A stretch of DNA of 37,763 nt from Bigelowiella natans CCMP2755 (taxonomy: Eukaryota; Protista; Cercozoa): assembly GCA_000320545.1 (NCBI GenBank), contig ADNK01001189.1, forward strand, positions 1 to 37,763, in the 5' to 3' direction. Positions 1 through 37,763 of the stretch are shown piece by piece. Positions within the stretch are counted from its first letter, which is position 1, and every line of letters starts with the position of its first letter. Below the pieces are notes generated by a model. That model was given only the letters and a program-made list of their open reading frames with translations, was not told the origin of the DNA and did not search any database. Made by a program: the position numbers and the translations under genes.

Positions 1-263
1 GCATGTTTAGGGAGGGCGCCCCCCCCCCTCCCCCCCTGTTCCGGGGGGCCCAGTGTTCAAACCCCTTGTTTTTAAAGGGGGGGGAGGGGGAGGGGCGCGG
101 CCAAACTTTTAAAAAGAGGAAAGGAGAGGAGGAGGATACCTTTCATTAGGAGGATGTTATTGAGGGAAAGGGGTAGTTTGTAGTTTTTTGAAAATGTAGG
201 GGGGGGGGTATATATATATATTAATATATATATCCATACACATATTTTTACATATTGATTTAG

Positions 264-654
264 GAATTGCTGCAGCAACCCAGAAGGAGCTCTGTGCAAA
301 AGCATGCAAACAAGGGCGATGATAGGAGGGGGGCACGCATAGCCTCGAGCACTTACTTTGAGAAGATAGGTAATAATCGATGACACCTTCTTAGCTATTA
401 TTTGTCAGAAGAACTGGGCGGGGACAGGGGGGGGGGACAGTGAACAGCTCGCATTCGCTTCTTTCATTTTATTTCTCAGTTGTTTTTTCCAACATCTTCT
501 CGTCTCGACCCCCCCCCCCCCCCCCCCCTCCCTCCGCCCCTCCCCTCTGTTTTATTGAGTATGGGAACTAACGCGCTCTGTGTTTGACGGCATCAGTCCG
601 ATTTTTTAGATCTTTAGATGCTGAGGCTATTGAGGTGGGTGAGGTGTGTGTGTT

Positions 655-695
<41 letters not shown>

Positions 696-1541
696 TGATA
701 ATTTATATGTGTACAAATTTACGAGCAGACGCTTATTGTAGTCGTTCCCATGGGAGTCGCAGCAGGTAGGAGCAGCAGCCAAAAGCGAGAGGCACTCACA
801 CTTTGCCCTCAAACTAAATATCTGATTGATCTCTTTATGTTTTTTGCGTCTGTGACTTTCCCCCCCCCCCTTTCCTTCCTCTGTCTACGAACCAAATAAT
901 TAGGCGCTATGAATGCATTAGTCAGTGAATGGCTACTGCTAAATGAGGGAGGGAGGGAGGGAGGGAGGGAGGAGGAGAGAAAGAAAGAAAGAGAACGAGA
1001 GAAATGATAGAGAAAAATCTCTAAGTAGGGAATACCTTTGGTAGTACCGCGCGCATATTCCTTCCTGGTTTCAACCCTTATGGTGGGAATTTCTTCGTCT
1101 GTAAGCACGATGACGAGATTATAGGGTACTTACTGCTGCGCAACCGTCCTTTTGCTCTTGATTCAGCTCTTCGTGTACTTGCAGCAACTAGGAGCCTCCA
1201 CGGTAGTATACCAAAAACCGAAATTGCCTGCAAAAGAGTTCATTTAGCCCACAACATATTATAACATATTATTATGTGTGCGTGCGTGTGTGCGTGTGTG
1301 CGTGTGTGTGTGTCTGTGTGGTGTGAATGGCACCGATTAGAACAAATACATTATCCTGCATGCACACTTCAGTGCATAGAATTGCTTTTTCCACGCTCAT
1401 CGGTCGCCATTTTCATCCTAACAAACACGTCCTAACCCCCCCCCCCTTCTCTCTTCATCCACTATCTGACAAACGATGAGCATAGGTGCTTCTGGGAACG
1501 ACTTTGGTAACAAATATTGCTCCGACGGGAAACAAGAAATC

Positions 1542-1578
<37 letters not shown>

Positions 1579-1653
1579 TATAAATGTGTGTGTGTGTGTG
1601 TTAAATAATTCATATATTAAATATATTGGCCTTACGTGTGGGAGAGGAATATC

Positions 1654-1698
<45 letters not shown>

Positions 1699-2183
1699 TT
1701 TTAAAATATTGATAATAACAAGACGTTTTGTTGGCTCGTAGGTGGTGAATATAATGACCGAGATTCCCTGTTTCGTGTATTCAGAAGCTTTACGCAAGCG
1801 ATTTGGTGAGGAGGAGAATATAACTGAGAGAGACCGCATCACGAAAGAAGGGGGGGGAGGGGGGAAGAATGGTGGTGGCAGCATGGTGATTGTGTGTAAG
1901 TCATTTCTACGATGTCTTCGGCTATGAGCAACCATGATGATTTGAAAAGTAAAGATTGTAATAAGGGAGGAGGAGTAGATCATGAAACGAGCACTGCCAA
2001 ACACAAACACGCGCCCCCCCTCCCCCAAAAAGTCCTCGATCCTACCCCCCTCACTACCCTCTAAACACGGCTACAACCTCTGCTCCTTCCCACCCCTGAA
2101 TACACAGGGATTCGGTGCATCATCTACATAGGAGTCACCGCGTATGCAGTCCGCGTGGGCTGGTACGTGCAGCTCCGCAATTC

Positions 2184-2223
<40 letters not shown>

Positions 2224-2517
2224 AAAAAAAACGAGAAGTAGGACAATTAGCGCCACCGGTTTCTGTACTATAACCGACTGTTTCGGGGGGGTTTGGGCCG
2301 TGTTTCACGCCTGCTATGTCTCCGCATTTCAACTGATATTATCCACGGGTTGGTAAGGTACGCGTGGATCCAAAACCCATGGCTGGTAATGCCTGCAGAG
2401 CTCCTACACGGTTCTCGTAAGTAGTAGTAGTAATAGTAGTAGTAGTAGTGGTGGTGGTTCGGTTCTGCTCTTTGTTGGAGAGGGCCGTCGCCGTGCACGT
2501 TGTTGATCGAATCGATC

Positions 2518-2581
<64 letters not shown>

Positions 2582-2691
2582 ATCTGAAATTGAATTCGAT
2601 CGGTCGGGTTGACCCACCAAACTTGAGTAGGGGTGACCTTCGCTCTGGTTTGGAGCTCATTAGCTGTCTTAGCGACTCAGGTGAGTTGAAG

Positions 2692-2768
<77 letters not shown>

Positions 2769-3175
2769 ATGATGAGGTTGAGGGCAGCAGAACTTACTAA
2801 GAGAGTGTTTTGCTGCTGCTACCTATAGATTAGCCCTGAGAAGGGCCTACAGGCTACAACGCAGGGACTGTTCTCCCTTCTCTTCAACGGTGTTGGGGGA
2901 GGCATTGGTGCTGTTGGAGGAGGGTAATATCCATGCGGTCAGGGAAAATAAGAGATCCTGTTTCTTTGTCTTAGCGGGCAGAAAACAGCCGTGGTCATTT
3001 ATTTTGAATTGCGCAGCTCTGAAGAGGGGGGGGAGGGGGGGGGAGTTGCTGTTGTCCTTACCGAAGCGGTTGAAAAGACTTTTTTGCCGATTGTTCGTAT
3101 GCGTGTTTAAAGGAGAACCCTTTCCGCTTGCGGATAGAATTACCCGTGAGATGACGGGGGGGGTTGTGTTACTCA

Positions 3176-3206
<31 letters not shown>

Positions 3207-3532
3207 CTTCTTCTTCTCACACAAGGTACCTCTACGAAAGCATTGGTCCAAGGAAGGTCGTTAATTAACAGCAGATAGTGGATCTAACGATGCTCAAGAG
3301 GCGTCGCTGACAGTGCTGAGTTTGCTGTGCATTATGTGTGATCGAGACAACGCCGTCGTTTCCTACTTCCAAGTTTCGCCAAAGTACGATTTCTAAGAGC
3401 GCTCTGTTTTTGTCATTTGTACATTTGTTGGTGGCCTCAATCATCCAGGTTTTCGCTGGGATCTCTCTATGCAATGTAGCTGCTCTCCTCTTACTGGTTA
3501 TAACCGACTGCAGAAGGGCGATGCTATCGTAG
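264..3532 (+). CDS. MFS transporter, MFSD6/MFS_1-like family (3' part; 5' end lies before the window)
   Basis: GT-AG exons splice in frame to ...TLIVVVPMGVAAGAMNAL|LFVYLQQLGAST|VLLGTTL|VVNIMTEIPCFVYSEALRKRFG|IRCIIYIGVTAYAVRVGW|YAWIQNPWLVMPAELLHG|VTFALVWSSLAVLATQ|ISPEKGLQATTQGLFSLLFNGVGGGIGAVGGG|YLYESIGPRK|VFAGISLCNVAALLLLVITDCRRAMLS* (TAG 3530-3532). The LGAS, EIP, NPWxVxPxELLHG and ATxQG motifs are typical of MFSD6-like proteins. The first two exons (264-633) are less certain and need a 1-nt correction in the T-run at 602-607. Confidence 0.85.
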
Positions 3533-4519
3533 TTCTGTACAACACATACGAATGAAATTAATGTATCCACGAACCTTGAACATGGAATAGGGGACACGTG
3601 TAGCATGGCCGTTATTATCATGCAAACAGCGATTTACGGTTTGTCACACATTTTAGCATTCAAGTAGAGCTGACATTGTCCATGCATGTTGCGTTCTTCC
3701 ATGCATCTCTTCCCTGCTTTACGCTATGCTTGCGTGCTGCAGCACGTACATATATATGTTGTGCAAACCTCGTGCATGGCAGTTTACTTTTTGTCTGCCC
3801 CATTACTAGCTAGTAGCTAGATTAGCTAGTCGTCATGCAGCTAGTATGTGCGTAGTAGTAACAAGCTAGCTAGCTAGGCTGCCACGCTCATCATCATATA
3901 TGCACAAATAAAAAATTCTTGCCACATGCATCTTCCTCCCCGCACACTAGCACATGCTAGCATGCGCGCGCGCTATCGATGCGTGATGCGCATTGCAAAA
4001 TAAAGTTCCCACGCTACGCATGCAAGATATGATGCTAGAATGCTAGAATGGGGCATCGTCGAGGTGCACAACGTACAGCTAGAAATAAACAGACATTTGC
4101 ACACGCTAGCACGTACAATGCAAGGCACTGTGCCAATGTCTAGAGTGTGCATGCTGTTGCGATTCGATTCCAAAGAAGAGGAATTATTTCGTGTGCATCA
4201 CGCGCACGATCGCACCGATGTGCACACAGCGTCTTGCGCAAAGTTGGTGTCCTTTTCTTGAATTGTAATCAGTTCATAAAGTTTGTAACAGAAGGGTCGC
4301 ACTGCAATTTTACGATACAATTCTATGCGTTATCGGAAGGTGGGCTTGGTTTTGGGAACATTGACTAACGATTCCCGTCAAAATTCACTTCCGGGAAACA
4401 TAGGGGGGGAGGGGGGGGGGGGATTTTTTTTGCTGCAATTGCTGGAAAAGATGGGTGAAGGAGGAGGAAGACTGTGGAAGTTTACGATTGATAATCATAT
4501 TTATTATGAGACGTCATCT

Positions 4520-7304
4520 TCAAGCCTGTACAGCTGGTACGACATAAGAGCCCAACTGATCGTCCTTCGCGTCCTCAGTTAAAACCAGAGAGGCTTGAGC
4601 CGCAATGAGATGCTGCCTTTCAACCTCCTCATCATCCTCGTCATCTTGGAGGTTCTTCGGGAAGAAGCGAGCATCGTTTCCTCCGCCCTCTTCTGCTATT
4701 GGCGAGCCTGGCAAGACGGGAGACCTCTCAACTCCCCCGAACACCTTGCTCATGAAGTTCTCCTCGCACGCGCCACAGAAGAGCCCGCTGTTGTTACGGC
4801 CGGCCTGCACGAGGCCCTCTTTCTCGTCCTTTGAGATGGAGAGCCCCAGCATCTTAATCAGAGAGCCGGAGAAACTTCCCATTAAGATCGTCGTAATGAC
4901 GACGATGGCCAGCGTCGTCGTCGCCATAAACTTAGAACTGGACGCTGGAACCTGCACAGCGAGCGCGAAAGAGACAGCACCACGCAGCCCCGCCATGACC
5001 ATTACGAGCTGCATTTGCCCCGTGATACGGTCCTTGAGCGCGAGGTTCAAGATGCTGGACAGTAGAGAGACTTGGATTATTCGTGATATGAGGCAGAGGG
5101 ATGTGCCTATCACTACGAAGAGAGGTGACCACGCATACCTGAGAAAGTTGATGGTATCATTATGATTTATGGTTATGATAAATATGACTGTCGTTGTTGC
5201 TCAGTTTCGGAAGATAGCAGAGGCGCTAAGAGTAGCTATGGATGTAAGAAAGGCGGATCGAACATGCATGTATCATGCCCTAGTCTCCCCCCCCCCTCCC
5301 CCTCTATTTCGTACTGGGATTGCGGGATGAAGGAGGTGATGGCCGTGATGCCGAGTACGATGAAAACCGCGGTTTCCGCTACGAATCCGAAGGCCTGTAC
5401 CGAAGACTCTACAGCGATACGGGAGCTCTCAGATAGATTGTGGCTGTGGTAGTGAGCCAGAACGATGGCGCAGAAGAACAAAGCCATGATTCCTGACATC
5501 TCGAGGATCTCGCCAACGCAGTAGCACATGTACGCGACAAAGAAAGTCATGCCTGCGGGGGTGGAGAGGAGGAGGAAAAGGAGGAGGAAAAGGAGGAGGA
5601 GGAGGAGGAGGAGGAGGAGGTGGTGGTGGTAATTTAATTCGAAAGTGGGACGTTTATGATTTTTTGCGATCATCACAACAATGTCCTCAGATGGTGTGGG
5701 GGAACTGCTACTACTACTACTGGAGTTTTGAAGTAAAATAAAAGGATATAGAAACGATCAAATAAACAAACGAACAAAGGAACAACAGCTTCTATCAACA
5801 CTACCCATCTCAATTTCTGGATGATTCTTGATGAGAGGAGTCTTGTTCGATACTAACGAGCACAAGAGGCCGAACGTCACCCCCAGCATAATGGAGACCA
5901 CCGTGATCCCCAAGAAGATAATCATGCACTTGCCGAGGTCGTGCATGGAGAAGTTGACCAAATCCGCGCTGTCAGTTAGGAAGGGGTGAAAGCCTTCAAG
6001 GGTCTTGTAGAGCGTGATACAGACGGCGTCGTTAAGGACGCTCTCCCCAAAAATGATTGCATGCAGCATCGGATTGGCATCCAGGCTCGCCATGATGGAC
6101 ACGGTAGATACGGGATCAGTACCTGAGGCAGGGGGGAGGGTTCAACGAGAAATCAGAGAGCGACTTACTCTATGCGTGTAATAAAGAGTGAGGAAGAAAT
6201 TCCAAATCTCCCACAACATTTCTTCTTCTATTTTTTTTTACAAATCGAACGAATTTCCAAAGACTAGCAAGAACATTATTTCAATGCTGCCGCCGAACTT
6301 ACTGGATATAAGCGTTCCGAACATCAGTGACTCAAGTGCGTTTTCGCTGTCAAGAGGAATGGTGCCAGCTTTTGAAAGTGCAAACAAAGAGAATCCGATG
6401 ATAAGTGTAGAGATTATGGTCCCAAAGAACGCAAAAACTGCGATGCTGCCGATGTTGGCGAAAAAGAGGGTTTTCTCGACTCCAAATCCAGCTTTGAAGA
6501 TAATGGGGGGCAAGAGAATGTAGAAGAATAGCTCTGGCTTGAATTCTAAGAAGCCCTTGCCTAGATACTCGTGAAGGATAACCATTGTCGTTCCAACTAC
6601 CATTCCAATCAGAATAGCTGCGACCGATTCAGGGAGGTAGAGCAGCTTGTATCTGCATTAGAACAGGAAATATCAGTACAACAAACAATGGCAATGCGTT
6701 TAATAGTGCACGAACATAAACATTTTCCGTATAAAAATTATGAGAACTATAGAACATTCAGGCATCAACTTCCACAGGAAGAGAGTTCTCTTTGTAAATT
6801 TTAATGAAGTCTCAGTTAATCAGTACCTGTGGAAATAGTACTTGTAGAACAACACGGAGCAGAGAACAATGACACTCCAGAGAGCTGTCATTCCCACATG
6901 ATAATGCTTTGCCGATACAGCCTCTTCTACCTATTTTGATCGGATGATTGCAAACTCGCATTAGAAATACATATACGAACGTAGTGCACACATGAACATA
7001 AAGGCAAGCAGTCTGCTCAGATAAAATAATAGTTACAAGAAATACATATTAAAACGAATGTCACATTGCAGACCTTATTTTCTCCCCTGCCAAGGTGCGT
7101 ATCTGAGAGTTCTGTAGTTGTAGTTGTATCACCATGTAGCCTCGTCTGGTTATTGAGGTGGCTCAAGTCTTGGCGTTCCAACAGTATTTCAGGTGCTGTC
7201 TCACTGGACAGTTGAGCTCCATTTACTGCAATTTCTGTTGGCCGTAGGGCCGTGGACAGGAAGGCAAAGATGAGAACGCTTGGGCGAATCATGGTGAGGA
7301 GCAT
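4520..7304 (-). CDS. Na+/H+ exchanger, CPA1 family (NHE/NHX; resembles intracellular NHE8-type), 6 exons
   Basis: Spliced motifs LPESVAAILIG, FKPELFFYILLPPIIFKAG, FFANIGSIAVFAFFGT, STDPVST, IFGESVLNDAV, SGIMALFFCAI, AETAVFIVLG and AGLRGAVSFALA. All introns are GT-AG. Hydrophobic N-terminus; start at 7304 or 7292; stop TGA at 4520-4522. Confidence 0.95.
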
Positions 7305-7838
7305 CTCGCCCGCCTCTTCAAGGGATGGGGACAGAAATGTGTCTGACAAAACCGCAGAAAATACAATCTATTTAATATGTACGACATCATTTGTTCGTGC
7401 ATTATCAATCTGGAGACAGATGGAGTTCCATGTTGATTTCCATGTGTAATTTGTTTTTCAACTCCGCGAGATTATGCTGCCTAATTTTGATGTGCGTCTT
7501 TCAAATATTGCAGTCTTTCATGTTGAACGAATGATATTTATTCCATGTTCCAGAAATGACGCGACATGAGCCAAAATGTGAGACTTCATGAGGAATTTCA
7601 ACGAGTCAAAAATCCATTCGAAATTCATCATATCCGTCACTTAACGTAATTTATTGACTTTTCCCCCCTCCATTTTAGTATCGCTTTTGAATCGAAAAGC
7701 AGGAAAATGGTCACGTAGTTTTTACATTGATTTTACTGTCCAGAATAACAACTCCAGGGCCGAAAATTTATAAATGGAATATTTCTACAGGAACAGCGAA
7801 ATTCGCTCTTCTAACTGTCCGACTGCGACGTTCGAAAA
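7305..7838. promoter_or_regulatory. Divergent (head-to-head) intergenic/promoter region between the NHE gene and the TPR-Grx-Myb gene
   Basis: 534 bp, AT-rich and microsatellite-free, between two outward-facing start codons. Promoter role is inferred from position only. Confidence 0.5.
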
Positions 7839-9954
7839 ATGGAGTCCGGTAGAGGCTCCATCACCCTGAAGGACATCCTTCTTTCCGCCGATGATCACTG
7901 GCGGAAGGGGGACAAAGATAAATGCATAAAAGCATACGAAGATGCTCTCGAATTTGCGAAGGGGGACGAGGAGAAGGAAGCAATGGTGCACATGGGCCTT
8001 GGCTTTGCGCTCCTTCGAATGCCAGAAGTTCGGGTCGCGACTATTTTTTCAAAATGCACATCTGGTGTTGAGTGAACATGCACAGTTTTGAAGAATTGGG
8101 TTTGAAGAATCAAAGTGTCTTACTCATATGAACGATGACGATCAAAATATGCTATTGATATTCGAATGGCAGCGAATAACGACCCGACTATATTCATTTT
8201 GTTGTGCTTCGTCTTCTTCGTTTTTAAAGTTGAAGAAGAAAGGAATCTTACACTTGCTCGGCGCGAAGTCCATCGCAGACAAACGGTTTCTTTAGATTAA
8301 TAGAACGACTTTTGAAATGGGTGCCTTGATTTTCGTATGCGGTGATGCTTTTTTTTCCTTCATGCGCTTCTCACAAGCTTTGTATGATCCAGGGGTGAAG
8401 AGGCTCAAGCAGTCTTTGTGCAAGATATTATAGCTAAAGCCTCGGCGCAAGTAAAGACTCTAGAATTAAAGAGTGGGGGTGCGAAGGAAATGCAGAGAGT
8501 TTCTGGCAGTGACGAGCGAAAAAGCGGAAACGAGACCAACGAGACAGGCATAGATAAGGGGGGGGCAGAAGGACCAGACGCCTACTCCTCTTGCGCGAAA
8601 GGCTTGGTAACACTTAGACACCATATCGGATCATTCACCCAAACGAGAAAGAAACACGGAAAAAACGGAAAAGAGGGGGGTTGGGAAGGTTGGGGGAAAG
8701 TGATATAGCCATCCAATTCACAGCGTTTGAAGTCGCTTATCTAAAAGACTATTGCACCTCTCTTGTGTTTGCTACTTTATGATCATCCTTCCTGTTTTAT
8801 CCCCTTCTTCTTCTACGTCTTCCCCCACCTAGATAATAAAGTATAAGGTCATGCTGTTCATGAAGGGCACTCCAACCCAGCCTGAATGTATACACAGTCT
8901 CAAAACTGGTAATCGCCGCACATGCAGTCTCCCCGACGTGGCAGCTGAATTTTAGGCCTTTAGAGATTACAAGTGCCATCCTTATTTCATTTCATTTACC
9001 ACTTGCCGCGACAGTGAAAATACTTGATGCGCTCGGTCTCGATTTCTATCCATACAACGTGATGAAAGCACATCCAAAGGTGATCGAAATCGCCCCCTTG
9101 CATCTTGCACCAGTTGATTTTGAATTAACTGTTTGCCCTCTCCTGGTGCTACATACTTAATGCTCCTCACAGCTGCAGGCCGCTATCAAGCAAATCGGCA
9201 AGTGGCCGTTCTTCCCTCAGGTAGAGAGTAGAGCGTTTCGCGGAGCGTCGCGCTGGCGCGGCGAGAGTAGCTAACTCGCGTAAGTTTTCCCTGGTATATG
9301 AGCAACATCCAACCTATGCTAACAGCTGTACGTCAACGGCAAGCTGTTCGGGGGTCGGGACGTAATCGAGGGCTTGGATGATGACGAAGAACTAGTAGAA
9401 GCTTTGGTAGCTGCGCGCTTCCCGATGAGGCCCCGTCGCCATTTTTCCAACTTGACTTACTTTCTTCTTTCTTCAAATTTAACTTTCTCCGGGATGACCC
9501 TTCGGTTGACGTATACGAACGCCTGCATGGCATTGTTATATCACAAAGTAGCCTGTATGGTTGAGCCGGTGTGTGCTGAGATTACCCTCCATTCGTGACC
9601 ATCCGCAGAAAAAGGCGGGCATTCCGAGCGAGGGCTTTGGCGATCCTCGCGAAAGATGCACGACAGATGTTAGATATGAACATGATATATATAATTTATA
9701 CCCCCCCCTCCCTTTTGAGTTGTTTTCCCCCCTTACAGCCTATGCTCCCTCCGACTGATTGTGCTCGAAATCATATCGACAGATAACAGCTCCTGGGTGC
9801 GTTTCCGGCCATGCAAAAGAGCTCCTCGGCGCTGCTGCAGCAGGCGATCAAGCCCTCCTCAGTGACGAAGATAGCGACCTCCTTGTGATCATCTCGAAAG
9901 AAGGCACTGGTACTACGTGGGATATTATGATTACCACTCAAAAGCATATGAGAA

Positions 9955-9988
<34 letters not shown>

Positions 9989-10089
9989 CCTAAAACTACT
10001 TGCTCCAATCCTGTGCAACGAAGGATGAAGCTGACCACGGATACAATACAATACAATGGCATGCACGCACCCACGCAAGTCCATATAAC

Positions 10090-10128
<39 letters not shown>

Positions 10129-10719
10129 GACCGACCGACACCAAGCACTCTACAGGTGACTGGAAAGCTCTCGCCGAGACTTTGAGTAAAAAATTTAGCC
10201 GCAAAGTCACCAGCAAGGAGATACGGAAAAGGTAACAATGCGAAGATCGTTTTATGCTTACTACAGGGCGTGCGGCCATGTCTGGCTCTCACCTTATAGC
10301 GATTAAGCGCTTTGATAGCATCGTATCACTCACAAGGCTGTTAGTGTCTGCCGCTCCTGCCCACCACTCGCTGTCGTGGTTACTACTGATGTGTACCCGC
10401 AACGGTCTCGATTGCGTTTCACGAGGGCAAATAATAATAATAATGCGTCCACGGTCTTAGGTGGAGGGAAATAAAACCGATAATAAAGCAGAAAGTCGAG
10501 TCGAAGGTAAGCGTGAAAGCATCGCAATTAACAAGAAACGCTCGAAAGGCGTAGCCATTCTGAACTATACCTTGAGATTGTACGTATGTGATAATCCAGG
10601 CGGAAATGAAGTGTGGACACTCCTGCTTCACATGCCCCACGCGCCACGAGTGCAAACTGCATGATGAGCTTGATCACGACATCGAGGATCTCGCCGTTCC
10701 TACCACCACGCCCAAGTAG
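7839..10719 (+). CDS. Multidomain protein (~385 aa): N-terminal TPR-like helices + monothiol glutaredoxin-like domain (CIHS) + Myb/SANT-like repeat + C-terminal CX3CX2CX5C motif
   Basis: 12 GT-AG exons with consistent phase: 7839-8027, 8230-8285, 8393-8606, 8833-8908, 9015-9079, 9173-9220, 9326-9406, 9609-9668, 9783-9909, 10156-10231, 10461-10506, 10600-10719 (1158 nt). TPR-like: ADDHWRKGDKDKCIKAYEDALEFA..AMVHMGLGFALL. Grx: KVMLFMKGTPTQPECIHSLKTVKILDALGLDFYPYNV..AIKQIGKWPFFPQLYVNGKLFGGRDVI. Myb: LSDEDSDLLVIISKEGTGDWKALAETLSKKFSRKVTSKEIRKRWREI. Tail: CGHSCFTCPTRHECKLHDELDHDIEDL. Confidence 0.85.
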
Positions 10720-11573
10720 CACAAAATAGCCGCCGCGTGCGTTAGATGGCAACGGGCTGGCCTTGCTGTCAGGCATGCACACATCATTGGACTGCGAACG
10801 TTCAATCTGCCATCAATTGCATCGCTTTGTGATCGATGACAAACAAAGGCACTATGTTCTCGCAGACATATGAACTACGTAAGATTATGATAAGACCGCT
10901 AGCTGCAGCTATCCAACGCAAAGAGCTGTGGCGTTGATGTATATCATGCATGTACTTACTTAATAATTCATAAAAGCTTGCGCCTGTCGCGCAGTGAAAT
11001 AACCTGGCTATCTAGCTATACATAATATACAATAACGGTGGCGCTGCACATGCATTAGTATTTTATGACATTAAAACGCACAAACAAAGACGTGCTAGCG
11101 TGGCTACAACCATGAGTGTTTTTGCTAAGCGCATGGCTTGCTACACATATATGATTAACAATTAGTACAATGAACGATATGATGCATCTAGCGTATGAGC
11201 GGGAAAAATTATGTCCCCAATGATCCCAGCACTGCGAAGCACTAATGCAGGGTTTACTATTTTACGTAACTCGCTTGTACAATTGGCCACATGCTAAAAC
11301 TTTGTGCAATTAGACGATCTAGCGATGTTTTATCAACCGTATGACAGAATGCTTGCAAGTCGCATTCTCCAATTTTATGTTGATTGACTAAGACTAATGC
11401 TTAGTTTCAAATCGTTCTTTGACATATCGCACGCAAGCGCTGTAGCCGCTGCTTAGCATAGCTACATTAGAATGGCCGTTGAAAGTATTTAATCATATGA
11501 TTACATCCGTCTCATACATCGCACGGTATTAGCCGCTGCTCGGCACGCATGCGACGTTGCGAAATGATCCGCA

Positions 11574-13598
11574 CTACTTGTTGGAATACGAAAATTGTTT
11601 TGCTTCTTTGAATGTCCGGAATTGCTTTACTCGTCCTTCAGAAACACCCCAGAAATCCTTCCCAACACTTTCAAGGAAGTACCTGCAATGGATGGAAAAC
11701 CATAGTTAGTGGCGAAGATGAACACACACAAATAAAGACAAAAGCATCGAGATTACATCAGACACAGGTACAGATCTACACGATATGGCGGTGGACCTTC
11801 ATTGAATAAACTGGTAATTGTGGTTCTAGTCAACGCCCCCCCCCCCCCCCCGTTCTATCTTATCCAACAATTTGGTTCATAATTACTGGTCGTGGGAGAC
11901 GAAGAGCACCGCACCATTCCAGCCGTTTAGTGCGTTGACCAACGCATCAATTGTTTCGATATCGAGGTGGTTCGTCGGCTCGTCCATCACCATCAAATGA
12001 GGCTGCGGATATCTGCGAAGTATGTCAGCTTTCAGACAAAAAAATCGTCGGACTTTTACCCGAACCACCCCGAAATTAGTTTCGGAAACCCAACACAATG
12101 GTTTATACGATATATATATATATAGATGTATATCTCTGCATCGTTGTCCGTTCTAACATGTACTGATTCCACTTACGTCACTAGCGCGAAGGCGACGCGA
12201 CTTTGCTGCCCTCCGGAGAGATTGCCGATGAGCTGCTCGTGAAGCGCGGAGCCAATGCCATAGCGGGAGAGGTGTGACCGAATCTGGTCCGCTGTGGCCT
12301 TTTTGAACTTGTTTTTGAGGAAATCCAGCGGTGTCATCTCGAGATCAAGCTGGTCGTTGTGGTGCTGATTGAAGACACCGATTCGAATACTACGGTTACG
12401 TATACATCTCCCGCTGTTTGACGGTTCCAGCGCCCTGAGAACAACGTCGCATGGTCCATTCGTCGGGAGGGGAGGGGGGGGGGGGGGGGGGGGACAGAAA
12501 AACACAATCTCCACTTAATAAAACAATGTGGTTATTTATACTGATAATTAAGGAGCGACACAGCTATCTCAATCAACCGATATTGGTTGATGACTCCTGA
12601 TACATGTCCTGATTCGCCCCCCCCTCCCCTTTCTCCTCCCCCTCCTCCTCCTCCTGCTCCTCCTGCTCCTCCTCTCCATACCCACCGATCGTGTACTACT
12701 ATGCACTGACCCAAGAAGTAGTTTAATGAGCGTGGTTTTCCCTGCGCCGTTGCCTCCGAGGATTCCAACACGGGACTCCGAGTGCACGCACACAGACACG
12801 TCCCGAAGGATCAGCCCCTTCCGCTTATCGTAGCCAAAGTCGGCGTTGTCGAGTGAGACCATGTTTCCTTCGATCTTCACAACTTGCGGGAGCTCAAAGC
12901 GTAGCAACGACTCGTCCTGGAAAGGGAGGGGGGGGTGTCATTGAGATATCGCGCTGCTTTCCACTCTTTCTCCCCCCCCCTCTCTCTCTCTCTCTCCAAC
13001 TCGTTTCCCCCTCGTTTTGTTTAAGATGTGCTACTACTGGGATGTAGAACCTCCACAGCCTCTATCTTCTCCATCCTCTCCAACGCCTTGATGCGACTCT
13101 GCACGAGAGATGCCCTTTTGGCGTTGAACCGGAACTTATCGATGAACTCCTGCATGTGCTTTCGCTTCGCCTCGTACGCCTCGTACGCACGTTTCTGGGC
13201 CAGCATCTGGGATAATCATCGGACAAGAACAAAAGATCAGAAGAAGAAGAAGAAGAAGAAGAAGACGGTATGTGTATCGATGAAAGGGAATACCGCCTAA
13301 TTTTTTACAGCGTCGCATTGCTCAGTATTCGATGATTCACGCTAAGGCGTTCAGGCTTATTATATTGTCTCCACTCGTACATAGCAGCAGAGGGGGAGGA
13401 GGATGAGGATGAGGAGAGAAGTTGTGAGAACGACCTGTTCCTTTCTAACTTTGTCAAATGTATCATAGTCGCCTTTGTAGTAGTTGAGGCTCTTGTTGTG
13501 GAGGTGCACGATGTCGGTGGTAACGTGGTTGAGAAAGTGCCGATCATGCGACACTATCACCAGCGTCTTGGTGTATTTCAACAAATACCTTTGGACGA

Positions 13599-13639
<41 letters not shown>

Positions 13640-14575
13640 AAATTAGAGCGAGAAAGAGAGGGGGAGGAGAAGGAGGAGGAGGAGGAGGAGGAGGAAGAGG
13701 AGGACCACAGCGCAAAACTATTACAACGTGATTCTATCACCATCATCATCACCATTTATTATCATTTTAATTTTGATTTTCAATAGAATACTTTTGAAGC
13801 CAGATGACAGCTGGGAAATCCAGGTGGTTTGTCGGCTCATCCAGCAGCAATATATCAGGCCCCACGAACAGAGCGCACGCGAGCGACACCCTCATGCGCC
13901 AACCTCCTGACAACGACTTGGTCGATATCTGAAGTTGATTTGAGGGAGGGGAGGCAGGGGGAAACAAAGACATTGGTGATGATGATGTTCACGGCAGCGA
14001 GAAAACAGTACTAGCCAATGATCGTGATGGAATGAAATATGAGTCATCGTATCCATTTGCTTTGATTTGATTTTCCCTGTTGATTCAACGCTGACGCCAC
14101 GTCAGCAGCAGCCAGAGGTTACTTCATCGTCGTTGTCATCATTCTGTGCATTCGTAGCTTCCAACGACAACGAAAAAAAATCTTCCAGCTTTCCCCCATG
14201 CAACCTCTATGCAATGAAGCACTTGGATCCTGCGATAAGCCTTCTTCCTCTTAACCCCCTTCTCCTACCTCCCTCCTCTTCCCCCATACCTGCTGTCTCT
14301 CTGGGGAAAACCCGAGTCCTGATAGGATGTTTGCTGCACGCGTTTCTGCCTTCCACGCATCGATTTCCTGAAGACGCTCGTATATCTCCTCCAGGCGACC
14401 TGACTCATCAGCGGCATTGCTGGGATCTTTCTCGTCGGAGTTCGCGTCTCTTTCCTTGGCTTTCGACTCTTGCGTCAGTCGCTTCTCCTCTTTAGGTGCA
14501 AAACGGGTAGAAAGAAGAAGAAGAAGAAGAAGAAGAAGAAGAAGAAGAAACAGAGGATAGAAAATTGTGTGTAAG

Positions 14576-14630
<55 letters not shown>

Positions 14631-15155
14631 TGGTATCATTGTCATAGCATCAAATCTGCTAATCCCTGCTTCCTCACCTTGCATAAGCATGGTGCGCTCG
14701 ACGTCAGCTGCAATAACGGTCTCAAGGACAGAGCGTGTGTCGCCACGGCACTCCTGCTGCACATGGACGACACGGAGATACGTTGGGAATCCGGGAACCT
14801 ATAGTAGAAGGGGGGGGAGGGGGGGGGGAGGAGGAAACCGTCAGTCGGCGACGCAGGTAACAAAAAGACATCGGGAAATAGATGAAGTGGCCTCCGCTAG
14901 AGCAGAGGGTGAGACTGTTGCTACTACTACTACTACTACTACTCACTACCACTATTACTGATTCTATTTACTACGACGACTTCTACCTCGTAGTTGGAGA
15001 TGTGCCTCAACAACGTGGTCTTCCCTATACCGTTGCGTCCAATGAGGCCGATTCTCTTTCCTGGGGACAGCTTCAGCTCTGCAGATTCGAGCAGCTGGGC
15101 GCTGCCGTCCGGTGTAAACATGGAGAAGTTGTGGACATGAACCTGCGCAAAAAGA

Positions 15156-15195
<40 letters not shown>

Positions 15196-17384
15196 GGACG
15201 GAGAGATACCAGCGCCCATCACAAATAACCGTTCGAGCGTGTGAGTGAGAGTGAGAGTGTGAGTGCGAGTGCGAGTGTGTGCGCGCGCGTGTGTGTATGT
15301 TTGTGTTTGCGCGTGCGGATGTCTTCGTGATGCAGAAACTCCAGAGCGACCAAGGGTGGGAATTCGATCATCATTTTGTTTTCCGTTATACAATCCCTAG
15401 TGTTGTCCCTCCCCGTAACCCCCCCCTCCCAACGAACGTACAGCCATCGGATGATATGTTAGATAAACTGCTTGCCGGCGGCACAACCGACCTCGCTGCC
15501 CTTTTTCTTAGCTGTGCGTATAGATTCGAGATAGGTGCGCATGGCCTCCTCCCTCTTTTCTCGTTCAGCTCGTTGGACCGCCTATTTGAAGGAAGAGGAG
15601 GAGGAAGGTTGAGGAGGATGAAGAGGAGAAGGAGGAGGGGGAGAAGAAGAAACGGGCAGAGTAGCTTGTACTGTGAACATCCATGGAAACTCCCGCTACA
15701 ACAAGATTTTCGGGTACCCGTATATGTCGTAGAACAACGGTCGTAAGGCATTTGGCATTCTTATTTATCAGTGTTGCTTTTGTTATGTCGAAGCTGCATA
15801 GATTCTAGTATTGTTTTGAGTCTGAAGACCACAGAGACTACTTACTTCGCGTTTCCGCCTCATGGCCTCGAGAGCCTTCTGCTTCTGTCGCAAAGCGCGA
15901 ATCTCACGCTTCGAGAGGGCACGGTTGCTGCCATCGTCGGCCATATTCGACGACTTCTTTTCGTCCTTCTTAATCTGTGCAGGAAAAGACACTTATTTTC
16001 CCGCGCGCACGTTCTAACTTCTCGCGATTAAATATATCCGCGTGTATCATTATGAAAACTACATGAATAAATATATAAATTATTTATAAGAAAAAAATCC
16101 CCTAAAATTTCGGTTCGTGGGTAGGTCAACATAGATTTAGATTTACTACATTTTCAGTCGCTTTCCCATCATCACAATCATTATCAAATATCGTACCTGT
16201 TGAATCTTGACTGGGGCGGTCAGCAGGGTCGTGGTACCCGAGTTGCGAATCTCGTGTACTGGTAACTTAATCCAGCTGATTGGCACGGTCTCTTGATTGC
16301 CATACTCCGTAAAAGACACCATTATATCGCCAGAAGTCATCAAAGCTTCCACTGTCGCCGCATACCTGTGAGTACAAACACCGAGAGCGGCATTTACAAC
16401 ATGATGGTGATAACAGACGTTTCCTGACTTAAAAGTGCAAAAAGAATAATTCTGTTTTTTTCTCTGGAAAATAAGTAACATGAGAATGCCTAAATTTAGA
16501 CCCGTGGAAGAATCGGGTGTTCCTTATTTCTCAAAACAAAAATGCTGGAGGCCGCGCGAAGGGGAAAGAGATTTGCAGGCAGTATCTACGGCAGCCTGGC
16601 ATCATGATATTCAAAAACAAAACGCATATCACCATCTCTGGTCCTCGAAATACTTGGCCATACAATCCATTCCAACCTGCAGCGCTCCCTTTGACTGAAA
16701 AGTGTAGAGAAAGGGGAGAAGAATCACGTGAGTCAGTGTATCAATTGAGCTGCTTAAGAGACTGTAGGTATGGCTGATAATTTTCATATAATCAAAGAGG
16801 GAAAATAACGAATTTGCCCACCTTCTTATCGATGACCACCCACTCTGTCTTTTTCTTCTTTTCCTTCTCATCCTTCGAGTCGTTCTTGTGTAGCCCTGCT
16901 CCGCCCAGGCCTTCAGAAACTTGTCCCGATAACTCTACACAAAATTGGAGCAAGAATTACGAAGATGGCCCGGAAATATGGAAATAAGACTCAAAGTAAT
17001 AGACAGGAGGTGTTTGGGTGGATAACCTAGTGCCTCTTCAGCGGTGTCGACAACACCAAAGCTACAAAGAAGCTCCCCGATAGATTTGTTCACCTTTAAA
17101 TTTAACATTTTTTACAACAGATGACAGACCATAATTTCCCAAAACACGGTTATTCGAAAGACTGCTCGCAGGGAAAGCATGGGGCAGCGAACCCCCCACG
17201 CCTTTTCTTTCAAAACAACCATAGCTGGAGTCAATGAAGCGCCCGAGGTTTTCTTTAGATCAATTGCCAGAGATTTGGCTACGTATCGTAGCACAGGTCC
17301 GTCGAATTCAGGAAGGGCAAGCTCCTCCATCGCTTCGCGTGCTTCCTCAAAGCTGGCCTCGTCATAGGCCGTGTGCGCCTCCAT
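11574..17384 (-). CDS. ABCF3: ABC-F family ATPase, ABCF3/Gcn20-like, with an inserted Tudor domain
   Basis: Two ABC cassettes and no TM segments: [14 protein letters not shown] / [12 protein letters not shown] / [11 protein letters not shown] / IVSHDR; linker [29 protein letters not shown] (ABCF3/Gcn20-typical); [13 protein letters not shown] / [12 protein letters not shown] / [10 protein letters not shown] / FVSHDQ. ATG at 17384 (MEAHTAYDE..); last exon ..[35 protein letters not shown] ends at 11574. About 16 GT-AG exons; the junction around 15140-15490 is uncertain. Confidence 0.92.
16266..16685 (-). other. Tudor domain (TDRD3/SMN-type) inside the ABCF gene, split over exons 16688-16633 and 16365-16197
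   Basis: [17 protein letters not shown]|[33 protein letters not shown] matches the Tudor pattern G-x-x-C-x-A-x-[YW]-x-E-D-x-x-x-Y-x-A..V-x-[FY]-x-x-YGN-x-E. Both exons are in phase with flanking ABCF exons. Confidence 0.85.
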
Positions 17385-17640
17385 TTTTCGCCGGGAGAAT
17401 TCGGTCGAAGCGGAAACGACTGTGATTTTTACCTTTAGACTGGCGAAATAAGTTGTCGCAATGGAAAATTGGGCAAAGGCCTCTGTCAAAGGTGAGTCCG
17501 AGTGCCGTTTCCATCGTGCGTCATGCCCTTTCTCCATGTCGTATTTTGAAAACTAATGTTGATCCAAGTTTTGAAATTTTGAATTCGGCTCAGTCAACTC
17601 CACTCGGCCTTCCATAGGGGGGGGGGATGAGGTTGATCCG
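17385..17640. promoter_or_regulatory. Short divergent promoter region between the ABCF gene and the membrane-protein gene
   Basis: About 256 bp between outward-facing ATGs; positional inference only. Confidence 0.5.
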
Positions 17641-19356
17641 ATGAGGAGGCAGGGAGGAAGCATGGGCGAATGGGTGACCGCTCATTATATCAAAAAAATG
17701 GCCATCTCCCTTCTTCTTCTCCTCACGGTGACCTACCCAGCGGAGGTGAGATTGTTATTCTTTTGTTCTAGTGCAGTTTCTCAATAACGATGATACCCAA
17801 AAAGGCAACGATGCCCCTAGGTCCAAGGATGAAGTCAATGCGTGATGACAGGGAGGACATCGCTGAAATGAATAAACAGAAGTCTCTCGCTCATGCTGCC
17901 GCTCACCCGCACAAGCAGGCCTTGCACGTCACCGTTGGGGAGGACGGGGACAGCCTCATAAGTGGTATGGAGGACAAGAAACGTTCTTCGTCTTCAACGC
18001 CTAAAGTACTTGTGGATGACCTTGTGCCTAAACCGACGAAGTTAAGCGTACAAACCACACCTCATCCGGTAGAACACTCGTATTCTAATATCGTTGCACC
18101 GGGCATCATTTGACGGAGTTTTCTATGCTTTCACCAATCTTTTATTCTTGTCGTATGCGAACCAAAATACACGTTGTTACCCCAACGTAGGCGGAAAATG
18201 CTCCTGATTCGTCTCAAAAGGTCGCCCCCAGTGATGGAAAGGAGACAAACGATGACAAAAAGGGGTTTGAGGCCTCAAGCGATGGCATGCCAGCATCCTC
18301 CGCAACCCCATCTTCAACCGATAGTACTAGATCGAGGACTACGTCAGGAGCAATCACGACAACCCCAATCAAGAGTGGTAAAACATATGTTGCAAAGACG
18401 AGCACGGGGACATCGCTCAAGTCGCAAGGTGCGGAATCCACAAATCGTGACGAAATGCCGAAGAAAGTGGACGCGAGGGGTGATGTCAATGACTCGACCG
18501 CGAGATCGGAGAACATCCACACCAAGAACTACAATGTTTCGAAGCATATGAGCAATATTGGAACCGGTAGCCCCAACAATAGTCATGAGATTGAAAAACC
18601 TGTGCCTAAGAGTAAGACTGAGCTGGATATACCAAGTAGAGATGGCAAGAACAGCAGCGTGTCCTCAGCAGTGAATGCCGCAAAGCAAATGTCTGCCTAC
18701 CTCAAGAAGGTCATGAATCAGAATGGGAGTGGCGGGGGGTGAGGTGAAATCGAAGAAAGAGAGAGCAAATGCATTGGATTATTTTCCATTGTTCTTCGCT
18801 TACGCGAGAGGCCCTAGTTGGCAGCGAAGCATCTTTTCCCTTTTTTAGATTGAATACATCATTGTCCTCGTCCTCGTGACGGTTAATATAATACGAACTT
18901 CCGTCAAGAATCACTCACTCATATTTTCGCTCAAAATTGTTGTTTCTTGAGATTCCTATGTGATGATCGTGGTACCCACATAAAGGTTCATCTTGTGAAC
19001 GAAATAATCGGTGACAAAACCCCCAAAATCGGCGTCGAGTAAGGCCTGCAACTCATAATACATCGCCGCACGTTTAGTGTCCTGCTCTGTTCTACGATTG
19101 TTTTTGCAATAGCTATGCAGTGAAGCTGTGGTCTCTTACTCACTCTTCATCCGTCACTCTTGCCAATCTTTGCCCCGCCTCCCCTCTTTCTTTCTACCCC
19201 CCCCCCCCCCCCACACACACACACCAATCGCCAACCTCGCATTCCCTTAACTTTTCCTTTTATATTCAAAACAAACATCTTTCCAAACTTCTCGAGGTAT
19301 TCGGGGGGGGGCAGTCAACAGTCCAATCTATCACTTTTGCTGCTAATAATGGGGCT

Positions 19357-19397
<41 letters not shown>

Positions 19398-20308
19398 GAC
19401 TGCTCAGCACCGCGACCAAAAGGGCACAAAGAAAGAATCGAAAAAGGAACAGAAGACTGGGACAACTGCAGCGAAAAAAAGGGGGGGGAAACCGGAGAAG
19501 GAGGTGGAAGAGGAGGAGGAGGACGAGGAGGAGGAGGAGGAGGAGGAGGAGGAGGAAAGAGAGGGGAACGAAGAGAATATGGGGAAGGAGGACAACGGAA
19601 GAGTGGTGGCGCGAGGTGCGAAGATGGAGTCCAATGGGGAGGAAGACCATAGGGAGAAAGGGCAAAATGGTGAATATCCAACAACACCGCACCAACGACA
19701 AACTTGAATAATGATGATGTTTATGATTGATGATGGTGATGATGGTGATGATCATGATGAGGATGGGTAGAGTATACTTACTCGGTCTGTTTCGCATCAT
19801 TGGAGGGCCATATCGCACAGCTAGAGAAAAGGCAAATGTAAACGCGATACAGACGAAGACATTCATGAAATCAGCTCGGCCGATAACGCGATGCGGATGT
19901 TCCTCTCACTTTCATTCTTTTCCTTACCTATCAGCCGTTGAAAAGCGAGAAGGACGTACACCGGTACAGCAGCAGCAGCAACATCATGCTCAAAGGTTAT
20001 CGGATACCAACAGCCAAGAAACAGACGTGAGGGCAGAGGCGAGAAAGGCAAAGTCCCCCGTGAAAAAAGACAATAAGTTAGGAGAGACGATCCTACGAAT
20101 CGTCAAGGTAGAATGCTCTGTCGCTGTTGTCATTTATGGTAGCAGCGGTCTCGACGATCAGTTGGGAAATATGACGACCCACCACCCACCACAAATCAGC
20201 GGTGGGATCTAAGGATAGCGCACCATCATATTGGAAATGCATAAACGTCACTTCCACTTTGTGACGATATATGATGGCGCTGCTTGCCAGAAAGAGAGAG
20301 AGAGGGAG

Positions 20309-20356
<48 letters not shown>

Positions 20357-21591
20357 TAAAGGCGGGGGGGGGGTTGTCCTCACCTTAATCCTCAAATATC
20401 TACTTTAGGCGTACCTGCGGAACATGAGTAATCCCACCACCACCACCACCACTCCGTCCGACTCCCTCCCTCAAAATAAGCTTGCCGCCTCGACTTCACA
20501 GCACAACAACAACAACAACAACAACACGGCGAGGATAGGTAATTACGATCCGCCGTGCTACCAGGCATGCGCGATCTTTATCTTTCTGAAATCCCATCTC
20601 TAACCTAATCTCTGTTATCGTCGCCACTTATAACTTGCTCTTTCTTACCATTTGTGATGCTTTTTCTACCCCTGCTACCCCTCTCCGTCCTTTTCAGCGC
20701 TAGTAGCAGCAGTGCCGCCACCAACCCTGCAAAGCCAACATGGCGTTAACCAGGATTCGGAAAATCGCTCTGATACTGATGTTGGGAGAGGAGCAAGAGG
20801 GGGGAGAGGCGAAGAGAGTAACAAAGTTGTCATCGTTACCTCTCGATCGGAGGGAGTTTCTACCCCCCACGATTCGGTCTCTATTTCCCATGTTCAAGGC
20901 ACTCCTTCCCCCACCAACGTTACATTGATTTCGCCTCCATCTCTCTCCATTCGTTCTAGCGATGCGTCACTCCCCCTTCCTGATCCCGAACTACAAGGCC
21001 ACCAACACCACATCGTGCAGAAACTACCCAGTTCCCCCTCCACATTGCAGTTTTTTAAGAAAAGTAAGGTTGAATATCAACAGAGACCAAAGTTCAGGGC
21101 GGCTGGGGAGGCAGCATTGCGCAGGGGTCCCATGGTGGCAACGGAAGCAGGAAAGCATCGACATCTACGACACTCTCTGCCTATAGAAGTAAGGACTACG
21201 TCTTTTGATATAAATAACAACAGCTTTGAGGAGGAGACTCCACACGGCATGACCATAGTTCGCACCGTTCGCACATCTCTCTCTGCGCCATCTCTTCATG
21301 GAGAATCAACCGGCAAGGTGGTTGGCGGCGGGGCATACGGCATCAAGCGAGACTACTCAAAGAGCAATGGAAAGAACGGACAAGTCAGCTTACCCTTACA
21401 ATGGGCGAATGAAAGAACGGTTTCAGCTGTTGCCGCACCCGCCTCTTCCCGTGCCCATTCTCCCCAATACCAAAGCCATGCCCTTCTCAATACCTCCAGC
21501 AGCATCGGCGTGAGCACAACTGCAAAGGTGCTGACAGCAGCTGCATCTGAGGCTACGAAGACAGGGTCGGAAGCTGCGCGACAAAAGAGGA

Positions 21592-21626
<35 letters not shown>

Positions 21627-23245
21627 GGCAGTCTTTCCCACGCCTCCCCGGCCTTAGATAGTGGTACTGACCAAAAGCTGCCACAGCCGCAAGAAAGTAA
21701 AGACGACGGGCCAGCACCAGCTCTGACATCCACAACAATGGCCGCCTCAGAAGAGGCCGGCATAGAGAATGGATCTAATCAACGTGGGGAGACAGCGAGC
21801 AGCGACGGTGAGGGGAGGGGGGAGGAGAGCGATAGGGAGAGGAGAAGAAGCGCTCTGGCTGCTTCTGTCTTGAAATCGGCGGAGAGAATGGCAATGGCAG
21901 AGAACCAAGATGCAGATGCTGCTGCCGTTGCAATCACAGCTAAGGATGCAGCTACCGCTGCTGCTGCTGCTGCTGCTCCAACAGCTTTGAAGACAGTGGT
22001 AGAAGAAGAATCTCTTGGTCGACAAGGACGCAACAACGGTAGCAACACCAACGCCAACATCACCAGCACCAGCTCTCACAAGTATGACGGCACCGCCTTG
22101 AATGGGAGCGAAAAGCAAGCGCAGCAGACGCAGAAGGCCAGCGGAGGATGGAAAGTGAGAATCAATGGTGAGGAGATGAAGACGAAGGCCCATGCCGAGA
22201 ATAAGGGTGAAGAAAGAGCTGATCGTGATGTCGGCAGTGAGGGAGTCGCTAAAGTGAAATACAAACAAGACGCACGAGGAAGCAAGGAGAAAGATACTGA
22301 TTCCGTTCAACTTGTCCAACATAAAAATGGCGGAAAGATAAATGAGAAAGGCAGCGCGGGCAGCGATGGATCACCACAAACTCCTCCTCTTATGCAACAA
22401 CCAAGTCCGCTGCACAAAGAAGAGAACCGAGGAGAAGGAGGGGGGGAAGGAGGAGTTCTTGCATCTATGGCCCTTCCGGAGGGTAATAGTGACTGGAAAC
22501 AAATGGATCTTCTTAAGCGACCAATAAAATAGAATGGGGCCTTTCTTTATTCTCTTTGAAACACAAATAATAATTACGTTTAATCCGACCCACAAGTCTA
22601 TTTTTTGAATTCTTTAAGGAGAACTGAGAGGAATACACCGGGGAGCGGGGAGTGGAGCTTGTGTATAGTCATCTTCCTCATTCTTTCACCTGTTCTCATC
22701 ACGCACAGGTATCAAGGAGCTATTTGATCATCATGACAACGAGCTTCCTTCTCCTCATCATCATCGTCGTCGCCGGCACCAGCAGCACCACCACCAGGTG
22801 AAGGAGGAAGAGGCGGGAGAGCATCAGGGGGAACAAAAAAGCCAAGGAGCATCTAGCGAGACGGCTGGTTCTTCTCTTTCCTCCTCTTCGTCCTCCTCAT
22901 CACTATCGTCATCTCCAGAAGCAATATCAAAAAATGAAGCTATAGGTACGTCGCTAATATGTAGAGAAAGCTGATAGAGTCGTTTAAAGAAACGGTGGCA
23001 GAGATGATGCAAAACACTAATAAGCCCTTCGACTTTGTGCGACACATGGCCTCGCGCAATGAAAGCCACAGAAATCATCGGCGTGCTGACTTTCTTTACG
23101 ACGTACATTGCGCCTGTTTACACTCGCTTCTTCCAAACGGTTATGCCACTCTATAAGTACAGGGAATGTGAGAAAGTAGTAGCGGTAATATCGACATTTG
23201 TAAATCGCACGAATATGGTCATAATGCACAGGTGGTGGAGCTACT

Positions 23246-23284
<39 letters not shown>

Positions 23285-23545
23285 GAACGGACTTCCACCT
23301 CCTCCTCCTCCTCCTCCTCCTCCTCCTCCTCCTCGGGGAGATCGAAGACCACGAAATCAACACAGGAGGCAAGTCGTAGCAGCAGGAAGAAAAAGGAGAA
23401 GAAGAAAGCGGGCAATGATGTGGAGGAGGAGGAGCGGAGTCAAGACTCGAAGCAGAGAGCGAGGATCAATCGGCAGGTGCTCGCTGAATAGTATCATTTG
23501 GGAACCCAAGATACCTCTAATGAAACCAGTGAGCTCGTGAATGAC

Positions 23546-23579
<34 letters not shown>

Positions 23580-24002
23580 CGTATTCCTTGTATTTGTCGT
23601 TTGGCAGCTCGACATTAGACGCTATGAAAAGCTTCTGTATCACCCTTCAAAAAGCTTAGAGGAGGTGGTAGTAGTAGTTGTAGCAGTAGTGCGTTGCGTT
23701 ATGTACGCTGCGAGCGAAATGGGAGGTCTTACATGTGCCTGTGACAGCACGGTCAGTTGTATTCTACCCCCGATCGCCTGCAAATCAGCATACATGGATA
23801 TCCATGAAGCCATAACTATTTTGGGGGATATGTGTGTGAGAGATATGTACATATTGTGCATCTCGTAGGAGCCAGACAGCACCTCCTACACATCGTGGCG
23901 CGAATGGTTTCTTGTAGGCTTAATGGTCAGCATATTATGCCCTTTATGAACAGAATCACTTCTATCGACGCACAATAATGCAAATATAGGACGTATTACA
24001 AA

Positions 24003-24043
<41 letters not shown>

Positions 24044-24697
24044 ATCGAGAGAGGATGCGGAAGAAAGAGAGGGGAGGAGTAGCACATCAAAAATATGCAG
24101 CCCAAAGAGAGCTTCGATAACTTAGCCTTCTCCCTCCCCTCACACACTGCCATCGTATTTTCCACAGTGCTCCGCCAACATCCTCCTTGCTCTCTTGCTG
24201 TGCGTGTGCTACTTCAACACTCGCAACACGTACTACTACTACAACAACTCGAAGCCTCGGTGCGATGCCGGTGATGACGTGCGGCACCGCTTAGTCGTCC
24301 AAGCGGACGGCGACATGGAGGTACGCAGGCCTGTGGGCGTGCAATTATGTTGTGGTTGTTGCTGTGTCTACTTGCTACTGTTGCCTGCAATATGCATGCT
24401 CGAGAAGGGGGGGGGGAGGGGGGGGGAGGGGTCCGAAAGGGACTTAGCTTATCTAAAGCCTTGGAATTATTACAGAGCCTTCTTCCTCTGCACGGCGGCA
24501 AAAGTAGCAGCAGCAGCAGTATAATGAAGATTATGGATATCAGCAGCAGCACGAGGAGTAGCAGTAGTTGTGGCATTAGTAGAAGTAGTAGTAGCAGTGA
24601 TGTGCAGGGTACAGGCTCCGTCTACGACAATTCAATTTTCTCCTTTGCAGCCCCATTTGATTCAGCCAGCATCGTTCGCTGGTCGCGCCCGGATTAG
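17641..24697 (+). CDS. Large low-complexity (S/T/A/E/K/Q-rich) predicted type I membrane protein, function unknown
   Basis: Exon 1 encodes a signal-peptide-like MAISLLLLLTVTYPAE (possible starts 17641/17662/17698) before a gtgag donor. Internal exons include ORFs 17790.., 18287.., 19120.. and the 606-aa ORF at 20712. Exons 23869-23925 and 24168-24320 join to WREWFLVGLM|CSANILLALLLCVCYF (one TM helix). Last exon GTGSVYDNSIFSFAAPFDSASIVRWSRPD* ends at 24697. Several internal junctions were not fully resolved. Confidence 0.65.
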
Positions 24698-25588
24698 CAT
24701 CACTTTGTTGTTTTTAGTTTTAGGCAATAGCACTAATTCTGAATGTGTAAGGTAACACATTGTTGAGGCTATAATGAAATCTTGGTACCGATGATAGCAA
24801 ATGCTATCTTCGTATTTGCGTATGATAGCAAAGTATATATTCGTGTATGTGTGTACAATAAATACATGCATATGAGACGGATGTAGTGGAAATATATTTT
24901 CAATTGTCATCTTAATGTAGCTTTACAAAGCGCTGTACCTCTGCGCATACACATACATCCACCATCCCCTCAAAATTGCCCGTTGAAACATTAATTAGCA
25001 TTACATGGCGCCGGCGCGGTTTGTGCTGAAATGTTAATAATGTGTGTATGGGAAGCAATCTAGCAACACCCATGCTACTAATGCTATATCGTTGTAGAAT
25101 ATACTGTGTTAATCGCATCGCTTATGCGGGGCTGCGAAAGGCATACTATTAATTGCTCATCACTACATGCACTGAGACTTCCATGTATTGTCGGAGTCTT
25201 ATAATACTTCATTTTTGCCACTTATTATTACACACCATACGCATAAACGCAAATTATGATCTAGTGATAGCGCATAGCTAGCGATATATGCGTGTGCGGC
25301 GCGTGCCTGTAAGCAGCTTTTCTCCGTGGTGTTTATCCGAATGATATATATAATATATGCTGTGTCTATTATCCGATATTTAAGCGCTTGATTATAAATG
25401 GCAGCTCACGCAACGACACGGCGACTCTATAGCTCGTCACAATTACATGCACGACTAAACAGTAAGAACATCGCAGTTTTCTGCTGATATAACACCTCTA
25501 GAAAGATGGGAAGATGCCGCCTCAAAGGGCTACCCTCCAACGCTAGGGCGAGTACTATCACGACAGAACTGTCACTTCGTATGGTATG

Positions 25589-25685
25589 TCACTGCCCTTG
25601 CCCCACCTCCTTATCCGCGGCTTATCCGCATGCAAAACCCGAAAGGGGTGGGATAGAAGGTGGGAGACGCAATAGGAGCAGATGA
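25589..25685 (-). other. Predicted long stem with a two-hairpin (three-way junction) cap in the 3' UTR of the DEK-C/ARID gene
   Basis: On the minus-strand RNA, CCCACCUUCUAUCC pairs with GGAUAAGGAGGUGGG (14 bp, 1 bulge, 1 G-U). The stem extends through UUGC/GCAA, CC/GG and CUGC/GCAG and is capped by CCC-UUUC-GGG and GCGG-AUAAG-CCGC. Paired by eye only. Confidence 0.4.
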
Positions 25686-25734
25686 GGAGAGTTATATGTT
25701 GCTACAGCAGTTGAGAGAACGTATTGGTGAATGA

Positions 25735-26032
25735 TCACGCATGCGCCGACGTTGGATTAACGGCTGATGTGCGTCCCTGGCTACCACCAAAGGCGGACTG
25801 TCGTGTAGATGGTTGATGTTGTTGTTGTTGTTGTTGTTGTTGGTACTGTTGCCGACGGATGCCTGATACGTTGTTCGTCGTCCCAGTATTTGCCTTACTA
25901 ATGTTGCTGCCGCTTCCAGCCCCTCCTCCCGTACTGCTGCCACCGGAGATGCTGCTCGTAGATCGAGTGCTGAAGTCCCTCATTGTGAAGCCCTGCACGT
26001 CGCCTGCGAACCTAATGTTGTGTTTTAGCATG

Positions 26033-26070
<38 letters not shown>

Positions 26071-26102
26071 CATATATATGTGCATGAGTATATTTGCGCG
26101 CG

Positions 26103-26149
<47 letters not shown>

Positions 26150-26668
26150 GTCTCTCTGTGCGTGTGTGTGCTTGTATAAGCATGATATGACATAATTGCA
26201 CAGTTTCCCCCTTTAAAGTGATCGGGTGGCGTAGTCTCCACCCAGCAGGCAGATCTATCCCAACATCGCTTGCTAACTATGTACTCACGAGTGTGACTAC
26301 GTGGTGCTGCTACTACTACCGCTGCGCCCAGAGGAGATTCATAGACTGTGCGATCGTGTCGTTCCTGCTCTGGTAGTCGCTGGTTGGTTCCATGCAAAGG
26401 AAAAGGGGGACGGCAGCAAACCAGCAAACAAACAGACAAATGTGCCAACATAAGTCTCAGGCGCAATCGTTTCCAACCGCCAGCAATTAAATTTGTCGCA
26501 GGCCATTCATTCATCCAATCGATCTTACTCTTGCAGCGCCGAGAGGGATTTTTTAATATTATCGTGAGTTGTGGTGACGTTGCCCTCCACAGCACTCAGG
26601 CGACTCCTGATGATGGTTCGAAATATAATGCGAGGGTATGAGAGAAAGTAGAGGGGGGGGGGAGATAG

Positions 26669-26702
<34 letters not shown>

Positions 26703-27011
26703 AATCTGGATTTTTATGAAAGCTCTTACTTGATGGATTGTAGCTTGCTGTTCAGTCTAGCGTGCACTCGGTCGATTCCCTGCATCAAGGTCCGCTACAA
26801 TAATGTACAGAAAGAAGAGGCAGAAGGAGGAGAAGAGGAGGGGGGAATAGGAGATCATAGCAGCAGGATGGTGAGCGCATCAAACCTCCATCAATATCAT
26901 TGTCACCCTCATTATCATTGGCATCATCAATGTCGTCATTGCTTATTGCTGTCTTCGTTTCAGACCACCTCAAAGTTTCCCAGGCTATTTGAAAGCAATG
27001 TACGGATCTAA

Positions 27012-27091
<80 letters not shown>

Positions 27092-27638
27092 AGAATTGTT
27101 ACACCAGAATGCTGCAGATTACATACCAGAAAAGGCCAAGTCAAGAGAATAGAATAGGGAGGAAGCAGGAGGGGGAGGGGGAGGGATGGATAGAAACTTC
27201 TGCACACAAACCCCAACTTCAGGATTAATAGTGTGGTATCTCCCCCCTCCCTTCCACGTCATCACCTCCTCGTTATGCTGTGGTGTCAGTCCTGAAATAC
27301 TTTGTGAAAAGACGTCCAAACTTATTTTTGCGGGAAGAGAGGCTGCTGCTGAGACTCTATGCGTTGTTCTTCCTCCCTTGTCCTTTCCCATCTCCTCCTT
27401 CTCCCTCCCCTCCTCCTCCCCCTTTTCCGCCTGCTGCTGCTGCTGTAGTGCACTTTCAGATCTTATTGCCTTGACGATCATGTTTAATGAATTGACTGTG
27501 GTTTCTCCTGTTGACGACACTGATGCTGCGTTTTCTACCCCATGGCGCTGCTCGTAGTTAAGGATGTACGTGCGATAAAGCCTTTGTATTTCCATAGAAC
27601 CTCGGATCATCTCGGCCTGAGAAGATGGCAACATTATA

Positions 27639-27685
<47 letters not shown>

Positions 27686-27758
27686 AGCACAGGCATGCAC
27701 ACGCATAGAAGCAGACCATGTAAGAAAGAAGAAAGACGGAACTTGGATCTCTCCATCT

Positions 27759-27830
<72 letters not shown>

Positions 27831-28021
27831 AGTGCGTGAGAGAGAAAGAGAGAGGGAGAAAGAGGGAGAGGAAGGGAGAGAGGGAGGGAGAGAGAGAGAA
27901 TACGTTACTTGAGAAATTTCCTTGTAGTTTACTCCTCCTCCTCCCTCTCCTCCTCTATCCCTTCTGATCATGTGTTTGTAGATTCCGCTCCAAAGTTGGC
28001 TGCTTACCTACAGCCCCCCCA

Positions 28022-28060
<39 letters not shown>

Positions 28061-28088
28061 CACATGCACGAAGACAATCACACATGTG

Positions 28089-28144
<56 letters not shown>

Positions 28145-29772
28145 TGTGTGCGTGATTTGTATAATCGACTCTCTGTGATCGGTCTAAGCCAAAGCGCAGA
28201 CTTGTCCTACCAATCCGTAATGAAAGTGCGATGTCGCACGCTATCACCTTGGAGTATCCTCCAAACTGCTGCACAACCTTATACAGCAGGTACAGGTCAA
28301 TACTCGCATTTCCTAGCTTCGGGTATTGAGGTAAGCGGGTAGATCCTCGTTGCCTTTACGTTCATGGAGGATGAGAAAGGCGGTTGGGAGGGGTAAACAA
28401 CAACAGGTAAGCAGAGAATTTCCGCAGTAAAAGAATGGCGAACGTTCCGCTCCTATACTGTCATAGTGAAATAACTCTGTTACTGCTACGACTTTTCCTT
28501 ACACTTGAAGAGCCGAGATCAGCGTTCTGTAAAAGCGGCAGCGCGGCATGTCTTCCAAGAACTCCATCGGTAGGCCAGGCCTTCGTCATTACATCATCGT
28601 ATCATCTTCATCGTCATCGCCGTTAGTCATTATGGTCACCATCACACCGCCACCATCATTTTCACCATAGAAACAGGGCAAATATCAGATCAATAGCCTG
28701 ACTATCATCATCACAACAATTATCATCATCATCATCATCACCAACATGCTAGCATGCCGTTGTCACGAAAAAACAATACAAGCGCGATCATATTCTACAA
28801 GGGAACTATCTCTATTACTTACCAATTAATGATGATAGGGGCCATTAGGTTCTTAGAAGGTCGTGCGGCCTTCTGCGATTTCCGGCTGCTAGTACTACTT
28901 CCCACAACCTCCATGGTGGATGGTCGTGGGCGTTTGGCTCTTGCTGTACCGCTATCCCTCGCGGCAGTATCTCGATTACCATGACTAGCTGTCTTTGACT
29001 GTAATCGACTGCTTGAGTCTGGCATCTTTGCTTCACCTGCCGCACCTGCCGAGATGTATTTTCTTTGGTTGAGCGGCGATCAAGAATTCTCATTCTGGTC
29101 AGATTTATGAACGAAAAGAGGGCGCGACATAAGAGGGCGCGAAGAGGGAAAGAAGAGAACCTTTGGCTGGAGGACTCTGCGCGCGATTGCTAGCTGGAGG
29201 TTGTTTCAGCGAGGAGGATGAAGATGCAGCATGGAGAGTTGGAATCGGCGCCGGCTTCGTTTTCAGTGTTATATCCGATTCCAGTGCACCGACTTGTTGG
29301 GTTTGACTGCGAGGCACCGGCGTTGACGCTATTGTGCTGTGTGAGGACAAACCCGGTCGCTTGGTGGGCGCACGCAGGCCCTTCTTTCTTCTCGCAGACT
29401 TGACAAATTCGCCGATTGTCGCTTTGATGAAGTCTTTCCTGTGCCGCAAAGACCTAGGAAGACAGGATAACGGAGAGGGTGGGAATTATGAAGTAATGAG
29501 GGAAGCACGTTTGTATCTAAAGCTAATTTACATCCGCCTTCCCCGAAGAAGAACAAGAGAGCAAGGTGCTCCTCCCGCTCTCTACATCCCGCTGTCATCT
29601 ACATGCGAGTGAGTACTGACCTCCCGAAATTCTCTTCCAGCTGCGCGGTAACCTTCTTCCGCGTCACCACCCTGAGGTCTGAAGTCCTAAGGATCTGATG
29701 AATGGCATTGGAGAGCGTCCCATCTGAGAGGGGCGGTGGAGACACCCCAGAGGATGGGGCTGGGTTGCTCAT
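25735..29772 (-). CDS. Chromatin protein with N-terminal DEK-C domain, central ARID/BRIGHT domain and C-terminal coiled-coil-like region
   Basis: DEK-C: LSDGTLSNAIHQILRTSDLRVVTRKKVTAQLEENFGR|SLRHRKDFIKATIGEFV. ARID: RCRFYRTLISALQV|QRGSTRLPQYPKLGNASIDLYLLYKVVQQFGGYSK|VSSQLWSGIYKHM..EIQRLYRTYILNYEQ. Then heptad-like RTLMQGIDRVHARLNSKLQSIKSRLSAVEGNV and a Q/S-rich tail to TGA at 25735. About 12 GT-AG exons in phase. Confidence 0.85.
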
Positions 29773-29948
29773 TCGTGCGAGTAATTTATCGCGTGTGTTC
29801 GGGAAGGGGGGAAATTATTCGAATTGTTACGCGACAAGGGAACATTCGTGTCGTACCATAATTTAGACCTTGGCCACCCACAGCGGCTACAGGAAAGGAA
29901 CTACCGCTGATCCTATCGGGATGAAAGAAGAAAATACCACCCTCAAGC
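29773..29948. promoter_or_regulatory. Very short divergent promoter region between the DEK-C/ARID gene and the GNAT gene
   Basis: 176 bp between outward-facing ATGs (317 bp if the GNAT starts at 30090). Confidence 0.5.
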
Positions 29949-31331
29949 ATGCCGCTTATGAAAATTCCCCTGCGCGAGGATGAACGGCGGATTAGAATGG
30001 GAACTAATGGTCTTAAAAAAATCGAATACGAGCGTGGCGATGTTCTCCTGCTTCGAAAACTGACCGAGCCTCAGCATCCATCGTCGGGAATGGGCGTCAC
30101 TCTGCGCCACAGGTCCCTCCCGTACTTTATTTCGGTCGGCTGTGTCGTCGCCCTTGCGCTGGCACGGCATTTCCGATCCCTCTGGAAGCACGCAACCCTC
30201 GCCAAGAGTTTCAGGGTAGATCAACGAACAGGAAAAGCAAGCGCGGTTGCCACCAAAGTATGCAGGGTTACCAAAAGACACTACAGGGACATACTAGAGC
30301 TGGCTCGCCACACCTACAACGGGGAGGACTACATTCATGAGGCCTTCGACAAATGGACGGATTCTTCCGGAAAGAACTACTTCGTGGGCATTGAGGTGCA
30401 CTTTCGTTTCTTATCGTGAGAAGTTGTCGTCGCCGTACCACAGCGCCACTGCTGTCTAGCCTCCTAGGCACCTATCTCTTGTGATTTCTTGCCTGTTTCG
30501 AAAGGGAGAACATGGAGAAATCGTTGCCTGTGAGAATCTAGCAGCCCTGGACCAGGGCAAGACTGCCTGGATGGAAGGTCTTCGTGTCCACCCCGATTAC
30601 AGGTACCAAGTCAGTAATAATACTTTCTGAAGTTTTGCTAGAATGACCTCGTTTCGTCCCTAATTGAGAATGAGACTGCTCTGTCACCATTATACCACCT
30701 CCCCCTCCTCCTGCCTACCTACTCACCTACCTATCTACCTGTCTGCCTACATCAGGGGGAAGGGGCTTGCGAGTCAGCTGGAGGGCCATCTCGTTCGTTA
30801 TGCGGAAGGAACTGGGAAAGGAGTGGAGCATGGGGGGAGCGGAGGGGTTAGTAAAGACTCCCTTCCTTCTGTAAGAAGTCCCAGGTTTCAGCGGATACGA
30901 CTAACCACGACTATGAGGAACGTGGCATCCTGCTATCTTGCGGAGAAGTTCGGACTGAAACCTGTAAATAGTTGGGCTTATCACTTCTTAGATCGCACTG
31001 GCGTGAGGGAAGCTCTGCAGAATTTCACGCGCATCATGTCGAAGCTAAAGCAGGAGCAGCAAGAAGAGCAGAGTCTAGAAAAAGTGGCCGCAACAAACGA
31101 TCATCCGGCTCTGTCCTACTCTGTTGCCGAGGCCGATGTTACCTCGTTTGGAAAGATAACGCAGGATTCGACGCTATTATTAGACTGGAAGGTGGCAGAG
31201 GCGGGCCCTGAGTTTGAGAGGACATTTGTTGAGGATAGGAAGGGTGGGAGATTGAGATTCTTTGTTGCAACAGCTGATGTTGCGAGCAACTTACGGTAGT
31301 TACGCCGCCGATATTGTTAGCTGGTGCAAAA

Positions 31332-31395
<64 letters not shown>

Positions 31396-31435
31396 AACAT
31401 TTATAAATCAATATAATGTGTGTGTATATAAATAT

Positions 31436-31483
<48 letters not shown>

Positions 31484-32459
31484 TATATAAAGACTATTGC
31501 ATATTCTGTACACTCTGCAGAGAATCCCCTCATCAGCTCCTTGGTTACTCCGTCGGAAGAACCAGACCCTCTATCTCAACACATGAAGAACATCAGGTTG
31601 TTCGTCGTACTTGAAAGCAAAGAGAATTTCCCTTAATCTATATTCGCTGCTATTTTGTATACTTCGTCGCTTATTCGCCCTTGCTCGTATCCTATGCTTA
31701 CCATACTTCACTCTCTTACGACGAAACTTCTGGAGGATATGTTCATAACAATTTTGATATAATATGACGCATTAATATATTATCCGTATACACGATGCTG
31801 TAGGGTTCTTCGATTCGATGTGCTACGATTTGTATGAAGTCTACGCATGCGGCAGCTACTTTGAAGCTTATCCAGGTCGGTTACTGTAAAGGACAGATTT
31901 CGCCTTGCGCGTCATCATACGTTTGAAATTAAGAGACCTTGTAATCTTTCTAGCGAGAAATATTCACTTATCGTGCGCAAAGAACAAGCACAGCCTCTGA
32001 GAACATTTGTTCTTGAACGATGAGAGATAGCATTGGGAAGAAATTTGAGGGGCGAGATAGACCGACAGAGAGAGAAGGATAGAGAGCAAGAGAGGTAGAA
32101 TATGTTGACGTGTACATTTTTCTTAAAACTAGAAACTCAGTAAATGTGGAAATCAATTGCTGTGTTGTCATAGAACGAACTTAAAATTGCTTTGGAACAT
32201 GGGGCCAATACGACGATGATAAATCTGAATGAAATGGCTACAAAAAGCGTTGTTAGATTGGGCGCCTTCCCGATTAAAGGCAAGATTTTGCACCATCCAA
32301 ACTGCTTGCAATCGTTTTCTATCCCCTCGGACATGTATTAAACATCAATGGCATTCCATGATATTAGTGAGTGGATGTATTATGTCTGCAAAATATACAG
32401 ATCGAGACAGAGTCGTGCTTTATGAGAAAGCGCTGGGTTGCGTGGAAAACCACTCGTAA
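29949..32459 (+). CDS. GNAT N-acetyltransferase, NAT16/histidine N-acetyltransferase-like
   Basis: Spliced TYNGEDYIHEAFDKW..FVGIE|GEHGEIVACENLAALDQGKTAWMEGLRVHPDYR|GKGLASQL (acetyl-CoA motif RGKGLA; YxGxDY and EGLRV are NAT16-like) ..SCYLAEKFGL... 3' exons near 31521-31596, 31804-31875, 32174-32279 and 32401-32459 (RVVLYEKAL..*) are less certain. The true start may be 30090 (MGVTLRHRSLPYFISVGCVVALALA, hydrophobic). Confidence 0.8.
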
Positions 32460-32876
32460 AATAGATATGCCTGAGGTTTTATCATGTCCGTTGTCCTGAT
32501 GAAGGATGTCTATATCTCAATTTTATGGTGGGATTTTCAATGTTGTCTGTTATTGCGCTGCTAGCATATGACATCTATGCAAGCTGGCAGATTTAGTTTT
32601 GCTCGTAAAGACAACTTATTTGCATACCTACATGCATGTTTTTGAATAACTTTAGTGACTGACTAGTCTCCTGCTAATAGCAAAAGATCGATCCCATTTT
32701 TGTCTACCATTCTAGTGTCACGTTACGGGCTGTATTTGAAGACGAAAGATGAGTAGCACGATGGTGCACACATTCGATGCGATCCGTGTAGTAGCATGAT
32801 ATGTCAAATGTGAAAATCATTCACGCATGTATGTGGAAATGCAGCCTGCCAAGTGTGTACCTACTGTGCAGTAATA

Positions 32877-33766
32877 AATGTGGATGCAAGCCATCCTGCG
32901 ATGAACGCTTGTGCAATGAGCTAAGGCACAAAGCTGCTAATCTGTGCATCACATCGCGGCATGCTAGCACATGGTTGCGCAACTACAAACAAATTGCATG
33001 AATGCACTTGCACAAACTTCCACCAACTTTTTGCCTAACGTCGTTCAATCACCATGACTTCAGGCTACAAAAGCACGCGCCCAAGTCTGCATCGCACAGG
33101 GAGCCCTGTCAATCTAGCAATGCTGAATGGCACTCGAAACGTCATCAGTTCGAACAACGAGCTTGATGCAGAAATTAGAGACAGGGAACTAGCTTGCTAG
33201 CTAGCTAGCTAGCCCGCCCAGGCTAGCTTCTCGACTTTTTCAGTGCACCATCTCAATGTTGCGATGACGCAGCGAGTGTTGCGGGCCTGCGATGCAAGTT
33301 CACATTCATTGTGTCAACGTGCAAGCAACACAACTCCAATCACAATGCACAGCATGGCTTCTGGAACAATTCCTGAGTTTTTTTGTTTTTTCCCCAAAAA
33401 TTGTCATCATCCACATGCTGATCTTGGCAACTAGCCTTGCACTGAACGGCAAAGAGGCCACCAAACCTTTCCAGCTTTCGCCGCCTCTCGCTCTGTGCTG
33501 CGGTGAATGACCTGCCAAAGTGTGTCAGAAGATGAATTTGCCGGCCATGGCATGTCCAGCACAGAAGCTAGGAAGCCACAATGCACTGACCAGGAAACAG
33601 ACAACCGACTTGCGAGGAATTGCCCGCGGAAATTGTTCGCGCCATGCACGAACAATGAACAATGATGACAAACCACACTTCCAAAGTGTTGCAAGACACT
33701 TGCAGTGTGCGAAACGCAGTGCCTCGAGCTGGCTTCAGTGAAGACATTCCCTTTGGCTAATGTGGG
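32877..33766 (+). pseudogene. Degenerate gene or repeat relic with extreme context-specific TpA loss
   Basis: Intron-acceptor-like sites (ttttcag ~33243, caactag ~33434). The same-frame ORFs 33292-33510 and 33520-33741 are separated by one TGA, lack Tyr and are rich in Cys/His. No family recognised. Confidence 0.4.
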
Positions 33767-33947
33767 TATTTTTAAGAAATCACAAAACTCGATAAAATGA
33801 AGGCTATTTATGGCATGCGCCATTCCCTTTTCCGTGGATCTAGTCTATAACTCGTATCAAAATATCCGGTAATCTAGTCTACATTCCTCGAGACTTCGTG
33901 AGTAACCCCCCTCACCTTCAAATCGGAATTAACACCTAGGAGAGGCG

Positions 33948-34583
33948 ATGACAGAAAAAGCCCCCGACAACTCTAAGGCCGTGCCCGTGTCACAAGACGT
34001 GAATGAAATCCTACCCAATTTTCTCTACCTTGGAAGTAAAAGTGCGGTAAATGAGGATACAGCAAAGGCGTTAAAACTTACAGGCATAGTCAACTGCGCA
34101 GATGAAGTCAAAAAGCCCGATTGGGTTGATGCAAAGGGTCTTAAGTACATCCGATTTCCCTTGGACGACATGGCAAAGGATTGGGAGGAAGTGGAGGCAC
34201 ACTGGAAGAAAGCTATCGAGTTTATTGACGCACAGAAGAAGGCTAATGGGCGGGTTCTAGTTCATTGCGTGAGGGGAGCGAATCGCTCTGCGTCTACAGT
34301 AGTGAGATATTTGATGCACACGGGAAAGGATGGAAAATCTGCCGTAGCGCACGCGAAGAAATGCCGGAAAAAGGTGAGACCATATCCAAATTTTGTAGCC
34401 ATGTTGATTGAGGTTGAGAAGAGGCTCGGGAAGGATAAAGGGAAGGCAACGCTCGATCTTCTTGAATATAACGTGGATTGGATATGCGAGCTCATTGGCT
34501 CAACAGATCGTCAGAGAGTCAAAACCACATTTTTAGACTGTGACCAAGATAAAAATAGAACAGTACAAATGCTGCTTGGGTGA
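33948..34583 (+). CDS. Atypical dual-specificity protein phosphatase (DUSP), single exon, 211 aa
   Basis: EILPNFLYLGS, GIVNCA, general-acid loop FPLDD, catalytic VLVHCVRGANRSASTVVRYLM (HCX5RS) and VRPYPNF; continuous ORF from ATG to TGA. Confidence 0.95.
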   Translation: MTEKAPDNSKAVPVSQDVNEILPNFLYLGSKSAVNEDTAKALKLTGIVNCADEVKKPDWVDAKGLKYIRFPLDDMAKDWEEVEAHWKKAIEFIDAQKKANGRVLVHCVRGANRSASTVVRYLMHTGKDGKSAVAHAKKCRKKVRPYPNFVAMLIEVEKRLGKDKGKATLDLLEYNVDWICELIGSTDRQRVKTTFLDCDQDKNRTVQMLLG

Positions 34584-35034
34584 AATATTTCAGATATTTT
34601 TGAGCATGTAATGAAACCATTGTAAACGCGAGTGCGTGGATTACATGAAGTCAAATGTACAAGTGGGCACATGTGATATGCTCTCGCGGCTGCGATGTAC
34701 ATAATATATGTGTACCAGCATGGCGCCAGCACGGGAGTGCTTGCTTGCAGTATTGTACGTAAGTGTGCGAGCTTTCGTGAGACGGATGTAATATGAAAAG
34801 ATTATTTTTGTTCATTAGTCATCCTAACGCGGTTTGTTTACTTGCTTGGCTTACGCCATACATGTCATCACGCTATGAGATACATGCATTATTATGACTC
34901 ATAATGGGATTTGTGTCACGGTATATTGCTTCATGTGCACATCATCTTTCTAGCTAGCTAGTAGCGACCCCGCTCTTCTTTACACCGAGGAGAATCCAAC
35001 GTCGCGAATTCTCACAATTACGATATCATTTGAA

Positions 35035-35299
35035 CTACTCCTCCATTTTAGCACTGGCAACGATAGTAGTGGCCATGTGCTGTTTGCATCGATCTAGTAT
35101 CGGCTTCCAATCGTCTGTTACAGTAATACCGCCATGACTACTCTCGCTACCGATGCTCGCAAATTGATCTTCGTTGGCGCGCTTCTTGCTGTTTCCTTCA
35201 ATTCCAAATTTGTTGGGCGCTGTTGGTAGTAAAGAAATCCAGGGGTTTGAAAAAGCTGCGAAAATTTCATTGAAGGCAACTCGAGAAGAATAGATCTCG

Positions 35300-35345
<46 letters not shown>

Positions 35346-36290
35346 AAACGCACTCCCTGTGATTCATGAGATAGAACATACTTGTCAGTAGTTTTCGGAG
35401 TGAGCTCCGCCATCCTATCCCCCATCTTTCCATCCGAGCTGAAAAAGTGGTAAACAAAGGTTAGGAGGGGGGAAGGAGAGTTGGGGATAGGAAGTGCAAT
35501 GCGAAAAAATCAACACTTCCTTTTGAGCTTAGACGTCTTGACACGATTCGTGATTCGAGAGGCCTACCTCTTTTTCTTCGCCGTCTCTCCAGCACAAACA
35601 TGCCGCTATTCTTTTTCTCAAGTCCCCCCCCTTCTGATAGACGAAGAGCACACATCTTCAAGGTAAGAACAGAGGAGACTTACTTCCGAATATAAGACCT
35701 TCTCTATGTGCCCCGAGAAGAAACCGCAGGCCCACGTATCGAAAAAGCTCTAAGTTTGCCTTTAAACCAACAAAAATCCTTAGCTAGGCTTATTTTATAT
35801 GCTATGCAACGTGGATGGACACGTACATTCTGTTGTTCAACACATAGAATATTCACTAACCAAGGCCGCCGTCTTTTGGTCACCCAGCTTGGCAATTCCA
35901 GCACCGAAACTCCGCGAACATGTAAGAGCTAAACCCTAAGCAAAACATGGGGGGGGAGGACGAAGAAAACTTATGAAGTTGGGATATGAAGAGGGGAGGG
36001 AGGGGGGGGGGGGGGGGGAGATCATTCGACTGGAACAGAAGCAGAAACGAAGCTAGATTTTACTTCTGGGCTCTATTTAAGAGGGGGGGGACAATTCAAG
36101 TGCAAATCTGAGAAATTACCTGCCGTATGCCAACACCCGCGCAATTTGCGTAGATTGTGTACAGCACACTTACGAGGACAGAGGCGCTGTTTCAGTGCAA
36201 AAGGGTTCCGAATATCGTGGGGGGAAGTGTGAGGGACGTTCGTTAAATATGGAGGCTTCCGGTGTGGTGTACACATTGGTTCATTCCTTG

Positions 36291-36337
<47 letters not shown>

Positions 36338-37617
36338 CTCTCTTCTCAATTCCCGCCTCTCATCCTTTTCGAGGTAAATATCTTACTTTGAATGCACGAG
36401 CGACAACCAAAACTGTGAGACTCGGCGCGCCATTCCATGCCCATTTGTTGCAAACGCGTTGTCATCAAAGGCGGTATCGTTGATATCCAGGCCCGAGCCG
36501 AATTTCTTTCCAAATGCATAAAGCAAGCTCTCATCGATTAGAAAATATAGTTCCTTGCGTATATTGTTGTCTATCTATCGTCACACGAATGTACATATAA
36601 ATGCGGTTCTTTATCCTGCGACACAACGACAGGAAAGCGATCATTTCTTGTGATTGCCGAATCTTACGATCAGGCCAATATTACTATTGTTTCGTGTGGC
36701 TTAACACCATGAAAATAGTCTTTAGAATCGGGTGAAGGGGACGCAACGCTGGATGTTTCTCGACGTCTCCAAACTCGGAGATATCGGAGTTATTGAGAGA
36801 TTTCGAAAGTGCAGAGTATTCTAGGAGATCCTTTGAGAATTGGGGGATGTATTTCGGCAGCCATTTGCGGATAACTTGTTTCAATATCTCCACGCTAAAT
36901 GCAGCGTAGGCTCTCTATATGTTATACACAGACACATGCATAACAATATATTAATATAATCAAGATGTAGGATTGGACCGCATCATCGTTGCCACGAAAT
37001 ATCCGGCGCCAAAAAATAATTTACATGTTATTGAGCACGCCCGCATGCCCGCACTCGCACCCGCAATCACACGCAAAAACACAGGAACAAGTTTGTGTGG
37101 AACAGCCAGTCCGTCTCTAAACTTGAAGACTTTCTTCCTGCCATACCTTTGGCAAGGCCTTCTGAAGTTGTTTCGCAACACGCTGGACAAAGTGTGCAGA
37201 AACCCACCACCTCTTCGCCTTCTCATCTGCGCTGTTCAAGCCCGCCACTGCATCGTCCATCATGCGCTCGATCAAATGTGAAAAGACCAGCCTTGCCAGG
37301 GGATGAGGCAGGCGCGAAGTAATGTCGTCATCTATTGCGAGATAATATGTATTGATGACAAATTCACGATGTCCCCGCGTACTCATCCACGACTTAAATA
37401 TCATATTACACCATATTCCCACGGCACAGTCACTGTGATGGATGATAAAAATGAGCGACCATACCGTTGAAGGAATCAATGCGGGTTGTTGGCGCAGTGC
37501 CACGCCTCCCAACTGCTGCTGCTGCTGAAGAAGAAGAAACCGTCGATGAAGTAGAAGGAGAAGTAATTGGCTTTCCATCCGCAGGACCAACTTTCTTCAA
37601 TGTCACTTTTCCTACCT
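35035..37617 (-). CDS. Hypothetical multi-exon protein (3' part; continues beyond the window end)
   Basis: GT-AG exons such as VGKVTLKKVGPADG..RIDSFN|DDDITSRLPHPLARLVFSHLIERMMDD, VEILKQVIRKWLPKYIPQF..LHPILKTIFM|SLLYAFGKKFGSGLDINDTAFDDNA, SFFDTWACGFFSGHIEKVLYSE, and a last exon ..DDWKPILDRCKQHMATTIVASAKMEE* (TAG at 35035). No family recognised; some phases are ambiguous. Confidence 0.6.
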
Positions 37618-37709
37618 GCGACAACAGTGCGTACATATTGTTAGCAAACGTGAGTAATGCAGACTATTGCGTCCAATGCGCTCCCCCCCCCTCCCTCCTC
37701 CTCTCTCTC

Positions 37710-37763
<54 letters not shown>

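What the first reader, a model, noticed from the sequence alone, without database searches (positions are those of the whole stretch)
7839..10719. Hidden TPR-glutaredoxin-Myb-Cys4 fusion: candidate one-component Fe-S/redox-sensing transcription regulator
Seen: 12 small exons, mostly missed by the ORF track, splice with canonical sites into one 385-aa frame carrying TPR-like helices, a full class-II-type Grx fold (VMLFMKGTP..P.C..S, WPFFPQLYVNG..GG.D), a Myb-like repeat with a basic third helix (KVTSKEIRKRW) and a terminal Cys cluster. Established: CGFS monothiol Grx3/4 proteins signal iron status through bridged [2Fe-2S] clusters to separate transcription factors in fungi (Aft1/2, Php4/HapX, Fep1). 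Inference: sensor, DNA-binding module and metal-cluster site are fused in one chain here. I do not know this architecture from any characterised protein.
Basis: partly seen in the sequence, partly recalled or inferred. Interest (0 to 1): 0.9.

Follow-up and report, generated by a model that had tools for sequence, protein, structure and literature searches.

The report
Glutaredoxin fused to Myb-like, cysteine tail
This is a real, expressed 12-exon gene of the marine alga Bigelowiella natans that joins an iron-sulfur-type glutaredoxin to a probable Myb/SANT-like helix bundle and a highly conserved four-cysteine tail; the gene is already in the public annotation, the combination is uncharacterised, and a role as a DNA-binding iron sensor is possible but unproven.

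Summary
Transcriptome contigs from three studies show all 11 GT..AG junctions. The 12 exons match, exon by exon, a public 387-aa protein: JGI Bigna1 87875 of Bigelowiella natans, P0067. So the gene is not hidden, and it has 387 residues, not 385.

The domains:
- **TPR-like helices (8-111):** confident model, TPR structures at Z 11-14.
- **Class II-type glutaredoxin (148-247):** Pfam 48 bits; human GLRX5 E 2e-19. It has the class-specific loop, but CIHS in place of CGFS.
- **Three-helix Myb/SANT-like domain (291-349):** Pfam 22.0 bits against a cut-off of 22.9, and only weak structural matches.
- **Tail:** CX3CX2CX5C-x2-H...DIEDL, the best conserved segment (84% identity to Chlorarachnion reptans).

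The tail's CX2CX5C core matches the [4Fe-4S] site of NUBP1/Nbp35, which receives clusters from the glutaredoxin GLRX3 (PMC8007109).

The Myb-like plus Cys-tail module recurs at two more B. natans loci. One follows a canonical CGFS glutaredoxin.

About half of the contig depth in two runs, and all of it in a third, retains intron 9407-9608. That form encodes a protein without the Myb-like domain and tail.

An Fe-S role is plausible, DNA binding is untested, and I found no literature on this architecture. The scan had not reported this gene before.

The parts
7813..10872 (+). Transcribed span seen in transcriptome contigs (5' UTR from about 7813-7823, 3' UTR to about 10872)
   Evidence: Contig pieces, table 8 (X4 record 13 starts at 7813; X2 record 12 ends at 10872).
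7839..8033 (+). Exon 1, aa 1-65, start codon; first TPR-like helices
   Evidence: Joint 8033/8230 in 3 runs; equals P0067 1-65; sub-threshold TPR_2/TPR_8 hits.
8230..8285 (+). Exon 2, aa 66-84, TPR-like helix
   Evidence: Joints 8033/8230 and 8285/8393; P0067 66-83.
8393..8606 (+). Exon 3, aa 84-155: end of the TPR-like domain (to aa 111, about 8474), low-complexity linker, first Grx helix. There is no intron at 8451-8471.
   Evidence: Contigs run unbroken over 8392-8605; P0067 85-155; AF2 helices up to residue 111 at pLDDT 84-94, linker at pLDDT 22-32.
8833..8908 (+). Exon 4, aa 156-181: Grx strand 1, loop K-GTPTQ-PE and active site C174-I-H-S (Cys codon 8887-8889)
   Evidence: Joint 8606/8833; the exon alone hits GLRX5 and Grx3 at the active-site region, E 0.005-0.03.
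9015..9079 (+). Exon 5, aa 181-202, Grx helix 2 / strand 2
   Evidence: Joints 8908/9015 and 9079/9173; P0067 182-202.
9173..9220 (+). Exon 6, aa 203-218, Grx WPFFPQ (cis-Pro loop)
   Evidence: Joints; aligned to WPTIPQ of GLRX5.
9326..9406 (+). Exon 7, aa 219-245, Grx LYVNGKLFGGRD and last helix
   Evidence: Joint 9220/9326; the exon alone hits GLRX3 residues 75-97.
9407..9608 (+). Intron 7, often retained. The retained form runs into a stop at 9596-9598 and gives the 308-aa TPR-Grx-only product (P0001).
   Evidence: Spliced against retained contig depth: X2 37 against 38.6; X4 38.9 against 34.9; X1 retained only, 121.5. The tail of P0001 equals the intron translation.
9609..9668 (+). Exon 8, aa 246-265, conserved G(I/V)P.EGFG.PRERC linker
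   Evidence: Joints 9406/9609 (X2, X4) and 9668/9783 (3 runs); conserved in C. reptans.
9783..9909 (+). Exon 9, aa 266-308: linker and helix 1 of the Myb/SANT-like domain (from aa 291, about 9858)
   Evidence: Joints; Pfam Myb_DNA-bind_6 292-344, 22.0 bits; AF2 helix 293-305.
10156..10231 (+). Exon 10, aa 308-333: Myb-like helix 2 (W309) and start of basic helix 3 (KVTSKEIRKR)
   Evidence: Joints 9909/10156 and 10231/10461; AF2 helices 310-321 and 327-349.
10461..10506 (+). Exon 11, aa 333-348: W334 and the rest of helix 3
   Evidence: Joints. The intron position just before this Trp is shared with the C3580 paralogue.
10600..10719 (+). Exon 12, aa 349-387 plus stop: Cys cluster C353-x3-C357-x2-C360-P-x4-C366-x2-H369 (10612-10662) and DIEDL (10678-10692)
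   Evidence: Joint 10506/10600; 84% identical to C. reptans over aa 350-380; motif kept in the paralogues and in P0028/P0065.

Best explanation
The locus is one expressed nuclear gene of Bigelowiella natans (JGI Bigna1 87875, 387 aa, no N-terminal targeting signal evident). It encodes a soluble multidomain glutaredoxin: TPR-like domain, class II-type monothiol Grx (active site CIHS), SANT/Myb-like three-helix domain, and a CX3CX2CX5C-x2-H...DIEDL tail.

Most likely it is an Fe-S-cluster-handling adaptor. By inference, the Grx domain binds a glutathione-ligated [2Fe-2S] cluster through Cys174. It either passes the cluster to, or shares it with, the C-terminal cysteine site, whose CX2CX5C core matches the [4Fe-4S] site that GLRX3 loads on NUBP1. 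The TPR-like and SANT/Myb-like modules would tether this unit to partner proteins or chromatin rather than read a specific DNA sequence.

Shown: the gene structure, its expression, the domain identities and the conservation pattern. Inferred: metal binding, cluster hand-off and the nature of the partners.
For: Gene and transcript:
- 11 joints in 3 studies.
- Exons equal P0067.

Grx class II features:
- Pfam Glutaredoxin 48.1 bits against a cut-off of 22.9.
- PDB phmmer gives GLRX5 at 1.9e-19 and 13 monothiol Grx entries at or below 1.5e-12, against class I at 1.5e-3 or weaker.
- Foldseek top hits are AtGRXcp, Grx5 and GLRX3.
- K-GTPTQ-PE-C fits the 5-residue loop extension that defines Fe-S-transferring Grxs (PMC7351949).

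Tail:
- It is the most conserved segment, 84% against 47-54% for the other domains.
- C-x(3,5)-C-x2-C-x5-C-x2-H is invariant in the orthologue, two paralogues and distant kin.
- NUBP1/Nbp35 CX13CX2CX5C binds a stable [4Fe-4S] cluster and is loaded by GLRX3 (PMC8007109).
- RseC CX5CX2CX5C forms an Fe-S cluster (PMC11729352).

Partner-binding modules:
- TPR-like fold with TPR structures at Z 11-14.
- TPR_12 is over the cut-off in the distant kin P0028.
- Best structural neighbours of the Myb-like module are the SANT-SLIDE regions of ISWI/ISW1a/CHD1 and the DMAP1 SANT domain.
- Across the wider family the TPR domain, the Grx cysteine and the tail are kept, while the Myb-like part is not (12% identity, no tryptophans).
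Against: - No metal-binding data exist, and a Cys4 site may bind zinc instead.
- The active site is CIHS/CTYS, not CGFS; Gly at position 2 is part of the class II mode of GSH binding (PMC7351949).
- The tail is modelled with low confidence (pLDDT about 40).
- The Grx-tail complex prediction gave no answer.
- The similarity to NUBP1 is at motif level only: the first spacing differs and there is no P-loop domain.
- Helix 3 of the Myb-like domain is strongly basic (9 K/R against 3 D/E; domain pI 9.8). The weak sequence hits are to DNA-binding Mybs (TRF1, c-Myb). Both fit DNA binding better than a classical acidic SANT domain.
Confidence: 0.4

Rival explanations
1. One reading: a one-component iron/redox-sensing transcription regulator. 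A cluster held between the Grx cysteine (with GSH) and the tail cysteines would switch the neighbouring Myb-like domain between DNA-binding and non-binding states. This would be the fungal Grx4-Fep1/Php4/Aft arrangement collapsed into one chain.
For: - Myb_DNA-bind_6 E 1.9e-4 and Myb_DNA-binding E 2.9e-3 over residues 292-344.
- Weak PDB hits to TRF1 and c-Myb over residues 287-340.
- ESM-feature neighbours are all Myb clusters, score 0.79.
- Three helices with a long basic third helix.
- The Myb-like domain and Cys tail always occur together, in three B. natans genes, with a shared intron position.
- In fungi, cysteines of the transcription factor co-ligate the Grx-bound cluster (established knowledge).
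Against: - All Myb signals are below curated or significance thresholds.
- There is no Pfam Myb hit in the C. reptans orthologue or the C1338 paralogue.
- It is a single repeat whose first Trp is replaced by Leu.
- Foldseek finds nothing below E 2, and VIA Z is at most 5.9, where chance helical matches are common.
- The region is the least conserved folded part in distant kin.
- There is no localisation or DNA-binding evidence.
Confidence: 0.25
2. A thiol-redox or zinc protein without an Fe-S cluster. The tail would be a small zinc knuckle that stabilises the helical domain, and the non-CGFS Grx domain would act in (de)glutathionylation or serve only as a binding fold.
For: - The active site departs from CGFS (CIHS, or CTYS in C. 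reptans).
- The Grx domain of the distant kin has lost the GG motif and the WP motif but keeps the tail.
- Cys4 or Cys4-His sites with short spacings commonly bind zinc (general knowledge).
- There is a weak hit to a Cys-rich FeoB-associated family only.
Against: - The class-specific loop that disfavours oxidoreductase activity is present.
- The C1338 paralogue carries a canonical CGFS/WPTFPQ/GGCD Grx before the same tail.
- The CX2CX5C spacing is documented for Fe-S sites.
Confidence: 0.2
3. The locus is really two genes or an annotation artefact: a TPR-Grx gene ending in intron 7, and a separate downstream Myb-Cys gene.
For: - Intron 9407-9608 is retained in about half of the contig depth in X2 and X4, and the spliced joint is absent from X1 contigs.
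- The public model P0001 stops in that intron.
Against: - The spliced joint 9406/9609 is present in two studies.
- The frame stays open across it.
- The C. reptans transcript P0007/P0071 and the intron-poor C1338 paralogue encode Grx, Myb-like domain and tail in one frame.
- No start codon or promoter evidence exists for a downstream gene.
Confidence: 0.03

Closest known systems
Class II (CGFS-type, monothiol) glutaredoxins: GLRX5/Grx5, Grx3/4-PICOT, plant GRXS14-S17
   Same: - The Grx fold.
- About 40% identity to human GLRX5 over 100 residues.
- The conserved Lys and the 5-residue loop extension before the single active-site Cys.
- Ser at position 4, the WP..P cis-Pro loop and the GG.D motif.
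- Multidomain fusions are normal for this class (Trx-Grx, GIY-YIG-Grx in GRXS16; Grx-rhodanese and Grx-IscA-type among the hits).
   Different: - The active site is CIHS (CTYS in C. reptans) instead of CGFS.
- WPFFPQ replaces WPT(I/V)PQ.
- The partners are a TPR-like domain, a Myb/SANT-like domain and a Cys4-His tail. I did not find these described with a Grx.
N-terminal [4Fe-4S] site of NUBP1/Nbp35 (CX13CX2CX5C), loaded by GLRX3
   Same: - A CX2C-P-x4-C core with a fourth cysteine upstream.
- In humans a class II Grx is the cluster donor to this site (PMC8007109).
- Here donor-type and acceptor-type elements sit in one chain.
   Different: - The first spacing is 3 (5 in distant kin), not 13.
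- The site is at the C-terminus.
- There is no P-loop NTPase domain.
- The resemblance is at motif level only, and homology was not shown. My scan of B. natans ParA-family loci for the Nbp35 motif found nothing usable.
Fungal Grx4-transcription factor iron sensors (Aft1/2, Fep1, Php4/HapX)
   Same: A monothiol Grx plus a cysteine-bearing DNA-binding partner that could share a [2Fe-2S] cluster.
   Different: - Those are separate polypeptides.
- Their DNA-binding domains are GATA, CCAAT-complex or Aft-type, not Myb.
- Nothing here shows DNA binding or an iron response.
SANT/Myb single-repeat domains (ISWI/CHD1 SANT-SLIDE, DMAP1 SANT, TRF1 telobox Myb)
   Same: - A three-helix bundle with a long third helix.
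- W309 and W334 sit at the second and third aromatic positions.
- A G-x-G-x-W turn.
- These are the top structural neighbours and the weak sequence hits.
   Different: - The first Trp is replaced by Leu.
- The W2-W3 spacing is longer (23 residues).
- Scores are under the Pfam cut-offs.
- The domain is followed at once by a Cys4-His cluster.

Membership tests
Class II (monothiol, Fe-S-transferring) glutaredoxin | Glutaredoxin fold recognised by the curated profile | tested here: met
   PF00462 48.1 bits against a cut-off of 22.9, residues 161-225. Foldseek prob 1.00 to AtGRXcp, Grx5 and GLRX3.
Class II (monothiol, Fe-S-transferring) glutaredoxin | Five-residue loop extension between the conserved Lys and the active-site Cys (PMC7351949) | tested here: met
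   K-GTPTQ-PE-C174 aligns without gaps to K-GTPEQ-PQ-C of human GLRX5. The definition is quoted.
Class II (monothiol, Fe-S-transferring) glutaredoxin | CGFS active-site tetrapeptide | tested here: not met
   CIHS in B. natans and CTYS in C. reptans. The C1338 paralogue does have CGFS.
Class II (monothiol, Fe-S-transferring) glutaredoxin | GSH-binding motifs: WP-x-x-P (cis-Pro) and GG-x-D | tested here: met
   WPFFPQ and GGRD align to WPTIPQ and GGCD of GLRX5. Thr is replaced by Phe, and Cys by Arg.
Class II (monothiol, Fe-S-transferring) glutaredoxin | Binds and transfers a GSH-ligated [2Fe-2S] cluster | not testable with these tools
   Needs anaerobic purification or reconstitution and spectroscopy.
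Myb/SANT domain (PF00249, PF13921) | Score at or above Pfam's gathering threshold | tested here: not met
   Myb_DNA-bind_6 22.0 against 22.9; Myb_DNA-binding 18.1 against 24.4. No hit at E up to 10 in the C. reptans orthologue or the C1338 paralogue.
Myb/SANT domain (PF00249, PF13921) | Three-helix bundle with helix-turn-helix, similar to solved SANT/Myb domains | tested here: inconclusive
   - AF2 helices at 293-305, 310-321 and 327-349, pLDDT 61-78.
- Paralogue module: pTM 0.57.
- VIA top hits are ISWI SANT-SLIDE Z 5.9, ISW1a 5.3, CHD1 4.8 and DMAP1 4.5, all under the Z 8 caution line.
- Foldseek best E is 2.2.
Myb/SANT domain (PF00249, PF13921) | Three regularly spaced Trp/aromatic core residues | tested here: inconclusive
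   L at the first position, then W309 and W334. The tryptophans are kept in C. reptans and both paralogues and absent in P0028/P0065.
Myb/SANT domain (PF00249, PF13921) | Sequence-specific DNA binding (Myb) as opposed to protein or histone binding (SANT) | not testable with these tools
   Only the charge is available: domain pI 9.8, helix 3 with 9 K/R against 3 D/E.
TPR repeat domain | Profile match over the cut-off | tested here: not met
   TPR_2 14.7 against 27 for P0067. The distant family member P0028 does pass (TPR_12 31.4 against 30.1).
TPR repeat domain | Stacked helix-turn-helix hairpins superposable on solved TPR domains | tested here: met
   Five helices in residues 10-111 at pLDDT 84-94. 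Nearly all top VIA matches are TPR proteins: TSK Z 14.2, Pins/LGN 12.4-12.7, KLC2 12.5, CTPR 11.2. Helical repeats score high easily.
Nbp35/NUBP1 N-terminal ferredoxin-like [4Fe-4S] site | CX13CX2CX5C followed by a P-loop NTPase domain | tested here: not met
   Only the CX2CX5C core is shared (C357, C360, C366). The first spacing is 3, the site is C-terminal and there is no ParA domain. It is not a member; the likeness is functional only.

The most novel reading that the evidence does not exclude
A single eukaryotic polypeptide in which a class II glutaredoxin and an adjacent CXnCX2CX5C-H site jointly hold an Fe-S cluster that gates a Myb-like DNA-binding domain. This would be a one-component iron/redox-sensing transcription factor of a marine alga. 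The Myb-like plus Cys4 unit would be a new cluster-dependent DNA-binding module, used in at least three B. natans genes.
Probability: 0.15. Interest if true: 0.8.

Novelty: new variant of a known kind. Interest (0 to 1): 0.5.

Why it matters
Class II glutaredoxins carry Fe-S clusters and report iron status to separate partners. To my knowledge, how marine algae sense iron at the level of transcription is largely unknown.

This gene places a class II-type Grx, a putative nucleic-acid- or chromatin-binding helix bundle and an Fe-S-type cysteine site in one chain. The bundle-plus-cysteine module recurs in two further genes. This gives a compact, testable candidate for cluster hand-off or cluster-dependent regulation.

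It is also a natural 'Rosetta-stone' fusion that parallels the GLRX3-to-NUBP1 transfer seen in humans. If the protein proves to bind only zinc and proteins, it is a lineage-restricted scaffold of modest interest.

Tried and rejected
**Exon-by-exon searches**
- Exon-by-exon Pfam scans gave only sub-threshold TPR hits and a weak NADH-G_4Fe-4S_3 hit. The short Grx exons gave nothing.
- PF00462 over the whole genome did not list this locus, because its Grx domain is cut into four small exons.
- PDB searches with exon 5 and with the tail exon gave nothing meaningful.

**How the joined model was handled**
- I did not send a joined spliced sequence to any search tool.
- Exons were joined only inside scripts, to count frame and stops.
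- All later whole-protein work used the public protein P0067 by reference. It equals the exons.

**Searches for relatives**
- A word-indexed search with the C-terminal 129 residues of the C. reptans orthologue found only that protein itself.
- A profile search added only P0065, so the family looks small. That search is limited in sensitivity.

**Structure and complex prediction**
- Foldseek on the paralogue's Myb-Cys module gave no match below E 2.
- Complex prediction with Grx 148-252, a 2Fe-2S cluster and tail 340-387 gave no answer (ipSAE 0.01). This counts neither for nor against binding.

**Other dead ends**
- A look for the B. natans Nbp35 N-terminal motif, to test homology with the tail, found no usable exon in the ParA-family loci fetched.
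- The 22 loose letters ahead of 7813 in one contig are not in the window.
- I could not place the N-terminal exons of the C1338 and C3580 paralogues.
- Raw RNA reads of run X21 covered only the 3' end and showed no joints.
- A paper search linking WhiB to the CX2CX5C spelling found nothing. The WhiB-like parallel (C-Xn-C-X2-C-X5-C, [4Fe-4S]) therefore rests on my memory alone and is not used as evidence.
Full report
**Observation**

By eye and by script, the + strand between 7839 and 10719 holds small exons with GT..AG borders that read in one frame.

I laid Logan contigs of three runs from three studies on 7700-10900. These runs hold about 45-55% of the words of the stretch, as expected for spliced mRNA. 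They showed 11 joints, all GT..AG:
- 8033/8230
- 8285/8393
- 8606/8833
- 8908/9015
- 9079/9173
- 9220/9326
- 9406/9609
- 9668/9783
- 9909/10156
- 10231/10461
- 10506/10600

My first guess of a 21-base intron at 8451-8471 was wrong, because contigs read through it. Exon 1 ends at 8033, not 8027.

The result is 12 exons and 387 codons.

**Identity of the organism and gene**

A phmmer search with exon 1 alone, by reference, found two useful proteins:
- P0001, 308 aa, 100% identical over the exon.
- P0007, 360 aa, 61% identical over the exon.

Cluster look-up then showed two things:
- P0001's cluster contains P0067, 387 aa, labelled EP00466_Bigelowiella_natans_P010636 = jgi/Bigna1/87875.
- P0007/P0071 come from Chlorarachnion reptans (MMETSP0109).

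Every exon translation occurs in order in P0067. So the window is B. natans (91.4 Mb assembly), and the full gene model is already public. It is small-exon and easy to miss in an ORF list, but it is not hidden.

P0001 is a model of the isoform that retains intron 9407-9608 and stops at 9596-9598. Spliced and retained forms have similar contig depth in two runs. The third run has only the retained form at that place. High intron retention is a known trait of B. natans (PMC6105332), so I do not read regulation into this without more data.

I sent no joined spliced sequence to any search tool. Exons were searched by reference, and after the identical public protein was used by id.

**Domains**

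*N-terminus.* Residues 10-111 form five confident helices (pLDDT 84-94).
- Almost all best structural matches are TPR proteins: TSK Z 14.2, Pins/LGN, KLC2 and designed CTPR at Z 11-12.7.
- Pfam TPR profiles are sub-threshold for this protein.
- They are over the cut-off for a distant family member.

*Glutaredoxin.*
- PF00462 scores 48.1 bits, cut-off 22.9.
- Human GLRX5 scores E 1.9e-19, and thirteen monothiol Grx structures rank ahead of any class I Grx.
- Foldseek agrees.
- Even single exons hit GLRX5 and GLRX3 at collinear positions.
- The alignment to GLRX5 shows the conserved Lys and the five-residue loop (K-GTPTQ-PE-C). Trnka et al. identify this loop as the determinant of the Fe-S-transferring class (PMC7351949).
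- WPFFPQ and GGRD are also present.
- The tetrapeptide is CIHS (CTYS in C. reptans), not CGFS. The protein is therefore class II-like rather than a textbook member.

*Myb/SANT-like domain, residues 291-349.*
- Pfam Myb_DNA-bind_6 scores 22.0 bits (E 1.9e-4) against a cut-off of 22.9. Myb_DNA-binding scores 18.1 against 24.4.
- Weak PDB hits go to TRF1 and c-Myb (E 0.2-0.3).
- ESM-feature neighbours are all Myb clusters, but at a score of only 0.79.
- AF2 gives three helices, the third long and basic.
- I folded the same module from a paralogue, because it lies in one exon and has a reference (pTM 0.57).
- For that model, Foldseek finds nothing significant.
- VIA-align puts ISWI and ISW1a SANT-SLIDE, CHD1 SANT-SLIDE, DMAP1 SANT and plant Myb/GARP domains among the top rows. 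Z is only 4-6 and they sit among many other helix-turn-helix proteins.
- I take a SANT/Myb-like fold as likely, roughly two in three. DNA binding remains open.

*Tail.* The motif is C353-x3-C357-x2-C360-P-x4-C366-x2-H369, followed by DIEDL.
- It is 84% identical between the two chlorarachniophytes, against 47-54% for the folded domains.
- The pattern C-x(3,5)-C-x2-C-x5-C-x2-H...DIE(D/E) is kept in all relatives found.
- No Pfam family or PDB entry matches it significantly.

**Relatives**

The family looks small in the databases searched. It consists of:
- B. natans and C. reptans.
- A 427/428-aa group (P0028, P0065 and kin) from marine metatranscriptome contigs of unknown organisms.

The metatranscriptome group keeps the TPR domain (40% identity), the Grx cysteine in a degenerate Grx domain, and the tail. 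It does not keep the tryptophans of the Myb-like part.

Within B. natans I found two more loci with the Myb-like-plus-tail module:
- **C1338.** The module follows a canonical CGFS / WPTFPQ / GGCD glutaredoxin.
- **C3580.** No Grx exon was detectable within about 6 kb upstream. The intron before the last Trp sits at the same place as in the window gene.

The Myb-like domain and the cysteine tail therefore travel as a unit, twice attached to a class II-type Grx.

**Mechanism**

The following points are documented:
- Class II Grxs bind GSH-ligated [2Fe-2S] clusters and pass them on.
- Human GLRX3 loads the CX13CX2CX5C site of NUBP1, where a [4Fe-4S] cluster forms (PMC8007109).
- A CX5CX2CX5C site in RseC also forms an Fe-S cluster (PMC11729352).

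From these points I infer that the window protein handles an Fe-S cluster with its Grx cysteine and its tail. The tail would act either as donor and acceptor in one chain, or as a shared ligand set.

My estimates:
- Adaptor reading, 0.4. In its favour, the Myb-like part is the least conserved across the family, is a single sub-threshold repeat, and has SANT-SLIDE domains as nearest structures.
- Transcription-factor reading, 0.25. In its favour are the basic third helix, the TRF1/c-Myb hits and the constant pairing with the tail.
- Zinc/redox reading, 0.2.

A complex prediction of the Grx domain with the tail gave no answer.

**Comparison and novelty**

The protein is closest to class II glutaredoxins and meets most of their defining features, but not the CGFS motif.

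Grx fusions are common. Examples are Trx-Grx, Grx-rhodanese and Grx-IscA-type among the hits, and plant GRXS16 with a nuclease domain (from my own knowledge).

I found no paper describing a Grx joined to TPR, Myb/SANT-like and Cys4 modules:
- The survey of Grx domain combinations (PMC2679010) mentions neither TPR nor Myb nor SANT.
- Searches for monothiol glutaredoxin with SANT domain, for class II glutaredoxin with fusion and tetratricopeptide, and for protein id 87875 with Bigelowiella returned nothing.

I class it as a new variant of a known kind. The gene is annotated but uncharacterised and of moderate interest. It would be of high interest only if cluster-dependent DNA binding were shown.

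Noticed in passing
G000:C1338 (L009 872-1642, minus strand; Grx exons at L009 1501-1596 and 1770-1841): A paralogue in the same genome. A canonical CGFS / WPTFPQ / GGCD glutaredoxin is followed in one large last exon by a helical linker, a Myb-like domain with both tryptophans, and ...PCGKSCSECETRPSCHLHDIEDLI-stop. Its N-terminal exons were not found.
   Followed up: partly
G000:C3580 (L033 5916-6122 and about 6182-6337, plus strand): A third locus with the Myb-like plus CX3CX2CX5C-x2-H module (…RWETIAPRV…MPCGNTCSACPSQSTCSFHD). The intron before the last Trp is at the same position as window intron 10232-10460. No Grx exon was detectable within about 6 kb upstream.
   Followed up: partly
window 9407-9608: Intron 7 is retained in about half of the contig depth in two runs, and in all of it in a third. 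The retained form gives a 308-aa TPR-Grx protein with a 63-aa intron-coded tail, and this is the model stored as P0001. Smaller retained-intron contigs also exist at 9639-9812 and 10204-10488.
   Followed up: partly
C. reptans protein P0072 (347 aa): A variant of the orthologue that diverges exactly where the last intron lies in B. natans and lacks the cysteine tail. Tail-less isoforms therefore occur in both species.
   Followed up: no
window 7813 (run X4 contig): One transcriptome contig carries 22 letters ahead of 7813 that match nothing in the window. This may be an upstream non-coding exon on another contig, a leader, or a chimeric contig.
   Followed up: partly
window 9958-9986 and 10087-10125: (TA)n and (CA)n microsatellites inside intron 9 (9910-10155). 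The read tool skipped them as repeats.
   Followed up: no
proteins P0057-P0064: Metagenomic monothiol glutaredoxins fused to rhodanese (PF00581) and, in two cases, also to an IscA-type Fe-S biogenesis domain (PF01521). These are further examples of Grx fused to sulfur or cluster-handling partners.
   Followed up: no
window 16197-16688 and 32877-33766: Earlier first-reader notes on this window report a Tudor domain inside an ABCF3/Gcn20-like gene and a TpA-depleted 890-bp stretch. I did not examine either.
   Followed up: no
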